Notes under the pieces: model-generated
What the model saw: only the letters and a program-made list of their open reading frames with translations
Databases searched by the model: none
Told to the model about the DNA's origin: nothing
Origin: an uncultured Clostridia bacterium
GTDB lineage: Bacteria > Bacillota > Clostridia > TANB77 > CAG-508
Length of the DNA stretch: 64,000 bases
Reading direction: 5' to 3'
Assembly: GCA_947631785.1 (NCBI GenBank)
Contig: CANRMR010000003.1
Coordinates: 4,346-68,345 of the forward strand
Shown: one piece after another, positions 1 to 64,000 of the stretch
Position numbering within the stretch: the first letter of the stretch is position 1
Layout of the letters: each line of letters opens with the position of its first letter
Program-made: the position numbers and the translations under genes

Positions 1-2366
1 TCTTCATTTAATTCATTTTTTGCTTGTGCTAAATATGATAAATAAATTTTCTCTTGTTCTTTTGTCATTTCGCTATTCATAATAGTAATTGTTTTATCTG
101 GAAGCTCTGTTAATACTTCTTTTTTTGTTCTTCGAAGTATAAATGGCTCTATTAACATTTTTAGTTTTTCCATTGCATTTTCACTATTTTCACTTACAAT
201 AGGTATTTCATATTTTTCTTTAAATTTTCTATAGCTAAACAGATATCCTGGCAAAATATAGTCAAAAATTGACCATAACTCTGCTAAAGAATTTTCTATT
301 GGAGTACCAGTTAATGCGAATTTTGTTTTAGCATTTATTTTTTTTACTGCTTTTGCATTTTGTGTATTACTGTTTTTCATATATTGTGCTTCATCTGCAA
401 GCATATACCTAAATTCAAAATTTTGCTCTTTATACAAATCAATATCTCTTTTTAATAAATCATAAGATGTAATTACTAAATCATATTTTGGTATATTTTT
501 TATTTTTTGAAGTCTTTCTTCTAATTTTCCGCTAATTACTAATACCTTTATTTTTGCTGTAAATTTTTCTACCTCGTTTTTCCAATTTAATGCAAGAGAA
601 CTTGGGGCAACCACCAAAGATGGTTTTCTTTCATCTTTTCTTACATTTTCTATATATGCAAGTACCATAGATAAAACTTGTACTGTTTTTCCAAGTCCCA
701 TATCATCTGCAAGAATTCCTCCAAACTGGTAATTATCTAACGTTTTAAGCCATTTAAAACCTATTTTTTGGTAACTTCTTAATACATTTTCTAAAGATTT
801 AGGTATTTCAATATTTTCCTCTTTTCCTTTTGACTCAATTTCTCTTGTCATCGTTTTATATTCATTGTTTGCTTGAATTTCTATATTATCAACTTGATTT
901 AAAATTCTGTTTAAATACAAACTTCTATGAATTGGAATAGAAATTTCTCCCTTTTCTAAATCTTCATATGATATATCTAGTCCTGAAATCATTTGATTTA
1001 GTGCTTTTACATCCTCGTTTTGTTCTAAATTTATAAAGCTTCCATTTTTTAGCCTATGATATCTTTTCTTTAGTTCATACTTATTCATAATTTCTTTAAC
1101 TTCTGATGCTTCAATTTTCATTTTACTAAAATCTATTTTTAATAAATTATTTTCTGTTCTTACACCAATTGTTCCAATTTTAGGTTGTCTTACTTCTTTA
1201 GTTTTAAAATTTTGTGTAACTAAAACTTCAAATTTATTGCTATATGTTTCTATACTTCTAGTTAAAAATTCATATATATTTTCCTCTTCTACAAGTATTA
1301 ACCTTTTATTTTCCCTATCTAATTTAAAACCAGTTTTAGCAAATAAATTTAATGTATTTGTTTCTGCAATTACATCTCTTGCAATTTTAACTTTATTGGT
1401 TTCATCTAATGGGTTAAATTCTACATCTTCATAACAAAATTTAACTTCCATTAAAATATGATTTTGTATGTCATAATCTAAAAAGAGTTTTACACTTAAT
1501 TTTTTGGGAATATATTTTTCTATTTTTTCATTATCTATTGAATCCAATAATATTTTATCTTTTATTTTTGGTGCGACAATTGAAAAGAAATTTTCCAAAT
1601 AATTTTCAGAAAATATAATCTCTTGTGTTAAGTTCTTTCTAAAAACTTCTAATAATTTTAAAGATGTATCTTTAAAATTACCATCAGAGCGATAAAGCTT
1701 ATTATCTTTTAGAAAGTAAATGTAATCTTTTCCTTCTATTATTTGATATCCCTCGTATACTTCAATATTAGGTTTAATACTATATTCGAATAAATTTATT
1801 TTTTTAAGTTCAAATTTTATATCTGGATTATTTGGTGTAAATAAAGTTTTAATAACTATTCCTTCTGTTTCTATTTCTACATATTTATTTTTTAATATTT
1901 CAAATAATTCATCAATTCCTTCTTTGTCTAGTACAATAAAACTACTATTTACATTTATTCCATAATATCCATATCTATTTCTAATATTCGATTTTACTGC
2001 ATCAATTATTTGTGCATATTTTAAAATAAAGTTTAAAATAGGTTTTGCCTCTTCTAAAAAGGCTTCTTCCTCATGTAAAAATTCCAATTTTAAACCATAA
2101 GAATAATATTCTTTTTTTATTATTCTATTATTAAATTCTACTATATCTTTTATTTTGTAATATTTTTTATTTGTACCTATTTTAAATTCTACTTTAAGGT
2201 TTGTTTTATATTGGTCAATTTTTATTTTTGGTATTATTGTAATTTGTCCATATTCTTTACCATATTTTTTATTTTCTATTTTTTCTGGCTTAATTATATC
2301 TTGATAAAATACATTTATTATTTCTTTAAAATTGCTATATTTAAATTCTTCATTTTTGTCTTTCAT
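1..2366 (-). CDS. SNF2-family (RapA/HepA-like) helicase, N-terminal ~788 codons; ORF runs off the window start
   Basis: Absent from the ORF track because no stop lies in the window. My minus-strand translation from ATG 2366..2364 is in frame with GILADDMGLGKTVQ (motif I, codon GGA at 719..717), LADEAQYMKN (DEAQ box) and ALTGTPIENSL. GGGAGG lies 7 nt upstream of the ATG. Confidence 0.8.
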   Translation of the reverse strand, partial: MKDKNEEFKYSNFKEIINVFYQDIIKPEKIENKKYGKEYGQITIIPKIKIDQYKTNLKVEFKIGTNKKYYKIKDIVEFNNRIIKKEYYSYGLKLEFLHEEEAFLEEAKPILNFILKYAQIIDAVKSNIRNRYGYYGINVNSSFIVLDKEGIDELFEILKNKYVEIETEGIVIKTLFTPNNPDIKFELKKINLFEYSIKPNIEVYEGYQIIEGKDYIYFLKDNKLYRSDGNFKDTSLKLLEVFRKNLTQEIIFSENYLENFFSIVAPKIKDKILLDSIDNEKIEKYIPKKLSVKLFLDYDIQNHILMEVKFCYEDVEFNPLDETNKVKIARDVIAETNTLNLFAKTGFKLDRENKRLILVEEENIYEFLTRSIETYSNKFEVLVTQNFKTKEVRQPKIGTIGVRTENNLLKIDFSKMKIEASEVKEIMNKYELKKRYHRLKNGSFINLEQNEDVKALNQMISGLDISYEDLEKGEISIPIHRSLYLNRILNQVDNIEIQANNEYKTMTREIESKGKEENIEIPKSLENVLRSYQKIGFKWLKTLDNYQFGGILADDMGLGKTVQVLSMVLAYIENVRKDERKPSLVVAPSSLALNWKNEVEKFTAKIKVLVISGKLEERLQKIKNIPKYDLVITSYDLLKRDIDLYKEQNFEFRYMLADEAQYMKNSNTQNAKAVKKINAKTKFALTGTPIENSLAELWSIFDYILPGYLFSYRKFKEKYEIPIVSENSENAMEKLKMLIEPFILRRTKKEVLTELPDKTITIMNSEMTKEQEKIYLSYLAQAKNELNE

Positions 2367-4243
2367 TTATCTACCTCCCATTCCGGCCTCCGCCACCTCC
2401 GGCCTCCGCCGCCTCCTGAGAAGCCTCCACCAGAACCTGAACCTGATGAATATGTTGATCTATATGCCGTATTATATGAACTATTAATAGCATTATTTAG
2501 GTGTGAAATTGTAGATAAGTTATATCTAGAATTTGCCATTATATTAAAATATGCATAATTTCCTACAAGTTCTCCACTTGTAATTTGTGGATAAACAATT
2601 TTTAGTTGATTTATTACTCTTTCTGAAATTCCAAATGCTGTCGCATATACTAAATATTTTTCCCAAAGTACAAGTTCTGGTACTTCCCTTTCTTTTAAAA
2701 GAGAAAAATCTAGCATATATCTTTTTAATCCATTCCATAATTCTTTTTCATTTATTCCTTTTTGTGTAAAACCTGTATATCTAGATGACAATATTCCTGA
2801 TAAAATTGCATTTATTATAAGTATACATACAAGTATAATACCAATTGGCTTAAAAAACATTACAGATGCAAAAGCTGAAGCTATTGCAATTATAATATAT
2901 AAAACAGATAGTCCAATATAGTTTGATCCTATATTTGCATCTTCTTTATTATAGTTTTCCCTTTTTATTTCTTCTTTTCCTGCTAGCATGCTTACTTTAT
3001 CTATGTTTTTTACGAATTTTTTGCTATTGTCTTTAATATATTTTTGTAATCCTTTAATTGTAAAGCTTCCTTCATTAGATACCTTCTTTAATTCGTCATA
3101 AATTATTTTTTCACTTTCTGGTAGATCGTTAGTTTCATTATCATTTAATGTTATTCTTATATCTTCTTTTTCTGTATTTTCTGCTTCTATATTTAATGAT
3201 AATTTCTTTTTTAAACATAAATCTAAAATACTAGCAGAAAGAATTCTTGAAATGTTTTGGTTTATTCCTCCGAAAAGTAAAAATGAAGCATCTGCAGGTG
3301 TTGCAGTTTCATCTGGTATTTCTCTGTAATAATCAACTTTATTTTCTGGAACTTTTTTCTTTACTGTTTTTATTTTTTTAATATATTTTATTGTTCTTGT
3401 AAAAAACCATATTGAAACAATAATTATTATTATATTAATAAGCACTTCTATTATTTTAGCCATTTGCCTTTTGCCATTTGCTTCATTTGCCCATTTGGTT
3501 TCTTCACTTATAATTTTATCAAGCATGCTAGATGAAATTACATTTGTACTTTGAGGAAAAATATTTCCTTTTGCTGCAACCCTTACTTCTAACATTGTTT
3601 CAGCGCTTAACTTTTCTACTTCAAATGTAACTTTATTATTTGATGCAACTTGTATAATTCCATTTAATGGTCCATGTGCCCAAACTTTTAAATCTTCTTT
3701 ATTTTCTACATTACTTGGAAGTGTTATTGTTCCTATAACTTTATTTACTGGTATTGCATTTTGTGTATCTAAAAATTTCCAATAAAGCTCACTACAGTCT
3801 GAATATACTTTTACAGCATCTAGTACAGTATACTTAATTTTATATGTTGCATTTTTAGTTCCATCTATAGATACTCCCCATGCAATTTCATACATTCCAG
3901 AACTGTTTTTTAATGCATAAAAACAGTTCTTTGTAACATGGTACATTTCTTTATCTATTTTGTTAAATTTTGTTATTTCATCATTGTCCTTTATTTCTTC
4001 TACACTTACATTTGTAATTCCCTTATATTTTGATGGATTAATTTCAAATGTTTTAAATAGTGTATTTGTATCTGTTACTTTTATATTCCATGTTTCTACC
4101 ACATCCATGCTACCATCTTCATTTAAATTTACTTCATAATTTAATTGATTCATTTTTTGACTTCCTGCATATGACGGTTTAATAAATAAAAGTAAAAACA
4201 TTGCAAAAAATAATATAATAAATAGATATTTTTTCTTTTCCAT
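2363..4243 (-). CDS. DUF2207-like membrane protein with Gly-rich C-terminal tail
   Basis: Signal-peptide-like N-terminus (MEKKKYLFIILFFAMFLLLFIKPSYA), an extracellular beta-rich domain (YKIKYTVLDAVKVYSDCSELYWKF), central TM helices and a SGSGSGGGFSGGGGG tail. The TGA stop overlaps the ATG of the SNF2 gene (ATGA). Confidence 0.65.
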   Translation of the reverse strand: MEKKKYLFIILFFAMFLLLFIKPSYAGSQKMNQLNYEVNLNEDGSMDVVETWNIKVTDTNTLFKTFEINPSKYKGITNVSVEEIKDNDEITKFNKIDKEMYHVTKNCFYALKNSSGMYEIAWGVSIDGTKNATYKIKYTVLDAVKVYSDCSELYWKFLDTQNAIPVNKVIGTITLPSNVENKEDLKVWAHGPLNGIIQVASNNKVTFEVEKLSAETMLEVRVAAKGNIFPQSTNVISSSMLDKIISEETKWANEANGKRQMAKIIEVLINIIIIIVSIWFFTRTIKYIKKIKTVKKKVPENKVDYYREIPDETATPADASFLLFGGINQNISRILSASILDLCLKKKLSLNIEAENTEKEDIRITLNDNETNDLPESEKIIYDELKKVSNEGSFTIKGLQKYIKDNSKKFVKNIDKVSMLAGKEEIKRENYNKEDANIGSNYIGLSVLYIIIAIASAFASVMFFKPIGIILVCILIINAILSGILSSRYTGFTQKGINEKELWNGLKRYMLDFSLLKEREVPELVLWEKYLVYATAFGISERVINQLKIVYPQITSGELVGNYAYFNIMANSRYNLSTISHLNNAINSSYNTAYRSTYSSGSGSGGGFSGGGGGRRWRRPEWEVDK

Positions 4244-4324
4244 AACATCCTCCTTATTCTATCTATTTTATTATATTTATGAGCTAAAATCAATACATTT
4301 TTTAATTTTATCATGTATAATTTT

Positions 4325-4353
4325 AGCAGATGATTTTTAAGTAATCATCTGCT
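4325..4353 (-). terminator. Hairpin 3' of the LamG gene (weak terminator candidate)
   Basis: 11-bp stem AGCAGATGATT/AATCATCTGCT about 20 nt after the stop at 4372. The U-tract on the minus strand is poor. Confidence 0.3.
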
Positions 4354-4371
4354 TTATATATTTATATATTT

Positions 4372-5622
4372 TTATTCTTTCTCCGTATTTAAAATTTTTT
4401 CTCTATATTTTAATGTTTGGTCATAATTTTGTTTTACTTGTTCATTTGTTAGTGATTTTGTGTATAGTCTTGTTGTGTATACTAGACCTTTTAAATAGTA
4501 TAAATTACCTGCATAACTAAGAGGGCATGTTCCTATAAAAAATGGGGCATCAGAATTATTCCATTTTTCACATGATAATTGATAACTATCACTTCCATAA
4601 TATGTGTATCCATATTCTGTTCCATTTATATATAATGTCAATTTATCTACTTTTTTATTATCTATTGTTTCAGCTTCAACCTCATATACTATTGTTAGAT
4701 ATACATCTGTATTTAACTGTATTATATCTTCTATTACTTCATCTGCTATTACACCTCCATAACTTATTGTTGATAATTTTTTTCCTGTTCCTACATATGA
4801 ACTGCTTGAATATAATTTTGCTATTGCTTTATCAATACCAAAATAAAATCTCATACTGTCCGTCATATTATTTTGTTTCAAATCATGCATTTTACAAAAT
4901 AATCCTGTGGACATATCATTATTTCCATTATTGTTATCATATCTTAATCTGTCTAAATTCATATATATTTCAAATGTAAATCCTTTACTAAAATCTGCAT
5001 CTTCTTTTTTTAGTTCTAAATAGTCTCCATCTCCATCAAATTTTAATGCCATTTTTTCTTCATTATATGTAACATCACCTCGTTTTGTTATCCCATCCCA
5101 ATTTCCATTTTTTAGGTTCGATGCATCTATGTTTAATGGTAAATTATCTGTTACTGCTACACTATCTTTATAATCTAATTTGTCATATTTTCCTTCTTCT
5201 AATTGTACTATTTCCTTTGTTTTATAATTTACTACCCAATTGTATTTTATTTCTCCATAATCTTCTGTTTTAGTTCCTTTTGCTATATAATTCCAGTTTG
5301 TTCCATATTCCTTTTTATCTGTAAATACCATATTCCAATTTTCACCATTGTATAAATTTTGAGTTGTTAGTTCTTCTCCTAATTTTTTAATACTATTATC
5401 ATTTGTTGTTTCATGCATTTGGTATAATAAAATATTTTGTTCTAGGTATTCTCTTTCACTTGCAATGGTATATTTATCTACTGCTTCTTTGCTTTTTTGA
5501 AATATTCCATTTTGTCCTAGTGCTAGGTTTAAGGATACGCCTGCTAGGATGATTAAGATTATTACGGTGATTATTAATGCAACTAATGTTATTGCTGCTG
5601 GTTCTTGGGCACGGTACCCCAT
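4372..5622 (-). CDS. Pilin/pseudopilin-like N-terminal helix + LamG (concanavalin-A-like lectin) domain protein
   Basis: The N-terminal AITLVALIITVIILIILAGVSL resembles a prepilin-type hydrophobic segment. The C-terminal half (LKFDGDGDYLEL, LTLYINGTEYGYT, RLYTKSLTNEQVKQNY) looks like a LamG fold. The only available ATG lies inside a REP hairpin and has no good SD. Confidence 0.55.
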   Translation of the reverse strand: MGYRAQEPAAITLVALIITVIILIILAGVSLNLALGQNGIFQKSKEAVDKYTIASEREYLEQNILLYQMHETTNDNSIKKLGEELTTQNLYNGENWNMVFTDKKEYGTNWNYIAKGTKTEDYGEIKYNWVVNYKTKEIVQLEEGKYDKLDYKDSVAVTDNLPLNIDASNLKNGNWDGITKRGDVTYNEEKMALKFDGDGDYLELKKEDADFSKGFTFEIYMNLDRLRYDNNNGNNDMSTGLFCKMHDLKQNNMTDSMRFYFGIDKAIAKLYSSSSYVGTGKKLSTISYGGVIADEVIEDIIQLNTDVYLTIVYEVEAETIDNKKVDKLTLYINGTEYGYTYYGSDSYQLSCEKWNNSDAPFFIGTCPLSYAGNLYYLKGLVYTTRLYTKSLTNEQVKQNYDQTLKYREKILNTEKE

Positions 5623-5630
5623 GCCCCTAC
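5607..5630 (-). repeat. REP-like GC-rich hairpin (stem class CACGG/CCGTG, one mismatch)
   Basis: Plus strand GGGCACGG-TACC-CCATGCCC-CTAC. Minus strand GTAGGGGCATGGGGTACCGTGCCC. It contains the LamG-gene ATG. Confidence 0.75.
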
Positions 5631-5659
5631 GATTATTTGGGTTTGTCTTTGTAGCATTT

Positions 5660-5686
5660 GGGCAGACAGGGGCGTCTGCCCCTACA
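5660..5686 (-). repeat. REP-like hairpin (stem CAGAC/GTCTG)
   Basis: GGGCAGAC-AGGGGC-GTCTGCCC-CTACA on the plus strand, which is TGTAGGGGCAGAC...GTCTGCCC on the minus strand. Confidence 0.8.
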
Positions 5687-5713
5687 CCTATATTGTATTC
5701 CGTTGTAGAATTT

Positions 5714-5740
5714 GGGCGGACAGAGGCGTCCGCCCCTACG
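5714..5740 (-). repeat. REP-like hairpin (stem CGGAC/GTCCG)
   Basis: GGGCGGAC-AGAGGC-GTCCGCCC-CTACG. It is the second member of a doublet with 5660..5686. Confidence 0.8.
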
Positions 5741-5762
5741 GTTTTATTTTCTTTTAAAAGAT

Positions 5763-5793
<31 letters not shown>

Positions 5794-5959
5794 AGAGCGG
5801 CAAGGTTTTCATGTTTCATTTGTTTTCCTTCTTTCTTTTCTTATTTTTTATTTATTTTATATCATAACAAATTTTATTTTGCAATATTGGGAGAGAAATT
5901 TTATTTTGAATTTTCTATCAGTTTTATTTTGATATTTATTAGGATATGTCTCTGTAGAT

Positions 5960-5986
5960 GGGCAGACAGGGGCGTCTGCCCCTACA
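5960..5986 (-). repeat. REP-like hairpin (stem CAGAC/GTCTG)
   Basis: The core is identical to 5660..5686 (GGGCAGACAGGGGCGTCTGCCCCTACA). Confidence 0.8.
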
Positions 5987-6011
5987 ATTATTGTATTCCT
6001 TTATGGTTTTT

Positions 6012-6036
6012 GGGCAGGTCAAGACCTGCCCCTACA
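6012..6036 (-). repeat. REP-like hairpin (stem CAGGTC/GACCTG)
   Basis: GGGCAGGTC-AA-GACCTGCCC-CTACA. It is the second member of the doublet with 5960..5986. Confidence 0.8.
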
Positions 6037-6062
6037 TTTGAATTTTTATTTATGAATTATAC

Positions 6063-8724
6063 TTAATAATTATTTTGAAATTTTCTTGTTTTGTATATTG
6101 TTTTTCCAAATTTTATTTCGTTTAGTTTCTTTTGCACTTCTATTATAAATATTGGTGATATTGATATTAGTATTGTGTATATCCATGCTTTTGCATTTAA
6201 TGTACTTAGCATAAATATTTTTGCAATTTGTGGAATTAGTACTACTCCTATTTGCAAAATTGTACCTAATATAAATGCTCCTATTAGGTATTTGTTATTT
6301 TTTATTCCTACTTTAAATATTGATTCTTCACTTTTAATATTAAAGCTGTGTACAAGTTCTAACATTCCAAGTGTTACAAATGCCATTGTTCTTCCTACTT
6401 CTAATGAATATAAATTATTTCCTATGCTAAATGCAAGAAGTGTAAGCATTCCTATCATTGTTCCTTCTATTATTATTTTTCCCCATAGTCCATCTGCAAA
6501 TATTCCTTTGTTTGCTTTTCTAGGTTTTTTATGCATAATGTCTTTTTCTGGTGGTTCTAGTCCTAATGCTATTGCTGGAATTGAGTCTGTAACTAAATTA
6601 ATCCAAAGTAGTTGTATTGCAAGAAGTGGAGTTTCTAAACCTAAAAGTAAGCCTATAAAAATTGTTACTATTTCTCCTACATTTGTTGCAATTAAAAAAT
6701 GTATTGCTTTTTTTATATTATCAAAAATATTTCTTCCTTGTTTTACCGCTTCTACAATTGTTACAAAATTATCATCTGTAAGTATCATATCTGCAGCGTT
6801 TTTTGCTACGTCTGTTCCTTTTTTACCCATAGCAATTCCAATATCTGCATTTTTTAGTGCTGGTGCATCATTTACTCCATCTCCTGTCATTGATGTAATA
6901 GCACCTGTGCTTCTAAATGCTTTTACAATTCTTACTTTATGATTTGGAGAAACTCTTGCAAATACACTGTATTTCATTATATTTTTTTCTAAATCACTTT
7001 GTGATATTTTATCTAATTCTGCTCCAGTAATACATAAATCGTTTTTTTGTAAAATTCCTAAATTACTTGCTATTGCTCTTGCTGTAACTATATTATCACC
7101 AGTTATCATAACTGTTTTTATTCCTGCTTGCTTGCAAACTGATATTGCCTCTTTTACACCTTCTTTTGGTGGATCCATCATTCCAATTAAACCTACAAAA
7201 ATTAAGTTTTGTTCTACTGTTTCAGATTTTATGTTTGTAGGTAAATCTTTTACATCTAAATATGCAACACCAATTATTCTTAATGCTTTTTGTGCCATAC
7301 CATCATTTTTATTTACGATTCTTTCTTTATCATCTTTGTTGCATAAATAAATATCTCCATTTTCAAGATATTTACTACATCTTTTTATTAGCTCATCTGG
7401 TGCACCTTTTGTAATTATTCTGTATCCCCCTTCTATTTTGTGTATTGTCGTCATTAATTTTCTATTAGAATCAAATGGAATTTCATCTATTCTTTCTTCT
7501 TTTTCATAAATTTCATCTTTATTTATATTTTTGTTTAATGCTTCTTGAACAATTGCAATTTCTGTTGGGTCTCCTGTAATTTTTAGCTTTCCTTTTTCCT
7601 TTTCTATGTAACAATTTGTACACATACTACCTAATTTTAAAATAAAATCAAAGTCTGCAGTTCCAAATGGAGTTGTAATTTGCATTACTTGCATTTCATT
7701 TTTAGTTAGTGTTCCAGTTTTGTCTGAACAAATTACGCTACTACTTCCAAGTGTTTCTACAGCTGGCAATTTTCTAATTATAGCATTTTTCTTTGCCATT
7801 TTTGTAACCCCAATAGATAACATTATTGTAACAATTGCTGGTAAACCCTCTGGTATTGCTGCAACAGCTAATCCAATTGATGTCATAAACATTTCTACTA
7901 TTGGTATTTTTTTGAAAATTCCAATTAAAAAAATAGCAATACATATAATTAAACATACAACACCTAATGTTTTTCCTACTTGCTCTAGTTTCTTTTGAAT
8001 AGGAGTTTGTGGTGATTCTTCTTCTATTATTAATTTTGCAATATTACCTACTTTTGTATTCATCCCAGTTTCTGTTACAATACCTGTTGCATGTCCGATT
8101 TGTTACTATTGTTGTCGCAAATGCCATATTTGTCATATCTGCAATTTGAGCATCTTCTTTTAAAATGCTGTCTGCATCTTTATTTACTGGAAGTGTTTCA
8201 CCAGTTAATGTAGATTCTTCTATTTGTAAATGATTCATTTCAATTAATCTACAATCTGCTGGTACAAAACATCCTGCTTCTAAAATTACAATATCTCCTG
8301 GCACTACATCTTCTGATTTTATACTTATAATTTTTCCATTTCTTTTTACTGTTGCTCTTGGTGCTGACATATTTTTTAGGGCTTCTAACGATTTTTCTGC
8401 TTTGTTTTCTTGAATAAGTCCCATTATTGCATTTAAAACAACAATTGCAATTATTATAATGGAATCTAAATAATCCCCTGTTCCTTCTATTTTTGCAACT
8501 ACTGCAGATATAATAGATGCTATCATTAAAATGATAATCATAAAATCATTAAATTGTTTAAAAAATTTAATTAAAATACTATCTTTTTTCTTTTCTTCTA
8601 GTTTGTTTTTACCATATTTTTCTTTTCTTTTTTTTACCTCATTTTCATTTAAACCTATTTGTATATTGGTTCCCATTTTTTTGCACACTTGCATCTTGTC
8701 CATTGTATGCCACATAAATATCAC
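6063..8724 (-). pseudogene. P-type cation-transporting ATPase (Ca2+/P2-like), split by one frameshift
   Basis: ORF 8044..8724 carries the TGE motif (TLTGETLPV). ORF 6063..8063 carries CSDKTGTLT and TGDGVNDAPALK. Removing one A from the AAA at 8099..8101 joins the frames to give ...TTIVT-IGHATGIVTETGMNTKVG... Confidence 0.8.
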
Positions 8725-8771
8725 TCCTTTGTGTTTTATTAATATTTATGCTTAAGTTTTGAAATTTATGC

Positions 8772-8812
8772 AAAAAAATAAGAATCTCTAAATAAAATAT
8801 AAAGAGATTCTT
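8772..8812 (-). terminator. Rho-independent terminator after minC (bidirectional shape)
   Basis: 10-bp stem AAGAATCTCT/AGAGATTCTT flanked by an A-run on one side and a T-run on the other. Confidence 0.6.
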
Positions 8813-8821
8813 GTTTTTATT

Positions 8822-9424
8822 CTATTCTAAAATAATTTGTTCTTCTTCTATGTAAGCATATTTTTTTGGTTCTTCTTCTTTTTCCATTTCTTTTACTATA
8901 TTTGCTATTCTAATTTGAGGTGCCTCTATTTTTTCTGATGCAATTATTGCTTTTTTATTTCCTTTTGCTCCTGCATGTGCAAGTCCTCTTAAATTGCCTA
9001 AAACAATTATATTATCTCCTGCCATTACTTCTGATCCTGCATTTACATCCCCTAGAATAACTAAGCTTCCTTCAAATTCTATCTTTTGCCCTGAACGAAG
9101 AGAGCCTTTATAAAATTTTGTCTCTGAAATTTCTATTTCACGATTAAATACTTTTTTTATACTATATAATCCTAAATCCTTTGGTGTATCAAATTTTATT
9201 TCTACATCTATTTCCTGCTTTATAATAGATTTTATTTCCTCTATTTCTTTGCTTTTTAATACTTTTCCTGTTACAAGTATTGGTGTCTTTTCTTCTTTAT
9301 ATAAAATTTTTAATTCAAGCATTTTCTTTTTTAACTCTTCTAATATTTCTTCTTGTGATACCTCTTCTGCTATTGTAATTATAATTTCTTCTTTGGTTAG
9401 TTTAATACTAATACAATTTTTCAT
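8822..9424 (-). CDS. minC: Septum site-determining protein MinC
   Basis: C-terminal beta-helix repeat GSLVILGDVNAGSEVMAGDNIIVLGNLRGLAHAG. It follows mreBCD-mrdA. Confidence 0.8.
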   Translation of the reverse strand: MKNCISIKLTKEEIIITIAEEVSQEEILEELKKKMLELKILYKEEKTPILVTGKVLKSKEIEEIKSIIKQEIDVEIKFDTPKDLGLYSIKKVFNREIEISETKFYKGSLRSGQKIEFEGSLVILGDVNAGSEVMAGDNIIVLGNLRGLAHAGAKGNKKAIIASEKIEAPQIRIANIVKEMEKEEEPKKYAYIEEEQIILE

Positions 9425-9455
9425 TTTTTCATCCTTCCTTAAGAAATTTATAATT

Positions 9456-11558
9456 TTAATTTGACATCTCTACATATGGAACTGCTGTTATATCTTCATT
9501 AATATTAGATGAGTTCATTCCAAAGTATTCTGCCATTATTTCTCTTGTAACTTTCCCTGTATATCCTCCTGTTGCACCATCTTCTATCATAACTGCTACA
9601 GCAATTTCTGGATTATCATAAGGTGCAAATCCAACAAACCATCCATTTGTTACATTACCTGCTTGTGCTGATCCTGTTTTACCAGCGACTTCTATATTAA
9701 AATCTTTAAATGTTGCATATGCTGTTCCTCCTGCTTCTCCAGCAACCATTCTCATTCCTTCTAATACTACAGCTAAATTTTCTGGATTAATTTGTATATC
9801 ATCTACTTGTTCTGGCTCTCCAAGTAATTGTTTTACATGGTTATTTATTTCTTCTTTATCTACTTGTGTTCCATCTGACCTTATAATAGATTTAATAATA
9901 GTTGGATTTACTCTATTTCCTCCATTTGCAAGCATGCTTACGTATTTTGCCATCTGAATTGGTGTAAAGCTATTATAACTTTGGCCAATTGAAGCAGATA
10001 ATGTATCTCCTAAATACCAACTTTGACCTATATCTTCTAATCTAGAGCGCTGTGCTAAATCTCCAGCATTTTCACTAGGAAGTTCGACTCCTGTTTTTAC
10101 ACCTAAGCCAAAATATTTTGCATAACGAGATATAACATCAATACCAACACGTGAACCCATTTCATAGAAGAAATAGTTACAAGAATTTTTAAGTGCTCCT
10201 GTAATATTTAGCCATCCATGTCCTCTATGGTAAGATGTGTAATACCAACATACTGGGTTATGTGCAGCTGGATAAATTCCTGTATCATTTATCTTTTCTG
10301 TTGCAGTTACTGCTCCTTCTTGCAAAGCAGCAATTGCTGTTACCATTTTAAATGTAGAACCTGGTGCTGACGTTCCTTGGGTTGCTTTGCTATATAACGC
10401 TCCTGAATCTCTAATTGTAGCCCAGTCTTCATTACTAATTCCATCTACAAACAAATTTGGGTTATAGTCTGGGTAACTTGCCATTGCTAATATTTCGCCT
10501 GTTTTTACATCCATTGCAACTGCTGCTCCATATGTGGAGTTATATACAGTTCCAGTTGCACCATTTCTTAAGTCATTTATACTAGTTTCTAAGGCTTTTT
10601 CTGCAACTTCTTGCAGGTTTGAATCTATTGTAAGTACAATATCTGCTCCAGCCTTTGCTTCTTCTGTAACATATTCTTCTGTTACTTGTCCATCAACTGT
10701 CATATCTATTTGCCTTTTTCCGTCTTTTCCTTTTAAGTATTTTTCAAATACATATTCTACTCCAGTTTTTCCAAAATAATCGTTCATGTCATAACCATTA
10801 TTTTTGTTTTCCTCATATTCCTCATCACTAATTCTGCCTACATACCCTAATATATGTGTTGCAAAATTTTCCATAGGATAATTCCTTATTGCACTTACCG
10901 AAATATTTATACCAGGAAATTCACTGTTTTTTTCTTTAAATTTTGTAACACTATTTCTAGATATATTATCTGCAATTTTTATTGATTTTGTTGAGCTATA
11001 TCCTTCTTTACTAATACGGTAACGTATATTTATAATTTTTCTTACTTCTTGAACATCTTCATTTGCAATTTCATATTTATCTTTAAAAATATAAAATGCT
11101 TGCTCAGGTGTAGCATCTTCTGGTATATCATTGCTTTGTTCCCATTTTTTTAGTTTTTCTTCATCTGAAAAATCAAAACTAAACTTTTTATCAGATTCAA
11201 GATTTAAGTTTATTGGAAATGTATCTGTATATTCATCTCCATTTTCTTCTAATACTTGTATCATCTTTAGGATTTTATCATTTAATTCACTATTATCTAA
11301 CTTTGTTTTATATAACTCTAAAGAAAATCCCAAATTGGTAGTTGCAATTTTGTTTCCAGTTCTATCTAAAATTGATCCTCTAGCAGCTTTTGTAGTTGCA
11401 TCTCTTGTAAGTCTTGTATTTGAAGTTTCTCTGTATTCATCTCCATGAACTATTTGAAGATTAAAAAGTTGAATTAATAAAATAATTCCAATTATGTATA
11501 TTATTACTGTTACAATGTTGAATCTAAAATTTGTATTTGCATTTTTTTTACTCTTCAA
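9456..11558 (-). CDS. mrdA: Penicillin-binding protein 2 (elongation transpeptidase)
   Basis: N-terminal TM helix. SxxK (STFK), SxN (SCN) and KTG (KTGS) motifs. Synteny after mreD. Confidence 0.85.
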   Translation of the reverse strand: MKSKKNANTNFRFNIVTVIIYIIGIILLIQLFNLQIVHGDEYRETSNTRLTRDATTKAARGSILDRTGNKIATTNLGFSLELYKTKLDNSELNDKILKMIQVLEENGDEYTDTFPINLNLESDKKFSFDFSDEEKLKKWEQSNDIPEDATPEQAFYIFKDKYEIANEDVQEVRKIINIRYRISKEGYSSTKSIKIADNISRNSVTKFKEKNSEFPGINISVSAIRNYPMENFATHILGYVGRISDEEYEENKNNGYDMNDYFGKTGVEYVFEKYLKGKDGKRQIDMTVDGQVTEEYVTEEAKAGADIVLTIDSNLQEVAEKALETSINDLRNGATGTVYNSTYGAAVAMDVKTGEILAMASYPDYNPNLFVDGISNEDWATIRDSGALYSKATQGTSAPGSTFKMVTAIAALQEGAVTATEKINDTGIYPAAHNPVCWYYTSYHRGHGWLNITGALKNSCNYFFYEMGSRVGIDVISRYAKYFGLGVKTGVELPSENAGDLAQRSRLEDIGQSWYLGDTLSASIGQSYNSFTPIQMAKYVSMLANGGNRVNPTIIKSIIRSDGTQVDKEEINNHVKQLLGEPEQVDDIQINPENLAVVLEGMRMVAGEAGGTAYATFKDFNIEVAGKTGSAQAGNVTNGWFVGFAPYDNPEIAVAVMIEDGATGGYTGKVTREIMAEYFGMNSSNINEDITAVPYVEMSN

Positions 11559-11577
11559 ATTTTCACCTTCTTTTTTA

Positions 11578-12123
11578 TCAATAATATCTTGTTAATATCT
11601 TAGGTTGCTTAAATTGTTCTTCTAAATTATAACCTAACTTTTGTAAAATAGGATATAAAATTATTGTTATTATTACATTATATAATATTTCTATTGTTAT
11701 TATTTTTATAAAATCTAGTATAAAAATATTGCTTCCTATTATAAATGAATTGATTAAATAAATTCCTAATTCACAAATTAATGTAGAACCTATTACCATT
11801 ATAATAATTGTAATTCTGCTTTCTTTTGAAAAATTTTTGTCAAAGTATCCTCCTAAGTATCCAATTACACCTAACATAATTGCTGTTATTCCTATTTGAT
11901 AGCTAGATAGAAAATCTAATATAAGTCCAAATAATACACCTAAAATTACTCCTAACTTTCTGCCTCCAAATAAACCTAAAAATAAAACAAATATAATAAA
12001 CAGATTTGGTTTTATTCCTCCAATTGTAAACCAATTAAAAAAGTTAGATTGTAAAAGAAATATGAGAAGAAATACTATAAGTGATATAAATATAGATAAA
12101 ATTTTTTTCATATTCTTAATCAT
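11578..12123 (-). CDS. mreD: Rod shape-determining protein MreD
   Basis: 181-aa polytopic membrane protein immediately downstream of mreC. Confidence 0.7.
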   Translation of the reverse strand: MIKNMKKILSIFISLIVFLLIFLLQSNFFNWFTIGGIKPNLFIIFVLFLGLFGGRKLGVILGVLFGLILDFLSSYQIGITAIMLGVIGYLGGYFDKNFSKESRITIIIMVIGSTLICELGIYLINSFIIGSNIFILDFIKIITIEILYNVIITIILYPILQKLGYNLEEQFKQPKILTRYY

Positions 12124-12132
12124 TCCTATCTT

Positions 12133-12942
12133 TTAATTTTTAATAACCAAAACTGTCTCTACTTTTTCGAAATCAACAGCTGGACTAATTACTGCATATC
12201 TATCTGTTACATTATTTGCGTTTACTATATGTTCTATATTTCCAATATGAATTCCTTTAGGGTAAATTCCTCCCATTCCTGATGTTTCTATACTATCTCC
12301 TATAATTAAATTAGCATCTGTTGGAATATACATTGCTTTTAATTTTTTTTCTTTTAACATTCCACTACAAACTATACTATCTCGTGATGTAGTTATTGTA
12401 GAACTTACATTACTAGCTGTATCAATAATTGTTTGTACTTTTGATACATTTTTAGATACAGATACAACATGACCAACTAAACCTTTATCTGCAATTACGG
12501 TCATATTTTCTTTTATACCATCTTCTTCTCCTACATTAATAACAAATAAACTATTATAGTTACTAATGTTTTTATTTATAATATATGCTGGTATAGTAGT
12601 ATAATCTTTATATTTATCTGTTAAATTAACGTATTCTTTTAGTGTTGCATTTTCTGATTTTATTATTTCTAATTCTCTTAAAGATTGTTCTAATTCACTA
12701 TTTTTTTGTTTTAATTCATCATTTTCTTCTTTTAAAGTAGCAACTGATGTAAAAAATTCGTCATTACCAGCTAATTTATTTTTTAAATAAGTTAATCCAT
12801 TTTGAATAGGCATAACAATAGAACTTACTGCACTTTCTACATATGATAATTTTTGTGTGTCTGTATTTGATAAAAATACAAGTATAATTAATAATAAAAT
12901 TGTTATTATTATTCCAATTACTCCATTTTTCTTTTTATTCAC
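12133..12942 (-). CDS. mreC: Rod shape-determining protein MreC
   Basis: N-terminal TM helix, a coiled-coil (LKEENDELKQKNSELEQSLRELE), then a beta-rich domain. Lies between mreB and mreD. Confidence 0.85.
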   Translation of the reverse strand: MNKKKNGVIGIIITILLLIILVFLSNTDTQKLSYVESAVSSIVMPIQNGLTYLKNKLAGNDEFFTSVATLKEENDELKQKNSELEQSLRELEIIKSENATLKEYVNLTDKYKDYTTIPAYIINKNISNYNSLFVINVGEEDGIKENMTVIADKGLVGHVVSVSKNVSKVQTIIDTASNVSSTITTSRDSIVCSGMLKEKKLKAMYIPTDANLIIGDSIETSGMGGIYPKGIHIGNIEHIVNANNVTDRYAVISPAVDFEKVETVLVIKN

Positions 12943-12988
12943 TGTGACCTCCTTATATATTAAAGTTAGTTAAGTTCTATTTTGGATT

Positions 12989-14020
12989 TTATCTTTTTTT
13001 TCTTGAATTAATAAGTACTGTTTTTAGTTTATTTAAATCTTCTAATGTCTTGTATGTTCCTTTTACAACTGAATCTAAAGGATCTTGTGCCACATATACT
13101 GGCATTTTTGTCTTTTCTGATATTAGTTTATCTATATTTTGAATTAAAGCACCACCACCTGCAAGTATTATCCCTTTTTGTGCAATATCTGATACAAGCT
13201 CTGGTGGTGTTTTTTCTAACGTTAATTTTACTACATCAATAATTTCTTGAATAGAATTTGATATTGCAATTTGAATTTCGGTAGAATAAACTTCTGTATT
13301 TTTAGGATATCCTGTTACTAAATCTCTTCCTCTTACTACTATTTTTTGTTCTGTCATCTGTGGTAATACACTTGCAATTTCTTTTTTTATATTTTCCGCT
13401 GTCGTTTCTCCAATTGCTAAATTATGTTCTTTTTTAATATAACTTATAATATCTTCATCTAATTCATCACCTGCTATTCTTATGGAATTACTAACTACAA
13501 TTCCACCTAAAGAAATAACTGCAACTTCAGTTGTTCCACCACCAATATCTACAATAATATTACCACTTGGTTCTGATACATCAATTCCAGACCCTATTGC
13601 TGCTGCCATTGGCTCTTCTATTAAATATACTTCTTTTGCACCCGCTTGCAAAATTGATTCTTCTACTGCCCTTTCTTCTACTTCTGTGATTCCTGATGGT
13701 ACTCCTACTACAACTCTTGGCTTTCCTATTGAATACCTTTTTGCAACTTTTTGAATAATATTTTTAAGCATTAATTGTGTTGCTGTAAAATCTGCAATAA
13801 CTCCATCTTTTAAAGGTCTTACAGCTTTTATATTTTCTGGAGTTCTACCTAACATTTCTTTTGCTTCTTCTCCAGATGCCAAAACTTTATTTGTAATTTT
13901 ATCAATTGCAACTACTGATGGCTCTTTTAAAACAATTCCTTTATCTTTTAATGCAACTAAAATATTTGCCGTTCCTAAATCAATTCCAATATCTTTTGAA
14001 CCAAATGTAAAAAAATCCAT
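12989..14020 (-). CDS. mreB: Rod shape-determining actin homologue MreB
   Basis: IGIDLGTANILV and IVDIGGGTTEVAV phosphate-binding motifs; 343 aa. Confidence 0.95.
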   Translation of the reverse strand: MDFFTFGSKDIGIDLGTANILVALKDKGIVLKEPSVVAIDKITNKVLASGEEAKEMLGRTPENIKAVRPLKDGVIADFTATQLMLKNIIQKVAKRYSIGKPRVVVGVPSGITEVEERAVEESILQAGAKEVYLIEEPMAAAIGSGIDVSEPSGNIIVDIGGGTTEVAVISLGGIVVSNSIRIAGDELDEDIISYIKKEHNLAIGETTAENIKKEIASVLPQMTEQKIVVRGRDLVTGYPKNTEVYSTEIQIAISNSIQEIIDVVKLTLEKTPPELVSDIAQKGIILAGGGALIQNIDKLISEKTKMPVYVAQDPLDSVVKGTYKTLEDLNKLKTVLINSRKKR

Positions 14021-14715
14021 TATTTCTTTTCTCCTTTTTTCTTTAAAATACTTTCATATCGATTATCTCCAATTATAACATGATCAATTAATTCAATTCC
14101 CATTACGTCTGCTGCTTCATAAATTCTGTCTGTTGCCCTGTAGTCTCCAGCACTTGGTGTTGGGTCACCGCTTGGATGGTTATGTACTAAGATAATTTTT
14201 GCTGCTTCCATTTTTACTGCCTCTACAAGTATATGTTTTGGTTCAATTACAGCATAGTTTGTTCCTCCTGTACTAACATCTACAATCTTTTGTACTATGC
14301 ATTTATTATTTAGTATAATTAATTTTGCAACTTCTCTTTTTTCTGATTTAAGTTCTTGCATAAATAAATTTGCTACATCTTTTGGTGTTTCTATTTTTAT
14401 TTGCATATTTTGGATAGGCATTGACATTCTTTTTGCAATTTCCCCTACTGCTATTAATTGAATTGCCTTTACCTTTCCTATTCCTTTTATTTTTCTATAT
14501 TCTTTCATTCCAATATCTTGAAGAAATCGTAAATCATTTTTATCATTCCCTAATTTAAGAATTTTTTGCGCAATTTCTACCGAATTTTCATTTTTTGTTC
14601 CTGTTTTAATAATTATCGCTAATAATTCTGAATTAGACAATTTATTTGCTCCATACATTTCTAATTTTTCGTATGGTCTTTCTGAACTAGGTAATTCTTT
14701 CATTTTAATTGACAT
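14020..14715 (-). CDS. radC: RadC-family JAB-domain protein
   Basis: HNHPSGDPTPS JAMM-like motif, N-terminal HhH-like region, classic position upstream of mreB. Confidence 0.9.
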   Translation of the reverse strand: MSIKMKELPSSERPYEKLEMYGANKLSNSELLAIIIKTGTKNENSVEIAQKILKLGNDKNDLRFLQDIGMKEYRKIKGIGKVKAIQLIAVGEIAKRMSMPIQNMQIKIETPKDVANLFMQELKSEKREVAKLIILNNKCIVQKIVDVSTGGTNYAVIEPKHILVEAVKMEAAKIILVHNHPSGDPTPSAGDYRATDRIYEAADVMGIELIDHVIIGDNRYESILKKKGEKK

Positions 14716-14747
14716 ATTTTTTCCTTTCCTAGCCCCTTAAATCCCCC

Positions 14748-15005
14748 TTAAATTTTACGATAAATAAATATAGCAATTGCCATTCCTATAATACTTGCAA
14801 TATTTATTTTAAGCATAAGTCCAAATGTAATATTTATAATATTTAGGTCTAATTGTATTGGAGTACTAAATCCAAAATTTTGTCCATATCCAAGCCACCA
14901 CAAAAAATCTACTTTTGATGCTAATTCTCCTAGAAGTCCTCCAATTACTAATCCTGATAAAATAAATACTATTAATATCCAAATATTTTTATCTCTTGTT
15001 GCCAT
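14748..15005 (-). CDS. Small membrane protein (DUF4321-like)
   Basis: 85 aa with two hydrophobic helices, at the position upstream of radC/mreB that is typical of Clostridia. Confidence 0.5.
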   Translation of the reverse strand: MATRDKNIWILIVFILSGLVIGGLLGELASKVDFLWWLGYGQNFGFSTPIQLDLNIINITFGLMLKINIASIIGMAIAIFIYRKI

Positions 15006-15235
15006 TTGCTTTCACCTCTTTTTTCATATTCCTATTATATATGCTTACATCATTTTTTTCAAGTATATTTTCCCTTTTTCTTTATTTTTATTTGATTTTA
15101 TGTTATAGTAATTTTGCACATTTTTGTATTAAAATTAATATACTAACATAAATTACCAAATTTAAAATATTTCCTTTTTTATAATTTCGTAGTATAATAT
15201 TATTAGAAGATTTGCTAAGGAGGTTTTTGTTCTAT

Positions 15236-15859
15236 ATGAAAATTGAGAAATTAAATGAAGATAAAATTAGAATTACACTAAACTTAGAAGATTTAAAAGA
15301 AAAAGATATAGATTTTCATTCTTTTATGTCTAATTCAATTGAATCACAAGAATTGTTTTTAGATATGTTAGATAAAGCAGAAGAAGAAGTTGGTTTTGTA
15401 ACTGATGATTATAAGATTATGATTGAAGCAATTGCAATGTCTAATGGAAATTTTATTCTAACAGTTACTCGTATTGTTCCTGAAAAAGAAAATAAAAAAA
15501 GAAATAGCAAAGTACATATTAAAAGAAAATGCCCAACTCTTAATTCTAAAAAAACAATTTATTCTTTTGCAAGCTTTGATGATTTTTGTAATTTTTGTAG
15601 TAACCTAACAAATTCTGTATTAGAAAATTTAAATTTAATTTCTAAAAATCAGTTACTTTATTTATATAATAATAAATATTATTTAGTACTTGATTGTTTG
15701 TCAGATAATATGCAAAATTTAAATTCTTTTGCAAATTTTATTTCAGAATTCGGACATTTTATTAATTCTTCTGAATTATTTGAAAGAAAACTATTAGAAT
15801 ATGGAAAAATAATAATAGAAAAAAATGCTATTGAAACTTGCATAAAACATTTTGCATAA
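15236..15859 (+). CDS. mecA: Adaptor protein MecA
   Basis: MKIEKLNEDKIRITLNLEDLKEKDIDFH is a MecA-type N-terminus. AAGGAGG lies 12 nt upstream of ATG 15236. The ORF-track TTG start at 15212 sits on the SD and is unlikely. Confidence 0.75.
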   Translation: MKIEKLNEDKIRITLNLEDLKEKDIDFHSFMSNSIESQELFLDMLDKAEEEVGFVTDDYKIMIEAIAMSNGNFILTVTRIVPEKENKKRNSKVHIKRKCPTLNSKKTIYSFASFDDFCNFCSNLTNSVLENLNLISKNQLLYLYNNKYYLVLDCLSDNMQNLNSFANFISEFGHFINSSELFERKLLEYGKIIIEKNAIETCIKHFA

Positions 15860-15869
15860 GAAAAAACAT

Positions 15870-15899
15870 AAAAAAAGCTCTTGTAAAAGAGCTCTTTTT
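15870..15899. terminator. Bidirectional terminator between mecA and acpP
   Basis: Stem AGCTCTT/AAGAGCT flanked by A6 and T5 runs. It abuts the acpP stop. Confidence 0.5.
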
Positions 15900-16137
15900 A
15901 TGCATTTTCTTTTATATATTCCACAACATCATTAACAGTTACTATTTTTTCTGCATCAGCATCTGGAATTTCTAGGTCAAATTCTTCTTCTAAAGCCATG
16001 ATTAATTCTACTATATCTAATGAATCTGCACCTAGGTCATCAATAAAAGATGCTTCTAATGTAACTGCTGTTTCTGCAACACCTAGTTGTTCTACAATAG
16101 TTCCTTTTACTTTTTCAAATATTTCTTCTTGATTCAT
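15898..16137 (-). CDS. acpP: Acyl carrier protein
   Basis: [20 protein letters not shown] with the DSL phosphopantetheine attachment site; 79 aa. Confidence 0.95.
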
Positions 16138-16228
16138 ACGTAGCTGGCACCTCCTCTTTTATCTTTTTTTTATTTTTCTATATTGTTTATATTACATGTA
16201 ATATAAAATGTCAAGTACTTTTTTAATT

Positions 16229-17245
16229 TTATTTTTCAAATTCTTCTATCATTTTTTCTACCGCTTTATTTTCAACAAATTGCTCCGCTTGTTTTATTGT
16301 AAATTCAAATAATTTTTCATCAGAACTTCCATGTGCTTTAACTACTGGTTTTTTTACTCCTAAAAATAATGCTCCTCCATATTCTTTATAATCTAGTTTT
16401 TTTGAAAACCTTTTAATTGCTGGAAGTGCTGGAACTGTTCCTATCATAGAAAAAATATTTTTCTTTAGGCTTTCTATTAAATTTCTTTTTACAAGTTTTC
16501 CAATACCTTCTACAGCTTTTAGAAAAATATTGCCTGTAAAACCATCTGTTACTATTGCATCAATATCTCCAGAAAAACAGTCTCTTCCTTCAACATTTCC
16601 TACAAAGTTAATATTTAGCTCTTCAGACTTTTCTCTTAGCAATTGATATGTCTCTTTAGTAAGATCATTACCTTTTGTCTCTTCTGTTCCTATATTTAAA
16701 AGTCCAATTCGTGGTTTTTCTATTCCAAAAGTATTTCTTAAATAAATACTAGACATTTGAGCAAATTGCAGAAGATTAATTGGCTTACAATTTGTATTTG
16801 CTCCTGCATCTATAAGTAATAATCTACTTTCATATGCAGGCAAAATTCCTGCAAGTGCTGGTCTATCTATTCCCTTTATTCTTCCTACTAAAAGTGTTGC
16901 TCCAGTTAAAAGTGCTCCAGAATTTCCTGCAGAAATAAATACATCTCCTTCTCCTTCTTTTAGCATTTTAAAACCTACTACCATAGAAGAATCTTTTTTC
17001 TGTTTTATTGCAACTGTTGGTTTATCCTCCATTTCTATCTGTTCTGTTGTATGTTTAATTTTAAATTTATCTGATATATCGGTTAATTTATCTTTTCCAA
17101 ATAATTCTTTTACCCTATTATTAATTATATCTTCATTTCCAATTAAAGTTACTTGTGCTTTTATTTGATTAATTGCTTTTACTGCTCCTTTTATTACTTC
17201 ATCTGGTGCATTATCTCCGCCCATAGCGTCTAATAATATGTTCAT
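16229..17245 (-). CDS. plsX: Phosphate acyltransferase PlsX
   Basis: N-terminus MNILLDAMGGDNAP; 338 aa; upstream of acpP. Confidence 0.9.
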   Translation of the reverse strand: MNILLDAMGGDNAPDEVIKGAVKAINQIKAQVTLIGNEDIINNRVKELFGKDKLTDISDKFKIKHTTEQIEMEDKPTVAIKQKKDSSMVVGFKMLKEGEGDVFISAGNSGALLTGATLLVGRIKGIDRPALAGILPAYESRLLLIDAGANTNCKPINLLQFAQMSSIYLRNTFGIEKPRIGLLNIGTEETKGNDLTKETYQLLREKSEELNINFVGNVEGRDCFSGDIDAIVTDGFTGNIFLKAVEGIGKLVKRNLIESLKKNIFSMIGTVPALPAIKRFSKKLDYKEYGGALFLGVKKPVVKAHGSSDEKLFEFTIKQAEQFVENKAVEKMIEEFEK

Positions 17246-17409
17246 GATTTTTCCTCCATTTTTTTCCTTTTAGTTATATGTATTAACGTAGTTATTATTT
17301 TATTATTTATTTTTAAAAAAATCAATACTTTTGACTAAATATTCAAAAAACAAGTTACAGGTTAATGGTTTTATATTTAATAAATCTACAAAGGCCATCC
17401 ATATTTGGT

Positions 17410-17431
17410 GTAGAGGCGATTTTAATCGCCC
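17410..17431 (+). repeat. REP-like hairpin (stem CGATT/AATCG)
   Basis: GTAGAGGCGATT-TT-AATCGCCC on the plus strand. Confidence 0.8.
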
Positions 17432-17543
17432 GTCACTTTAAAGAACTTGCTTAATAAATATTATGTATAAAAATGTATATAAACTTTTTATAAAATTGTT
17501 TTATATCAAAAAATTATATAGGTTATGCCTAACGTTGGTCTTC

Positions 17544-17566
17544 GGGCGATTAAAATCGCCCCTACA
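17544..17566 (-). repeat. REP-like hairpin (stem CGATT/AATCG)
   Basis: GGGCGATT-AA-AATCGCCC-CTACA on the plus strand, inverted relative to 17410..17431. Confidence 0.8.
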
Positions 17567-17619
17567 ACTCTACATGTTAAACTTTCGATTAGTAATAAAA
17601 GCATTATCCTGTAACAAAA

Positions 17620-17653
17620 CAAAAAAAGCACGATTTTTTTTCGTGCTTTTTTT
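17620..17653 (-). terminator. Rho-independent terminator of the str operon (after tuf)
   Basis: Stem AGCACGA/TCGTGCT with an A/T loop, followed on the minus strand by a T-run. Confidence 0.75.
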
Positions 17654-17660
17654 ATTTTTA

Positions 17661-18863
17661 TTACTCAATAATTTCAGATACGATACCAGAACCTACTGTT
17701 CTACCACCTTCACGAATAGCAAATCTTAATCCTTTTTCGATAGCTATTGGTGTAATTAATTCGATAGTCATTGCAATGTTATCTCCTGGCATTACCATTT
17801 CTGTTCCTGCAGGTAATTCAATAACACCTGTAACATCTGTTGTTCTGAAATAGAATTGTGGTCTATATCCGTTAAAGAATGGTGTATGTCTTCCACCTTC
17901 TTCTTTAGTTAGGATATATACTTCTGATTTGAATTTTGTATGTGGATTGATTGTTCCTGGTTTTGCAAGAACTTGACCTCTTTCGATATCTGTTCTTTGA
18001 ATACCTCTTAATAGAACACCAATGTTATCTCCAGCTTCTGCTTGGTCTAATAATTTTCTGAACATTTCAACACCTGTAACAACAGTTTTATTTCTTTCTG
18101 TTGTTAAACCAATAATTTCAACTTCATCAGAAACTTTTACAACTCCTCTTTCTACTCTACCTGTTGCAACTGTACCTCTACCTGTAATAGAAAATACGTC
18201 TTCAACTGGCATTAAGAATGGTTGGTCTGTTGGTCTGTCTGGTGTTGGGATATAACTATCTACTGCATCCATTAATTCTTTCATTGGAGCATATACAGGA
18301 TCATTTGGATCTGTAGATGTTGATTCTAATACTTTTAGTGAAGATCCTTTTATAATTGGAATATCATCTCCTGGGAAATCATAGCTTGATAATAAGTCTC
18401 TTACTTCCATTTCAACTAATTCTAATAATTCTGGATCATCTACCATATCGCATTTGTTTAAATATACAACAATATATTTAACACCAACTTGTCTTGCAAG
18501 TAGGATATGCTCTCTTGTTTGAGGCATTGGTCCATCTGCTGCTGAAACAACTAAAATTGCTCCATCCATTTGTGCAGCACCTGTAATCATGTTTTTAACA
18601 TAATCTGCGTGACCTGGACAGTCAACGTGTGCATAGTGTCTGTTTTCTGTTTCATATTCAACGTGTGCTGTGTTAATTGTGATTCCTCTTGCTTTTTCTT
18701 CTGGTGCTCCATCAATTTGATCATAAGCTGCATATTCAGCTCTTCCTAGTAATCCTAGGTATTTTGTAATAGCGGCTGTTGTTGTTGTTTTTCCATGGTC
18801 AACGTGACCAATTGTACCGATATTAACATGTGGTTTTGTTCTTTCAAATTTAGCTTTTGCCAT
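17661..18863 (-). CDS. tuf: Elongation factor Tu
   Basis: [17 protein letters not shown] and NKCD GTPase motifs; 400 aa. Confidence 0.98.
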
Positions 18864-18972
18864 TTTTGAATTCCTCCTTTAATTTTCTTTATTTTTTAAA
18901 ATTTAATAACTAATTAATTTGCAAATGTATTTTATAATACTTTTATTAATTTTGCAAGTGTTTTTGTTAATT

Positions 18973-21057
18973 TTATTCTTCTTTTTTAGCTCTTGATGCA
19001 ACAATTGTTTCTAATATTGATTTTGGAACTTCTTCATAATGAGATGGTTCCATTGAATATGTTCCTCTACCTTGTGTTTTTGAACGTAAATCTGTTGCAT
19101 ATCCAAACATTTCTGATAATGGAATAAATGCATGTATTTCTTGCATTCCATCGGTTGAATCCATACCTTCCATTTTTCCACGTCTAGAGTTAACGTCACC
19201 GATAACATCTCCCATGTATTCTTCTGGAACAGTAATTTCTACTTTCATTATAGGCTCTAAAATAACAGATTTTGCTCTTTTACATCCTTCTTTAAATGCC
19301 ATAGATCCTGCAATTTTAAATGCCATTTCTGAAGAGTCTACATCATGGTATGATCCATCTACTAATGTAGCTTTAAAATCGATAACAGGATATCCAGCAA
19401 GTACACCACTTTCTGCTGCCTCACGAATACCTTCTTCTGTTGGTTTAATATATTCTTTTGGAACAACACCACCAACAATTTTATTTTCGAATTGAATTCC
19501 TGAACCTGGCTCTAATGGTTCCATTTCTAACCAAACATGTCCATATTGTCCACGTCCACCAGATTGACGAATGAATTTTCCTTCTACTCTTACACTCTCT
19601 CTAATTGTTTCTTTATAAGAAACTTGAGGTTTACCTACATTACATTCTACTTTAAATTCTCTTTTTAATCTGTCTACAATTATGTCTAGGTGTAATTCAC
19701 CCATACCTGCAATAATTGTTTGACCTGTTTCTTGGTTTGTGTATGCTTTAAATGTTGGATCTTCTTCTGCAAGTTTTGAAAGTGCAATTCCCATTTTTTC
19801 TTGATTTGCCTTATCTTTTGGTTCAATAGCAATATCAATAACTGGTTCTGGGAATTCCATAGACTCAAGTACAATTGGATGATTTGGATCACATAAAGTA
19901 TTACCAGTTGTAACATCTTTTAAACCTACAGCTGCTGCAATATCTCCTGAATATACTTTATCTATATCTTCTCTGTGATTTGCATGCATTTGAAGAATTC
20001 TTCCAACTCTTTCTTTTTTATCTTTGCTAGAATTTAAAACTGTAGTTCCTGATTCCAATGTACCAGAATATACTCTAAAGAAACATAGTTTTCCAACAAA
20101 TGGATCTGTTGCAATTTTAAATGCAAGTGCTGCAAATGGTTCTGAATCTGAAGTTTTTGCCTCTGTTTCTTCACCGTCTAATGTTTCTCCTTTAATATGA
20201 GGTATATCTAATGGTGATGGCATATAATCAATAATTGCATTTAACAATTCTTGAACACCTTTATTTTTATAAGAAGAACCACATGTAACAGGTACAATAT
20301 TATTTGCAATTGTTCCTATTCTAATTCCTTTTTTAATTTCTTCCTCTGTTAGTTCTTCTCCATCTAAATATTTCATCATTAATTCTTCATCTTGTTCTGC
20401 TGCAGCCTCTATCATTTGAGTTCTAAATTTTTCTGCATCAGCTTTCATATCTTCTGGAATTTCAGTCTCTTCAATTTCTTTTCCAAGGTCATCTTTATGA
20501 ATAAATGCTTTCATTTTAATTAAATCAACAATACCTTGGAAATTATCTTCTGCACCAATTGGTAATTGTACTGGAACAGGATTTGCTTTAAGTCTTGTTT
20601 TTAATTGTTCAACACAAAGCATAAAGTTTGCTCCTGTAATATCCATTTTATTTACATATACCATTCTTGGAACATGATATTTATCTGCTTGTCTCCAAAC
20701 AGTTTCTGTTTGTGGTTGAACTCCACCTTTTGCAGCAAGTACTGTTACAGCTCCATCAAGAACCTTTAAAGATCTTTGAACTTCAACTGTAAAATCAACG
20801 TGACCTGGAGTATCAATAATATTAATTCTATTATCATTCCAAAAACAAGTAGTACAAGCAGATGTAATTGTAATACCTCTTTCTTGTTCTTGAGCCATCC
20901 AGTCCATTGTAGCTGCACCTTCGTGAACTTCACCAATTTTATGTGTTTTACCTGTGTAGAATAATATTCTCTCTGTTGTTGTTGTTTTACCTGCATCAAT
21001 ATGAGCCATTATTCCTATATTTCTTGTTCTTTCAAGTGGATACGCTCTTCCTGACAT
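18973..21057 (-). CDS. fusA: Elongation factor G
   Basis: [17 protein letters not shown] and NKMD motifs; 694 aa; between rpsG and tuf. Confidence 0.98.
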
Positions 21058-21121
21058 TTATCATTTCCTCCTATCTATTCTATATTTATTTTTATCTTTA
21101 ATTCAATTCAAACCTAAATTT

Positions 21122-21247
21122 AAATTAAAATTAGAAGCAAGTATAACTAGGCAGTCAAGGCAAAAAATACCGAAGGCGTACGTTGGTACGTCAAGGATTT
21201 TTTGACCGAAGACTAACGACGTTAGACGAAGCTTATAATTTTAATTT
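21122..21247. repeat. Imperfect palindrome A (r-protein-spacer hairpin family, subfamily A/C/F)
   Basis: Outer arms AAATTAAAATTAGAAGC / GCTTATAATTTTAATTT. Inner motifs CAAGTATAACTAGGCA and CTAACGACGTTAGACG. Apex GCGTAC-GTTG-GTACGT. It ends at the rpsG stop codon. Confidence 0.8.
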
Positions 21248-21717
21248 TACCATTTGTAATGAGCAAAAGCCTTATTAGCCTCAGCCATTCTATGTGTATC
21301 TTCTTTCTTTTTGAAAGCTCCACCATTTGAGTTTATAGCATCTATAATTTCACCAGCTAATTTTTCAGCCATAGTTTTTTCATGTCTTTTTCTACTATAA
21401 ATAACAAGCCATCTTAGACCTAAAGTTTGTCTTCTTTCTGGTCTAATCTCTAATGGTACTTGGTATGTTGCACCACCAACTCTTCTTGCTTTAACTTCAA
21501 GAACAGGCATAATATTATTTAATGCTTCTTCAAAAACTTCTAATGGATTTCTTTGTTCTTTTTCCTTTATGATATCAAATGCATCATAAACAATTTTTTG
21601 AGCTACAGATTTTTTACCATCTAACATAATGTTATTAATTAATTTAGTAACAACTTTACTATTATATATTGGATCTGGTAAAACATCTCTTTTGGCTACA
21701 TATCCTTTTCTTGGCAC
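21247..21717 (-). CDS. rpsG: 30S ribosomal protein S7
   Basis: [20 protein letters not shown]...; str-operon synteny. Confidence 0.97.
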
Positions 21718-21798
21718 TATTCTTCCCTCCTTAAATTTTATATTGATACTATTTTTTAAGTATCATAGGTACTCTGAAAAGTATTTTACTTTTCCGTA

Positions 21799-21860
21799 TA
21801 GTGCTATAATAATCTATCCTAAATTTAAGTCCCTTAAATTAGTAAGTATTATCAGCACTA
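21799..21860. repeat. 62-nt hairpin in the rpsL-rpsG spacer
   Basis: Outer stem TAGTGCTATAAT/ATTATCAGCACTA enclosing CTAAATTTAAG/CTTAAATTAG. Confidence 0.5.
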
Positions 21861-21913
21861 ATCAAAATTTTAAAACATTGAATTTAAATTTTAATTCGAA
21901 CTCGCAATTGCAT

Positions 21914-22042
21914 GGTTGTTCAAAGCAAAAGTGGTATATTGCTAGGAAAACAAGCAAAAAAACTTGAGATAGTACGTTTGTACATCGAAAGTTTTTGTGC
22001 GACGTTTGACAACGCAAGATGCCGCTTTTCATTTGAACAACC
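21914..22042. repeat. Imperfect palindrome B (subfamily B/E/H)
   Basis: Outer arms GGTTGTTCAAA / TTTGAACAACC. Inner motifs TGGTATATTGCTAGG and CGCAAGATGCCG. Apex GTAC-GTTT-GTAC. It abuts the rpsL stop (22042..22044). Confidence 0.8.
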
Positions 22043-22455
22043 TATTTTTTAGGTCTTTTCGCTCCATACTTAGACCTCGCTTGCATTCTGTCTTTTACTC
22101 CTGCTGTATCTAAAGTTCCTCTAATTATATGATATCTAACACCTGGTAAATCTTTTACCCTACCACCTCTAATTAGAACAACACTATGCTCTTGCAAATT
22201 GTGTCCAATACCTGGGATATATGATGTTACTTCATATCCATTAGAAAGTCTAACTCTGGCAACTTTTCTTAATGCTGAATTTGGTTTTTTAGGAGTTACA
22301 GTTTTTACAACAGTACATACACCTCTTTTTTGTGGTGATCTATTATCTGTTAATCTTTTTTTTCTAGAATTATATCCATGTTGTAAAGCAGGTGCTGTTG
22401 ATTTTGTTGTACTACTTTTTCTTCCTTTTCTTACTAATTGATTAATTGTTGGCAC
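22042..22455 (-). CDS. rpsL: 30S ribosomal protein S12
   Basis: [11 protein letters not shown]...[10 protein letters not shown]; GTG start at 22455 preceded by AGGAGGTG. Confidence 0.97.
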
Positions 22456-22483
22456 TTAAATTTCACCTCCTATATAAATTAAA

Positions 22484-22516
22484 ATACCGTTATGGAACAA
22501 ATTTCCATAACGGTAT
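22484..22516 (-). terminator. 14-bp hairpin between the coiled-coil gene and rpsL
   Basis: ATACCGTTATGGAA/TTCCATAACGGTAT, followed on the minus strand by TTTAATTT. Confidence 0.5.
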
Positions 22517-22517
22517 A

Positions 22518-22546
22518 ATTTTATCATGTTTTATTATATATGTCAA
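22518..22546 (-). promoter_or_regulatory. Candidate sigma-A promoter of rpsL
   Basis: Minus strand TTGACA (22546..22541), 17 nt, TAAAAT (22523..22518). The predicted start falls inside the hairpin arm. Confidence 0.45.
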
Positions 22547-22571
22547 TGCTTTTGGCTATTTTTTATTATAA

Positions 22572-24548
22572 TTATCTATCTATCCCTTTTCCTTTATTAT
22601 TTATTGCACCTAAACATCTTTCATTCCAATCATCTTTATCTTTATCTTCTCCGCTCATCAATTTTGCAACTGTTTTATTTAATTCTTCTTGATTTATGTC
22701 TTCACTATATTTTTTTAGAACATTTTTCTTTTCGTCTTTTTCATTTTCCACATTAGCATAATTTTCGGAATTATTATTCTTATTAAATATATTTTTAACT
22801 TTCCTTATAATTCTACTAAATATATTATTACTTAATATTTCACCCTCCACTTTAGCATTAATTAATGATTTTGCGTATTTTGCATACTTAGAAATTTTTG
22901 CAACTGTATTTTCATCTGCTTGTGTTAGATCATATTCTATAGACATCTTATCGTTTTTTTGACTATTTTCATTATAATAAAACATTTCAATATATTCACT
23001 TAGCAATTGAGGTTTGTATCGTAATAAATAACATATAGATGGATCTAATTTTCTTTTAAAATTCCACAATTTAAATTTACTCCATGGCTTGTCAAATTCA
23101 GCTTTCTTTATATTGAATAGCTTATCTAACCATTTATTTATATGTAACCCATCATCAATTCTTAAGTTATTTATAATTTCATCTATTCTTCCATCCTTGA
23201 ACATTTTTTTCTTTTCTTTAAGATTTATTTTTACATTTTTTGAATCTTTTAATTCTTTTCCTGTATATAATTTTGTAGCATTTTCTTTTGCATCTACAAC
23301 TATTCTTATTTTTTCATCATTTTTCTTAATTGGTAATGTTTTTTCTTCTTTCTTTTTTGTTGGATTAATAATACTGTTTATACTATTTTTTGGATTTATT
23401 GTTATTTGTGAATTATTGCTGTTTTCATTTTCTGTTCCTTCTGCAATTTGCTTTGCTAATTCTTCATCATCTTGCTCTTGTTCATCTTTTACTTCTTGTT
23501 CGTATTTTTCTTGTTCTTTTCTTTCCTTAGCCTTCTCATTTGCTATTCCTTCTGCAATTTGCTCTTCTTCTCTTTTAGCTTGTGCTTCTTCTCTTCCCTT
23601 TGCCATTTGATTTGCTAATTCTTCTTCATCTTGCTTTTTTGCATCTTCTGCTTCTTTTTCATATTTTTCTTGTTCTTTTCTTTCCTTAGCCTTTTCATTT
23701 GCTATTCCTTCTGCAATTTGCTTTTCTTCTCTTTCTTTTTGAGCATTTTCTCTTCCCTCTGCCATTTGATTTGCTAATTCTTCATCATCTTGCTCTTGTT
23801 CATCTTTTACCTTAGATTTAATTTGTTTATCAATTTCGCCTATTTTAATTTTGAATCTTTTGTAATTTTTTGTTGCATTATTAAACTTTCTTTTTGCTTT
23901 ATTTTCTATATCTTTATTTTCTAATTCAAGTTCATTAATTGTCTCATTTATTTCATTTATTTTATATCTTAATTCTTCCTGTGATGATGTATTTTTGTTG
24001 TTTCCTACTTGATTCATTAATAAGATCTTTTCATTTATTGTATCTATTTTTCTATTTAATCTTTCTATTTTACTATTGTTTGCATTTATTTTTTTATCAT
24101 TTTCTTTATTATGATTTGTTACAAATTCATTATATCTATTATCTATATCCTTATTAACTGTTTCAATTTCTTTAATCTTTTCTTTAATAAATATGTTCTT
24201 TTTTTCATTTATTTTTTGTACTTCTTCTTGTATTTCTTTGTTTTCTCTTTCAATTTTATCTATTGCTAAATCATTGTTTACTATTTTTGTAGTATTATTT
24301 TCTAATAAATTTTTTAATAATTTCTTATTGTTTGCTGATTTTTCAATTCTTCCACTTTCATTACTATATTTATATTTAATAGCTTGGTTTCTTAATTCTT
24401 CATTTTCAGCATTTATTCTTTTTATCTCTTCATTATTTTGATTAATTTTTATTTCACAGTTTTCTATATTTCTTTCAAAATCTTCTATCTGTTTTAAAAC
24501 TTTTTCCTGTATACCTTCTAGTATATTATTTAATTCATTTTCTTCCAT
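22572..24548 (-). CDS. 658-aa K/E/N-rich coiled-coil protein with internal tandem repeats, function unknown
   Basis: Start moved to ATG 24548 (MEENELNN), which has TGGAGG 6 nt upstream. Long heptad-like stretches, with a non-repetitive C-terminal ~230 aa. Confidence 0.6.
   Translation of the reverse strand: MEENELNNILEGIQEKVLKQIEDFERNIENCEIKINQNNEEIKRINAENEELRNQAIKYKYSNESGRIEKSANNKKLLKNLLENNTTKIVNNDLAIDKIERENKEIQEEVQKINEKKNIFIKEKIKEIETVNKDIDNRYNEFVTNHNKENDKKINANNSKIERLNRKIDTINEKILLMNQVGNNKNTSSQEELRYKINEINETINELELENKDIENKAKRKFNNATKNYKRFKIKIGEIDKQIKSKVKDEQEQDDEELANQMAEGRENAQKEREEKQIAEGIANEKAKERKEQEKYEKEAEDAKKQDEEELANQMAKGREEAQAKREEEQIAEGIANEKAKERKEQEKYEQEVKDEQEQDDEELAKQIAEGTENENSNNSQITINPKNSINSIINPTKKKEEKTLPIKKNDEKIRIVVDAKENATKLYTGKELKDSKNVKINLKEKKKMFKDGRIDEIINNLRIDDGLHINKWLDKLFNIKKAEFDKPWSKFKLWNFKRKLDPSICYLLRYKPQLLSEYIEMFYYNENSQKNDKMSIEYDLTQADENTVAKISKYAKYAKSLINAKVEGEILSNNIFSRIIRKVKNIFNKNNNSENYANVENEKDEKKNVLKKYSEDINQEELNKTVAKLMSGEDKDKDDWNERCLGAINNKGKGIDR
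23436..23810. repeat. Intragenic 159-bp (53-aa) tandem repeat, ~2.3 units
   Basis: GCTAATTCTTC recurs at 23455, 23614 and 23773 (period 159). Protein repeat: DEEELANQMA.GRE.AQ..REE.QIAEGIANEKAKERKEQEKYE.E. Confidence 0.85.
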
Positions 24549-24629
24549 ATTATACCTCCATTTTTTCCTACTTCTTATTTTAACATAATAAGTTACATTT
24601 TGCAAGTTTTTTTACATAATTTGATTATT

Positions 24630-25532
24630 TTAGATTATTTTGTATATATATTCTACAATTTTTGCATAATTATTTATGGTTAATTTTTCTCCTCTTATGT
24701 CTAGTGGTATATTTAGATAATTTAAACATTTTATTATATCTTCCTTGTTTGCAAATATATTAGAATTTGATAACGCATTTATTAGTGTTTTTCTTCTTTG
24801 CATAAAAGCTATTTTTATTATTTTAAACATTAGCTCTTCATCTATTACATCAATTGGAGGTTTATTTCTTATTTCTAACTTAATAATTTCGGATGTTACA
24901 TTTGGTTTTGGTATAAAAAAATCATTAGGTACTTCTAAAATTTCTTTTGCTTGCGAATAATAGTATATAGAATATGTAATTGCACCTGTGTTTTTGCCTC
25001 CTGGCACTTCACATAATCTTTTAGCTACTTCCTTTTGTATCATTACAGTTATACTTTGTATTTCAAGTTTTTCTTCTAATAATCTCATAATAATTGGAGT
25101 AGTAATATAATATGGTAAGTTTGCAACTACTTTTATATTATTTATACCCTTTATTTTTTTTTGATTACTAATAATTTCCCTTAAATTAATCTTTAAAATA
25201 TCATCATTAATAATTTCAAAATTATCATACATAAAAAATCTATCTTTTAAAATTTTTACCATTTTACTGTCTAATTCAACTGCTATAACCTTTCCTGCTT
25301 TTGTTATTAGCTCTTTAGTTAGGTTGCCTAAGCCTGGACCTATTTCTATTATTAAATCATCTTTAGACACATTAGATTCATCTACTATGGTATTTATTAC
25401 ATTTTCATTTATCATAAAATTTTGTCCTAAATTTTTATTTGCAGTTAAATTATATTTTTTCATTAAATAACACGTTTCTTCATATAAATTCATAAATATT
25501 ATTCCTCTCATTAATTTTGTTTTATTATACAT
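24630..25532 (-). CDS. rsmA: 16S rRNA (adenine1518/1519-N6)-dimethyltransferase RsmA/KsgA
   Basis: LGQNFMIN and EIGPGLGNLT SAM-binding motifs. The true start is probably an internal Met (25511 or 25493). Confidence 0.9.
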   Translation of the reverse strand: MYNKTKLMRGIIFMNLYEETCYLMKKYNLTANKNLGQNFMINENVINTIVDESNVSKDDLIIEIGPGLGNLTKELITKAGKVIAVELDSKMVKILKDRFFMYDNFEIINDDILKINLREIISNQKKIKGINNIKVVANLPYYITTPIIMRLLEEKLEIQSITVMIQKEVAKRLCEVPGGKNTGAITYSIYYYSQAKEILEVPNDFFIPKPNVTSEIIKLEIRNKPPIDVIDEELMFKIIKIAFMQRRKTLINALSNSNIFANKEDIIKCLNYLNIPLDIRGEKLTINNYAKIVEYIYKII

Positions 25533-25645
25533 TGTTTTTTTTAATTTTTAAATACCTAAACTTAAATATTTTTTATCTTTACAAAATCAAATTCTTTATG
25601 ATAAAATATTTAAAATTAAATTAATATAAAAAGTTTGGTGAACCT

Positions 25646-27868
25646 ATGAAAAAAAATATAAATTTTAGAAAAAAAGAAAAAAAATTTGTAGATAAACCTA
25701 TTCCTGTAAAAAGGTTACGTGCTGTTATGTTTGCTATTTTTATTTTACTTATCCTTTTAATTATTAGGATTTTTTTCTTACAGTTTGTTGAAGGTTCTAC
25801 TTTAAAGGAAAAAGCGAATAGACAGCAAACTATAAATAAAATAATAAGCCCAAAAAGAGGAACTATTTACGATACAACTGGAAAAGCGCTTGCAATTAGT
25901 GCATCTGTTGACACTGTTTCTATTAACCCTATTAAAATTGAAGAAGAAGATAAAGAAAAAGTAGCAAAAGCTTTGTCTGATATATTCGAATTAAATTATG
26001 AAGAAACTTTAGATAAGGTAAATAGTACATCTTCTGTCCAAACAATAGTAAAAAAGGTAGAAAAGGATAAAATTGATATACTTAAGTCTTGGATGGAAGA
26101 AAATGAAATTACTGCTGGAATTAATATTGATGAAGATAGTAAAAGGTATTATCCTTATGATTCTTTAGCATCACATGTTATTGGATTTACAGGTACAGAT
26201 AATCAAGGTCTTTATGGCGTAGAACTTGCATGGGATGACATTTTAACTGGTACTGCTGGCAAAATTGTAACAACAGGTGATGTTAATCATGATGAAATTT
26301 CTAAAAATGCAAATCAATATGTTGAAGTAGAAGATGGTAGCGATTTGTATTTAACAATTGATGTAAATATACAAAGCATTATAGAAAGATATTTAGAAGA
26401 AGCTGTAGTTGAAAATCAAGCAGAATCTGCTGGTGCTATTATTATGAACCCTAAAAATGGAGATATTTTAGCTATGGCAAGCTATCCTAATTATAATTTA
26501 AATACACCTTTTGAACCTAACACTGATGCACTAAAAACAAAATGGGATAGTTTGAGTTCTGCTGAAAAAAATATTGAGCTTGGAAAGATGTGGAAAGATA
26601 AAAACTTTTCTTCTACCTATGAACCTGGCTCTACCTTTAAAATACTAATGTCATCTATTGCTTTAGAAGAAAATATAACTAAAACGGATATTGCAGGAGA
26701 TTTTAATTGTATAGGATATCAAGATGTTGCAGGAACCCAGATACATTGCTGGAAAACATCTTCTCATGGATATGAATCATTAAGAGATGCTTTATCAAAT
26801 TCTTGTAATCCTGCATTTATGCAACTAGGAGCTAGAATTGGAAAAGAAACTTTATATCGTTATTTTGAAGCATTTGGTCTTTTTGAAAAAACTGGTATTG
26901 CAATTTCAGGAGAGTCTTCTAGCGCATTCCATGATCTTGAAGATGTTGGTCCTGTTGAGCTTGCAACAATATCTTTTGGTCAAAGATTTGAAATTACACC
27001 ACTTCAATTAATTACTGCTGTATCTTCAGTTGCAAATGATGGAATTTTAGTTACTCCTAGAATTGTAAAGCAAATTAATAATCCAAATACACAAACTACA
27101 GAAAAAGTTGAAACAAAAGAAGTAAGGCAAGTAATTTCTAAGGAAACTGCAGCAAAAGTTAGAAATATGATGGAAACTGTTGTAAGTGAGGGAACTGGTA
27201 AATATGGCGCTGTTTCTGGTTACTCTATTGGTGGAAAGACTGGTACATCTGAGCCTGTTTCTGGAAAAAAAGAACAAGGAAATATTGTATCTTTTGTAGC
27301 TATATCTCCTGTGGAAAATCCAGAAATTGTAGCATTAATTGCAGTATATAATCCTGGTGGTTCAAATCCAGAAGGTAGCAAAATTGCAGCACCTACTATG
27401 TCTAAAATTTTATCTGAGGTTTTGCCTTATATTGGAATGACATCTGATACTGTAAATTCTAATGTACTTACATTAAATAATAGCATTACACCTTCATATA
27501 TCAGTATTCCTAATGTAATTAACAAGACTGTAACAGAAGCTGAAAAAATGCTTTCAGATGCAGGTTTAAAATCTGTTATTTCTACATCTGAAGATAAAAA
27601 TGCTACTATTGTAAAAGAGCAATATCCAACAGCTGGCACAGAAGTTCTTAACAATTCGTCTGTTTTATTATATACTGAACAAAATAATATTCGTACTTCT
27701 GTAACTATTCCAGATTTAATAGGGCTTAACCTATCTAGTGCAAGAAGTAAGTTAAATGAAAAGAACTTAAATATTACATATGAAGGATCTGGCAGTGTTA
27801 CAAGTCAAAGTATTGAAAAAGATACTACTGTCGAAGAAGGTACGATTATACATGTAGTATTAGAATAA
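25646..27868 (+). CDS. Class B penicillin-binding protein with C-terminal PASTA repeats (FtsI/SpoVD-like)
   Basis: N-terminal TM helix; STFK, SCN and KTGT motifs; two PASTA-like repeats at the C-terminus. Confidence 0.85.
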   Translation: MKKNINFRKKEKKFVDKPIPVKRLRAVMFAIFILLILLIIRIFFLQFVEGSTLKEKANRQQTINKIISPKRGTIYDTTGKALAISASVDTVSINPIKIEEEDKEKVAKALSDIFELNYEETLDKVNSTSSVQTIVKKVEKDKIDILKSWMEENEITAGINIDEDSKRYYPYDSLASHVIGFTGTDNQGLYGVELAWDDILTGTAGKIVTTGDVNHDEISKNANQYVEVEDGSDLYLTIDVNIQSIIERYLEEAVVENQAESAGAIIMNPKNGDILAMASYPNYNLNTPFEPNTDALKTKWDSLSSAEKNIELGKMWKDKNFSSTYEPGSTFKILMSSIALEENITKTDIAGDFNCIGYQDVAGTQIHCWKTSSHGYESLRDALSNSCNPAFMQLGARIGKETLYRYFEAFGLFEKTGIAISGESSSAFHDLEDVGPVELATISFGQRFEITPLQLITAVSSVANDGILVTPRIVKQINNPNTQTTEKVETKEVRQVISKETAAKVRNMMETVVSEGTGKYGAVSGYSIGGKTGTSEPVSGKKEQGNIVSFVAISPVENPEIVALIAVYNPGGSNPEGSKIAAPTMSKILSEVLPYIGMTSDTVNSNVLTLNNSITPSYISIPNVINKTVTEAEKMLSDAGLKSVISTSEDKNATIVKEQYPTAGTEVLNNSSVLLYTEQNNIRTSVTIPDLIGLNLSSARSKLNEKNLNITYEGSGSVTSQSIEKDTTVEEGTIIHVVLE

Positions 27869-27928
27869 AAACAACATTACTAATAATCATTTATCATTAT
27901 TTATAATATAAAAAGGAAGGTAAACAAA

Positions 27929-28426
27929 ATGTTTGAAAATATTATTGTAAAATATATAGTGACTTTATTAATTAGTATGACACCTATTATTGAACTAAGA
28001 GGTGCAATTCCAATTGCTGTTGGAGCATTTCATTTATCCTATATTGAAGCATTTTTAATTAGTTTAATTGGAAATATTATTCCTATTTTCTTTATTGTAA
28101 AATATATACGTCCATTATTTGATTTTTTTGGAAGATTTAAGCCATTTAAAAAGATTATTGATTGGGCATCTGAAAGAGCTACAAAAAAAATAGCAGAAAG
28201 CGAAAAACTTCAAAATTTTACTGCTATTGGATTATTTCTTTTTGTAGCTGTTCCACTACCTGGTACAGGTGCATGGGTTGGTTCTTTAATTGCAAACTTT
28301 TTAGATTTGCCACTTAAAAAAGCTTTTTTCCCACTTGCTGCTGGTGTACTTACTGCAGGTATTATAATTTTAGCAGGTACTGCTGCAGCTAATGGTGGTA
28401 TTTCTTACTTAATGCAACATATATAG
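27929..28426 (+). CDS. Small multidrug-export-like membrane protein (COG2426 type)
   Basis: 165 aa, 4-5 TM helices, PIIELRGAIPIA motif near the N-terminus. Confidence 0.55.
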   Translation: MFENIIVKYIVTLLISMTPIIELRGAIPIAVGAFHLSYIEAFLISLIGNIIPIFFIVKYIRPLFDFFGRFKPFKKIIDWASERATKKIAESEKLQNFTAIGLFLFVAVPLPGTGAWVGSLIANFLDLPLKKAFFPLAAGVLTAGIIILAGTAAANGGISYLMQHI

Positions 28427-28432
28427 TAATAA

Positions 28433-28477
28433 GGACTTTAAAATATTATTTTTTAATATTTTAAAGTCCCTTTATTT
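28433..28477 (+). terminator. Rho-independent terminator
   Basis: 15-bp stem GGACTTTAAAATATT/AATATTTTAAAGTCC followed by CTTTATTT. Confidence 0.7.
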
Positions 28478-28531
28478 GCTTCATTTTCTTATATCCCATA
28501 TATATAAATAACATGTGGCAAAGTCACTTTT

Positions 28532-29659
28532 TTATTTACTAGAAGTTAAAGTTTTATATTCTAAATAATCTTCTACTGCAAGCTTAATTATTGTTGCAAT
28601 TGGTACTGCTAAAAACATGCCTAATATTCCAAAATATGCTCCTGCAATAGTAACAGAAAATATTACTAAAATTGGACTAATTTTTAATTTATCACCTAAA
28701 ATTTTAGGATTTATAATATTTGCATCTATTTGTTGCAAAATAATTACTATTATTGCAAGCCAAATTGCTTTTGGAACTCCTCCTGTAAATATTGTAATAA
28801 TTACAGATGTTGAAACACCAACGATTGCACCCAAATATGGAATTAAGTTAGATATTCCAATTAACACTCCTAGTAATACAGCATATTTTACTCCTAAAAT
28901 AAGCATTGCAATACTTGTTAAAAATCCAATAACAACTGCATCTAGCAACTGTCCAGATAAAAATTTAAAAAATACCGCATTTGTTCTTTCAAAATACATT
29001 GCTATATTATCATAAGTTTTTTCTTTAAATAATGCTTTACATGCTTTTTTAATAAAATTTAATATTTGATTTCTTTCTGCTAATACATATATTGATATTA
29101 TAAATGTTACAAACACATCAAAAATAGTATTCGCAGCACTAAATACTCCTTTTATATATTCTACAATTTTATTTTCATCTATATACTGTGCTATATTTAT
29201 ATTTTGTATTTTTTCTATTATTTCTTTCGCGTTTATTTTATTCCAAATAGAATCTTCTGGCATATTTTCTAAACTATCCTTTGCGGATTTATAATAATTT
29301 GGTAGATTATTAATTAAATCTCCAACATTTTTTGAAACTGTTGGTACCACAAATTGAATTAAAATTGCAATTATCAAAATTGCAACTACATATACAATTA
29401 GTATAGATAATGTTCTACTTGATTTTTTTATCCATTTGTTGTTAATTTTTTGCAATGCTTTTTCTACCTTTTTGCATGGTAAATATAATATATATGCAAC
29501 AAATACACCCATTATAAATGGCATAAGTATTGAAAATAATTGTTTAAACCAATTTGTTATTTCTGAAAAGTTATCTAGGGTTTTATATACTACAATTACA
29601 GCTACTGCAAATATGAACCAGTATAATCTTTTTCCCCATGTTCCATTTTTTTTCTCCAT
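28532..29659 (-). CDS. AI-2E family transporter (PerM/UPF0118)
   Basis: 375 aa, about 8 TM helices, NLIPYLGAIVG motif. Confidence 0.75.
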   Translation of the reverse strand: MEKKNGTWGKRLYWFIFAVAVIVVYKTLDNFSEITNWFKQLFSILMPFIMGVFVAYILYLPCKKVEKALQKINNKWIKKSSRTLSILIVYVVAILIIAILIQFVVPTVSKNVGDLINNLPNYYKSAKDSLENMPEDSIWNKINAKEIIEKIQNINIAQYIDENKIVEYIKGVFSAANTIFDVFVTFIISIYVLAERNQILNFIKKACKALFKEKTYDNIAMYFERTNAVFFKFLSGQLLDAVVIGFLTSIAMLILGVKYAVLLGVLIGISNLIPYLGAIVGVSTSVIITIFTGGVPKAIWLAIIVIILQQIDANIINPKILGDKLKISPILVIFSVTIAGAYFGILGMFLAVPIATIIKLAVEDYLEYKTLTSSK

Positions 29660-29675
29660 CTACTTGCCTCCTTAT

Positions 29676-30431
29676 TTAAATTTCTAATTCTAGTCCTACT
29701 GGGCAATGGTCACTACCCATTATTTCTGCATATATATTTGCTTCTTTTATTTTATCTTTTAATTTATCAGAAACAATAAAGTAATCTATTCTCCACCCTA
29801 TATTTTTTTCTCTTGCCTTTCCCATGTATGACCACCAAGTATAAGCATCTACTTTTGTAGGATATAAATATCTATATGTATCTACAAAGTTACTGTTTAA
29901 TAATTTAGTCATTTTATTTCTTTCTTCATCTGTAAATCCAGCATTTCTTCTATTTGTTTTTGGATTTTTTAAATCAATTTCTTCATGTGCTACATTTAAA
30001 TCTCCACACAAAATAACTGGTTTTTTAGTATTTAATTTTATAAGATATTTTCTAAATTCATCTTCCCATATCATTCTGTATTCTAATCTTTCTAATTCCC
30101 TTTTAGAATTTGGTGTATAGCAATTTACCATGTAAAAATTTTTGAATTCTAAAGTAATTACCCTACCTTCTTGGTCATGATCATAAATTCCAATTCCATA
30201 AAAAACATTAATTGGCTGTTTTTTTGTATAAATTGCAGTTCCAGAATATCCTTTTTTTTCTGCACTATTTAAATACATGTAATATCCTTGCATATTTATA
30301 TCTGCTTGACCTTCTTGCATTTTAGTTTCTTGCACGCAAAATATATCTGCATCTATTTTATAAAAGAAATCTTCAAATCCTTTTTTTAAAGCAGCTCTTA
30401 ATCCATTTACATTCCACGAAATAAACTTCAT
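29676..30431 (-). CDS. xth: Exodeoxyribonuclease III
   Basis: MKFISWNVNGLRA N-terminus and a GSDHCP C-terminal catalytic motif. Confidence 0.95.
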   Translation of the reverse strand: MKFISWNVNGLRAALKKGFEDFFYKIDADIFCVQETKMQEGQADINMQGYYMYLNSAEKKGYSGTAIYTKKQPINVFYGIGIYDHDQEGRVITLEFKNFYMVNCYTPNSKRELERLEYRMIWEDEFRKYLIKLNTKKPVILCGDLNVAHEEIDLKNPKTNRRNAGFTDEERNKMTKLLNSNFVDTYRYLYPTKVDAYTWWSYMGKAREKNIGWRIDYFIVSDKLKDKIKEANIYAEIMGSDHCPVGLELEI

Positions 30432-30544
30432 TTTTATTTCCTTTCCACTTTGTATTTATTTTAATTATAACATCATTTTTATAAAATCACAAGCAAAAGG
30501 ATATGTATATTAATAAAAACAGCTCAATGAACTGTTTTTTTATT

Positions 30545-31123
30545 TTAATCTTTATAAATAATGTGTATAAGTTTTTTAGATTTTTCTTTTAAAATTTTTT
30601 TATCATTTAAAACTTCTTTAGTAACAGTAAATGGATCCATAAAAGATACAGTTACTTTACTAAAAAAAGCGGGTCTTGGTGTTATATTTATAGGAATTAT
30701 TGGGGTATTTGTTATTGCAGAAATATAAACAGCACCATTTTTTACTTTACGTTTATTTTCTTTGTAATTTTCTTTGAAGATTCCTCCTTCTGGAAATATT
30801 AAAAGTCGTATTTTATCATTTTTATTTATTACATTTATAATATTTTTTACTCCATTTACATCTGCATAATTTCTATTTATAGGAATTACATTATGATATT
30901 TTAAAAAGTGAGCAAGAAATTTATTTTTAAAAGCATCAGATTTTGCAACACTATACATATTATTTATTTTTGGATATAGGAAAATTGGATCAAAAATTCT
31001 TGAATGATTTGGACAAATTATACATTTATCATATTTTTCTAATATATCTAAGTTTTCATACTTTACCCTAAATAGAATATTACATACTAAAATTTTTATA
31101 AACTTTCGCGTTATAGCATACAT
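30545..31123 (-). CDS. 1-acyl-sn-glycerol-3-phosphate acyltransferase family protein
   Basis: NHSRIFD (HX4D) and FPEGG motifs. Confidence 0.8.
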   Translation of the reverse strand: MYAITRKFIKILVCNILFRVKYENLDILEKYDKCIICPNHSRIFDPIFLYPKINNMYSVAKSDAFKNKFLAHFLKYHNVIPINRNYADVNGVKNIINVINKNDKIRLLIFPEGGIFKENYKENKRKVKNGAVYISAITNTPIIPINITPRPAFFSKVTVSFMDPFTVTKEVLNDKKILKEKSKKLIHIIYKD

Positions 31124-31182
31124 ATAATTTTTAACCCTCTCTAAATAATAATGAATAGTTTCTCATATTTTTCATAATAGAA

Positions 31183-31986
31183 TCATATCCGTAATTGTTC
31201 AAAATGTCTAATTTGCTCTATATCACCCACAAATTTGTTGGTGCCTAAATCAATTTCAAGCCATAAATTTGCTAAATCTTTTTCATAATAAAAATGAGAT
31301 CTTCTCATAGACTGAAATGTTTGTGTAAAACCAGTAAATAAATTTATTTTAGATCTTTGTTTAGGATAAAATTTTGTGGTTACTCCTATAACATAATTTG
31401 AAAATTGTTTTAAAGGAGATATTAAAGTATTTGTCATTATTCCTCCGTCTAACATAAAATGATTTATTCCATCGATTTTAACAGTATTTGGTACATATAA
31501 AAGTGGCAAAGATGAACTGCTTCTTATAGCTTCTAGTACTTTTCTATCATAATAACAAGTCATTTTAGTATTTAATTTTTTTGAAGAATAATAAACAATT
31601 TCTCTTGCTGATATGTCTAAGCTTGGAATAATTAGAGTTTTAGAAATATCTGTCATTATATTAATATTATTCTTATTTAAAAATTCTTCAAAATAACTTT
31701 CTATATTTTTAGGTCTGACTGCTCCACCATTAATAATAAGATTAGGAAAAGCAATAATTTTATTTAATAAACTAAATTTTTCAAATTTTAGTATATCTGT
31801 TTCAAAAATATTCATAATTTGTTTTGGTGTATAATTACATGAATATAATAAAGCAATTATAGCACCCATACTAGCACCAGAAATTGCATCAATTTCAATG
31901 TTTAAATCATCAAGCGCCCTTAGTACTCCAATGTTTACACATGCCTTAACTCCACCACCAGTACATGCTAGTGCAACCTTTTTCAT
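31183..31986 (-). CDS. Patatin-like phospholipase
   Basis: CTGGGVKA oxyanion-hole motif and GASMG (GxSxG) nucleophile elbow. Confidence 0.85.
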   Translation of the reverse strand: MKKVALACTGGGVKACVNIGVLRALDDLNIEIDAISGASMGAIIALLYSCNYTPKQIMNIFETDILKFEKFSLLNKIIAFPNLIINGGAVRPKNIESYFEEFLNKNNINIMTDISKTLIIPSLDISAREIVYYSSKKLNTKMTCYYDRKVLEAIRSSSSLPLLYVPNTVKIDGINHFMLDGGIMTNTLISPLKQFSNYVIGVTTKFYPKQRSKINLFTGFTQTFQSMRRSHFYYEKDLANLWLEIDLGTNKFVGDIEQIRHFEQLRI

Positions 31987-32110
31987 TTAGACCTCCCCCT
32001 TGTATATTAAAATTATATCAAAAAAGATGAATTTAAATATTACGATAATATTAAATTTTTATTACATCTTTTTATATAACAAAATTTATACAAGGAAAAT
32101 TAATATTTAC

Positions 32111-32143
32111 AAAAAAAGTTAAGCTTATTTTTATAAGCTTAAC
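32111..32143 (-). terminator. Rho-independent terminator after the 3D-domain gene
   Basis: 11-bp stem GTTAAGCTTAT/ATAAGCTTAAC followed on the minus strand by T7. Confidence 0.75.
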
Positions 32144-32179
32144 TTTAAATAAATTTTATTTCATGTATCTATATAAAAT

Positions 32180-33121
32180 TTAATCTACAACTTCAACTGT
32201 TAAATATTTTACACCCCATGCAAGTGCTTCTGCATGCGAATTCATATAAATATCAATTTTATTTCCTTTAATTGCTCCACCTCTGTCTTCAACTGTGTAA
32301 ATTTTACCATTTATTTTTAGCTTTGTTCCCATTGCAAAACTAGATGGTGCAGCAACAGTATGGTTTGCCTGAGCTTTTGTACCTGATGCTGTAATTCCAT
32401 TTGTTTTTCCACAACATTTTGCACATGAGCAATATGCTGTTACTTTATATACTGCTCCAGCTGTTGCTTTTGTGCCAGATGCAGATGTTCTAGGTGCTAC
32501 TGCTATTCTTGATGCTACCTTTGCATTTTGTACTTGTACTATTTTATCAACTGGTTCCTTAACAATTTTTTCTTCTATAATTTTTCTTTCTAATTCTTTT
32601 TCATTTTGATATTTTATTTTATATTTTACTTCTTTTAGACCATCTTTCCCTTCTTGCAATATTCTTTCCTTTGTTTCATCAGACTGATTTGATATGTCTT
32701 TTGTAACAGTTTCATAAGGAATTACAACTTGTTCTACAACTATTTTTTCTACAATTGGAGCATATTTTTCAAGCATATCTTCCACTGTTACTTTTTCTGT
32801 TTGTTCTGTAGATGCTACAGCTTCAGCTCCCACTAGATTATCTTTTGTAATTCTAATTTCATCATTTTTTTCGATTTGTGAATCTAATGTAGGGAATACT
32901 TTTTCTTCTGGTAATACTACTATATGATTTTCTTCTAATATTTCAGAAACTTTTTTCTTTGTTGTAATAACATTTAATTCATAGCTATCGGAAAGAACAA
33001 TTTTCACATTATGCACTTGACTTCCTAAAGACACTCTTCCTATAGTGCAAAGCACTATTAGAAGTAAAGTAATAATTGCAATTTTTGCAAGTGATGATGA
33101 AGCATGTTTCTTTTTCTTCAT
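32180..33121 (-). CDS. YabE-like cell-wall protein (DUF348 + G5 + 3D domains)
   Basis: N-terminal TM helix. G5-like ILQEGKDGLKEVKYKIKYQNEKE. C-terminal 3D domain (VTAYCSCAKCCGK...VEDRGGAIKGNKIDIY). Confidence 0.75.
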   Translation of the reverse strand: MKKKKHASSSLAKIAIITLLLIVLCTIGRVSLGSQVHNVKIVLSDSYELNVITTKKKVSEILEENHIVVLPEEKVFPTLDSQIEKNDEIRITKDNLVGAEAVASTEQTEKVTVEDMLEKYAPIVEKIVVEQVVIPYETVTKDISNQSDETKERILQEGKDGLKEVKYKIKYQNEKELERKIIEEKIVKEPVDKIVQVQNAKVASRIAVAPRTSASGTKATAGAVYKVTAYCSCAKCCGKTNGITASGTKAQANHTVAAPSSFAMGTKLKINGKIYTVEDRGGAIKGNKIDIYMNSHAEALAWGVKYLTVEVVD

Positions 33122-33367
33122 ATTTTTTTATCCCTCCTTAAAGGTATGTTGTTATTATATTATTTATCTTTAAATATGTCAAATTACGCAACATAATATT
33201 TGTCTCATAATCCTTATAAACTCTTACCTTTAAAAATTTATTATTTTTATTAATTTTTTTGTCCCTACTAAATTATATTCTCTTGTCCAAAAAAATATTA
33301 CAACTTGTATTTTTTTATTATTTGTGTTATTATAGTTTTAATTTAATTTATAAGGAGGATTTAATAT

Positions 33368-33925
33368 ATGTGGATTTGGATTATATTAGGTATTATTGTT
33401 TTAATTTTACTTTGGATTGTAGGAGTTTATAATGGCTTAGTAAAATCTAGAATGAAAGTTAAAAATGCTTGGAGTCAAATTGATGTTCAATTACAAAGAA
33501 GATTTGATTTAATTCCAAACTTAGTTGAAACAGTAAAAGGTTATATGAAACATGAAGAAAGTACTTTAACAAAAGTTACAGAGCTTAGAAGTTCTTGGGC
33601 AAATGCAACAGGTGTAAAAGAAAAAGCTGAATTAGACAATGCATTATCTGGCGCATTAAAAACAATTATGGCAGTTTCAGAAAATTATCCAGAATTAAAA
33701 GCAAATGAAAACTTTTTAAAACTACAAGATGAACTAAATAACACAGAAAACAAATTATCATTTTCAAGACAATTTTATAATGATACAGCTACAATGTATA
33801 ATACTAAATTAGAAGTTGTACCTTCTAATATTATAGCATCAATATTCCATTTTACAGCAGAAGAACTATTTAAAGTAGATTCTGAAGAAGCTAGAAAAAA
33901 TGTAAAAGTAGATTTTGGTAATTAG
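33368..33925 (+). CDS. lemA: LemA family protein
   Basis: N-terminal TM helix followed by [36 protein letters not shown], the typical LemA core. Confidence 0.9.
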
Positions 33926-33985
33926 ATTTTAGAAATTAAAAAGTAAAATTAAATTTTTAAAATCATTAATCATAACTATAACTAT

Positions 33986-34188
33986 AATAAAGCTAGGTAT
34001 ATATAAATTAAAAAATTGTAAACGAGGAATCGAACGAAATTTAAGCTTAGAAATTCTTAGAAAAATTTTTTAGGGAATCTCACACACTGGTGAGGGCGCT
34101 GAAAAATTTTTCTTAGAATTTATGCGAAAATTTTCGTAAGCGACGAAGTTTATCAATATTTTTTAATTTATATATACTTAGCTTTATT
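33986..34188. repeat. 203-bp imperfect palindrome I (between convergent lemA and tatD)
   Basis: Outer arms AATAAAGCTAGGTATATATAAATTAAAAAATT / ...TTTTTTAATTTATATATACTTAGCTTTATT pair almost perfectly. Inner arms CGAGGAATCGAACG vs CGTAAGCGACGAAG are purine-opposed. Apex CTCAC-ACACTG-GTGAG. Confidence 0.8.
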
Positions 34189-34256
34189 TTTAAATACTTA
34201 ATTAAATAATTAACTAAAATAAGTAATTAAAAAAATTATTTATTAAATTAATCTTT

Positions 34257-35030
34257 TTAATCACTTATTTCAAATATTTTTTTTGCATTTTCGTAAGTTA
34301 CTTTAGCAATTTCTTCTAAAGAAACCTCTTTAACATTTGCAATTTTTTGAGCTATAAATTTCACATTTCTTGAATCATTTCTTGTTCCTCTATGTGGTTC
34401 TGGTGAAAGATAAGGACTGTCTGTTTCGATTAATAATTTATCTAATGGAACTAAATTTATTACTTCATCTGCATGTTTTGCATTTTTAAATGTAATTGCT
34501 CCTGCAAAAGAAATATAATACCCTAATTCTAATGCATTTTTTATTAAGTATTCATTTTGCATACAACAATGAAAAATTCCTTTTTTATTTACATTGTTTT
34601 GTTTTAAAATATCAATAGTATCTTCAATTGCATCTCTTGAATGTATAACAATAGGTAAATTTAAATTATTTGCTACATTTATTTGTTTTACAAAATATTC
34701 TTTTTGCAAATCTTTATTATCTTTATTCCAATAATAATCTAAACCTATTTCTCCTATTGCAACTACCTTTTCATCTTTTGAAATTTCATTTAAAATTTTA
34801 ATTTGACAATCTACATCTTCTTTTTCTACATCATTTGGAGATATTCCACAAGTTGCATATATGAAAGGATATTTATTTGCAATTTCAATTGCATTTTTTG
34901 AAGCTTCTATATTATATCCTGCTGTTACAATTTTAGTTATTCCATCTTCATAAATTTTTTTAATTATTTCATCTTTGTCATTATCGAATTTTTCATCATT
35001 ATAATGTGCATGTGAATCAAAAAATTGCAT
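34257..35030 (-). CDS. tatD: TatD-family metal-dependent DNase/hydrolase
   Basis: MQFFDSHAHYND N-terminus, with conserved His/Asp/Glu pattern (GEIGLDY, IHSRDA). Confidence 0.92.
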   Translation of the reverse strand: MQFFDSHAHYNDEKFDNDKDEIIKKIYEDGITKIVTAGYNIEASKNAIEIANKYPFIYATCGISPNDVEKEDVDCQIKILNEISKDEKVVAIGEIGLDYYWNKDNKDLQKEYFVKQINVANNLNLPIVIHSRDAIEDTIDILKQNNVNKKGIFHCCMQNEYLIKNALELGYYISFAGAITFKNAKHADEVINLVPLDKLLIETDSPYLSPEPHRGTRNDSRNVKFIAQKIANVKEVSLEEIAKVTYENAKKIFEISD

Positions 35031-35080
35031 TATACTTTTTCTCCTTTAAATTTTTAAACTAATTTTAATGAACATTTTTA

Positions 35081-35225
35081 AATAGTAAAATATAATAAAT
35101 TTGATTATTTTTGCGAGGTGCTTTGTGGGGACCGCCGAATGCTGTTAAACGCGAGTTTAGCGTTGTTACAGCATCGGTGGGGAAGCCTCGAGTAAAAATA
35201 TAAAAATTTATTATATTTTACTATT
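35081..35225. repeat. 145-bp imperfect palindrome J (acpS-tatD spacer)
   Basis: Outer arms AATAGTAAAATATAATAAATTT / AAATTTATTATATTTTACTATT. CGAGG/CCTCG clamp. GTGGGGA occurs in both arms in direct orientation (35125 and 35177). Inner stem CCGAATGCTGT/ACAGCATCGG. Confidence 0.8.
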
Positions 35226-35273
35226 AATTATTAACTACTTATTTGATTACTATATTTTACATTAAAAGTACAA

Positions 35274-35648
35274 TTAATCTGCAACTATAATAGCTGTTGC
35301 TGTTGCATATTTTTCTAAATGAGATAAACTAATATCCATATTAGAAATTTCTTTTATTTCTATATTAACTAAATTAACATATGGTCTACCGTTTACATCT
35401 TTTAATATTTCAATACTAGTCCATGATAAATCAGATTTATTCTTTAATAAACTAGATAGTGCTTTGTATATGGCTTCTTTTGCTGCAAATCTTGCAGCAT
35501 AGTGTTGGTACTTCATATTTTTTCTTTGCTCGCAATAATTAATTTCATTTTCTGTATATATTCTTTTTAAAAATCTTTCCCCTAGGTGCTCTATACTATT
35601 TTTAATTCTATCTACTTCTATTATATCTGTTCCACAATAAACTCTCAT
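35274..35648 (-). CDS. acpS: Holo-[acyl-carrier-protein] synthase
   Basis: GTDIIEVDRI N-terminal motif; 124 aa. Confidence 0.9.
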   Translation of the reverse strand: MRVYCGTDIIEVDRIKNSIEHLGERFLKRIYTENEINYCEQRKNMKYQHYAARFAAKEAIYKALSSLLKNKSDLSWTSIEILKDVNGRPYVNLVNIEIKEISNMDISLSHLEKYATATAIIVAD

Positions 35649-35667
35649 TTTATATTTTATCCTCTTT

Positions 35668-36903
35668 TTATTTAAGCAGTAATATTCCTACTAAATTAAT
35701 AATATTGCATATCAGTGATATTACAAATAATACAAAAATGCACTTATTAATTTTACTATTTCTTTCAATTTTTAACCCTTTGTACATAATGTCATATTTA
35801 TTTTTTACTTCTTGATATATTTTATCAATTCCTAATTGTTCACTTAATTTTTTATTTATTTCTAATCCAATATCATCATTTGTAATTTCATGTATCCAAA
35901 TATTTTGTGTAAATTTTACAAATTCATCTCTTGATTTTTTATTATTTTCTATTTTATCTAATAATTTTGAAATTTTATTTAAATATATCTTTTTATGTAA
36001 AATCCATATATATAAATAAAAATACTCATTTTCATAAATAAATGGTAACTTTGTATAATTGTCATTTTCAAATGCTGAACTAAATAATGTTATGCCTGTC
36101 TTAGTTATTCCCATTCTTGCGAATTTCCATTTATCAATTATATTTTCATAATTTTGCTTTAGGTTTATATTACTATTACTTTTTTGTAAATACATATATT
36201 TCAAAAATTCATTGTGCAAGTTATCAAATGTATTATCTTGATCCCAATATTCTTGCTCAATACATGTATAAGCATAAGTGTAAAATGTGTCTGTATCTAA
36301 ATTAACCTTCTTTGAATTTTTTCGATTTGGTATTAACTGTCTCATTAAATTATTCAAATTAATAACCTCTGAAAAATCACTTGTTTGCAAGCGAATATTT
36401 TCATAATTCTTTAATTTTTTTAATTCTGATTCACTATCTTTAAATTTATAGTTAAAATTCAAAACATCTGAAAAATGTGTGCTATCTTCTACATTTGTTT
36501 TTAAGCAGAAAAAACATATCCCTGTATTAAAACAAATAATTTCTATTTTTTGTACTTTAAAGAATATACCATTTTCTTCTCCTTCTTTTGCTTGTACATC
36601 TTTTCCTAATTGATATTCAAATGTCACACATGGATACTTAGAAAGTATTCGTGCTTGCATTTTATCGCTAAATTCTTTAAATTTTTTTATTTTTTCTTTT
36701 GTAAACTCAAAGTTTCTAAATAAATATTCTCGTACTTTAGGTAAAAAGAAATGATACATATTATAATCTTTTTCTTTTTCAAAATATTTTAAATAACATT
36801 TTTTGTTTTTTAGCAAACCTAATAAATATCTTTCGTATTTTTCTTCTTCTATCATATATGGGTATATAAAGTATGTATATTGATACTTCGTCTTAAGTTC
36901 CAT
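35668..36903 (-). CDS. Hypothetical 411-aa protein with a single C-terminal TM helix
   Basis: Long ORF with no family I recognise. The C-terminus CIFVLFVISLICNIINLVGILLL is hydrophobic. Confidence 0.5.
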   Translation of the reverse strand: MELKTKYQYTYFIYPYMIEEEKYERYLLGLLKNKKCYLKYFEKEKDYNMYHFFLPKVREYLFRNFEFTKEKIKKFKEFSDKMQARILSKYPCVTFEYQLGKDVQAKEGEENGIFFKVQKIEIICFNTGICFFCLKTNVEDSTHFSDVLNFNYKFKDSESELKKLKNYENIRLQTSDFSEVINLNNLMRQLIPNRKNSKKVNLDTDTFYTYAYTCIEQEYWDQDNTFDNLHNEFLKYMYLQKSNSNINLKQNYENIIDKWKFARMGITKTGITLFSSAFENDNYTKLPFIYENEYFYLYIWILHKKIYLNKISKLLDKIENNKKSRDEFVKFTQNIWIHEITNDDIGLEINKKLSEQLGIDKIYQEVKNKYDIMYKGLKIERNSKINKCIFVLFVISLICNIINLVGILLLK

Positions 36904-36932
36904 TTTTATCTCCTTTGTTTTGTAATATTTTT

Positions 36933-38456
36933 TTATAAATCAGTATAATAATTTGCATTTAGGTCTTCTGCTATATGCCATTTATCTATAAAATCAATTT
37001 TTAAATTATTTTCTAAGGTATATTTTGGCTCTTGTTTTACTTTTCCTTCTCCGTCTATACTTCCCCATTTACCATCTTTTTTTACACTTGCAAAACCATA
37101 ACTATTTTGCTCTGTTGCGTCATCATATATATAATCTACTTTAACATTTCCGTCTTTATCAACATATCCATATTTTCCATTTTTTTTGCTTAAAAATAGA
37201 TTATTTGTTGTTAAAAATTCTTTAGCTTCTTTTTCTTCGAATTTTAAATTATAGTAATGATATTCTCCATTTTCTCTTAATCTAATATACCCTTTTGTTT
37301 CATCACATTCTGTTATTATTCCAGTCTTTTTTAATTCTAAATTTTCATTATAAATTTCAGTTTCTATATTATCTTCTTTTTCAGCTTCTATTATCTTTGC
37401 TGTTTTTCTATATGTAATTGAAGTATATTCAAATGGCAAGCCTTGCTTTTCTTGTACAGTTGAAATAATACCATACTTTCCATTTTGTTTTGCTATATAA
37501 TAATCATCTGAAATGTACTTTATCTCATCGTAATTTGCTTTAATAATTTCATCTTTTTGTAAATTAATTACACCAAATTTTCCATTTTTTTGTATAATTA
37601 ATTTATCTCCATTTATCTGTTCTATTGTGTCAAAGCCATCTGCTAACAGTACATTTTCATCTTTATCTATTATTTTATAACTTCCTTCTTGTTTTACTAC
37701 ATATTTTCCATTTCCATATACAGGTAGTATATCTTGATATTTTGGTTGTAATATTATACTTTTATTAATGTCTATTACACCAAATTTATTATCCTGATCT
37801 ACCACAATGTATCCATTTTTATAATCTTCTGCTATAGCAATTATTGACTTATAATTTGGATCTATTATGATGCTACCTTCGCTATTACATAAACCTACTT
37901 TTCCCTCGTTTTGGATTAATAAACTATTGCTAATTTCCTTTATTGCTTCTATTTTGTCATATTTACAAGCTAATAGTTCTTTTCCGTTTAAATCTATTAA
38001 ACCATACTTATTATCTTTTTTTACCTTTAGTACATTTTCTTCATACCATAAGTTTTGATTTTTATCATGATTATAAATTGGTTCTACTAAATCATAATCT
38101 AAAAATATTTCTTTATTTTTTGAATCTAATACTTTAGTTTTATACTCTCCTGTTTCATAATTTACATCATAAGTGCAAATAAATACATCTTCTGTTTTAT
38201 TTGGAATTAAAATCATTTCATCATAAGTTGCCTCAATTGTCATTTTTCCTAATGAATTGATTACTCCCCATTTTCCATTTGTGTATACAGGGAAATAATT
38301 TAATGCAGAAATTTTTCCTGTATTTGTCTCTTCTTTTGTCATTAATGTTTTTATTGTATATGCTACCATTATAATAACTGCTATTAGTATTATTACTGCT
38401 ATTACTTTTTTAATGTTTAATTTTGGCTCGTTATCATATCTTTTCCCTTTACTCAT
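36933..38456 (-). CDS. WG-repeat (KWG-like) protein with N-terminal membrane anchor
   Basis: About 10 repeats of the form NGK(W/Y/F)G(V/L/I)I(D/N)..G...I...YD.I; N-terminal TM helix. Confidence 0.7.
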   Translation of the reverse strand: MSKGKRYDNEPKLNIKKVIAVIILIAVIIMVAYTIKTLMTKEETNTGKISALNYFPVYTNGKWGVINSLGKMTIEATYDEMILIPNKTEDVFICTYDVNYETGEYKTKVLDSKNKEIFLDYDLVEPIYNHDKNQNLWYEENVLKVKKDNKYGLIDLNGKELLACKYDKIEAIKEISNSLLIQNEGKVGLCNSEGSIIIDPNYKSIIAIAEDYKNGYIVVDQDNKFGVIDINKSIILQPKYQDILPVYGNGKYVVKQEGSYKIIDKDENVLLADGFDTIEQINGDKLIIQKNGKFGVINLQKDEIIKANYDEIKYISDDYYIAKQNGKYGIISTVQEKQGLPFEYTSITYRKTAKIIEAEKEDNIETEIYNENLELKKTGIITECDETKGYIRLRENGEYHYYNLKFEEKEAKEFLTTNNLFLSKKNGKYGYVDKDGNVKVDYIYDDATEQNSYGFASVKKDGKWGSIDGEGKVKQEPKYTLENNLKIDFIDKWHIAEDLNANYYTDL

Positions 38457-38642
38457 ACATTACCTCCAAAGTATTTTTCTTATATTACTATATCACAAAA
38501 GCTAGTATAAATACAAGCTTTTTAGTAGATTTTATGTTTTTAGAATTAATTAAATAATATTTTCATTTTTTTAAAATTTATAAACAGCTATTTTTGTTTA
38601 TATATAGGCAATTTTAGCCATTTATATCTTCAAAGAATTTGC

Positions 38643-38671
38643 TTGACATATTGTTATTTTAAATATATACT
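38643..38671 (+). promoter_or_regulatory. Candidate sigma-A promoter of the oxidoreductase operon
   Basis: TTGACA (38643..38648), 17 nt, TATACT (38666..38671), about 30 nt upstream of AAGGAGG-ATG. Confidence 0.55.
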
Positions 38672-38703
38672 TGAAATATATTATAATAATATAAGGAGGT
38701 AAC

Positions 38704-39285
38704 ATGAACGATTTAATTGAAATAAGATGGCATGGTAGAGGCGGTCAAGGTGCAAAAACAGCTTCACTTTTACTTGCCGATGCTGCATTTAACACTGGAA
38801 AGTATATTCAAGGTTTTCCCGAATATGGTCCAGAAAGAATGGGGGCACCAATTACTGCTTATAACAGAATTAGTAATACACCAATTACTGTTCACAGCAA
38901 TATTTACGAGCCTGATTACGTTGTAGTAGTTGATGATACTTTATTAGAATCTGTTGACGTTACAGCAGGATTAAAAGATACTGGTGCAATTATTATTAAT
39001 ACAACTCAAGATAAAGATTATTTGAAAACTAAACTAAAAAACTATAAAGGAAATATTTTTACCATTGATGCAAGAAAAATTTCTATAGAAGCATTAGGCA
39101 AATATTTTCCTAATACTCCTATGCTTGCCGCTATTGTAAAGGTAAGTGGTATAATGACAGATGAAGAATTTTTAGAAGACATGAAAGGTTCTTTTAAACA
39201 TAAATTTGCAAAAAAACCTGAAGTAATTGAAGGTAACATGAAAGCATTAGAACTTGCTTTGCAAAATATTAACAAAATTGATTAA
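38704..39285 (+). CDS. 2-oxoacid (pyruvate-type):ferredoxin oxidoreductase, gamma subunit
   Basis: IRWHGRGGQGAKTAS N-terminal motif; first gene of a gamma-delta-alpha-beta operon. Confidence 0.9.
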   Translation: MNDLIEIRWHGRGGQGAKTASLLLADAAFNTGKYIQGFPEYGPERMGAPITAYNRISNTPITVHSNIYEPDYVVVVDDTLLESVDVTAGLKDTGAIIINTTQDKDYLKTKLKNYKGNIFTIDARKISIEALGKYFPNTPMLAAIVKVSGIMTDEEFLEDMKGSFKHKFAKKPEVIEGNMKALELALQNINKID

Positions 39286-39329
39286 TATGTAAAGGCTTAT
39301 TTTTACAAGCCTGGGAAGGATGGTTAAAT

Positions 39330-39620
39330 ATGATTGATTCGAATACACCAGCTGAAAAACTAACTATAGGCGGAAATATTTATGATGCTGGAAATGCAAG
39401 AAATTTTACTACTGGTGATTGGCGCTCTATTAAGCCAATATATCTATCAGACAATTGCAAACAATGTGGACTTTGTTTTGCCGTTTGTCCAGATGATGCA
39501 ATACCAGTAAATAAAGAACAAAAAAGAGAAGATTTTAATTATAACTATTGTAAAGGATGTGGAGTTTGTGCAAAGGTATGTCCTTTTAAAGCAATAGTAA
39601 TGAAAGAGGAAGGTGAATAA
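39330..39620 (+). CDS. 2-oxoacid:ferredoxin oxidoreductase, delta (2x[4Fe-4S]) subunit
   Basis: CKQCGLCFAVCP and CKGCGVCAKVCP cluster motifs. Confidence 0.9.
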   Translation: MIDSNTPAEKLTIGGNIYDAGNARNFTTGDWRSIKPIYLSDNCKQCGLCFAVCPDDAIPVNKEQKREDFNYNYCKGCGVCAKVCPFKAIVMKEEGE

Positions 39621-39621
39621 A

Positions 39622-40809
39622 ATGTCTATTCGTGAACGTTTAAGTGGTAATGAAGCTGTAGCTACTGCAATGAAACAAATTAACCCAGATGTAGTTGCTG
39701 CATTTCCAATAACTCCATCAACAGAAATACCACAATATTTTTCTACTTTTGTAAGTAATGGAACAGTTGATACAGAATTTGTTGCAGTAGAAAGCGAACA
39801 TAGTGCTATGAGTGCATGCATTGGTGCAGAAGCAGCTGGCGCAAGAGCAATGACAGCAACTTCTGCAAATGGTTTATCTTTAATGTGGGAAATGATTTAT
39901 ATTGCTTCTAGTTTAAGACTACCTATTGTTCTATCTTTAGTAAACCGTGCTGTATCTGGACCTTTAAATATTCATAATGATCATTCAGATGCTATGGGTG
40001 TTCGTGATAGTGGATGGATTATGCTTTTTTCAGAAAACAATCAAGAAGCATATGATAATACACTTATGGCTCATAGAATTGCAGAACATAAAGATGTACT
40101 ATTACCTTTAATGGTATGTCAAGATGGTTTTATTACATCACATTCAATTGAAAATATTGAACTTGTAGAAGATGATAAAGTAAAAGAATTTGTTGGAACA
40201 TATAAACCTGAGCATTATTTATTAAATGCAAATGAGCCAATGGCTGTTGGTCCTTTAGATTTGCAAGCTTATTTGTTTGAACATAAATATCAACAAGCAG
40301 AAGCAATGAGAAAAGCCAAAGATGTTATACTTGAAGTTTCAAAAGATTTTGAAAAACTTACAGGAAGAAAATATGAATTATTTGAAAGTTACATGCTAGA
40401 TGATGCAGAAATTGCTATTGTATGTATGAATTCTACTGCTGGTACTACAAAAGCTGTAGTAAACGATCTAAGAAAAAAAGGTGTAAAAGCTGGACTTTTA
40501 AAAATTCGTGTTTATAGACCATTTCCAGGAGAAGAAATTGCAAAAGCATTATCTGGCTTAAAAGCTGTTGCAGTATTAGATAAAGCAGATTCACTAAATG
40601 CAATTGGTGGGGCTCTTTTTGGAGATGTTACATCTTGTATGTATACACAAAAACAAAATGTGCCAATAGTAAATTACATTTATGGTATAGGTGGAAGAGA
40701 TACAAAAACATCTGATATTGAATCTGTATTTACAGATTTAGAAACTATTGTAAAAACTGGAAATATAGATAATCCTTATCGTTATTTAGGATTAAGAAAG
40801 GAGAATTAA
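39622..40809 (+). CDS. 2-oxoacid:ferredoxin oxidoreductase, alpha subunit
   Basis: MSIRERLSGNEAVA...ITPSTEI. I prefer ATG 39622 (GAGGAAGGTG upstream) to the track's GTG at 39613. Confidence 0.9.
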   Translation: MSIRERLSGNEAVATAMKQINPDVVAAFPITPSTEIPQYFSTFVSNGTVDTEFVAVESEHSAMSACIGAEAAGARAMTATSANGLSLMWEMIYIASSLRLPIVLSLVNRAVSGPLNIHNDHSDAMGVRDSGWIMLFSENNQEAYDNTLMAHRIAEHKDVLLPLMVCQDGFITSHSIENIELVEDDKVKEFVGTYKPEHYLLNANEPMAVGPLDLQAYLFEHKYQQAEAMRKAKDVILEVSKDFEKLTGRKYELFESYMLDDAEIAIVCMNSTAGTTKAVVNDLRKKGVKAGLLKIRVYRPFPGEEIAKALSGLKAVAVLDKADSLNAIGGALFGDVTSCMYTQKQNVPIVNYIYGIGGRDTKTSDIESVFTDLETIVKTGNIDNPYRYLGLRKEN

Positions 40810-40810
40810 A

Positions 40811-41764
40811 ATGGCATATAATTTAAAACAAATTGTAGCAGAAAAACCTTCTCGTTTTACAGCAGGGCATAGAATGTGCGCTGGTTGCGGTGCACCAGTA
40901 GTTGGTAGAATGGTTCTTCGTGCTTTAAAACCAGAAGACCACGCAGTTATAGCATGTGCAACAGGATGTATGGAAGTATCAACTTTTATTTATCCTTATA
41001 CTTCATGGACCGATTCTTTTATACATACAGCTTTTGAGTGTGCTGGAGCAACAGAATCAGGAGTAGAAGCAGCTTATGTATCCTTAAAAAAACAAGGCAA
41101 ATTACCACAAGATAAAGACACAAAATTTATAGCTTTTGGCGGTGATGGTGGAACATATGACATAGGACTTCAAAGTTTATCAGGAGCAATGGAAAGAGGT
41201 CATGACATGGTATATGTATGTTATGATAATGGCGCATACATGAATACAGGTATTCAACGTTCTTCTGCAACTCCAAAATATGCAGATACTACTACATCAC
41301 CTGCAGGAACAAAAATTCCTGGTAAAATGCAATCTCGAAAAGATTTAGCAAAAATTATGGTAGGTCATCATATTCCTTATGTTGCACAAACAGCTGCCAT
41401 TTCTAATTTTAAAGACTTATATGAAAAATCTGAAAAAGCAATTTACACAAAAGGAGCAGCATTTTTAAATGTACTTGCACCATGTCCTAGAGGATGGGGA
41501 TATGCAACAGATGAATTAATGACAATTAACAAATTAGCTGTAGAAACATGTTACTGGCCTTTATATGAAGTAATAGATGGAAGATATGTTATAAACTATA
41601 AACCTAAAAATAAATTACCAATTGAGGAATTTTTAAAACCACAAAAAAGATTTAAACACATGTTTAAACCTGGTAATGAATGGATGATTGAAGACTTCCA
41701 AAAAGAAGTAGATGCAAGATGGGAAGAACTTTTATATTTAGAAGAAGCAACAAATAAGAATTAA
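40811..41764 (+). CDS. 2-oxoacid:ferredoxin oxidoreductase, beta (TPP-binding) subunit
   Basis: CAGCG near the N-terminus and the FGGDGGTYDIG TPP motif. Confidence 0.9.
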   Translation: MAYNLKQIVAEKPSRFTAGHRMCAGCGAPVVGRMVLRALKPEDHAVIACATGCMEVSTFIYPYTSWTDSFIHTAFECAGATESGVEAAYVSLKKQGKLPQDKDTKFIAFGGDGGTYDIGLQSLSGAMERGHDMVYVCYDNGAYMNTGIQRSSATPKYADTTTSPAGTKIPGKMQSRKDLAKIMVGHHIPYVAQTAAISNFKDLYEKSEKAIYTKGAAFLNVLAPCPRGWGYATDELMTINKLAVETCYWPLYEVIDGRYVINYKPKNKLPIEEFLKPQKRFKHMFKPGNEWMIEDFQKEVDARWEELLYLEEATNKN

Positions 41765-41766
41765 AC

Positions 41767-41806
41767 AAAATAGGTTCACATTTTTTGTGAACCTATTTTG
41801 TATTTT
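41767..41806 (+). terminator. Rho-independent terminator after the oxidoreductase operon
   Basis: 13-bp stem AAAATAGGTTCAC/GTGAACCTATTTT followed by GTATTTT. Confidence 0.75.
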
Positions 41807-41833
41807 ATATAATAATAAAGTCTTTTTTAATTC

Positions 41834-42340
41834 TTATTTTATAAAACTATTTATCCAATTTAAAATTTCTTCAAACCAATTTGTTTCTTTTTTTGCAACT
41901 ACTTCTTCTGTTGCTGGTTCTACATAATCTTCTCTTTGAAGGTTAATATATTTGGTCTTTGACGAATCCAGTTTTGCCATTCCTAAGTTTGTTTTTGCCG
42001 CTTCTTCTATATTTTTTAAATTAAGACTACTTTCTATATTTACCTCTAATTGTTCATTTTCCTTTTGTATAGTTGCAAGCTCTTGCTTTAAATCTTGTAC
42101 TTGTTTAAAGTTTTCATCTATTACAGAATTTCGGTAACTTATAGCAAATAAAATAGAAAATGCAACAAATAAACATCCAACTGTTTTTACATGTTCTTTT
42201 TTCTTTTGTTTTTCTTTTTTAGATTTTTTAGGATTTGTCTTTTTTGCTGTACTTTTTTTAGGATACTTTTTTTGAATTGGCTCATATTCTGGTTTTAATT
42301 TTCTTGGGCTTGTTTCATATTGGTATCTATTATATGCCAT
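41834..42340 (-). CDS. FtsL-like / septum-formation-initiator-like cell-division protein
   Basis: Basic N-terminus, one TM helix, then a coiled-coil (LKQELATIQKENEQLEVNIE). Lies immediately downstream of rsmH. Confidence 0.55.
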   Translation of the reverse strand: MAYNRYQYETSPRKLKPEYEPIQKKYPKKSTAKKTNPKKSKKEKQKKKEHVKTVGCLFVAFSILFAISYRNSVIDENFKQVQDLKQELATIQKENEQLEVNIESSLNLKNIEEAAKTNLGMAKLDSSKTKYINLQREDYVEPATEEVVAKKETNWFEEILNWINSFIK

Positions 42341-42372
42341 AAGTTCACCTCCTTCTTTGGTTTATTAATTTT

Positions 42373-43303
42373 TTATATTTTTTCAAATACTCTTAATTTT
42401 GCACTTTTTGACCTTGTATTTTCATTTTGTTCTTCTATAGATGCTATTATAGGCTTTTTTGTGATTATTTTTCCTTTAGCTATGTTTCCACATACGCAAT
42501 ATGGTAAATCTGGTGGACAAGTACATTTTCCACATTCATCTGCAAATGCAGTTTTAACAGCTCTATCTTCTAAAGAGTGAAAAGTAATAATACATAATCT
42601 TCCATTTTTATTTAAGACATCTATGCAATCTTTTACAGTATTATATAAAGGCTCAATTTCATTATTTACTTCAATACGAATTGCTTGGAAAGTTTTTTTA
42701 GCAGGATGTCCTTCTTTTTTTGCAAATTTTGGGATACTTTCTTCAATAATTTTTACAAGTTCTAATGTTGTTTCAATTTCTTTTATTTTGCGATATTTAC
42801 ATATATTTTTAGCTATTTGTTTAGAAAACCTTTCTTCTCCATATTCATAAAGAATACGTGATATTTCATCTTCTTTATATTCGTTAACAACTTTTTTAGC
42901 TGTTAATTCTTGTGTTTTATCCATCCTCATGTCTAATGTGCTATCACCCATATAACTAAAGCCTCTATTTCTCTCATCTAGTTGATATGAGGATACTCCA
43001 AGATCTAATAATATTCCATCTACTTTTTCAATAGCTAAAGATGAAAGGATTTGTTTAATATCATCATGGTTTCCATGAACATATGTAATATTTTTATATT
43101 TATTTAATTTTTCTTTACTAGCATTTAAGGCATCATCATCTTTGTCTATTCCAATTAGCTTTCCTTTTTCTGATAATCTTTTTATAATTTCTAAGCTGTG
43201 ACCTGCCCCACCGAATGGTACCATCTACATAAATACCATTTTCTTTTATTTTCAAATTCTCAATTACTTCTTTTAATAAGACAGGTTTATGTTCAAATTT
43301 CAA
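42373..43303 (-). pseudogene. rsmH: 16S rRNA m4C1402 methyltransferase RsmH (MraW), N-terminal frameshift
   Basis: ORF 42373..43224 starts mid-motif (..FGGAGHS). The missing N-terminus MKFEHKPVLLKEVIENLKIKENGIYVDGT is encoded from TTG 43303 in another frame. One extra base at about 43216..43218 separates the two frames. Confidence 0.8.
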
Positions 43304-43335
43304 AAAAACACCTCTTATTTTTATATAATACCATA

Positions 43336-43363
43336 ACAGTTGGTAGGTATTTCTACCAACTGT
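43336..43363 (-). promoter_or_regulatory. 11-bp hairpin just upstream of the rsmH RBS
   Basis: ACAGTTGGTAG/CTACCAACTGT with a 6-nt loop; there is no clear U-tract. Confidence 0.35.
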
Positions 43364-43416
43364 TTGTCTTTGGTATTTAAAATTTATATCTTTTGCATTT
43401 TAGCTTGATCTTATGT

Positions 43417-43541
43417 AATTTTTTAAATATATCATCTTTTGTTTTAATTTTTAGAATTTATCTTTTGCTTATAATTTAAATTAATCTTTCGTTATAATTT
43501 TAAGTTTTATCTTTGGTTTATAACTTAAATTTTATCTTTTG
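43417..43541. repeat. Five tandem ~25-bp repeats ending in ATCTTT(T/C/G)G
   Basis: Units 43417..43441, 43442..43467, 43468..43491, 43492..43516 and 43517..43541. The last three align as (T)TTATAA(T/C)TTAA(A/G)TT(T/A)TATCTTTNG. Confidence 0.8.
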
Positions 43542-43659
43542 TATATTTATTATTTCATTAGTTATTTTTTGTACCTTACCATTTTTTATCTTTTGCATCT
43601 TTTCTATCTTTTGCAAAATAAAATCTTTTGTATATTTATATAAACTTTTGAGATAAAAG

Positions 43660-44091
43660 TTATATACCAAGCATTGTCATATTTTCTGCAATTTCATCTG
43701 CAGATATATTTTCATCACTGCTATATTTTGTCCATTCATCTTTATTCCAAATTTCAATTCTAGTACCTACACCAATGATAACAACTTCTTTTTCTAATTT
43801 AGCATATGTTCTTAAATTATTTGGAATTAAAAATCTACCTTGTTTATCAATTTCGCATTCTATTGCACCAGATAAGAAGAATCTGACGAAATCTCTTGCG
43901 TTTTTATTTGTAAGTGGAAGTGATTTTAGTTTTTCTTCAAAATTGTTCCATTCTATTGTAGAATACGCAAATAAACACCCATCTAATCCTTTTGTTACAA
44001 TAAAGGTGTCTCCAATATCTTCTCTTAACTTTGCAGGCATTGTTACTCTGCCTTTTGTATCAAGGTTATGCTCGTATTCTCCAATAAACAC
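43660..44091 (-). CDS. mraZ: Transcriptional regulator MraZ
   Basis: A GTG start at 44091 gives [24 protein letters not shown], the canonical MraZ N-terminus (143 aa), with GAAGGTGA 8 nt upstream. The track's 17-aa extension overlaps the MraZ boxes. Confidence 0.9.
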
Positions 44092-44118
44092 TTTTTTTTC
44101 ACCTTCTTTACATCTGTG

Positions 44119-44145
44119 ACACTTTTTGCCACTTTCCTCCACTTC
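44119..44145 (-). promoter_or_regulatory. Three MraZ-box-like direct repeats at 10-bp spacing
   Basis: Minus strand GAAGTGG-agg-AAAGTGG-caa-AAAGTGT (44145..44139, 44135..44129, 44125..44119), 28-54 nt upstream of the mraZ start. Confidence 0.65.
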
Positions 44146-44151
44146 AATTAA

Positions 44152-44180
44152 ATTCTAATATAACTTTTAATATTTTGCAA
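44152..44180 (-). promoter_or_regulatory. Candidate Pmra promoter
   Basis: Minus strand TTGCAA (44180..44175), 17 nt, TAGAAT (44157..44152). The boxes begin right after the predicted start site. Confidence 0.55.
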
Positions 44181-44246
44181 TAGTTTTTTGAAAATTTTTT
44201 TAAATTTTTTGATTTTTTTATTGTATTTATTTTAACAATTCTTGGA

Positions 44247-44355
44247 GTTACTGGTTAATGGTTAAAAAAGTCCGCTCCATCTTGCTTAGATGTTGGACAT
44301 TTTCTTTTGTAATTTTTAGAAAAACAAATTTAGGGCACGGTGTCCCGTGCCCTTA
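44247..44355 (+). repeat. Single arm of the REPIN-like element, ending in a REP hairpin (stem CACGG/CCGTG)
   Basis: GTTACTGGTTAATGGTT... (compare 17354 GTTACAGGTTAATGGTT) ...TAGGGCACGG-TGTC-CCGTGCCC. The hairpin also sits where a terminator for the vWA gene would be. Confidence 0.6.
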
Positions 44356-44376
44356 TTATACAAATAGCTTTATTTT

Positions 44377-45855
44377 TTATTTTATATCATTATATTTTTT
44401 TGTTTTTATATAATAGAATACTCCACTTATTATTAAAATTGTAATTATCCCAATTATTACAATGTTCTCTCCAGTCTTTGGTAAAATTGTATTTGCTACA
44501 GTATTATCTGTTTGTTTTGATTGATTATTATTTATAACTTCATTTCCTATTTCATTTCTTATTTCATTTTTATTTTCATTTCTATTTTCATTTTCGTTTG
44601 AATTTACGTTTTCTTTTATTTCGGTTAACTGTATTTGTGGACTACTTGTTAATGTAGCTGTATAATCCTTTGAGGCTGTATCCTTATATGTTAATACAAC
44701 TTTATCATTTGTCGCTATTGTTTTATTCAATAAACTTAGATTTTTCATGTCTTTTATTTTCAATTTATATTTAAGAGTTGCCATTTCCTCTCCATCTAAT
44801 TTATCTATTTCCCATATTATATTATTTGTATTTTCATCAATTTGACTAGATACATTTCCTACATTTGGTTGTTCAACATAAGAAAATTCGAAATTATTTA
44901 TAATTTCTGATGGAAAATAATCTACTATTTTTATTGAATTAATTGGATTTTGTACTCTAGATACAACATCTTTATATATGTCTTCTGTTACAATTTTATT
45001 TATATTTTCATCCGATATATTATAATATTTATTTGCAGTTGAATTTGTTTGCGTACCAAATACTTCTTTTAGTAAGGCTGTTTCTTGTATTACTTGTTCT
45101 GCTGATAGATCTGAAGTTTCAGTACCAGTCATTAATGCAATTATATATATTCCTTTTTCTCTTATTTGTTCTATTTTTTCTCTTGTATTTATCGCAATTG
45201 TTTTACATTTTTCTGAACCAACATCTAAAGATCCATTTCCCTTAGTATCTCTTGTTGGAACTCCATCTGTTAGAACAACCATAATTTTATTTGTTACATT
45301 ATTAAATTTTTCACTTGCTAAAGTAATTCCTGCATCAATGTTAGTCCACCCTCTTGTGTTACTTTTTCTCCAATTCTCCAAAGCATTATTAAATTCATCT
45401 TTATTATTTGTTAAACTACATAATTCTTTTGCATTGTCATGAAATATAATAGCACTTATTTCTATATTATCTACATTTTCATATAATTTTTTTCCTAAAG
45501 CTTCTGCTGCTTCTACAATCATCGTTTTTCTGGCAATTCCTTGTTCATTTTTATAATCATACATACTACCAGAGCTATCTATTACCATTATAACTTCTGT
45601 TTTCTTTATTGCATTTTCTACAATTTCTTCTTTCTTCGTATTAGATAAACTTAATTGAATAGTTACTTCACCTGTTTCTGGATTTGAATCAATTATCTTT
45701 TTTGTTATATAACCTTGTTCGTTTTCTAACTTTATTGTCTCACTTTCCTGTTTTATTACATCTAACCTTGTTTTTAATTCTGCACCATTTACTGTTATAG
45801 TTCCAGCAATTAGTAAAATAAATACTAATATAATTCCTACTACTTTTTTTAACAT
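44377..45855 (-). CDS. Cell-wall-anchored vWA-domain protein (LPXTG)
   Basis: Signal peptide; MIDAS motif VIDSSGSM; C-terminal LPKTG followed by a hydrophobic helix and a KTKKY tail. Confidence 0.8.
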   Translation of the reverse strand: MLKKVVGIILVFILLIAGTITVNGAELKTRLDVIKQESETIKLENEQGYITKKIIDSNPETGEVTIQLSLSNTKKEEIVENAIKKTEVIMVIDSSGSMYDYKNEQGIARKTMIVEAAEALGKKLYENVDNIEISAIIFHDNAKELCSLTNNKDEFNNALENWRKSNTRGWTNIDAGITLASEKFNNVTNKIMVVLTDGVPTRDTKGNGSLDVGSEKCKTIAINTREKIEQIREKGIYIIALMTGTETSDLSAEQVIQETALLKEVFGTQTNSTANKYYNISDENINKIVTEDIYKDVVSRVQNPINSIKIVDYFPSEIINNFEFSYVEQPNVGNVSSQIDENTNNIIWEIDKLDGEEMATLKYKLKIKDMKNLSLLNKTIATNDKVVLTYKDTASKDYTATLTSSPQIQLTEIKENVNSNENENRNENKNEIRNEIGNEVINNNQSKQTDNTVANTILPKTGENIVIIGIITILIISGVFYYIKTKKYNDIK

Positions 45856-46007
45856 TTGTTTTAAACCTCCTAATTTTTTTTAATACAAAATAATAATATC
45901 ATTAAAAAAATAATGTGTCAATATTTTGTTGCCATTTTTTGGTCATATTTTTTTGATTACATTTTTTGTACAATAAATGTATAAAATATTTAATAAGAGG
46001 TGTTATT

Positions 46008-46181
46008 ATGTCTGAAACTGATAAATTCGTTATACAAAAAACTAAAAATACAAATAGACGTATTGTAATTAGAACAACTGAAGAATTAGCAGATGAAATC
46101 TTTCAGATTGCAAAAGAAAATGAAGTTAGTGTTAACACTCTATTAGTAAGTTGTATACGCTATGCACTTGACCATAGATAA
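46008..46181 (+). CDS. Small ribbon-helix-helix (Arc/CopG-like) DNA-binding protein
   Basis: 57 aa from ATG 46008 (AAGAGGTG 5 nt upstream). RIVIRTTEELADEIFQIAKENEVSVNTLLVSCIRYAL fits a strand-helix-helix pattern. Confidence 0.5.
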   Translation: MSETDKFVIQKTKNTNRRIVIRTTEELADEIFQIAKENEVSVNTLLVSCIRYALDHR

Positions 46182-46265
46182 AAAGCGAATATAATGTTTT
46201 TTATTAATATTAAATTTAAGCATAAAAAAACTGTCATTATATAATTTAATATGCGTTTATAAAGC

Positions 46266-46303
46266 TAAAAAAATTCCCCAAGCTTTTGCTTGGGAATTTT
46301 TTT
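46266..46303. terminator. Bidirectional terminator (end of the alpha operon)
   Basis: Stem TCCCAAGC/GCTTGGGA flanked by A8 and T7 runs, directly after the rplQ stop. Confidence 0.75.
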
Positions 46304-46307
46304 AATT

Positions 46308-46832
46308 TTATACTAATTCTAAAATAACAGATTCTGCTCCGTCTCCTCTTCTTTGTCCAAGTTTTATTATTCTTGTATATCCACCTACTCTGCCTTCGTA
46401 TTTTGGAGCAATTTCATTAAATAATTTTGATGGTAAATCTATGTTGTTTCCTTTTTCATCTTTTACTTTATTTAATTTTCTCATCATTTTTCTTCTTGCA
46501 TTTAATCTTGTTGGCATATCTTTTTGTCTTTTTTCTGTTACTTCTTCTTTTACTACTTTTAAGTATTCTTTACCATTTTTGCTTGTAACTTTTGTCATTT
46601 CTTTTCTACCATTAGCATCTAACTTTGCTCTTACTACTTTAACATCTACCATTTCGTAGTTGTCTTTTTCTTTTACTGCTAAAGCAATAATACTGTCAAC
46701 AATTGATTTTACTTCTTTTGCTCTAGCTAATGTTGTTTGAATTTTACCATGTAAAATAACATCTGTTGATTGACATTTAAGCATTGCTAATCTTTGGTCT
46801 GTTGGTTTTCCTAATTTTCTATTTTTAGCCAT
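46308..46832 (-). CDS. rplQ: 50S ribosomal protein L17 (with ~50-aa internal expansion)
   Basis: N-terminal [13 protein letters not shown] and C-terminal [24 protein letters not shown]. 174 aa against the ~115-125 I would normally expect. Confidence 0.9.
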
Positions 46833-46839
46833 TTTAGAT

Positions 46840-47787
46840 TTAATCCTCCTCTTCTTTAAAGTCTAATCCCAAATTATGAAGTTTATTTGTTACTTCGTCT
46901 AAAGATTTCTTTCCTAGATTTCTTACTTTCATCATTTCTGACTCTGTTTTATTTGCTAAATCTTCTACTGTAGAAATATTAGCTCTTTTTAAACAGTTAA
47001 ATGATCTTACAGATAATTCTAAGTCTTCAATTGACATTTCTAGTACTTTTTCTTTCTTAGATTCTTCTTTTTCTATCATAACTTGTGTATTTTTTGTTGC
47101 TTCTGATAGGTCAATAAATAACTCTAAATGACCTGTCATTACTTTTGCTGCTAAGCTTAATGCTTCATATGCTTTTAAGCTTCCATCTGTCCATACTTCT
47201 ATAATTAATTTATCATAGTCTACCATTTGCCCAACTCTAGTATTTTCAACTGAATAGTTAACTTTTTTTACTGGTGTATAAATAGAATCTATTGGAAGTA
47301 CAGATATGTCTTGGTTTGGTTTTTTATTCTTTACTGCTGTGTTATATCCTCTTCCTTTATCTACTGTCATTTCCATATGAAGACTTCCACCTTCTGCAAC
47401 TGTTGCAATATGTAAGTCAGGATTTAGTATCTCTACATCACTATCTGTTATTATATCTCCTGCTGTTACTTCTCCCTCTTTATCAACATCGATTCTTATT
47501 ATTTTTTCTTCATTATCAAAGGTTTTTAGTCTTACACCCTTTAAATTAACAATTATTTCTGGAACATCTTCTACAACATTTGGTATTGTAGAAAATTCAT
47601 GTAATACACCATCAATTTTAATACTAGTAATCGCACTTCCTGGAAGTGAAGACAAAAGAATTCTTCTTAAAGAATTTCCAATTGTTACTCCATATCCACG
47701 CTCTAATGGTTCACATACAAATTTAGCATAATTGTTTTCGTCATCTACTTCTAGGCATTCAATATTTGGCTTTTCAAATTCTATCAT
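46840..47787 (-). CDS. rpoA: DNA-directed RNA polymerase subunit alpha
   Basis: 315 aa; [14 protein letters not shown]; [17 protein letters not shown]. Confidence 0.97.
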
Positions 47788-47906
47788 TTTTACCTCCTAT
47801 ATTAGATTAGAAGTTAGGTATTAGAAGTTTTATGTATTACTTCTAATTTTTACTTCTTTCTACATTTTAAGAAATTTATTAATTTTCTAATTATAAACAT
47901 TAATTT

Positions 47907-48533
47907 CTATTTAGAGTAAAGCTCTACTATTAAATGCTCTTCTACTGGTAAATCAACATCTTGTCTAGATGCTAATCTAAGTACTTTACCACTTAAATTT
48001 TCTATATCTTTTTCAAGCCACTCTGGTACTGGTCTTGAAGCTAATGCTTCAACATTTTCTTTCATGATGCTTGAATCTTTTTTAATTTCTCTTACTTTAA
48101 TAACATCTCCTGGTTTTACTAAGTAAGAAGCAATATCTACTTTCTTTCCATTTACATCGAAATGTCCATGGTTTACAAGTTGTCTTGCTTGTGCTCTTGA
48201 GCTTCCATATCCTAAACGATATACTACATTATCTAATCTACTTTCTAATATTTGAAGTAAGTTTTCACCAGTAATACCTTTTTTATTAGAAGCCATTTCA
48301 AAATATCTTCTAAATTGTTTTTCTCCTACTCCATAGAATGATTTTGTTTTTTGTTTTTCTCTTAATTGAGTTCCATATTCAGATAGTTTTGCCTTTTTTT
48401 GTCCATGTTCACCTGGTGCATAGTTTCTTCTAGAAACACTACATTTATCGGTGTAACATCTTTGACCTTTTAAGAACAATTTTTGTCCTTCTCTACGGCA
48501 AATACGACATTGTTCATCTTTATATCTTGACAT
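47907..48533 (-). CDS. rpsD: 30S ribosomal protein S4
   Basis: [26 protein letters not shown] zinc-ribbon N-terminus followed by an S4 domain. Confidence 0.97.
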
Positions 48534-48563
48534 TTTTATTTTTCACCTCTTTAATTTTTTCTT

Positions 48564-48959
48564 TTATACTCTTCTTCTTTTAGGTGGTCTACAACCATTA
48601 TGTGGTATTGGTGTTACATCTTTAATTGCACTAATTTCTAGACCTGCTGTTTGAAGCGAACGAATTGCTGCTTCACGACCAGAACCTGGTCCTTTTACAA
48701 ATACTTCAACTGTTTTTAATCCATGTTCCATTCCTGCTTTTGCAGCTGTTTCTGCTGCTTGACCTGCAGCAAATGGTGTACTTTTTCTTGAACCTTTAAA
48801 TCCAAGTTCACCAGCACTAGCCCAAGAAATTACATTTCCTTGAACATCTGTGATGGTAACAATTGTATTATTAAAACTAGAATGAATGTGTGCTGCTCCT
48901 TTTTCAATGTTTTTTCTATTTCTTCTAGGTGTTCTTTTTGCTACTGTATTTTTAGCCAT
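48564..48959 (-). CDS. rpsK: 30S ribosomal protein S11
   Basis: [13 protein letters not shown] ... [13 protein letters not shown]. Confidence 0.97.
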
Positions 48960-48996
48960 TCTTATCTTAAACCTCCTTACAGATTTTTAATTTTTT

Positions 48997-49362
48997 TTAT
49001 TTCTTTTTGCTAACTAATTTTCTAGGACCTTTTCTTGTACGCGCATTTGTTTTTGTTCTTTGTCCACGAACAGGTAAACCTCTTCTATGTCTTAAACCTC
49101 TATAGCATCCTATTTCTCTTAATCTTTTTATGTTAAGAGCAACTTCACGTCTTAGGTCTCCTTCTACTTTGTATTTAGCATCAATTACTTGTCTAATATC
49201 ATTTACTTGTTCATCTGTTAAATCTTTTACTCTAGTATCTGGGTTAATTCCTGTTTCTTGTAAGATTTTTCTAGAACTAGTTACACCTATACCATAAATA
49301 TAAGTTAGTCCTATTTCTACTCTTTTTTCTCTAGGTAAATCTACTCCTGCAATACGAGCCAT
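48997..49362 (-). CDS. rpsM: 30S ribosomal protein S13
   Basis: [14 protein letters not shown] from ATG 49362. The track's TTG start at 49380 lies within the SD TTGGAGGTG. Confidence 0.95.
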
Positions 49363-49602
49363 AAATTTTAGCACCTCCAAAATTAATTTTGTTTTGCTGA
49401 TATGGTTTTATTTCCTATATCATGAAAAATATTCCAATCAAATAAAAGTTGAAATGTATCTAGTAGGATTGTCCTTTATATACTAGATAGCCCTTTGTTT
49501 TTTTTGGAAATTAAAATAAATATATATAAACACAAATTGGATATGAAGTATTTTAAAAAAAACTTCACAGCCGCTTCCAAATTGCGCTTAATATCATAAG
49601 GA

Positions 49603-49716
49603 TTATCCTTGTCTTTGTTTGTGTTTTGGATTTTCACAAATCACTCTAATAACACCTTTTCTTTTAATAATTTTGCATTTGTCACATATTTTTTTAACTG
49701 ATGGTCTTACTTTCAT
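49603..49716 (-). CDS. rpmJ: 50S ribosomal protein L36 (not in the ORF track; 37 aa)
   Basis: My translation is [44 protein letters not shown] lies upstream. Lies between infA and rpsM. Confidence 0.95.
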
Positions 49717-49778
49717 TTTTAGCACCTCCTACAAATTTAGGTTTATATTTGGGTTAATTTTTAACACAATTAATTTTT

Positions 49779-49902
49779 AAATTAAATCAAAAACAAGTAG
49801 TACTAGGCAACCGAATGCAAAACATCGGAGGTGTACTTTTGTACATCGAAGATGTTTTGACATGAAGGTTAACGACGTAATACGCAGTTTTTCATTTAAT
49901 TT
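49779..49902. repeat. Imperfect palindrome C (subfamily A/C/F)
   Basis: Outer arms AAATTAAATCAAAAAC / GTTTTTCATTTAATTT. Inner motifs CAAGTAGTACTAGGCAACCGAATGCAAAACATCGGAGGTGTAC-TTTT-GTACATCGAAGATGTTTTGACATGAAGGTTAACGACGTAATACG. It ends at the infA stop. Confidence 0.85.
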
Positions 49903-50120
49903 TATTTGGCACGCCATGTAATACGTCCTCTACTTAAATCATAAGGTGAAAGTTCTACTTTTACTTTGTCTCCTGGTAATATTTTTATATAATTCATTCT
50001 AAGTTTTCCTGAGATATGTGCTAATATTTCATGTCCATTTTCAAGTTTTACTTTAAAATTAGTATTAGGTAAATTTTCTATAACTGTACCTTCTACCTCA
50101 ATCATATCTTCCTTTGACAA
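49902..50120 (-). CDS. infA: Translation initiation factor IF-1
   Basis: 72 aa; [47 protein letters not shown]. Confidence 0.97.
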
Positions 50121-50189
50121 CTTTCTTCCTCCCTTATTATGTTCATTTTATTGTTAAAGACAATTAACAAACATTATTATACCTTACTT

Positions 50190-50960
50190 TTATATAATTG
50201 TCAATATTTTTGGCTCTTTTTCTGTAATTAAAATTGTATTTTCATAATGTGCTGCCAAACTTTCATCTTCTGTAACAATTGTCCAACCGTCATCTAACAT
50301 TAAAATATCTGGTTTTCCCATAATTACCATTGGTTCAATTGCAAGTGTCATGCCTGGCTGAAGTCTTACACCTCTGCCTGGTTTTCCGTAATTTGGAATT
50401 CCTGGATCTTCGTGCATGCTTCTTCCTATTCCATGGCCTTGAAATTCTTTTACAACACTATATCCATTTTCTTTAACAAAATTTCCAATTGCATAACAAA
50501 TGTCGCCTAATCTATTTCCTTTTTTTGCATATTTTATTCCTTCAAAAAAAGCTTGTTTTGTAATTTCTACTAATCTTTTTGCCTCTTTAGATGTTTTTCC
50601 TACAATGTATGTTCTTGCTGCATCTCCATGGAAACCATTTTTTTCTGTAACCATATCTATGCTAATAATATCTCCTTCTTTTAATTTAACATATTTTGAT
50701 GGTATTCCATGAATTACTTCATCATTTACTGAGGCACATATTGTTGCTGGAAAATCTGGAATACCTCTTTGTTCACTTGGAAAACCTTTTTGAGCTGGTC
50801 TGCCTCCATTTTTTCTAATAACATCTTCTGCAATTTTATCTAATTCCCATGTTGTAATTCCAGGCCTTATTGCTTCTTCAATTGCTTTATGTGCAAGAGC
50901 AGTAATCCTACTTGCTTCTTCCATAAGTTCAATTTCTCTTTTTGATTTTATCTCTATCAA
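50190..50960 (-). CDS. map: Methionine aminopeptidase type I
   Basis: 256 aa with the pita-bread metal ligand pattern (ISIDM, GHGIG, EPM); spc-operon position. Confidence 0.95.
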   Translation of the reverse strand: MIEIKSKREIELMEEASRITALAHKAIEEAIRPGITTWELDKIAEDVIRKNGGRPAQKGFPSEQRGIPDFPATICASVNDEVIHGIPSKYVKLKEGDIISIDMVTEKNGFHGDAARTYIVGKTSKEAKRLVEITKQAFFEGIKYAKKGNRLGDICYAIGNFVKENGYSVVKEFQGHGIGRSMHEDPGIPNYGKPGRGVRLQPGMTLAIEPMVIMGKPDILMLDDGWTIVTEDESLAAHYENTILITEKEPKILTII

Positions 50961-51025
50961 TTTTCCTTCCTCTTTCTAAATTACCATTTTTCTTCTTTTA
51001 AACTTAAGTTTTTAATGTTTTCTAA

Positions 51026-51055
51026 GTAGAGGGCACGGTGCACCGTGCCCCTACA
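51026..51055 (-). repeat. REP-like hairpin (stem CACGG/CCGTG)
   Basis: GTAGA-GGGCACGG-TG-CACCGTGCCC-CTACA, with GTAG-like ends on both strands. Confidence 0.8.
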
Positions 51056-51081
51056 TTTTTTTGTATTTCTTTGTGGTTTGC

Positions 51082-51104
51082 GGGCGATTAAAATCGCCCC
51101 TACA
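51082..51104 (-). repeat. REP-like hairpin (stem CGATT/AATCG)
   Basis: GGGCGATT-AA-AATCGCCC-CTACA, ending 2 nt before the adk stop. It forms a doublet with 51026..51055. Confidence 0.8.
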
Positions 51105-51105
51105 T

Positions 51106-51768
51106 TTATTTTTTTATTATTTCTACTACTTCTTTTGCTACGTCTTCTGCTAATTTATTTATTTTTGTACTTACTTCAGATGAATATAATACATTTTTTT
51201 CTTTGTAGAATTCTACTATTGGTTCTGATGTTTCGTAATATGCTTTTAATCTATTTTTTATTGTTTCTTTTGTGTCATCTTTTCTTTGTATTAATGCACT
51301 TCCACATTTATCACATATTCCATCTTGTTTTGGTGGGTTCATTGTTACATTAAATACTGCTTTACATTCTTGGTTTGTACATACCCTTCTGTTTGATATT
51401 CTTTCAATTATTTCTTCTTCTGGTGTTATTAAGTTTATTGCCATGTCTACTTTTTTATTATTTTTTGCAAGCATTTTTTCTAATTTTATTGCTTGCTCTT
51501 TTGTTCTTGGAAATCCGTCTAATATTACTCCGTTTTCTAAATCTGGCTGGTTTAATCTTTCATCTACAACTTTAATTACAACTTCATCTGGAACTAACAA
51601 TCCTTTTTCCATATATCCTGCAACTTCATTTCCTAAAGGTGTTTTTTCTTTAATTGCCTTTCTAAAAATATCTCCTGTTGATACTTGCTTAATTCCTAAT
51701 TTTTCTTGCAAGATTCCTGCTACTGTTCCTTTTCCTGTGCCTGGTGCACCTAACATAATAATTACCAT
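51106..51768 (-). CDS. adk: Adenylate kinase
   Basis: GAPGTGKGT P-loop; lid-domain Cys pairs (CTNQEC...CDKCGS). Confidence 0.96.
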   Translation of the reverse strand: MVIIMLGAPGTGKGTVAGILQEKLGIKQVSTGDIFRKAIKEKTPLGNEVAGYMEKGLLVPDEVVIKVVDERLNQPDLENGVILDGFPRTKEQAIKLEKMLAKNNKKVDMAINLITPEEEIIERISNRRVCTNQECKAVFNVTMNPPKQDGICDKCGSALIQRKDDTKETIKNRLKAYYETSEPIVEFYKEKNVLYSSEVSTKINKLAEDVAKEVVEIIKK

Positions 51769-51921
51769 TTTTCATCTCTCCTTTAAAAATATTTTATTAA
51801 TGTATGTTATATACTTTTTTAAATAATTATTATATAAATTATTTAAAAAAATATATAATTTAATAATTATGCTTCGTATTTTTGGCCTACACCAACATTT
51901 ATTTGATATTTAATGCATATT

Positions 51922-51950
51922 GGGCAGACTAAAAGGCGTCTGCCCTTACA
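51922..51950 (-). repeat. REP-like hairpin (stem CAGAC/GTCTG, degenerate tail)
   Basis: GGGCAGAC-TAAAAGGC-GTCTGCCC-TTACA in the secY-adk spacer. Confidence 0.7.
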
Positions 51951-51981
51951 TTTTTTATATTTATTGTGTTTCTTAATTTGT

Positions 51982-53304
51982 TTACTCTAAAAATCCCTTG
52001 TAATGTCTCATTACTAATTGTGATTCTAGTTGTTGTACTGTTTCTAGCGCTACACCTACTACGATTAATATTGATGTACCACCAAATGCAATATTTATAC
52101 TTGTAAATCTAAGTAGCATTGGTATAATTGCAATTATTGCTAAGAATAAACCTCCAAACCATGTTAATTTTGAAATAATACTAGATAAATATTCTGTTGT
52201 TGGTTTTCCTGCACGAATTCCTGGTATAAATCCACCATTTTTCTTAATATTGTTTGATACCTCTGCTGGATTGAATGTTGCATATGTATAAAAGAATGTA
52301 AATCCAACAATTAGCAATAAGTATACTATTGCATTTGCAATTGAATAACCTACTGGTACTGCTGATGTTGATGTCGCAATAGAAAATTTATATAATCCTG
52401 CTAAAAATCCCGTTTGATTTGCTATATCGCTATTAAACATTTGAATAATCATAGCTGGAAATGTCATAAATGATGATGCAAAGATAACTGGCATAACACC
52501 TGCCATTACAAGCTTTAATGGAATGTGTGTGCTTTGTCCTCCATACATCTTTCTTCCAACTACTTTTTTAGCATATTGTACTGGTACTCTTCTTTCTGCT
52601 TGTTGTACAAACACAACTCCTGTAACTAAAATTATAGCTCCTACAACAATTCCTATAGCTGTTAGTAAACCTGTTGTAGAGAATACTCCATTTGCTATTA
52701 TTAAGTTCCATATTGTAACAATTCCACCTGGTAATCCTGAAATAATACCAATGAAGATAATAAGTGAAATTCCATTACCAATTCCTTTTGAAGTAATTTG
52801 TTCTCCAAGCCACATAAGTAGTGCAGTACCTGTAACTAATGATAGTATTATTAAACTTCCTGTTCCAAATCCTGAATCAACAAATATTCCTGATTTTCTA
52901 TATGATAAGAATATTCCTGCAGCTTCTATAATCGCAAGTATAATAGTAAGTATCTTTGTATAACGATTAATTTTAGCTCTTCCTTCTTCTCCACCTTCTT
53001 TTGTTAACTTTTCTAAGGCTGGAATTACCATTGCTAAAAGTTGTATAACAATGGATGCAGTTATGTAAGGGCTAATTGACATTGCAAAGATAGAAAATCT
53101 TGAAAATGCCCCACCTGAAATCATATCTATTAATCCACCTAATCCATTTGATGATGAATTCATTGCATTACTTAATGCTACAGTATCTACTCCTGGTACC
53201 GTAATGTAGCATCCTAGTCTAAAAATAATAATTAAAACTAATGTATATAATAATTTTTTTCTAACCTCTGGTGTTGAAATAGCATTTTTTATTGTTTTAA
53301 ACAA
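51982..53304 (-). CDS. secY: Preprotein translocase subunit SecY
   Basis: 440 aa, about 10 TM helices, between rplO and adk. Confidence 0.96.
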   Translation of the reverse strand: MFKTIKNAISTPEVRKKLLYTLVLIIIFRLGCYITVPGVDTVALSNAMNSSSNGLGGLIDMISGGAFSRFSIFAMSISPYITASIVIQLLAMVIPALEKLTKEGGEEGRAKINRYTKILTIILAIIEAAGIFLSYRKSGIFVDSGFGTGSLIILSLVTGTALLMWLGEQITSKGIGNGISLIIFIGIISGLPGGIVTIWNLIIANGVFSTTGLLTAIGIVVGAIILVTGVVFVQQAERRVPVQYAKKVVGRKMYGGQSTHIPLKLVMAGVMPVIFASSFMTFPAMIIQMFNSDIANQTGFLAGLYKFSIATSTSAVPVGYSIANAIVYLLLIVGFTFFYTYATFNPAEVSNNIKKNGGFIPGIRAGKPTTEYLSSIISKLTWFGGLFLAIIAIIPMLLRFTSINIAFGGTSILIVVGVALETVQQLESQLVMRHYKGFLE

Positions 53305-53748
53305 TTAAATCACCTCTATCTTTCCTCCTGCTGCTTCTATTTTTTCAGCAGCTCCTTTTGTAAATCTTTTTGCCTTTACTGTTAATTTTTTATCTAGACT
53401 ACCTGTTCCAAGTATAACAATTCCGTCACATATTTTACTTATAATTCCTTCTTCTAATAATGTTTCTGCTGTAACTTCTTCTGCTTTTGATTCATTAAGC
53501 ATTGTTAGTGTTACTTCTACATAATTTTTTGCATGAATATTTGTAAAACCTCTTTTTGGTAATCTTCTATATAATGGTGTTTGACCACCTTCAAATCCAC
53601 GTCTTACTCCTCCACCTGATCTTGCTTTTTGTCCCTTTTGACCTCTACCAGATGTTTTTCCAAGTCCAGAACCTATTCCACGACCTACTCTTCTTCTTGT
53701 TTTAGTTTCTGTATGTGGTTTTAATTCACCTAATTGCATTATTTGCAC
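53305..53748 (-). CDS. rplO: 50S ribosomal protein L15
   Basis: [24 protein letters not shown]. The start may be the internal Met at 53739. Confidence 0.95.
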
Positions 53749-53759
53749 CTACCCTTCTA

Positions 53760-54248
53760 TTAGATAATTTCTTCTACCTTTTTTCCTCTTTTTTTAGCTA
53801 CTTGCTCAATTGTTTTCATATTTTTTAAACCTTCAATTGTAGCATAAACAACGTTTCTTGGATTATTTGTTCCAATAACTTTTGTTCTAATATCTTTATA
53901 TCCTGCAAGTTCTAATACAGGTCTTACACTTCCTCCTGCTATAACTCCTGTACCTTCTGCAGCAGGCTTTAATACAACACTTGCACTTCCAAATCTTCCA
54001 ACATATTCATGTGGTATACTTGTTCCAACAACAGGAACTGTTACTAAATTTTTCTTAGCATCTTCAATTGCTTTTTTAATAGCATCTGGAACTTCTGCTG
54101 CTTTTCCATTTCCAACACCAACATGACCTTGTTCATCACCAACTACTACAACAGCACTAAAACGGAAAGTTCTACCACCTTTAACAACTTTTGCAACACG
54201 ATTAATTGCTACTACTTTTTCTTTTAACTCATTATTATTTTCTTCCAT
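53760..54248 (-). CDS. rpsE: 30S ribosomal protein S5
   Basis: [27 protein letters not shown]. Confidence 0.97.
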
Positions 54249-54276
54249 GTAATTTTATTTTCCTCCTTTCTTAAGA

Positions 54277-54636
54277 CTAAAATTTTAATCCAGCAGTTCT
54301 TGCTGCTTCAGCTAATTCTTTAACAACACCATGATAGATATATCCTCCTCTATCATATACTACTGTCTTAATATTTTTCTCTATTGCTCTTTTTGCAATT
54401 AATGTTCCAACTTCTTTTGCAGCTTCTTTATTACTGTGTTTTGTTTTTACTTCTTTATCTAATGTAGAAGCTTGCACAAGTGTTTTTCCTTGAGCATCAT
54501 CGATTATTTGAGCATAAATATTTGCATTACTTCTATACACACATAATCTTGGACATTCAGAACTACCACTTATTTTTCTACGAACACGAATATGTCTTCT
54601 TGTTCTTTCAAATTTTCTATCAGTCTTTTTAATCAT
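54277..54636 (-). CDS. rplR: 50S ribosomal protein L18
   Basis: [30 protein letters not shown]. Confidence 0.97.
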
Positions 54637-54707
54637 TTCTTTCTCCTTTCTAAAAAATTAGTTATTATTAAATTAAATTGGTATATTGCTTAATATTTAT
54701 TATAAAA

Positions 54708-54823
54708 ATAATTAAAAGTATTAAGATGTACATTTTCATAAGTTAATCAGGATGATGGCATACTTTTGTATGTTGAATTCTGATTAATGAAATGAAAATG
54801 TGCGAATTGATGCTTTTAATTAT
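54708..54823. repeat. Imperfect palindrome D (divergent member)
   Basis: Outer arms ATAATTAAAAG / CTTTTAATTAT. ACATTTTCAT/ATGAAAATGT and TTAATCAG/CTGATTAA stems. Apex CATAC-TTTT-GTATG. The right end overlaps the rplF stop. An orphan AATTGGTATATTGCT fragment lies just upstream (54676..54690). Confidence 0.75.
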
Positions 54824-55359
54824 TTTTTACCAGCTTTACCCTCTTTACGTCTAATAACCTCATCAGCATATTTAATACCTTTTCCTCTATATACCTCTGG
54901 TGGTCTTTTTGTTCTAATTACAGCAGCTGTTTGACCAACTAATTCTTTATCAATCCCTCTTACTATAATTTGGTTTTGATTTGGAACATCAAATGTAATT
55001 CCTTCTGGTGCTTTCATTTCTACTGGATGAGAATATCCAAGTGTAAGTACTAAATCATTTCCTTTTTTTTGTACTCTATAACCAACACCATTAATTTCTA
55101 ACTCTTTTTTAAATTCGTCTTTTACGCCTATTACCATATTTTTAATTAATGTTCTTGTTAATCCATGTAACGCTTTGTTTTCTGGTTCATCATTTGGTCT
55201 TTTTACTGTAATTACATTATTTTCTACTGCAATATCCATATTTTTATGAAATTCCTTTTCCAATGTTCCCTTTGGACCCGTTACAGTTACCTTTTGACCA
55301 TCCACTTTAACAGTTACACCTTCTGGTACATTAATAGGACTATTTCCTATTCTTGACAT
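54820..55359 (-). CDS. rplF: 50S ribosomal protein L6
   Basis: [31 protein letters not shown]. Confidence 0.97.
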
Positions 55360-55396
55360 TTCTATTTCACCTCTCTATATTTTGTTTTTTTATAAA

Positions 55397-55795
55397 TTAC
55401 CATACATAAGCTAGCACTTCTCCACCTACATTATTTTGTCTTGCTTTTCTATCAGTCATCATACCCTTTGAAGTAGAAACAAGTGCAATTCCTAATCCAT
55501 TTAATACTTTTGGTAATTCCTCTGAACTTGCATAAACTCTTAATCCTGGTTTACTAATTCTTTTTAATCCAGCAATTACTCTATTTCCATTTTCATCGTA
55601 TTTTAAAGTAATTCTAATAATACCTTGCACTCCATCATCAATTTCCTCAAAAGACTTAATATATCCTTCCTCAAATAAAATTTCAGCAATTGACTTTTTC
55701 ATTTTTGATGCTGGAATATCAACTGTTTTATGCTTAGAACTATTTGCATTTCTAATTCTTGTTAACATATCTGCAATTGGATCTGTAATATTCAA
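55397..55795 (-). CDS. rpsH: 30S ribosomal protein S8
   Basis: A TTG start at 55795 gives [17 protein letters not shown], with AAGGAGG 8 nt upstream. The track's ATG at 55816 overlaps that SD. Confidence 0.93.
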
Positions 55796-55846
55796 CTTCT
55801 TTACCTCCTTTTCCATCTGGGTATAGAACCCTATCTCTATTTTTTT

Positions 55847-55969
55847 AAACGAAGCAAAATTGGTATATTGCTAGGCAAAATTAATTTAAAATACCAGAGG
55901 TGTACTTTTTGTACATCGAAGGTTTTTAAATTAATTTTAACGACGCAAGATGCCGATTTTCATTCGTTT
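55847..55969. repeat. Imperfect palindrome E (subfamily B/E/H)
   Basis: AAACGAAGCAAAATTGGTATATTGCTAGGCAAAATTAATTTAAAATACCAGAGGTGTAC-TTTTT-GTACATCGAAGGTTTTTAAATTAATTTTAACGACGCAAGATGCCGATTTTCATTCGTTT. Confidence 0.85.
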
Positions 55970-55974
55970 TAGGT

Positions 55975-56160
55975 TTACCAGCTTGCTTTCTTAACCCCTG
56001 GAATCTCTCCCTTATGAGCTAATTCTCTAAAGCAAACACGGCAAATACCATATTTTCTAATATATGCATGTGGTCTACCACATAATTTACATCTATTATA
56101 TTCTCTAGTCTTATATTTTTGTGGTTTTTGTTGTTTAACAATCATAGACTTTTTAGCCAT
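55975..56160 (-). CDS. rpsN: 30S ribosomal protein S14 (61-aa zinc type)
   Basis: CKLCGRP...CRVCFRE Cys pairs. Confidence 0.96.
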
Positions 56161-56215
56161 AATTTTCTCCTTCCATTTTTATTCATTTAAATATTATTAA
56201 ATTAAAAAACTACTT

Positions 56216-56339
56216 AAAATTAATTAGAAACAAGTATAACTAGGCAACCGAATGCAAAACACCGGAGGTGTACTTTTGTACATCGAGGATGTTTTGACAT
56301 GAAGGTTAACGACGTTAGACGCAGTTTATAATTAATTTT
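56216..56339. repeat. Imperfect palindrome F (subfamily A/C/F; ~94% identical to C over the core)
   Basis: Outer arms AAAATTAATTAGAAAC / GTTTATAATTAATTTT. The core matches copy C with about 6 differences. The right arm overlaps the rplE stop and last two codons. Confidence 0.85.
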
Positions 56340-56871
56340 TAAATGGCATACCCATTAAAGAAAGCAACTCCTTTGCCTCCTCATCAGTATGAGCTGTTGT
56401 AACAAAAATAATATCCATACCTCTTATTTTATCTACTTTATCATATTCAATTTCTGGGAAAATTAATTGTTCTTTAACTCCCATTGAGTAATTTCCTCTT
56501 CCATCAAAAGAGTTAAAAGAAACTCCTCTAAAATCCCTTACTCTTGGAAGTGCTACATTAAATAATTTGTATGCAAATTCATACATTTTTTTGTCTCTTA
56601 ATGTTACTTTACATCCAACATGAGCACCTTCTCTTAATTTAAAAGCTGCAATTGATTTTCTTGCTTTTGTAATAACTGGTTTTTGTCCAGTAATTATAGA
56701 TAAGTCATTAACTGCATTTTCTAATGATTTTGGATTATCTTTAACATCTCCTAAACCAATATTAATTACTATTTTTTCAAGTTTTGGAACTTGCATTATA
56801 GATTTATAATTAAATTTTTTCATTAATGCTGGAACGACTTCTTTATTATATTGTTCTCTTAGCTTTTCCAT
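56332..56871 (-). CDS. rplE: 50S ribosomal protein L5
   Basis: [39 protein letters not shown]. Confidence 0.97.
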
Positions 56872-56899
56872 AGAAATGCTATTCCTCCTTTCATTATTA

Positions 56900-57208
56900 C
56901 TACTTTAATTTAGTTGCGCATCTTTTACAAACACGTACTTTTTTATCTTTATCCATTTCATAACCTATTCTAGCTGGTTTGTTACATTTTGGGCATATAA
57001 CATTAACTTTACTTGCATGAATTGCACATTCTACTGGTATAATGCCTCCTTCTTCTCCTTGCTTTCTAGGTTTTACATGTCTTTTTCTAATATTAACACC
57101 TTTTACAATTATTTTTTCAGTTTTTGGTATTACCTCTAATACTTCTCCTTTTTTACCTTTGTCATTTCCAGATAAAACTTGAACAGTATCACCTTTTTTT
57201 ATCTTCAT
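56900..57208 (-). CDS. rplX: 50S ribosomal protein L24
   Basis: [26 protein letters not shown] motif, plus CPKC...CKRC Cys pairs. Confidence 0.96.
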
Positions 57209-57259
57209 ATTTTCTATCTCACCTCTTTAATTTAAAATATTACCAAAAATATGCTTTTT

Positions 57260-57297
57260 CTAAAACGATGAAAAATGCCGATTTTCATTCGTTTTAG
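57260..57297. repeat. Palindrome G: 38-nt internally deleted derivative of the B/E/H subfamily
   Basis: CTAAAACGATGAAAA-ATGCCG-ATTTTCATTCGTTTTAG. The right half is identical to the right end of E (ATGCCGATTTTCATTCGTTTTAG). Confidence 0.7.
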
Positions 57298-57298
57298 T

Positions 57299-57667
57299 TT
57301 AAAGAACTTCTGGAGCAAGTGAAAGAATTTTCATATACTCTCCATCTCTTAGTTCTCTTGCTACTGGGCCAAAAATACGTGTTCCTCTTGGTGTTTTATC
57401 ATCACGTATAATTACGGCCGCATTTTCGTCAAATCTTATATATGAACCATCTGGACGTCTTGTAGGTTTTTTTGTTCTAACAACAACTGCTTTAACAACT
57501 TCACCTTTTTTTACAACGCCTCCTGGTGTAGCACTTTTAACAGAAGCAACTATAATATCTCCTATTTTAGCATATCTTCTATAAGATCCACCTAAACAAC
57601 GAATACACATAATTTCTTTTGCTCCTGTGTTATCTGCAACTTTTAATATTGATTGTTGTTGTACCAT
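57299..57667 (-). CDS. rplN: 50S ribosomal protein L14
   Basis: [23 protein letters not shown]. Confidence 0.97.
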
Positions 57668-57688
57668 CTGGCTATTCCTCCTTTTAAT

Positions 57689-57952
57689 TTATTTAATCAC
57701 TGCTTTTTCAAGTATTTCCACAACTCTCCATCTTTTATCTTTAGATAGTGGACGTGTTTCCATTACTTTTACTTTATCTCCTATTTGGCAAGCATTTTCT
57801 TCATCATGAGCTTTTAATTTATATGTTCTTTTTACAATTTTGTCATACATTTTATGTTTTACACTTGTTTCAACTGATACTACTACTGTTTTGTCCATTT
57901 TATTTGATGTAACAGTACCAATCATAACTTTACGAAGATTTCTTTCTTCCAT
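57689..57952 (-). CDS. rpsQ: 30S ribosomal protein S17
   Basis: [39 protein letters not shown]. Confidence 0.97.
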
Positions 57953-58003
57953 GAATTTTTTTCTCCTTTCTTATTTTAGAAAAATATTCTACTAAATCTA
58001 TTA

Positions 58004-58127
58004 GAACGAATTAGAATTAGTATATTGCTAGGCAAAATTAATTTAAAATACCGGAGGTGTACTTTGTGTACATCGAGGATTTTTAAATTAATTTTAACGA
58101 CGCAAGATGCTGATTCTAATTTGTTTG
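58004..58127. repeat. Imperfect palindrome H (subfamily B/E/H)
   Basis: GAACGAATTAGAATTAGTATATTGCTAGGCAAAATTAATTTAAAATACCGGAGGTGTAC-TTTGT-GTACATCGAGGATTTTTAAATTAATTTTAACGACGCAAGATGCTGATTCTAATTTGTTTG. The right arm covers the rpmC stop and last ~3 codons. Confidence 0.85.
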
Positions 58128-58322
58128 TTCCTCTATTTCTCTTTGTCTTAATACAGTCTTCACTCTTGCAATATCTTTTTTAACTTCTTTTATTCTCATT
58201 GGATTATCTAGGCTATTTGTTGCTAGACTAAATCTTAATTTGAATAATTCTGTTTTTAATTCGCTTAGTTCTTTTTCTAAATCTGGTGAAGACATTTCTT
58301 TTATTTTATCTATCTTCATCAT
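58116..58322 (-). CDS. rpmC: 50S ribosomal protein L29
   Basis: [31 protein letters not shown]. Start uncertain (58331, 58322 or 58319). Overlaps the rplP 3' end. Confidence 0.93.
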
Positions 58323-58749
58323 TATCACCACCTAATTCATTTTCTCTTGCAACAAATTTTGTTTTAACAGGTAGTTTCATACTAGCAAGTCTTAGCGCTT
58401 CTCTTGCTGTTTCTTCTGGTACACCTGCAAGTTCAAACATTACTCTACCTGGTTTTACTACTGCCACCCAAAATTCTGGTGCTCCTTTACCTTTACCCAT
58501 ACGAGTTTCAGCAGGTTTTCTTGTAATTGGTTTATCTGGAAATATTTTTATCCAAACTTTACCACCTCTTTTAATGTAACGTGTCATGGCAATACGCGCT
58601 GCTTCAATTTGGTTTGAAGTAATTTGTGCAGCTTCTAGTGCTTGAATACCATATTCTCCATCTGTTACACGAGTTCCTCTTGTTGCTTTTCCTCTTATTC
58701 TACCTTTTTGTACTTTTCTATGTTTTGTTCTTTTTGGCATTAATGGCAT
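58306..58749 (-). CDS. rplP: 50S ribosomal protein L16
   Basis: [18 protein letters not shown]. The ATG overlaps the rpsC TAA (TAATG). Confidence 0.97.
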
Positions 58750-59411
58750 TAGTCTTCTCCTCCTTCCACTGTTTTATTTTTAGTTGGAAGAACTTCTCCT
58801 TTATATATCCAAACTTTAACACCTATTTTTCCATAGGTTGTATCTGCTTCATAGAAACCATAATCGATATCTGCTCTTAAAGTTTGTAGTGGAATCATAC
58901 CTTCTTTATAAAATTCTGTTCTTGCCATATCCGCTCCACCTAATCTTCCAGATACAGAAGTTTTAATTCCTAAAGCACCTGCTTTCATAGTTTTTTGCAT
59001 TGCTTGTTTCATTGCTCTTCTAAATGAAATTCTTCTTTCTAGTTGACCACAGATATTTTCTGCTACAAGTTGAGCATCTAAATCTGCATTTTTAACTTCA
59101 ATAATATTTAAATTAACATCTTTTGAAATCATTTTTTGTAATTCTGATTTTAAAGTTTCTGCAATAGCACCACCTTTACCAATTACTAATCCAGGCTTTG
59201 CTGTATATACATTTACTTTAACTGCTTTTGCGGTTCTTTCAATTTCTATTTTTGAAATACCACTTACAAATAATTTTTTCTTAACATATTCACGGATTTT
59301 ATGATCTTCTACAAGAAAATCTGAAAAATCTTTTGAGTTTGCATACCATTTTGAATTCCAATCTTTAATTATACCAACTCTTAATCCGTGTGGATGCATT
59401 TTTTGACCCAT
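58749..59411 (-). CDS. rpsC: 30S ribosomal protein S3
   Basis: [24 protein letters not shown]. Confidence 0.97.
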
Positions 59412-59429
59412 GCTAGAATTCCCTCCTTT

Positions 59430-59783
59430 TTATTCTTTCTCTTTTAATACAATTGTTATATGACTTGTTCTTTTTCTAATTCTTACAGCTGAACCTTTTG
59501 CTGCAGGTCTTATTCTTTTTAAAGTTGGACCTTGATTTGCATAAATTTCAGCAATATATAAGTTTTGACTATTCATATTATGATTATTTTCTGCATTTGC
59601 GATAGCAGATTTTAATAATTTTTCAATAATCTCAGATGATGCTTTTGGTGTAAATTTTACAATAGCTAAAGCTTCGTTTACATCTTTTCCTCTAATTAAA
59701 TCTGCTACAATTTTCACCTTTCTAGGTGAAATTCTTGCAAAATTAAGGGTTGCTCTAGCTTCTAATTGTGTGTTCTCTTCCAC
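59430..59783 (-). CDS. rplV: 50S ribosomal protein L22
   Basis: [24 protein letters not shown]. Confidence 0.97.
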
Positions 59784-59801
59784 TTATATTCCCTCCTTGA
59801 T

Positions 59802-60083
59802 TTATTTTTTTACTTTTGATGCTTTTTCTCCTGCATGACCTTTAAATGTTCTTGTAGGAGCAAACTCACCTAATTTATGTCCTATCATTTCCTCTGTAAT
59901 ATAAACTGGTACGTGTTTTCTTCCATCATGCACAGCGATTGTATGTCCAATCATTTGTGGATAAATTGTAGATGCTCTTGACCATGTTTTTAATACTTCT
60001 TTTTTTCCGCTTTCATTCATAGCTTCTACTCTTTTTAACAACTCTGGAGCTATAAATGGTTTCTTTTTACTCGATCTTGACAT
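59802..60083 (-). CDS. rpsS: 30S ribosomal protein S19
   Basis: [19 protein letters not shown]...[17 protein letters not shown]. Confidence 0.97.
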
Positions 60084-60086
60084 TAA

Positions 60087-60914
60087 TTATTTCCTCCTTT
60101 TTACAATGAACTTATTAGATTGTTTCTTTTTATTTCTTGTCTTATATCCTAATGCTGGTTTGCCCCAAGGAGTAAGTGGTCCTGGTCTACCTACTGGTGC
60201 TCTACCTTCACCACCACCATGTGGGTGATCTACTGGGTTCATAACAGAACCTCTAACTGTTGGTCTAATACCCATATGTCTTTTTCTTCCAGCTTTACCA
60301 ATTTTAACATTTTCGTGATCTGTATTTCCTATTGTTCCAATACATGCTCTACATCTTGCTAAAACTAATCTCATTTCTCCAGATGGAAGTCTTACATGAG
60401 CATATTTTCCTTCTTTTGCCATTAATTGTGCACTTTGTCCAGCTGCTCTTACCATTTTTCCACCTTGACCTGGGTTTAATTCAATATTATGAATTAATGT
60501 ACCTACTGGTATATTTTCAATTGGCATACAGTTTCCTGGTTTAATATCTACTTTTTGTCCAGATATTACTTTATCTCCATCAGTTAATCCAACTGGTGCT
60601 AAAATATATGCTTTTTCTCCATCCTCGTATTCAATTAAAGCAATGTTACTACTACGATTTGGATCATATTCTATACCAATTACTGTAGCATACATATCAT
60701 CTTTTTTACGTTTAAAATCAATTATTCTATATTTTTGTCTATTTCCTCCACCTTGATGTCTAACTGTTATTCTACCATAAGAATTTCTTCCTGCTTTTTC
60801 TTTCTTTTTTGCAAGTAAAGATTTTTCAGGAGTTTTTTTAGTAATTTCTTCAAATGTAGAAACAGTCATGTTTCTTCTAGATGGGGTATATGGTTTAAAG
60901 TGTTTCATTCCCAT
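60087..60914 (-). CDS. rplB: 50S ribosomal protein L2
   Basis: A start at ATG 60914 ([14 protein letters not shown]) has AAAGGAG 8 nt upstream. C-terminal GGGEGR motif. Confidence 0.96.
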
Positions 60915-60936
60915 TATCTTATTTTCTCCTTTCTGC

Positions 60937-61006
60937 AAAATTAATTAAAATCTTCGCATTACTTTATTACTTTTAATTTTTGTGCTGCTTGTTTTTAATT
61001 AATTTT
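60937..61006. repeat. 70-bp AT-rich palindrome L in the rplW-rplB spacer
   Basis: AAAATTAATTAAAA ... TTTTAATTAATTTT outer arms, with imperfect inner arms TCTTCGCATTAC / GTGCTGCTTG. Confidence 0.5.
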
Positions 61007-61070
61007 GTAATAATTCTTTTTTGAATTATTCTTTTTTATTTTCCTGGTTTATTCCAGATAATTTTATTTT

Positions 61071-61412
61071 TTATACTCCCATATCAATTGAGTCTTTATA
61101 TTTTGTTGAAATTTTAGATGCTTTTCCACCTTTTGCAAGGTATGTTTTATCTTCTGGATTTACATCAATAGTAACTATTGCTTTTTTCCAGTCAGATGTT
61201 TTTCCAACATGTGCACCTACTCTTTTTTCTTTTCCTTTAACACTTATAGTGTTTACTTTTAATACTTTTACCTCAAATAATTTTTCTACTGCTTTTGCAA
61301 TTTCAATTTTTGTAGCTTTTTTATTTACTTCAAAGGTATACTTTCCTTCTTGCATATCCATACTACTTTTTTCTGTAACAATTGGTCTTACAATAACTTC
61401 TTCTGCTATCAT
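61071..61412 (-). CDS. rplW: 50S ribosomal protein L23
   Basis: VIVRPIVTEKSSMDMQEGKYTFEVNKKATKIEIAKAVEKLF. C-terminal extension of about 15 aa. Confidence 0.95.
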   Translation of the reverse strand: MIAEEVIVRPIVTEKSSMDMQEGKYTFEVNKKATKIEIAKAVEKLFEVKVLKVNTISVKGKEKRVGAHVGKTSDWKKAIVTIDVNPEDKTYLAKGGKASKISTKYKDSIDMGV

Positions 61413-62036
61413 TTATGCGTACACCTCCTCTAATTTTTTAACAGTATCTAATGTTATAACAAGTTTTGTATATTTTAGTAAATCATAAACATTAATTGTA
61501 TTTACTAATGTTGTTTTAATTCCTTTAATATTTCTTGCAGATTTTTGAACATTTTCATTTTTTTCTGGTAATAAAATTAGTGCTTTTCCTTCTACTTTTA
61601 AATTGTTTAGCGCATCTACCATATTTTTTGTTTTTATTTCATCAAAAGCTAATTTATCAACAACTACTAAAGAATTTTCTAATACTTTTGAGCTTAAAAC
61701 TGATAAAACTGCAAGTCTTCTTTCTTTTTTATTTACTTTATATTTATAGCTACGTGGTTTTGGTCCTAAAGCAATACCACCTTTAATCCATTGTGGTGCA
61801 CGAATACTACCTTGTCTTGCTCTACCTGTTTCCTTTTGCTTCCATGGTTTTCTTCCACCACCTGAAACTTCTGATCTTGTTTTTGTGCTTTGTGTTCCTT
61901 GTCTTTGATTAGCTAAATAATTAACAAGTACGCTATGTACAATTGCTTCATTTGGTTCTATTCCAAATATTTTTTCATTTAATTCTATATCGCTAACCTT
62001 TTTACCTTTAATATCATATACATCTATTTTAGGCAT
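61413..62036 (-). CDS. rplD: 50S ribosomal protein L4
   Basis: RQGTQSTKTRSEVSGGGRKPWKQKETGRARQGSIRAPQW. Confidence 0.97.
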   Translation of the reverse strand: MPKIDVYDIKGKKVSDIELNEKIFGIEPNEAIVHSVLVNYLANQRQGTQSTKTRSEVSGGGRKPWKQKETGRARQGSIRAPQWIKGGIALGPKPRSYKYKVNKKERRLAVLSVLSSKVLENSLVVVDKLAFDEIKTKNMVDALNNLKVEGKALILLPEKNENVQKSARNIKGIKTTLVNTINVYDLLKYTKLVITLDTVKKLEEVYA

Positions 62037-62052
62037 TTATTCTTCCTCCTTC

Positions 62053-62682
62053 CTAGTTTGCTTTCACTGATTTTTTTATTTTTAGTATAGCACCCTTTGC
62101 ACCTGGTACACTACCTTTTACTAATATAACATTTTTATCTAAATCAACTTTTACTACATCTAAGTTTTGTATTGTAACAGTTTGCACTCCCATATGTCCT
62201 GGAAGTTTCTTTCCTTTAAATACTCTACCTGGTGTAGAAGTAGATCCCATAGAACCTGGTCTTCTATGATACATAGAACCATGTCCCATTGGTCCTCTAT
62301 GTTGACCATGACGTTTAATTACGCCTTGGAACCCTTTTCCTTTTGTAGTTCCTTGTACGTCTATTTTATCTCCAACTTCAAAAACATCTGCTTTTAATTC
62401 GTCTCCAACTTTTACTTCAACTGTATCTACTCTAAATTCTCTTAAATGTTTTTTAGCTGTTACATTTGCTTTTGTAAAATGTCCTTTTTTAGGTTTATTT
62501 AAATGTTTATCTTTAACATCTCCAAAACCTAATTGAACTGCATTATAACCATCTGTGTCTACATTTTTAATTTGTGCTACAACACATGGTCCTGCTTCAA
62601 TTGCAGTAACAGGAACAACCAAACCTTTTTCATCAAAAATTTGTGTCATTCCAATTTTTCTTCCTATTAATGTTTTGTTCAT
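62053..62682 (-). CDS. rplC: 50S ribosomal protein L3
   Basis: [16 protein letters not shown]...[13 protein letters not shown]. Confidence 0.97.
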
Positions 62683-62706
62683 TTTTATTTTTCCTCCTAA
62701 CTATTG

Positions 62707-62782
62707 GCTGATTATTTAGATGATAAAATTTAAGTATTAAAATTTCTTAAATTCTTAAATATAAAATATCTAATTTATCAGC
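62707..62782. repeat. 76-bp AT-rich imperfect palindrome K in the rpsJ-rplC spacer
   Basis: GCTGATTATTTAGATG... / ...ATATCTAATTTATCAGC outer arms. It is followed by an AAATTTAAAATT x2 direct repeat. Confidence 0.5.
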
Positions 62783-62830
62783 TTGGTTTTTGATTTTAAA
62801 AAATTTTTAAATTTAAAATTAAATTTAAAA

Positions 62831-63151
62831 TTAAAGTTTCATTTCAATGTCAACACCAGCTGGCAATTCTAATTTCATTAGACTGTCTACTGTTTTTTGT
62901 GTTGGGTAAAGAATATCTATTACTCTTTTATGTGTTCTCATTTCAAATTGTTCTCTAGAATATTTATACTTATGAGGACAACGTAAAATTGTAACTACTT
63001 CTTTTTGTGTTGGTAATGGAATAGGACCTGAAACTTTTGCTCCTGTTCTTTTAGCAGTATCTACTATTTTTTCAGCAGACTGATCTAAAACAACATGATC
63101 ATAAGCTTTTAATCTTATTCTAATTTTCTCACTAGTTGCTACGTTTGCCAT
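62831..63151 (-). CDS. rpsJ: 30S ribosomal protein S10
   Basis: [40 protein letters not shown]. Confidence 0.97.
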
Positions 63152-63392
63152 AGTAATTTCCCTCCTTTTTTTAAAATTTACCTAGGCAAGTTTAAACGCA
63201 TCCTGGTGTTTCTTTATTCACCGTTTAAAATTCCCAAGTTATTAACGGATACTTCATTTTTACAGCTTGGGATAAGTGATGGTTTTTTCTCTTACCGCCT
63301 GGTCTTAGCCAAGACATACTCTGCGAAAGTTCCCTCCATCCTTCATATCCGTAAGGATGTAGCCACATTTCGCTTCATCGCAAATCTAAACA
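63152..63392 (-). promoter_or_regulatory. ~240-nt structured 5' leader of the S10 operon (candidate r-protein autoregulatory RNA)
   Basis: Locally GC-richer than its surroundings. Stems read directly: 63191..63198/63222..63229 (TTTAAACG/CGTTTAAA), 63232..63238/63266..63272 (TCCCAAG/CTTGGGA), 63302..63306/63311..63315, 63323..63328/63368..63373 (GCGAAA/TTTCGC), the last enclosing 63337..63343/63353..63359 (CATCCTT/AAGGATG). Confidence 0.55.
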
Positions 63393-63399
63393 CCTAATT

Positions 63400-63428
63400 A
63401 TTATACAACGCTTTGTTCCGTATGTCAA
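63400..63428 (-). promoter_or_regulatory. Consensus sigma-A promoter of the S10 operon
   Basis: Minus strand TTGACA (63428..63423), exactly 17 nt, TATAAT (63405..63400). Confidence 0.75.
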
Positions 63429-63469
63429 CAGCTTTTTTAATTTTTTGTAATAATTTTGCTATATAATGT

Positions 63470-63496
63470 GTAGGGGCGATTTTAATCGCCCGCTAC
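63470..63496 (+). repeat. REP-like hairpin (stem CGATT/AATCG) adjacent to the RAYT gene
   Basis: GTAGGGGCGATT-TT-AATCGCCC-GCTAC, 14 nt from the RAYT stop codon. Confidence 0.85.
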
Positions 63497-63509
63497 TTCG
63501 AAGTATTTC

Positions 63510-63963
63510 CTAACAATATTTATCTTTTTTCCAATTAATTATATTATTTTTTATATATTCTTTTATCTTTAAATATTCTTTTTCATTTCTTATTATGTGT
63601 TCATAAAATGACTTTTGCCAGATTGAATATGTTAGTTTTCTACTTACATTTGTTTTATAATGTTTTATTATCGTTGAAAGTGTTACATCCTTTTTGTATA
63701 ATACTAAAACTAAAATATGTATATGGTTAGGCATTATTATATATTCATCTATTATAATATTATCATATATTTCTGTTATTTTATCTATATATTGTTTTGA
63801 TATTTCTCCTTCCTTTGTTAATTCTATTTTATTATCTTTTGTTATTTTTCCTAATATCTCTACTCTATTTTTTATACATAATGTAATAAAATACATGTTT
63901 TCTTTTGAATAGTCATAATTTTCTAGTCTTATTTTTTTTTCGTTGTGGTAATTTTTCTTTCAT
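63510..63963 (-). CDS. REP-associated tyrosine transposase (RAYT; IS200-like Y1/HUH), N-terminus displaced by +1 in an A9 run
   Basis: HUH motif in IIMPNHIHILV. IWQKSFYEHIIRNEKEYLKIKEYIKNNIINW resembles the RayT C-terminal Tyr region. ATG 63963 (MKEKLPQRKK) joins RLENYDYSKENMYFITLC only if the A9 run at 63932..63940 is read as A8. ORF-track core is 63510..63896. Confidence 0.75.
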
Positions 63964-64000
63964 ATTCTTCCTTTCTGGTTTTTTATTTACTATACAATTT

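Follow-up and report, generated by a model that had tools for sequence, protein, structure and literature searches.

The ribosomal-protein operons in a 64,000-nucleotide stretch of DNA from an uncultured Clostridia bacterium (hereafter the window) carry long imperfect palindromes between their genes, which raises the question of what these palindromes are and how they come to lie there. An earlier note on this DNA had listed eight copies in one orientation and considered MITE-like insertions, RNase III-type processing or stability elements in the mRNA, and an antisense-encoded RNA. On balance, we think that the copies probably belong to a new family of non-autonomous, hairpin-shaped interspersed repeats, about 120-135 nt long, that spreads by way of a folded single strand.

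Hairpin copies in the window

The window contains seven full copies, all on the plus strand and antisense to the surrounding genes, where they had been placed before (Table 1). They were scored with a covariance model whose seed consisted of copies from other genomes and five of the window's own, copy B not among them. Six score 86-125 bits and copy D 22 bits; the reverse strand of the A, B, C, E, F and H sites gives 15-36 bits. The search pattern matches the window five times, against zero expected. All spacer gene names were verified with Pfam. The eight intervals proposed earlier do all hold the sequence described, but the tally of eight copies has to be amended: one of them, G, is a core-less remnant, and a ninth, decayed copy on the minus strand had been missed.

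Table 1. Hairpin copies and their remnants in the window, with covariance model (CM) scores
Feature	Coordinates	Strand	Location	CM score (bits)	Remarks
Copy A	21117..21249	+	rpsG/fusA spacer, antisense to genes	114.5	
Copy B	21911..22042	+	rpsL/rpsG spacer	86.2	Outside seed
Copy C	49773..49905	+	infA/rpmJ spacer	119.3	Neighbours Pfam-verified
Leftover 5' arm of older E-type copy	54670..54694	+	Beside D		AAATTAAATTGGTATATTGCTTAAT; read from the sequence, compared with E
Copy D	54708..54823	+	rplF/rplR spacer	22	Second core type
Copy E	55840..55973	+	rpsN/rpsH spacer	109.8	
Copy F	56210..56342	+	rplE/rpsN spacer	124.9	
G	57260..57297	not assigned	rplN/rplX spacer		38-nt hairpin, outer arms of E-type copy only
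Copy H	57997..58130	+	rpmC/rpsQ spacer	115.8	
Decayed ninth copy	60939..61004	- (sense)	rplW/rplB spacer	21 (- strand)	

The final 21 nt of G are identical to the 3' end of E, and G may be either the product of an internal deletion or the excision footprint of an E-type copy. A core-less footprint resembling it occupies the rpmC/rpsQ spacer of L055. The decayed ninth copy retains its outer arms, with 19 nt in place of the core, and every related genome examined has a full, sense-oriented copy in that spacer. As read from the sequence, the arm left beside D points to stacked insertions adjoining the stop codon. The outer arm of H encodes the last four codons and the stop of rpmC (L29); H has an orthologue in a rabbit-gut MAG (L034), where the L29 ORF ends before the arm.

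Predicted fold and covariation

As had been proposed, each full copy in the window is predicted to fold as one long hairpin. Relative to 200 dinucleotide shuffles, z-scores range from -6.0 to -8.7 on the mRNA strand and from -7.2 to -11.5 on the plus strand, and no shuffle folds as well, so that the pairing of the arms exceeds what shuffled sequence gives. From the outside inwards on the plus strand, the hairpin consists of an A-rich/T-rich closing stem, in which ..TTGAAAAAGAA.. pairs with ..TTATTTTTCAA..; a short stem with a fixed A.G mismatch; an internal loop of CUAGGCA opposite AACGACG; a freely variable stem; a purine-rich loop of GGA opposite GAG; and an apical stem, GGYGUAC-loop-GUACRUC, with a G.U pair. 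The internal loops are all purine-rich on one strand (64% purine). The earlier description of a conserved GTAC-TTTT-GTAC apex is right as to the GTAC/GTAC stem but not as to the loop, which varies (TTTT, GTTG, TTTGT and so on), and copy B has the apex variant GATaGTAC..GTACATC. Copies found without the search pattern likewise keep the apical G.U pair or replace it by a wobble or Watson-Crick pair. Copy D, previously called divergent with the same build, does keep the apex and outer arms of the family, with a continuous G-U-rich helix in place of the CUAGGCA/AACGACG loop. It has nine G-U pairs on the plus strand and none on the minus strand, with minimum free energies of -51.6 and -26.9 kcal/mol, respectively. 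Its core type is also present in L023, L058, L131 and L002.

The stems covary strongly. In a MAFFT alignment built without fitting to the structure, pairing holds in 92% of cells versus 68% in shuffles, a value reached by none of 500 shuffles. The covariation score is 0.58, compared with 0.16 for shuffled alignments and at most 0.20 with slid partners, with double changes at 24 of the 32 pairs. The outermost 5-9 bp differ among near-identical copies, with complementarity kept. Between orthologous copies the stems are less variable than the loops, and the excess of G.U over A.C among substitutions is weak (21 vs 13).

Distribution in other genomes

Copies elsewhere, on which the idea of a dispersed repeat depended, are abundant: the pattern and the covariance model together add over 130 copies, spread over about 60 species-level genomes. 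Among the matches listed for the genome collection, the search pattern alone occurs in more than 115 stretches, and the fetched loci contain 135 + 43 matches to the covariance model, drawn from some 60 assemblies and several phyla. The hosts are mostly uncultured gut Clostridia, with Negativicutes, Treponema, Thermodesulfobacteriota and Thermoanaerobaculia also represented. Across phyla the core is near-identical and the loop sequences are conserved. Rfam 15 gave no match in the whole window at gathering thresholds, nothing relevant in 54600-58250 at E<=10, and nothing on the elements at E<=0.1 in eight loci with GC-rich or divergent copies or pattern matches. The literature found holds no description matching the hairpin repeat, nor one in gut Clostridia, Negativicutes or some spirochaetes. 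The approximately 125-base hairpin repeat appears to be a previously uncatalogued family.

Strand asymmetry

One strand of the element folds better than the other. The strand represented by the model is the better-folding one in 77 of 81 antisense copies, 14 of 16 sense copies and all 27 copies in mixed context, with an average advantage of ~9 kcal/mol; for copy A, the minimum free energy is -41.8 kcal/mol on the plus strand vs -33.9 on the minus strand. The asymmetry is seen in 30 of 30 listed copies lacking the exact search pattern (27 from other genomes, B, D and one truncated copy) and persists with DNA energy parameters. Because the same strand folds better whatever the direction of the genes, the fold belongs to the element and not to the mRNA. 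The purine-purine oppositions noted before are indeed present, but they sit, together with the G-U pairs, on the plus strand of the window, antisense to the ribosomal-protein mRNA. On the mRNA strand there are A.C mismatches and pyrimidine loops.

The better-folding strand is the C-rich strand in 80 of 81 antisense copies, a count in which GC skew is confounded with coding-strand bias, and this C-rich strand is probably the leading-strand template. In IS608-type single-strand transposons the active strand is reportedly the lagging-strand template. A better fold mostly on the probable leading-strand template would be opposite to the IS608-type rule.

Genomic context and turnover

Copies sit in short intra-operon spacers. 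Where both neighbours were called, the genes on either side run in the same direction for 99 of 108 copies. One end of the copy touches or overlaps the stop codon of the upstream gene, and the next start codon is 20-40 nt away. About 80% are antisense to the flanking genes. They are enriched in translation and transcription operons (r-protein operons, rpoB/rpoC, fusA, era, pheT), and in other genomes most copies are outside r-protein operons. The same conserved housekeeping spacers are hit repeatedly, which suggests targeting or function rather than random insertion. No tetranucleotide is conserved in the 5' flanks or at the foot of the long hairpins, the foot being an A/T-rich stem, and no direct repeat or target-site duplication surrounds clean copies.

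Within one similarity group, copies that are 83-96% identical occupy loci with unrelated flanks, and close relatives have both empty and filled sites. The rpmC/rpsQ and rplE/rpsN spacers are empty, antisense-filled or sense-filled within one clade, and the rpoB/rpoC spacer holds copies in both orientations in different genomes. The site of copy F is empty (about 20 nt) in L122, L131, L034, L085 and L119 and carries a sense-oriented copy in L022, L055 and L114; that of D is empty, at 36 nt, in L122; and B is missing from the related contig L002. The same site can also hold different core types in strains whose flanking genes are about 99% identical. The A site has a different core type in a related strain (L002/L004), and the H site has an altered apex in related strains (L132-L138). 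At the E site, relatives with an identical S14 protein carry another variant that matches the model (L125) or a D-type copy (L131); L122 has a 110-nt spacer with no model match there, and L085 and L119 have short spacers of 14-23 nt. The decay products seen are arm-only hairpins, half copies and stacked copies. No insertion or excision was seen at single-nucleotide resolution, the cleanest empty/filled pairs differing beyond the hairpin.

Certain copies have orthologues in other species, and these orthologous copies are no less conserved than the coding DNA that flanks them. Such conservation, together with the steadier stems, fits a role in the host no less than it fits a purely selfish element. 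The concern that these are vertically conserved leaders is thus justified for some copies, but presence/absence and replacement by another type are frequent. We rejected an r-protein leader or autoregulatory site, which would be vertically inherited, sense-oriented at a fixed position before one gene and missing from the rest of the genome: most copies are antisense, those elsewhere are mostly outside r-protein operons, and the state of the spacer varies among relatives.

Search for a mobilizing enzyme and comparison with known repeats

The long hairpins appear to be non-autonomous, and no mobilizing enzyme was found in the loci examined. The search for a transposase covered the flanking gene clusters that recur between loci and found none, 10 of 10 representatives scanned with Pfam being housekeeping genes, and no RAYT homologue lies within 115 loci holding long hairpins. 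The one Y1 transposase in the window, a RAYT-like gene at 63510-63896 (Pfam Y1_Tnp), has a different, short REP on either side, and the nearest long hairpin is more than 5 kb off. A 28-nt repeat separate from the long hairpins, TGTAGGGGCGATTTTAATCGCCC, has the REP feature of GTAG/GTGG beside the foot.

A REP is defined by a short GC-rich hairpin with a GTAG/GTGG tetranucleotide 0-2 nt from its foot on the 5' side, and REP families are lineage-specific (PMC6006769). The hairpin family resembles REPINs and BIMEs in comprising non-autonomous, multi-copy extragenic hairpins of about 100 nt, with compensatory pairing, no target duplication, long lineage persistence and a single-strand fold as the presumed substrate. 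However, it has no GTAG/GTGG beside a GC-rich foot, forms one long hairpin instead of two short REP palindromes, and has a core common to several phyla. Membership of a REP/REPIN-RAYT system was rejected on the absent guide tetranucleotide and on the window's RAYT, which is flanked by the short REP and not by long hairpins, as the cognate single-copy RAYT gene of a REPtron would be, even though the multi-copy, extragenic, compensated-stem character is shared.

The ERIC (IRU) elements of enterobacteria are reportedly imperfect palindromes of ~127 bp. They occupy transcribed spacers within or beside operons and are present or absent at orthologous sites; they have a conserved secondary structure and are not known to have a mobilizer. 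The hairpin family is like them in size, placement in transcribed operon spacers, presence/absence, conserved structure and the lack of an identified mobilizer. It differs in its hosts (anaerobic Firmicutes and others), in its strong strand asymmetry and orientation bias, and presumably in sequence. By analogy, the family may be similar in kind to REPIN or ERIC elements.

Among the ideas put forward earlier, MITE-like insertions tolerated in highly expressed operons are closest to the evidence: copies are abundant, with empty sites, both orientations and unrelated loci. Correia/NEMIS and other bacterial MITEs are likewise short, with inverted-repeat ends, lie in transcribed intergenic DNA and form mRNA hairpins. 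MITEs, however, have fixed terminal inverted repeats, a DDE transposase and a duplication such as TA, whereas the ends of the hairpin family vary and covary as a stem. An element derived from a DDE transposase was rejected, since the ends are not conserved in sequence and no direct target-site duplication is present. A PATE derived from IS200/IS605 was also rejected, given a single long hairpin in place of distinct left-end and right-end subterminal hairpins of 20-25 nt and no conserved flanking tetranucleotide, where PATEs insert 3' of a fixed tetra- or pentanucleotide. The MIRUs of mycobacteria are direct tandem units with small ORFs, not hairpins; they are alike in occupying intra-operon spacers with ends touching the stop and start codons of the neighbours.

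Explanations for the family

In the mechanism we propose for a non-autonomous hairpin repeat, the family would spread, or would have spread, to new sites within genomes and between lineages. The copied unit would most likely be a single strand in its folded form, either single-stranded DNA or possibly RNA, and an enzyme provided in trans would recognize the conserved loops and the apex, by analogy with HUH/Y1 transposases acting on REP/REPIN and IS200/IS605 hairpins. In densely packed operons, only the gap between a stop codon and the ribosome-binding site that follows would tolerate an insertion, and it is mainly there that copies would survive. Selection may cause the orientation bias by favouring the antisense orientation, in which the hairpin formed in the mRNA is weaker by about 9 kcal/mol. 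After insertion, copies could persist across species with pairing maintained, drop the core to leave small arm-only hairpins, or be overlaid or replaced by other family members.

Alternatively, the copies may be domesticated or otherwise useful to the host on the antisense strand, for example as one-way barriers or terminators against spurious antisense transcription into highly expressed operons, which we regard as unlikely. The plus strand would then offer a strong hairpin followed by UUAUUUUU, and the weaker hairpin on the mRNA strand would let sense transcription through. The antisense majority, the enrichment in translation and transcription operons, the stronger antisense-strand fold and the conservation of orthologous copies with compensated stems are consistent with this, as is a closing stem in which an A-run pairs with a T-run, as in bidirectional terminators. 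However, a terminator needs neither conserved internal loops nor a near-identical core across phyla. The sense copies fixed in the rplW/rplB spacer of related genomes lie 5' of the rplB ribosome-binding site, and a simple terminator scan of the plus strand picks out nothing but the apex in copies E and H. Intrinsic terminators consist of a short GC-rich stem with a U-tract directly after it; in the hairpins, the 3' arm has a T-run that pairs with the A-run of the 5' arm.

It is quite unlikely that the plus strand encodes multi-copy small structured RNAs, acting in trans or titrating a conserved protein through the purine-rich loops and two GGA motifs flanking the apex. Strand-specific asymmetry with a retained apical G.U or its substitute, loops that are purine-rich on one strand and conserved across phyla, and covariation of the kind found in functional RNAs would all be expected of such RNAs. 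Against this, no conserved promoter-like element was found in or beside the copies, most of which are buried antisense within operons; DNA parameters give the same asymmetry; and copy number, half copies, footprints and presence/absence are repeat-like, not gene-like.

There appears to be very little chance that the copies work in cis as signals in the polycistronic mRNA, whether as RNase III sites, as barriers to decay or as devices for translational coupling. They are co-transcribed with the operons, directly after stop codons and shortly before the next start, and the mRNA-strand hairpin is itself still stable; the mRNA strand of antisense copies also has CCUCC-like motifs that could pair with the downstream Shine-Dalgarno sequence. 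However, it is the element's own strand that has the optimized structure, whatever the direction of the mRNA; the mRNA strand has the mismatches and pyrimidine loops described above; and in relatives sharing the operon, a given spacer can contain a copy in one or the other orientation or none. The earlier suggestion of an RNase III or stability element is therefore not supported as an account of the structure: about 80% of copies have their better strand antisense to the mRNA, and it is the same strand of the element irrespective of gene direction.

In integron attC sites the folded active strand is the bottom strand. The copies resemble attC sites (e.g., Vibrio cholerae repeats) as imperfect palindromes of 60-140 nt directly after stop codons, with structure conserved over sequence and one active folded strand that is mostly antisense to the genes, and at the R-box position A and F have the sequence GTATAAC...GTTAGAC. 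Yet folded recombination sites of this type marking gene boundaries are extremely improbable, and the lack of a conserved crossover triplet nearly refutes them: in place of AAC/GTT, most copies have TTGC/GCAA, TAC/GTA or GGC/GCC, the R''/R' boxes (RYYYAAC/GTTRRRY) and invariant GTT are absent, with a resemblance only in the A/F subfamily, the flanking genes are core housekeeping genes in conserved order and not cassettes, and no integrase is nearby.

Returning to a repeat that spreads as a folded strand, a bolder version is possible, if doubtful: a new class of hairpin replicator common to bacterial phyla, with the purine-rich loops and G.U apex as the handle for a putative single-strand (DNA or RNA) enzyme, directed to the stop-codon side of spacers in active operons. 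If true, insertion would be coupled to transcription, translation or replication of those operons, and the host may retain the element as a strand-specific barrier to antisense transcription.

If confirmed, a widespread structured repeat family would join the short list of REP/REPIN, ERIC and Correia. Because it has no Rfam match and no known mobilizer, it offers a handle for finding a new single-strand-processing enzyme. For annotation, copies lengthen the spacers of the most conserved operons and can alter gene ends, as with the end of L29. Which sites are filled, and in which orientation, is also a useful marker for comparing closely related gut strains. The orientation bias and long-term conservation in r-protein and RNA-polymerase operons make a role in operon expression or antisense suppression directly testable.

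Fold and strand of the hairpins in the window

The window has a G+C content of about 27%, its + strand shows negative GC skew throughout, and the minus strand carries nearly all genes. Pfam matches to S12, S7, EF-G and EF-Tu, to IF-1, L36 and S13, and to the S10-spc cluster from S10 to L18 bear out the gene names of the earlier note, and its eight intervals contain what it described. Seven of them hold full-length hairpins of 116-129 nt (A-F and H). The arms pair far better than shuffled sequence would: against dinucleotide shuffles, all full copies fold with z = -6.0 to -8.7 on the mRNA strand and -7.2 to -11.5 on the + strand, and no shuffle matched the fold of a full copy. In every window copy the minimum free energy of the + strand lies below that of the mRNA strand (D, -51.6 versus -26.9 kcal/mol; H, -52.1 versus -31.4 kcal/mol). 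The lower energy is due to G-U pairs on the + strand (9 versus 0 in D, 5 versus 1 in H) and to the internal loops, every one of which sets purines against purines on the + strand and pyrimidines against pyrimidines on the mRNA strand. The better-structured strand is thus antisense to the window genes. No tRNA lies on the long hairpins.

Three further features of the window were noted. At 35081-35225, between two minus-strand genes, an imperfect palindrome of 145 nt has AT-rich arms around a GC-rich centre (GCGAGGTGCTTTGTGGGGACCGCCGAATGCTG...); it has no match in the hairpin family or in Rfam. The gene rpmD (L30) is absent between rpsE and rplO, where the spacer is 11 nt (53749-53759); it is also short, 29-44 nt, in the three other genomes compared (L034, L085, L021). 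Directly upstream of rpsL, a position held by rpoC or ybxF in many Firmicutes, is a 677-aa open reading frame (22572-24605, minus strand) with no Pfam match at E ≤ 1e-4.

A widespread family with a covarying structure

Using a pattern derived from the core, CTAGGNA..GGNGTAC..GTACRTCRA, we found five matches in the window, all on the + strand, versus zero expected. In the species-representative genome collection more than 115 stretches carry it, a lower bound. The observation of the earlier note is confirmed and extends to other genomes. Among the matches listed, about 60 assemblies are represented, the majority from uncultured gut Clostridia of humans, rabbits, chickens, goats and mice. One Carboxydocellales metagenome-assembled genome (MAG) has many GC-rich copies; further hosts are Negativicutes (Phascolarctobacterium, Massilibacillus), Candidatus Formimonas, Treponema, one Thermodesulfobacteriota MAG and one Thermoanaerobaculia MAG. 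Paenibacillus holds a divergent relative beyond the reach of our model. The single match in viral contigs is inside a coding region and due to chance, and two blastn queries in distant mode found no match in the plasmid collection. Rfam gave no relevant match for the whole window at gathering thresholds or for the interval under study at E ≤ 10, and nothing relevant at E ≤ 0.1 in eight loci whose copies are GC-rich or divergent or that match the pattern. The literature, searched by topic and by sequence string, yielded no description of the family.

RNAalifold was run on a MAFFT alignment of 82 non-redundant copies, which was not fitted to structure. It gave 32 pairs, 24 of them with double compensatory changes. 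Pairing cells amount to 92% versus 68% in shuffles, with 0 of 500 shuffles reaching the observed value, and the covariation score is 0.58 versus 0.16 in shuffles, falling to 0.20 or less when the 3' partners are slid by 1-3 columns. The apical stem is fixed by the search pattern and is therefore uninformative alone. In the 30 listed copies without the exact pattern (B, D, one truncated copy and 27 copies from other genomes), the apical pair is kept as wobble or Watson-Crick, and the model strand folds better in all. With a covariance model (CM) built from the 82-copy alignment, A, B, C, E, F and H reach 86-125 bits on the + strand and 15-36 bits on the minus strand, and D, the second core type, reaches 22 bits; in the fetched loci the CM matches 135 + 43 times. 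The window was searched for copies with an inverted-repeat tool and a CM scan with filters off. That all copies share one orientation holds for A-F and H, but not for one additional, decayed copy in the rplW/rplB spacer; the CM scan found no further copy in any other spacer of the 64 kb. The long hairpins are a real, widespread family of hairpin repeats, apparently undescribed so far.

Ladder drawings of the copies show a modular rod. Its apex is a stem GGYGUAC, a variable loop of 4-5 nt and GUACRUC, with a G.U pair; of the conserved GTAC-TTTT-GTAC apex proposed earlier, the GTAC stem therefore stands and the loop does not. Outward follow a purine loop (GGA/GAG or AGA/GAA), CC/GG, a freely varying A/U-rich stem, a 4-bp stem, a conserved loop of CUA-G-GC opposite AA-C-GAC, a 4-bp stem covarying among copies (UAAC/GUUA, UUGC/GCAA, UAC/GUA), a fixed A.G mismatch, and outer stems whose sequence varies by copy with pairing kept. 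On hand check, the conserved loops do not fit the consensus rules of K-turn or loop-E motifs, because GGA/GAG forms a 3x2 loop of purines and in CUAGGC/AACGAC no GA.AG adjoins the stem. A mini-ORF, MK(S/I/N)..LRR*, on the mRNA strand of E, C and two loci from other genomes (L023, L049) was rejected as a conserved product, since A, F, H and the commonest subfamily lack it.

Copies sit behind stop codons, mostly antisense

Neighbouring genes were called with a simple ORF caller. Where both neighbours were called, both are antisense to the model strand for 82 copies, both sense for 17 and mixed for 9; hence the two neighbours run in the same direction for 92% of copies, and about 80% of copies are antisense. 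At one end the hairpin adjoins or overlaps the upstream gene's stop codon, and the reading frame of that gene often terminates within the outer arm; the opposite end lies about 20-40 nt ahead of the next start codon. Nowhere else in a short operon spacer would an insertion leave stop codon and ribosome-binding site intact. Pfam assigned housekeeping functions to all ten representatives of recurrent flanking clusters. Neighbours include r-protein operons, rpoB/rpoC, fusA, adk/map, era and pheT, as well as relA, acetyl-CoA carboxylase, Fe-hydrogenase and ABC transporters. Among the flanking gene clusters no transposase recurs, and neither a direct target duplication nor a conserved flanking tetranucleotide was found at the copies.

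Gain, loss and decay

In one subfamily (group V), copies at loci with unrelated flanks are 83-96% identical, within and between genomes. Contigs of related strains have an identical S7 protein and flanking coding sequence about 99% identical; one of them, L002, is without copy B, and at site A has a different core type with the apex unchanged and the outer arms compensated. Among relatives with identical S14, some have empty sites F and D (spacers of 20 and 36 nt), and site E has a different model-matching variant (L125), a D-type copy (L131) or a 110-nt spacer without match to the model (L122). Across about 20 related genomes, rplW/rplB is filled in sense orientation in all, rpmC/rpsQ and rplE/rpsN are empty (17-25 nt), antisense-filled or sense-filled depending on the clade member, and the overlapping or few-nt spacers rplD/rplW, rpsC/rplP, rplP/rpmC and rplO/secY are never filled. 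The rpsJ/rplC spacer, unusually long in the window (148 nt), holds another long AT-rich hairpin of different sequence (62699-62788); in two related genomes (L118, L022) it holds a sense-oriented copy of the family.

Decay products include arm-only hairpins (window G; rpmC/rpsQ of locus L055), half copies and stacked copies (Table). MAG BRZ_CN bin24 (L100, L037, L080, L095) has tandem 5'-arm fragments in units of about 64 nt ending ..AATTTTGGCTAGG, and half copies stacked beside full ones; in the Carboxydocellales MAG, full copies have solo 3'-arm fragments of a similar kind beside them (L039, L043, L108, L113). A search for an autonomous parent gave half and stacked copies only, with no gene between separated arms. 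In several related strains the 3' side of the apex of H is altered into a perfect complement of the 5' side, as if a template switch inside the hairpin had recopied one arm from the other. The arm of F next to rplE is the native end of that gene. Its presence in the empty site of a relative means that the far arm of the insertion matches pre-existing sequence, which could be junction microhomology or coincidence in AT-rich DNA. Copying of outer arms from the target was rejected: F would fit it, but the arms of H, E and G are clearly the element's own.

Features of the window and of related loci (L-numbers, contigs or loci from other genomes)
Feature	Position	Strand	Description
G		 	38-nt hairpin; outer arms of an E-type copy only
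Decayed copy	rplW/rplB spacer	minus	Weak CM match; arms intact, core replaced
Leftover arm	54670-54694		Adjoins D; example of decay/stacking
F outer arm next to rplE	56332-56345; L122 1470-1500 (empty site)		AAAATTAATT, stop codon included
H strain variants (L132, L134, L135, L137, L138)	58056-58085		3' apex side GACACCTAAAG instead of GTACATCGAGG
Y1 transposase gene (RAYT)	63510-63896 (region 63510-63963)	minus	Pfam Y1_Tnp PF01797, HUH and Tyr motifs; IS200-like
28-nt REP repeats	63468-63495, 51083-51098, 17415-17430, 17545-17560; L139 1880-1907		
A9 run in RAYT gene	~63925-63940; L139 1987-1995 (independent assembly)		

Maintenance after insertion

Orthologous copies across species are conserved as well as or better than flanking coding DNA (for example, elements 92-99% and flanks 62-95% identical). 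A rabbit-gut MAG (L034) has an orthologue of H, and the r-proteins of this MAG share about 80-93% identity with those of the window. In the window itself, the L29 reading frame enters the H arm and stops there. In the orthologous sets, changes at paired positions comprise 36 compensated on both sides, 21 G.U, 13 A.C and 18 other mismatches, and stems are much less variable than unpaired columns, which shows that hairpins are preserved once they have inserted. These in-place changes are weakly asymmetric between the strands. Vertical inheritance accounts for some copies, which are orthologous across species, but presence and orientation vary among relatives, and the hairpins do not behave as r-protein leaders.

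Relation to known repeats

The window also holds a REP-associated Y1 transposase gene (RAYT) directly upstream of the S10 operon promoter, with inverted copies of a 28-nt repeat, TGTAGGGGCGATTTTAATCGCCC, on both sides. The repeat, with its variant position TGTAGGGGCGATTTTAATCGCCCG(C/T)TAC, recurs in the adk/map spacer and, as a pair in inverted orientation, downstream of tuf. The RAYT frame joins its natural N-terminus (MKEKLPQRKK/KIRLENYDYS..., from an upstream ATG) only via a one-base shift in an A9 run. The run recurs in an independent assembly, which points to a real frameshift or pseudogene, or to slippage-dependent expression. This is a genuine REP system, separate from the long hairpins; as their mobiliser the window RAYT was rejected, because it is flanked by the other repeat and no homologue lies near any other long-hairpin copy in the 115 loci compared.

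REP/REPIN-RAYT elements are most like the long hairpins in their way of working, yet the hairpins fail the defining tests. REPs have GTAG/GTGG next to a GC-rich foot (PMC6006769); the long hairpins have none there and are not made of two short REPs. The fixed terminal repeats and target duplication of MITEs are both absent. Lack of conservation in the AAC/GTT triplet led to rejection of integron attC sites; the attC boxes are not conserved either. In behaviour the nearest analogue is ERIC, whose imperfect palindromes of about 127 bp lie in transcribed spacers, conserve their structure and have no known mobiliser. ERIC is not known to resemble the long hairpins in sequence.

Interpreting the strand asymmetry

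The model strand folds better in 77 of 81 antisense, 14 of 16 sense and all 27 mixed-context copies. The advantage averages about 9 kcal/mol and persists with DNA energy parameters. Because it holds in all orientations, the optimised fold is that of the element's own strand, independent of host transcription. This fits a recognised unit that is a folded single strand, either ssDNA or a transcript of the model strand, and an RNA function of the + strand is possible. Selection could act against copies that put the stronger RNA hairpin into sense mRNA, which would account for the orientation bias. Another possible source of the bias is an advantage gained by blocking antisense transcription, and a host-useful role on the antisense strand is likewise possible. 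GC skew and coding strand coincide here, so a replication-linked insertion rule is inseparable from gene direction. A fold that ignores the direction of host transcription argues against a structure serving within r-protein mRNA, and RNase III-type processing or stabilisation, suggested earlier, is unlikely as the main function.

The likeliest account, which we hold with moderate confidence, is that the long hairpins are non-autonomous mobile elements. An enzyme acting in trans would recognise each in its folded single-stranded form, and copies would be retained in the permissive slot behind stop codons in operons, for the most part antisense.

Follow-up and report, generated by a model that had tools for sequence, protein, structure and literature searches.

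The 64-kb stretch of DNA analysed here (the window; GC content 28%) comes from the very AT-rich genome of an uncultured Clostridia bacterium of the rabbit gut and carries a frameshifted gene for a REP-associated tyrosine transposase (RAYT) together with a family of small GC-rich hairpin repeats. Work on REP/RAYT systems has so far been done almost entirely in Proteobacteria, and the locus raises the question whether gene and hairpins constitute such a system in a clostridial genome. A preceding sequence-only reading had interpreted them in this way. This interpretation is essentially right, since profiles, fold, an inverted flanking REP and dispersed copies all agree. With a probability of about 85%, we regard the locus as a REPtron, in which a Y1 HUH RAYT (tnpA_REP) gene lies between two inverted cognate REPs and further REPs occupy intergenic spacers, closest to subclass 2.4 of Quentin or Group 4 of Bertels. 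The assignment is based on directly observed features, namely sequence, fold, arrangement, over-representation, covariation, and gain and loss between relatives.

The PNHIHIL motif and the C-terminal WQKSFYEHIIRNEKEY...YIKNN..NW region of the ORF at 63510..63896 on the minus strand are both present exactly where the sequence-only reading had placed them. The suggested comparison with PF01797 gave 29 bits, the cutoff being 23. By far the highest-scoring model was NCBIfam NF047646 (REP_Tyr_transpos) with 54.8 bits for the 128-aa ORF product and 57.7 bits for the repaired protein of 150 aa; the equivalog cutoff of 80 bits was missed, so that the protein is not filed under this model. A sequence search of the PDB returned E. 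coli TnpA_REP (4ER8) as the sole match. Likewise, 4er8_A was the best solved structure in a Foldseek comparison with the AF2 model of the RAYT (pLDDT 75), with a TM of 0.64 and an rmsd of 2.3 Å. In the numbering of the 150-aa protein, the HUH motif consists of H80 and H82 (H80-I-H82). The 4ER8 alignment places E. coli Y115 and N119 on the putative catalytic Y136 and on N140, and W94, Q95, E100, H101 and R104, whose roles in reading the GTAG foot are described in PMC6006769 and PMC8266576, on the identical residues W115, Q116, E121, H122 and R125. Among 17 homologues, the HUH histidines, W115, Q116, R125, Y136 and N140 were invariant and E121 and H122 nearly so (at least 90%). The tyrosine of SFYEH was rejected as catalytic residue in favour of the tyrosine of EYIKNN. 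The Pfam match reaches profile position 121 of 121 at residue 140 of 150, indicating that no conserved extension follows the core. Surveys of 72,556 plasmids and 50,697 phages revealed one weak match and one match to the family, respectively; the RAYT family is chromosomal and almost absent from plasmids and phages.

Both flanks of the gene were compared. The adjacent hairpin noticed before (GTAGGGGCGATTTTAATCGCCC, 63470-63491) exists, while its reported distance of 14 nt from the stop codon had to be corrected to 18 nt from the hairpin or 13 nt from the foot. Folded as single-stranded DNA, the entire REP at this site reached -9.9 kcal/mol (z -4.7). It is part of a 62-nt repeat covering the last 15 nt of the RAYT ORF. 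Beyond position 64000, where the sequence-only reading had suggested looking for an inverted REP, such a copy of the same REP is present upstream of the RAYT (contigs L001-L004), so that the RAYT is enclosed by a 62-nt inverted repeat containing the REP, which is the defining RAYT arrangement. The partner repeat lies about 20-80 nt past the window end (L002:1873-1934), and 54 of the 62 nt are identical between the two flanks. The flanking CGATT REP also matches dispersed extragenic copies, three of which are found in the window (17410, 17544 and 51082). Logan depth was 73-115 over the REP versus 4-5 over its flanks, values that refer to the whole metagenome and are an upper bound for this organism. 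The features of the locus and all REP copies of the window are compiled in Table 1.

Table 1. RAYT gene, inverted repeat and REP copies, with their positions in the window.
Feature	Position	Strand	Remarks
REP, CACGG-class variant	5607..5630	-	One stem mismatch; loop contains ATG of ORF 4372..5622
REP, CAGAC class	5660..5685	-	8-bp stem, 6-nt loop
REP, CGGAC class	5714..5739	-	26-mer GTAGGGGCGGACGCCTCTGTCCGCCC
REP, CAGAC class, double foot	5954..5985	-	Clamp pattern
REP, CAGGTC class	6012..6035	-	24 nt past stop of P-type ATPase gene
REP, CGATT class	17410..17431	+	Mutated clamp (GTAGAGGC); left half of outward-facing inverted pair
REP, CGATT class	17544..17565	-	Right half of inverted pair, 112 nt from partner
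Degenerate REP, CACGG class	44333..44356	-	Foot ATAA; 20 nt 3' of VWA-domain gene
REP, CACGG class, double foot	51026..51054	-	Second unit of adk/map array
REP, CGATT class	51082..51103	-	2 nt past adk stop codon; first unit of two-unit direct array
REP, CAGAC class	51922..51949	-	Foot GTAA, 8-nt loop; secY/adk spacer
Right-hand 62-nt inverted repeat of RAYT unit	63463..63524	.	Consists of REP, 8 outer nt and 32 inner nt
Cognate REP (predicted), CGATT class, double foot	63470..63496	+	GTAG-GGGCGATT-TT-AATCGCCC-G-CTAC; flanks RAYT 3' end
RAYT (tnpA_REP) body	63510..63896	-	128-aa ORF; residues 23-150 of 150-aa family protein
RAYT gene 5' segment	63897..63963	-	Out of frame with body; stops after 16 codons (MKEKLPQRKKNKTRKL*)
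A9 homopolymer (T9 on plus strand)	63932..63940	-	Site of +1 frameshift

Twelve copies had been listed from the sequence, and all of them were borne out, ten as strict matches and two as degenerate elements (44333-44356 and 51922-51949). The start at 51026 given for one of them and the pattern match at 51031 proved to be the two feet of one element. All REPs share a common layout, in which a 5' GTAG foot is followed by a hairpin of 8-10 bp with the base GGG(C)...(G)CCC and an inner stem that varies by class. The GGG...CCC base is present in 11 of the 12 copies and changed to GAG in the 17410 copy. A double foot (5' GT[AG]G and 3' C[TC]AC) occurs in the elements at 63470-63496, 51026-51054 and 5954-5985, and the two feet pair in the predicted fold. 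The five stem words distinguished by the sequence-only reading are all correct, yet CAGAC and CGGAC differ by one compensated pair, leaving arguably four families. Some of the copies are arranged in direct arrays that have a period of 51-54 nt and whose members carry a common linker even when they belong to different stem classes. The divergence of their units was too great for Tandem Repeats Finder, which missed these arrays and reported solely (CT)14. A CRISPR-like array as explanation for the five hairpins at 5607-6035 was rejected, because the sequence varies between the repeated parts, conservation being seen in the supposed spacers instead. Only 17410 and 17544 form an inverted pair, separated by a 112-nt AT-rich spacer; the other ten are singlets or belong to direct arrays. 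A REPIN reportedly consists of two nearby inverted REPs that form one long hairpin and represents the replicating unit. Most REPs of the window differ in this respect from the inverted doublets thought to be mobile in Pseudomonas.

The hairpins are strongly over-represented. Ten matches to the clamp pattern GTAGRGGC-N6-30-GCCC were obtained on both strands of the window versus 0.00 expected from 100 dinucleotide-preserving shuffles. GGGC-N8-22-GCCC occurs 11 times in the window, each time as a REP; REPs also account for 10 of its 14 perfect GC-rich hairpins, and 22 of the 29 GGGC/GCCC tetramers are located in REPs. The REPs tested folded as single-stranded DNA at -5.8 to -10.6 kcal/mol (z -3.3 to -5.8). 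For 10 of the 12 copies, the GTAG strand is the G-rich minus strand, that is, the lagging-strand template. Rfam at gathering thresholds detected no family anywhere in the window, and thus the hairpins are not explained by any known RNA family.

Such hairpins could instead be regulatory structures of the host, i.e. intrinsic terminators, attenuators or stabilisers of mRNA 3' ends, which share a GC clamp and have no link to a mobile transposase system. They are found directly after stop codons (adk, the ATPase and the VWA gene) and inside operons, and reports reviewed in PMC6006769 ascribe mRNA stabilisation and transcription termination to REPs elsewhere. Two copies are indeed terminator-like, on the antisense strand only. 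When the objection that the hairpins might be ordinary terminators, raised along with the sequence-only reading, was followed up in four REP regions (44333 region excluded), the transcribed minus strand contained no terminator-like site and none of the copies was followed by a T-run on this strand. The tuf gene already has its true terminator in a separate hairpin at 17621-17653, and the REP at 17544..17565 lies downstream of it. Moreover, host regulation explains neither why the hairpins have a GTAG foot nor why they are identical with the RAYT flanks, and copy number and class vary at orthologous spacers of close relatives. It is very improbable that the hairpins are host structures of this kind, while a host role may be a secondary function of the REPs. 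An ordinary autonomous insertion sequence of the IS200/IS605 type, with the flanking hairpins as its ends and the other hairpins unrelated, would be in line with PF01797 being an IS200-like family, with the 62-nt inverted repeat at the unit ends and with the different loci that the unit occupies in different species. TnpA of IS608 and ISDra2 shares with the RAYT the Y1 HUH fold and the single-strand hairpin-recognition chemistry, and further parallels are a tetranucleotide guide 5' of the hairpin and a preference for the lagging-strand template. However, IS200/IS605 TnpA is dimeric, acts on asymmetric left and right ends, is encoded in multiple copies and is often accompanied by tnpB. Here, the ends of the 0.6-kb unit are an inverted repeat, their hairpin also occurs in identical form at dispersed intergenic sites, and the gene is neighboured by a NUDIX gene and rpsJ and lacks an accompanying tnpB. 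A search for a second RAYT in the 64-kb window yielded this single locus only, and the family is, as described above, nearly missing from mobile replicons. Sequence and fold are nearest to TnpA_REP; the similarity to IS200/IS605 is far lower, both in profile (17 bits with the NCBIfam IS200 model NF033573, cutoff 55) and in fold (TM about 0.48, rmsd 5-10 Å for IS608/ISDra2 TnpA in Foldseek). Thus, the case of an ordinary TnpA with its own IS ends, which had been named as counter-evidence from the outset, failed on the NF033573 score and on the flanks, which are inverted REPs. This explanation is already largely refuted, and we consider it extremely unlikely.

Within the RAYTs of Nunvar 2010, which are class 2 of Quentin 2018, the REPtron most resembles subclass 2.4 (Quentin 2018, PMC6006769), which equals Group 4 (Bertels 2017, PMC5581495), as judged by matching features. 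As in this subclass, the stem starts with three G-C pairs, REPs with a double foot (GT[AG]G...C[TC]AC) are present, the region that reads GTAG retains its W, Q, E, H and R, the protein lacks a C-terminal extension past the core, and the family is chromosomal and essentially plasmid-free. The window clade differs in having no internal REP, and with 150 aa it represents a minimal version. Such an internal REP is predominant but not universal in subclass 2.4 (PMC6006769). It was found in 13 homologous loci at 33-44% identity (VGARHASPLP in L077, GRTQGSAPT in L063) and was absent from the window gene and its close clade. The host is different as well: subclass 2.4 is found in abundance in Cyanobacteria and Bacteroidetes and scattered elsewhere according to Quentin (PMC6006769), and Group 4 in Cyanobacteria, Chlorobia and Caldilineae and scattered elsewhere according to Bertels (PMC5581495), whereas the window stems from an uncultured Clostridia bacterium with 28% GC. 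E. coli TnpA_REP (YafM; REP/BIME, Group 2 or subclass 2.2) is the best match in sequence and fold at an identity of just 24%, with HUH, catalytic Tyr, Asn and the five GTAG-contact residues being identical. Both systems have the gene between inverted REPs with a 5' GTAG foot; in E. coli REPs, in contrast, the stem is longer and includes a required bulge, and the copies alternate in orientation (BIMEs), whereas those of the window are short, perfect and GC-clamped and often occur as singlets or in direct arrays. In this respect, the REPs of S. maltophilia (Group 3 or subclass 2.5; Nunvar 2010, Corneloup 2021) are more similar, being short perfect palindromes with an 8-bp stem, a loop of about 3 nt and a GTAG foot. 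That genome, too, harbours several classes of REPs as well as several paralogous RAYTs, every one of which has a class of its own. S. maltophilia nevertheless represents another RAYT subclass, as 2.5 has D in place of E100 and the window RAYT keeps E, and the host there, a proteobacterium of high GC, has hundreds of REP copies.

By analogy with TnpA_REP of E. coli, S. maltophilia and Marinomonas, we infer catalysis and a cleavage site. The RAYT would bind the REP hairpin folded in the single-stranded DNA of the lagging-strand template, with the GTAG foot being read by W115/Q116/E121/H122/R125. Cleavage would take place at a nearby CT, for which a candidate is the CTAC second foot that many copies carry at a distance of 1-5 nt on their 3' side. 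Y136 and a metal bound by the HUH motif would make the cut and form a 5'-phosphotyrosine link, and rejoining of the strands by the RAYT would lead to copying or movement of REPs. We know of no cleavage or transposition demonstrated for subclass 2.4/Group 4 RAYTs; to our knowledge, RAYT biochemistry is limited to Groups 2 and 3.

The present state of the window gene is determined by its 5' end. The family start codon is located at 63963-63961 on the minus strand and is preceded by the Shine-Dalgarno-like word AAAGGAAG at 63967-63974. Removal of one A from the A9 run restored MKEKLPQRKKIRLENYDYS..., which is 85% identical to the 150-aa protein P0001 over its full length, and homologues of 149-150 aa align with the repaired RAYT over 99-100% of its length. 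The A9 run is the same in four independent ENA contigs and in Logan contigs, five assemblies in all. Synthesis of a full-length RAYT depends on restoration of the frame by slippage, and therefore the system is probably inactive or strongly down-regulated at present. Alternatively, the gene might be alive, the A9 run allowing a full-length protein to arise by transcriptional slippage with loss of one A, by +1 ribosomal frameshifting or by phase-variable on/off switching. This would agree with an ORF that has remained open over 128 codons despite 28% GC, with a good Shine-Dalgarno-like word before the upstream ATG and none before the internal ATG, and with the family N-terminus being regained by the loss of exactly one A. 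Slippage at runs of at least nine A is also known from bacterial IS genes. On the other hand, no length variants of the run were present in the assemblies or Logan contigs, contigs being blind to minor A8/A9 variants, and homologues with shorter or interrupted runs (A6-A7 in L008-L010) need no slippage. The simplest reading of A9 is a recent inactivating mutation, and the P-type ATPase gene of the window is frameshifted too. A living RAYT gene is therefore unlikely in our view.

Comparison with related loci showed how gene and REPs behave between species. The identical 22-mer flanks orthologous RAYTs in the same arrangement in L005-L007 and L009-L011 (63-76% protein identity), and L008 is flanked likewise with a near-identical variant as upstream REP. 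Altogether, the flanking inverted REPs were found in L005-L011 and L014. More distant relatives (L012-L015) carry compensated stems (CGAAC/GTTCG and CGGCC/GGCCG). The RAYT locus itself is not syntenic: in none of 15 related loci does it lie beside rpsJ, which led us to drop the idea that its position upstream of the S10 operon is conserved, and L008 alone shares one upstream gene. In the adk/map and secY/adk spacers of relatives (Adk 84-88% identical), number and class of the REPs differ. The REP at 51026..51054 also occurs at the orthologous site in L211 and, as a degenerate copy, in L205. Hence, REPs come and go at orthologous spacers.

The CGATT class is the predicted cognate of the window RAYT, and the other stem classes are most likely tied to RAYT paralogues elsewhere in the genome. 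Paralogues as a source of the stem classes had been proposed before; a related MAG indeed has two RAYTs with different REP classes (L005 and L027), while the window itself shows one RAYT. A single RAYT might instead serve all five stem classes by way of the shared GTAG and GGGC...GCCC clamp, so that no more paralogues are needed. The clamp is invariant between classes and members of mixed-class arrays have a common linker. In S. maltophilia, cleavage was not impaired when the three lowest pairs of the stem were mutated and was only moderately affected by mutations higher up (PMC8266576). In contrast, the CGATT class flanks the RAYT clade in seven species (counting the near-identical upstream variant of L008), stems co-vary with RAYT divergence in L012-L015, the second RAYT of the related MAG has a REP class of its own, and the rule in the literature is one tnpA_REP per REP family (PMC6006769). 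One enzyme for all classes is thus doubtful. A metagenome scan for CGGAC/CAGAC REPs pointed to a wide host range, and no RAYT was located near the REP in 120 metagenome loci carrying it. The 26-mer GTAGGGGCGGACGCCTCTGTCCGCCC is present exactly in more than 100 metagenome contigs, mostly above 50% GC (about 100 contigs), and also in contigs of 28-31% GC. A far-reaching combination of these observations would be that clamp-family REP cores are exchanged between, or identical across, gut Firmicutes of very different GC, that the A-run acts as a slippage-dependent mobilisation switch and that mixed-class arrays record targeted insertions. If this speculative and rather improbable scheme were true, the A-run would set the frequency of REP mobilisation, and direct arrays of different classes with a shared linker would document repeated targeted insertion beside existing REPs.

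The main survey of GTAG-tagged REPs (PMC3733652) does not list Firmicutes, no RAYT hairpins in Firmicutes are reported in the surveys examined, and the accessible part of the supplementary text of PMC6006769 makes no mention of Firmicutes. A literature search combining RAYT and clostridia returned unrelated papers alone. As a subclass of RAYTs whose REPs have GGG-based stems as well as double feet is already described (Quentin 2018, subclass 2.4), the novelty here is taxonomic, not mechanistic: the locus is a compact Group 4-like REPtron in an uncultured low-GC gut Clostridia bacterium. Against the background of a 28%-GC genome, REPs stand out as GC islands and are therefore easily counted, which makes the clade a convenient natural system for studying how a RAYT selects its hairpin. 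The cognate hairpin stays invariant although the enzymes diverge to 63% identity between species, compensated stems are available in distant relatives, and REP gain and loss is visible at orthologous spacers of close ones. For annotation, the REPs account for GC-rich palindromes within the ribosomal-protein gene cluster, and the transposase, given as a 128-aa protein by gene callers, can be flagged as frameshifted. The second frameshifted gene in the window encodes a P-type ATPase.

The window carries a RAYT/REP system of an already known type, and its host is an uncultured low-GC Clostridia lineage. The RAYT/REP interpretation of the sequence-only reading is supported by the profile and fold of the protein, an inverted flanking REP and over-representation of REPs. 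The RAYT ORF encodes 128 amino acids and matches the earlier description; residue numbers below refer to the repaired 150-aa protein. Profile searches proposed at that stage returned PF01797 at 29 bits, above the Pfam cutoff of 23. The NCBIfam REP_Tyr_transpos model scored 55-58 bits, under its cutoff of 80, versus just 17 bits for the IS200 model. Among solved structures, the sole sequence match was E. coli TnpA_REP (4ER8). An AlphaFold model built with 17 homologues as input (pLDDT 75) had its best fold match in 4er8_A (TM 0.64, rmsd 2.3 Å); IS608, ISDra2 and IS200 TnpA gave a TM of about 0.48 with rmsd of 5-10 Å. E. coli TnpA_REP contacts GTAG through W94, Q95, E100, H101 and R104 (PMC6006769), and these residues align with identical W115, Q116, E121, H122 and R125. 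The HUH motif is H80/H82, and N119 corresponds to N140. The predicted catalytic tyrosine is that of EYIKNN, because the 4ER8 alignment places catalytic Y115 on Y136; the tyrosine of SFYEH was thereby ruled out. In the family alignment the HUH motif, Y136, N140 and the GTAG-contact residues are all invariant or nearly so. Judged from these alignments, this RAYT-type protein possesses a complete predicted set of catalytic and GTAG-reading residues.

Twelve REPs were found in the window (28% GC), the same elements as listed previously. Ten matched GTAGRGGC-N6-30-GCCC when both strands were scanned, compared with 0.00 in 100 dinucleotide-preserving shuffles, and two have a degenerate foot. All five stem words reported earlier were recovered, CAGAC and CGGAC being one compensated pair apart. 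Three checks free of the GTAG word and of a palindrome filter were performed. Every match to GGGC-N8-22-GCCC in the window (11 in all) was a REP; ten had four or more additional complementary positions inside the clamp, and the 11 account for 22 of the window's 29 GGGC and GCCC tetramers. Perfect GC-rich hairpins were REPs in 10 of 14 cases. Folding of six REPs as single-stranded DNA yielded -9.3 to -10.6 kcal/mol in five of the six and -5.8 kcal/mol for the 17410 REP, whose clamp is mutated (z-scores of the six -3.3 to -5.8).

Positions of REPs and associated features in the window
Feature	Position	Strand	Remarks
REPs, pattern matches	5607, 5660, 5714, 5960, 6012		five REPs (5607-6035) between P-type ATPase gene and Laminin_G_3 gene
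REPs, pattern matches	17410, 17544		downstream of tuf and its real terminator (17621-17653)
REP, degenerate foot	44333-44356		foot ATAA; after VWA-domain gene
REPs, pattern matches	51031, 51082		adk|map spacer; CACGG (51031) and CGATT (51082)
REP, degenerate foot	51922-51949		foot GTAA; secY|adk spacer
REP, pattern match	63470 (63470-63496)		REP of the RAYT gene
Laminin_G_3 ORF	4372..5622	-
(CT)14 microsatellite	5766-5793		perfect
P-type ATPase, C-terminal ORF	6063-8063	-	from E1-E2 profile position 90
P-type ATPase, N-terminal ORF	8044-8724	-	Cation_ATPase_N and E1-E2 profile positions 2-81
Sigma-70 promoter	63428-63400	-	perfect consensus TTGACA-17-TATAAT; directly downstream of RAYT's REP
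Right-hand copy of 62-nt repeat	63463-63524		overlaps final 15 nt of RAYT ORF
RAYT ORF	63510..63896	-
A9 run	63932-63940		junction of two RAYT frames
Out-of-frame ATG	63963-63961		opens a different frame

The RAYT unit is bordered by a NUDIX gene on one side and the promoter preceding rpsJ on the other. A check for an inverted REP beyond position 64000 had been proposed, and contig L002, which reaches 2 kb past the window end, contains GTAGGGGCGATTTTAATCGCCCGTTAC 57 nt upstream of the RAYT ATG, inverted relative to the downstream copy. The two flanks form a 62-nt inverted repeat (54/62 identical) made up of the REP, 8 nt on the outer side of GTAG and an inner tail of 32 nt. Uncultured Clostridia MAGs are the nearest genomes, with RAYT protein identities of at most 76%. 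CGATT REPs flank the gene in L005-L011 (63-76% identity), upstream on (+) and downstream on (-); six of these seven loci have the exact 22-mer at both flanks, and L008 has a near-identical variant as its upstream copy. Loci L012-L015 (55-63%) keep the clamp, and their inner stem pairs are changed with compensation (CGAAC/GTTCG, CGGCC/GGCCG, CGACT/AGTCG). One MAG encodes two RAYT paralogues with different REP classes, CGATT (L005) and TCGACG (L027). Loci around homologues, 1.25 Mb in total and covering many phyla, gave 194 clamp-only matches, of which 116 were perfect hairpins with 36 different inner stem words. The gene position is unconserved, the upstream neighbour being common to L008 alone, and plasmids and phages essentially lack the family.

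In contigs from four rabbit-gut metagenome runs (X1-X4), word depth across 63467-63515 was 73-115 over the REP, 36-54 over the next 24 nt and 4-5 in unique flanks, and several distinct contigs matched 63467-63508 at 2-4 mismatches. What is dispersed in this REP subfamily is therefore a unit of REP and tail, about 42 nt long, that extends beyond the 22-nt hairpin. A leader of approximately 250 nt separates the sigma-70 promoter from rpsJ (63152-63428, -); Rfam at gathering thresholds detected no family in this leader or elsewhere in the window.

Nearly all of the best 120 homologues are 144-161 aa long, mostly 149-150 aa. Ahead of the called ATG, its frame encodes ...KKIRLENYDYSKEN-M, the conserved family N-terminus, and has no start codon of its own, while the good start AAAGGAAG-N3-ATG opens a different frame that stops after 16 codons. 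Deletion of one A from the A9 run at the junction gives a 150-aa protein with 85% full-length identity to the homologue P0001. Four independent ENA contigs and Logan contigs of the four rabbit-gut runs show the same A9 run, which is therefore not an assembly slip. We take it to be an inactivating mutation of recent origin; slippage-dependent expression through the A9 run is a minority alternative. The frame could be restored by a +1 event or a transcript losing one A and in no other way, and a -1 shift would lead to TAA. In related genes, A runs are shorter or interrupted (A6-A7 in L008-L010). The P-type cation ATPase is a second frameshifted gene of the window, split into two overlapping ORFs with a junction near 8085; this looks like a 1-nt insertion in the non-homopolymeric ...ACAAATCGGACATGCA....

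All REPs are extragenic and at most touch a predicted start. No T-run was found 3′ of REPs on the transcribed strand in the four REP regions scanned (excluding that at 44333). The GTAG strand lies on the (-) strand in 10 of 12 REPs. The GC skew of the + strand is -0.19, so that (-) has the sequence of the leading strand and thus serves as the lagging-strand template. Single-strand transposases are established to act at the replication fork for IS608, and the bias would fit such an enzyme here. Neighbouring REPs (5607-6035; 51026-51103) form direct head-to-tail arrays with a period of 51-54 nt, in contrast to E. coli BIMEs, which alternate in orientation. Stems differ between units (CAGGTC, CAGAC, CGGAC, CACGG, CGATT), whereas the linker of about 26-29 nt is moderately conserved (roughly AAAnnCYAYAAAGRAATACAAnAAT), the reverse of the CRISPR pattern. 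The microsatellite lies in the spacer, given as 430 nt, between the arrays 5607-5739 and 5954-6035. At 17410-17565, two CGATT REPs 112 nt apart face outward, each with GTAG at its outer end; their relative orientation matches that of the pair flanking the RAYT gene, and they may represent a REPIN-like doublet or what is left of a RAYT unit after deletion. The Laminin_G_3 protein has a hydrophobic, pilin-like N-terminus (MGYRAQEPAAITLVALIITVIILIILAGV...). REP 5607-5630 (GTAGGGGCATGGGGTACCGTGCCC) may supply its start codon and first six codons, since the sole in-frame start codon upstream of MGYRAQEPAAITLVALIITVIILIILAGV sits in the loop of this REP variant.

Orthologous spacers were compared across relatives with Adk identities of 84-88%; the genes flanking both spacers are collinear in all of them. 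The adk|map spacer contains one degenerate CACGG copy in L205, no GTAG-type REP in L207, and, in L211, a CACGG REP together with imperfect copies of the CGGGT and CAGGT types. The secY|adk spacer ranges from 107 nt without a REP in L207 to 521 nt with a CGATT REP and relics in L211. Such a picture is expected of a repeat family that is mobile and decaying.

The observations comprise the inverted REP arrangement, identical REPs at dispersed sites, stems that covary with the enzyme, and REP turnover between relatives. By analogy with TnpA_REP of E. coli, S. maltophilia and Marinomonas (PMC8266576), the RAYT protein would bind the REP folded as a single strand with GTAG as guide, cut at CT 5′ or 3′ of the hairpin via a 5′-phosphotyrosine link and then carry out strand transfer. 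We propose the CTAC 'second foot' 1-5 nt past many hairpins as a candidate cut site. The protein probably belongs to subclass 2.4 (Quentin et al. 2018, PMC6006769), which is Bertels' Group 4, judged by shared features rather than by clustering with reference sets: a stem base of three G-C pairs, double-foot REPs and no C-terminal extension. The published hallmark of subclass 2.4, an in-frame REP within the RAYT gene (PMC6006769), is missing from the window's clade. An in-frame GTAGGGGC...GCCC REP was found in 13 distant homologue loci (L021, L027, L033, L050, L051, L060, L063, L068, L069, L072, L077, L078, L079), about 250-300 nt from the start of the RAYT match and just past the HUH strand, encoding peptides such as VGARHASPLP and GRTQGSAPT. 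Their hosts belong to many phyla and include Patescibacteria, Chloroflexota, Spirochaetes and Oscillospiraceae. The subclass is described as abundant in Cyanobacteria and Bacteroidetes (PMC6006769), or in Cyanobacteria, Chlorobia and Caldilineae (Bertels, PMC5581495), and a GTAG-REP survey by Di Nocera et al. (PMC3733652) names Proteobacteria, Cyanobacteria, Chloroflexi and the PVC group among the hosts and no Firmicutes. Details worth recording are the A9 frameshift, the direct mixed-class arrays and REP cores common to hosts of very different GC.

The 26-mer pattern of the CGGAC/CAGAC class matched at least 120 metagenome contigs, many labelled human gut, with a median GC of 59% among those listed (L085-L204); no RAYT gene was found near the 26-mer in these 120 loci. 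The exact 26-mer GTAGGGGCGGACGCCTCTGTCCGCCC (5714-5739) occurred in at least 94 contigs above 50% GC and at least six below 35%, which have the core in common and not the flanks. REPs are usually called species-specific, and an identical core across hosts of very different GC is unexpected for such elements.
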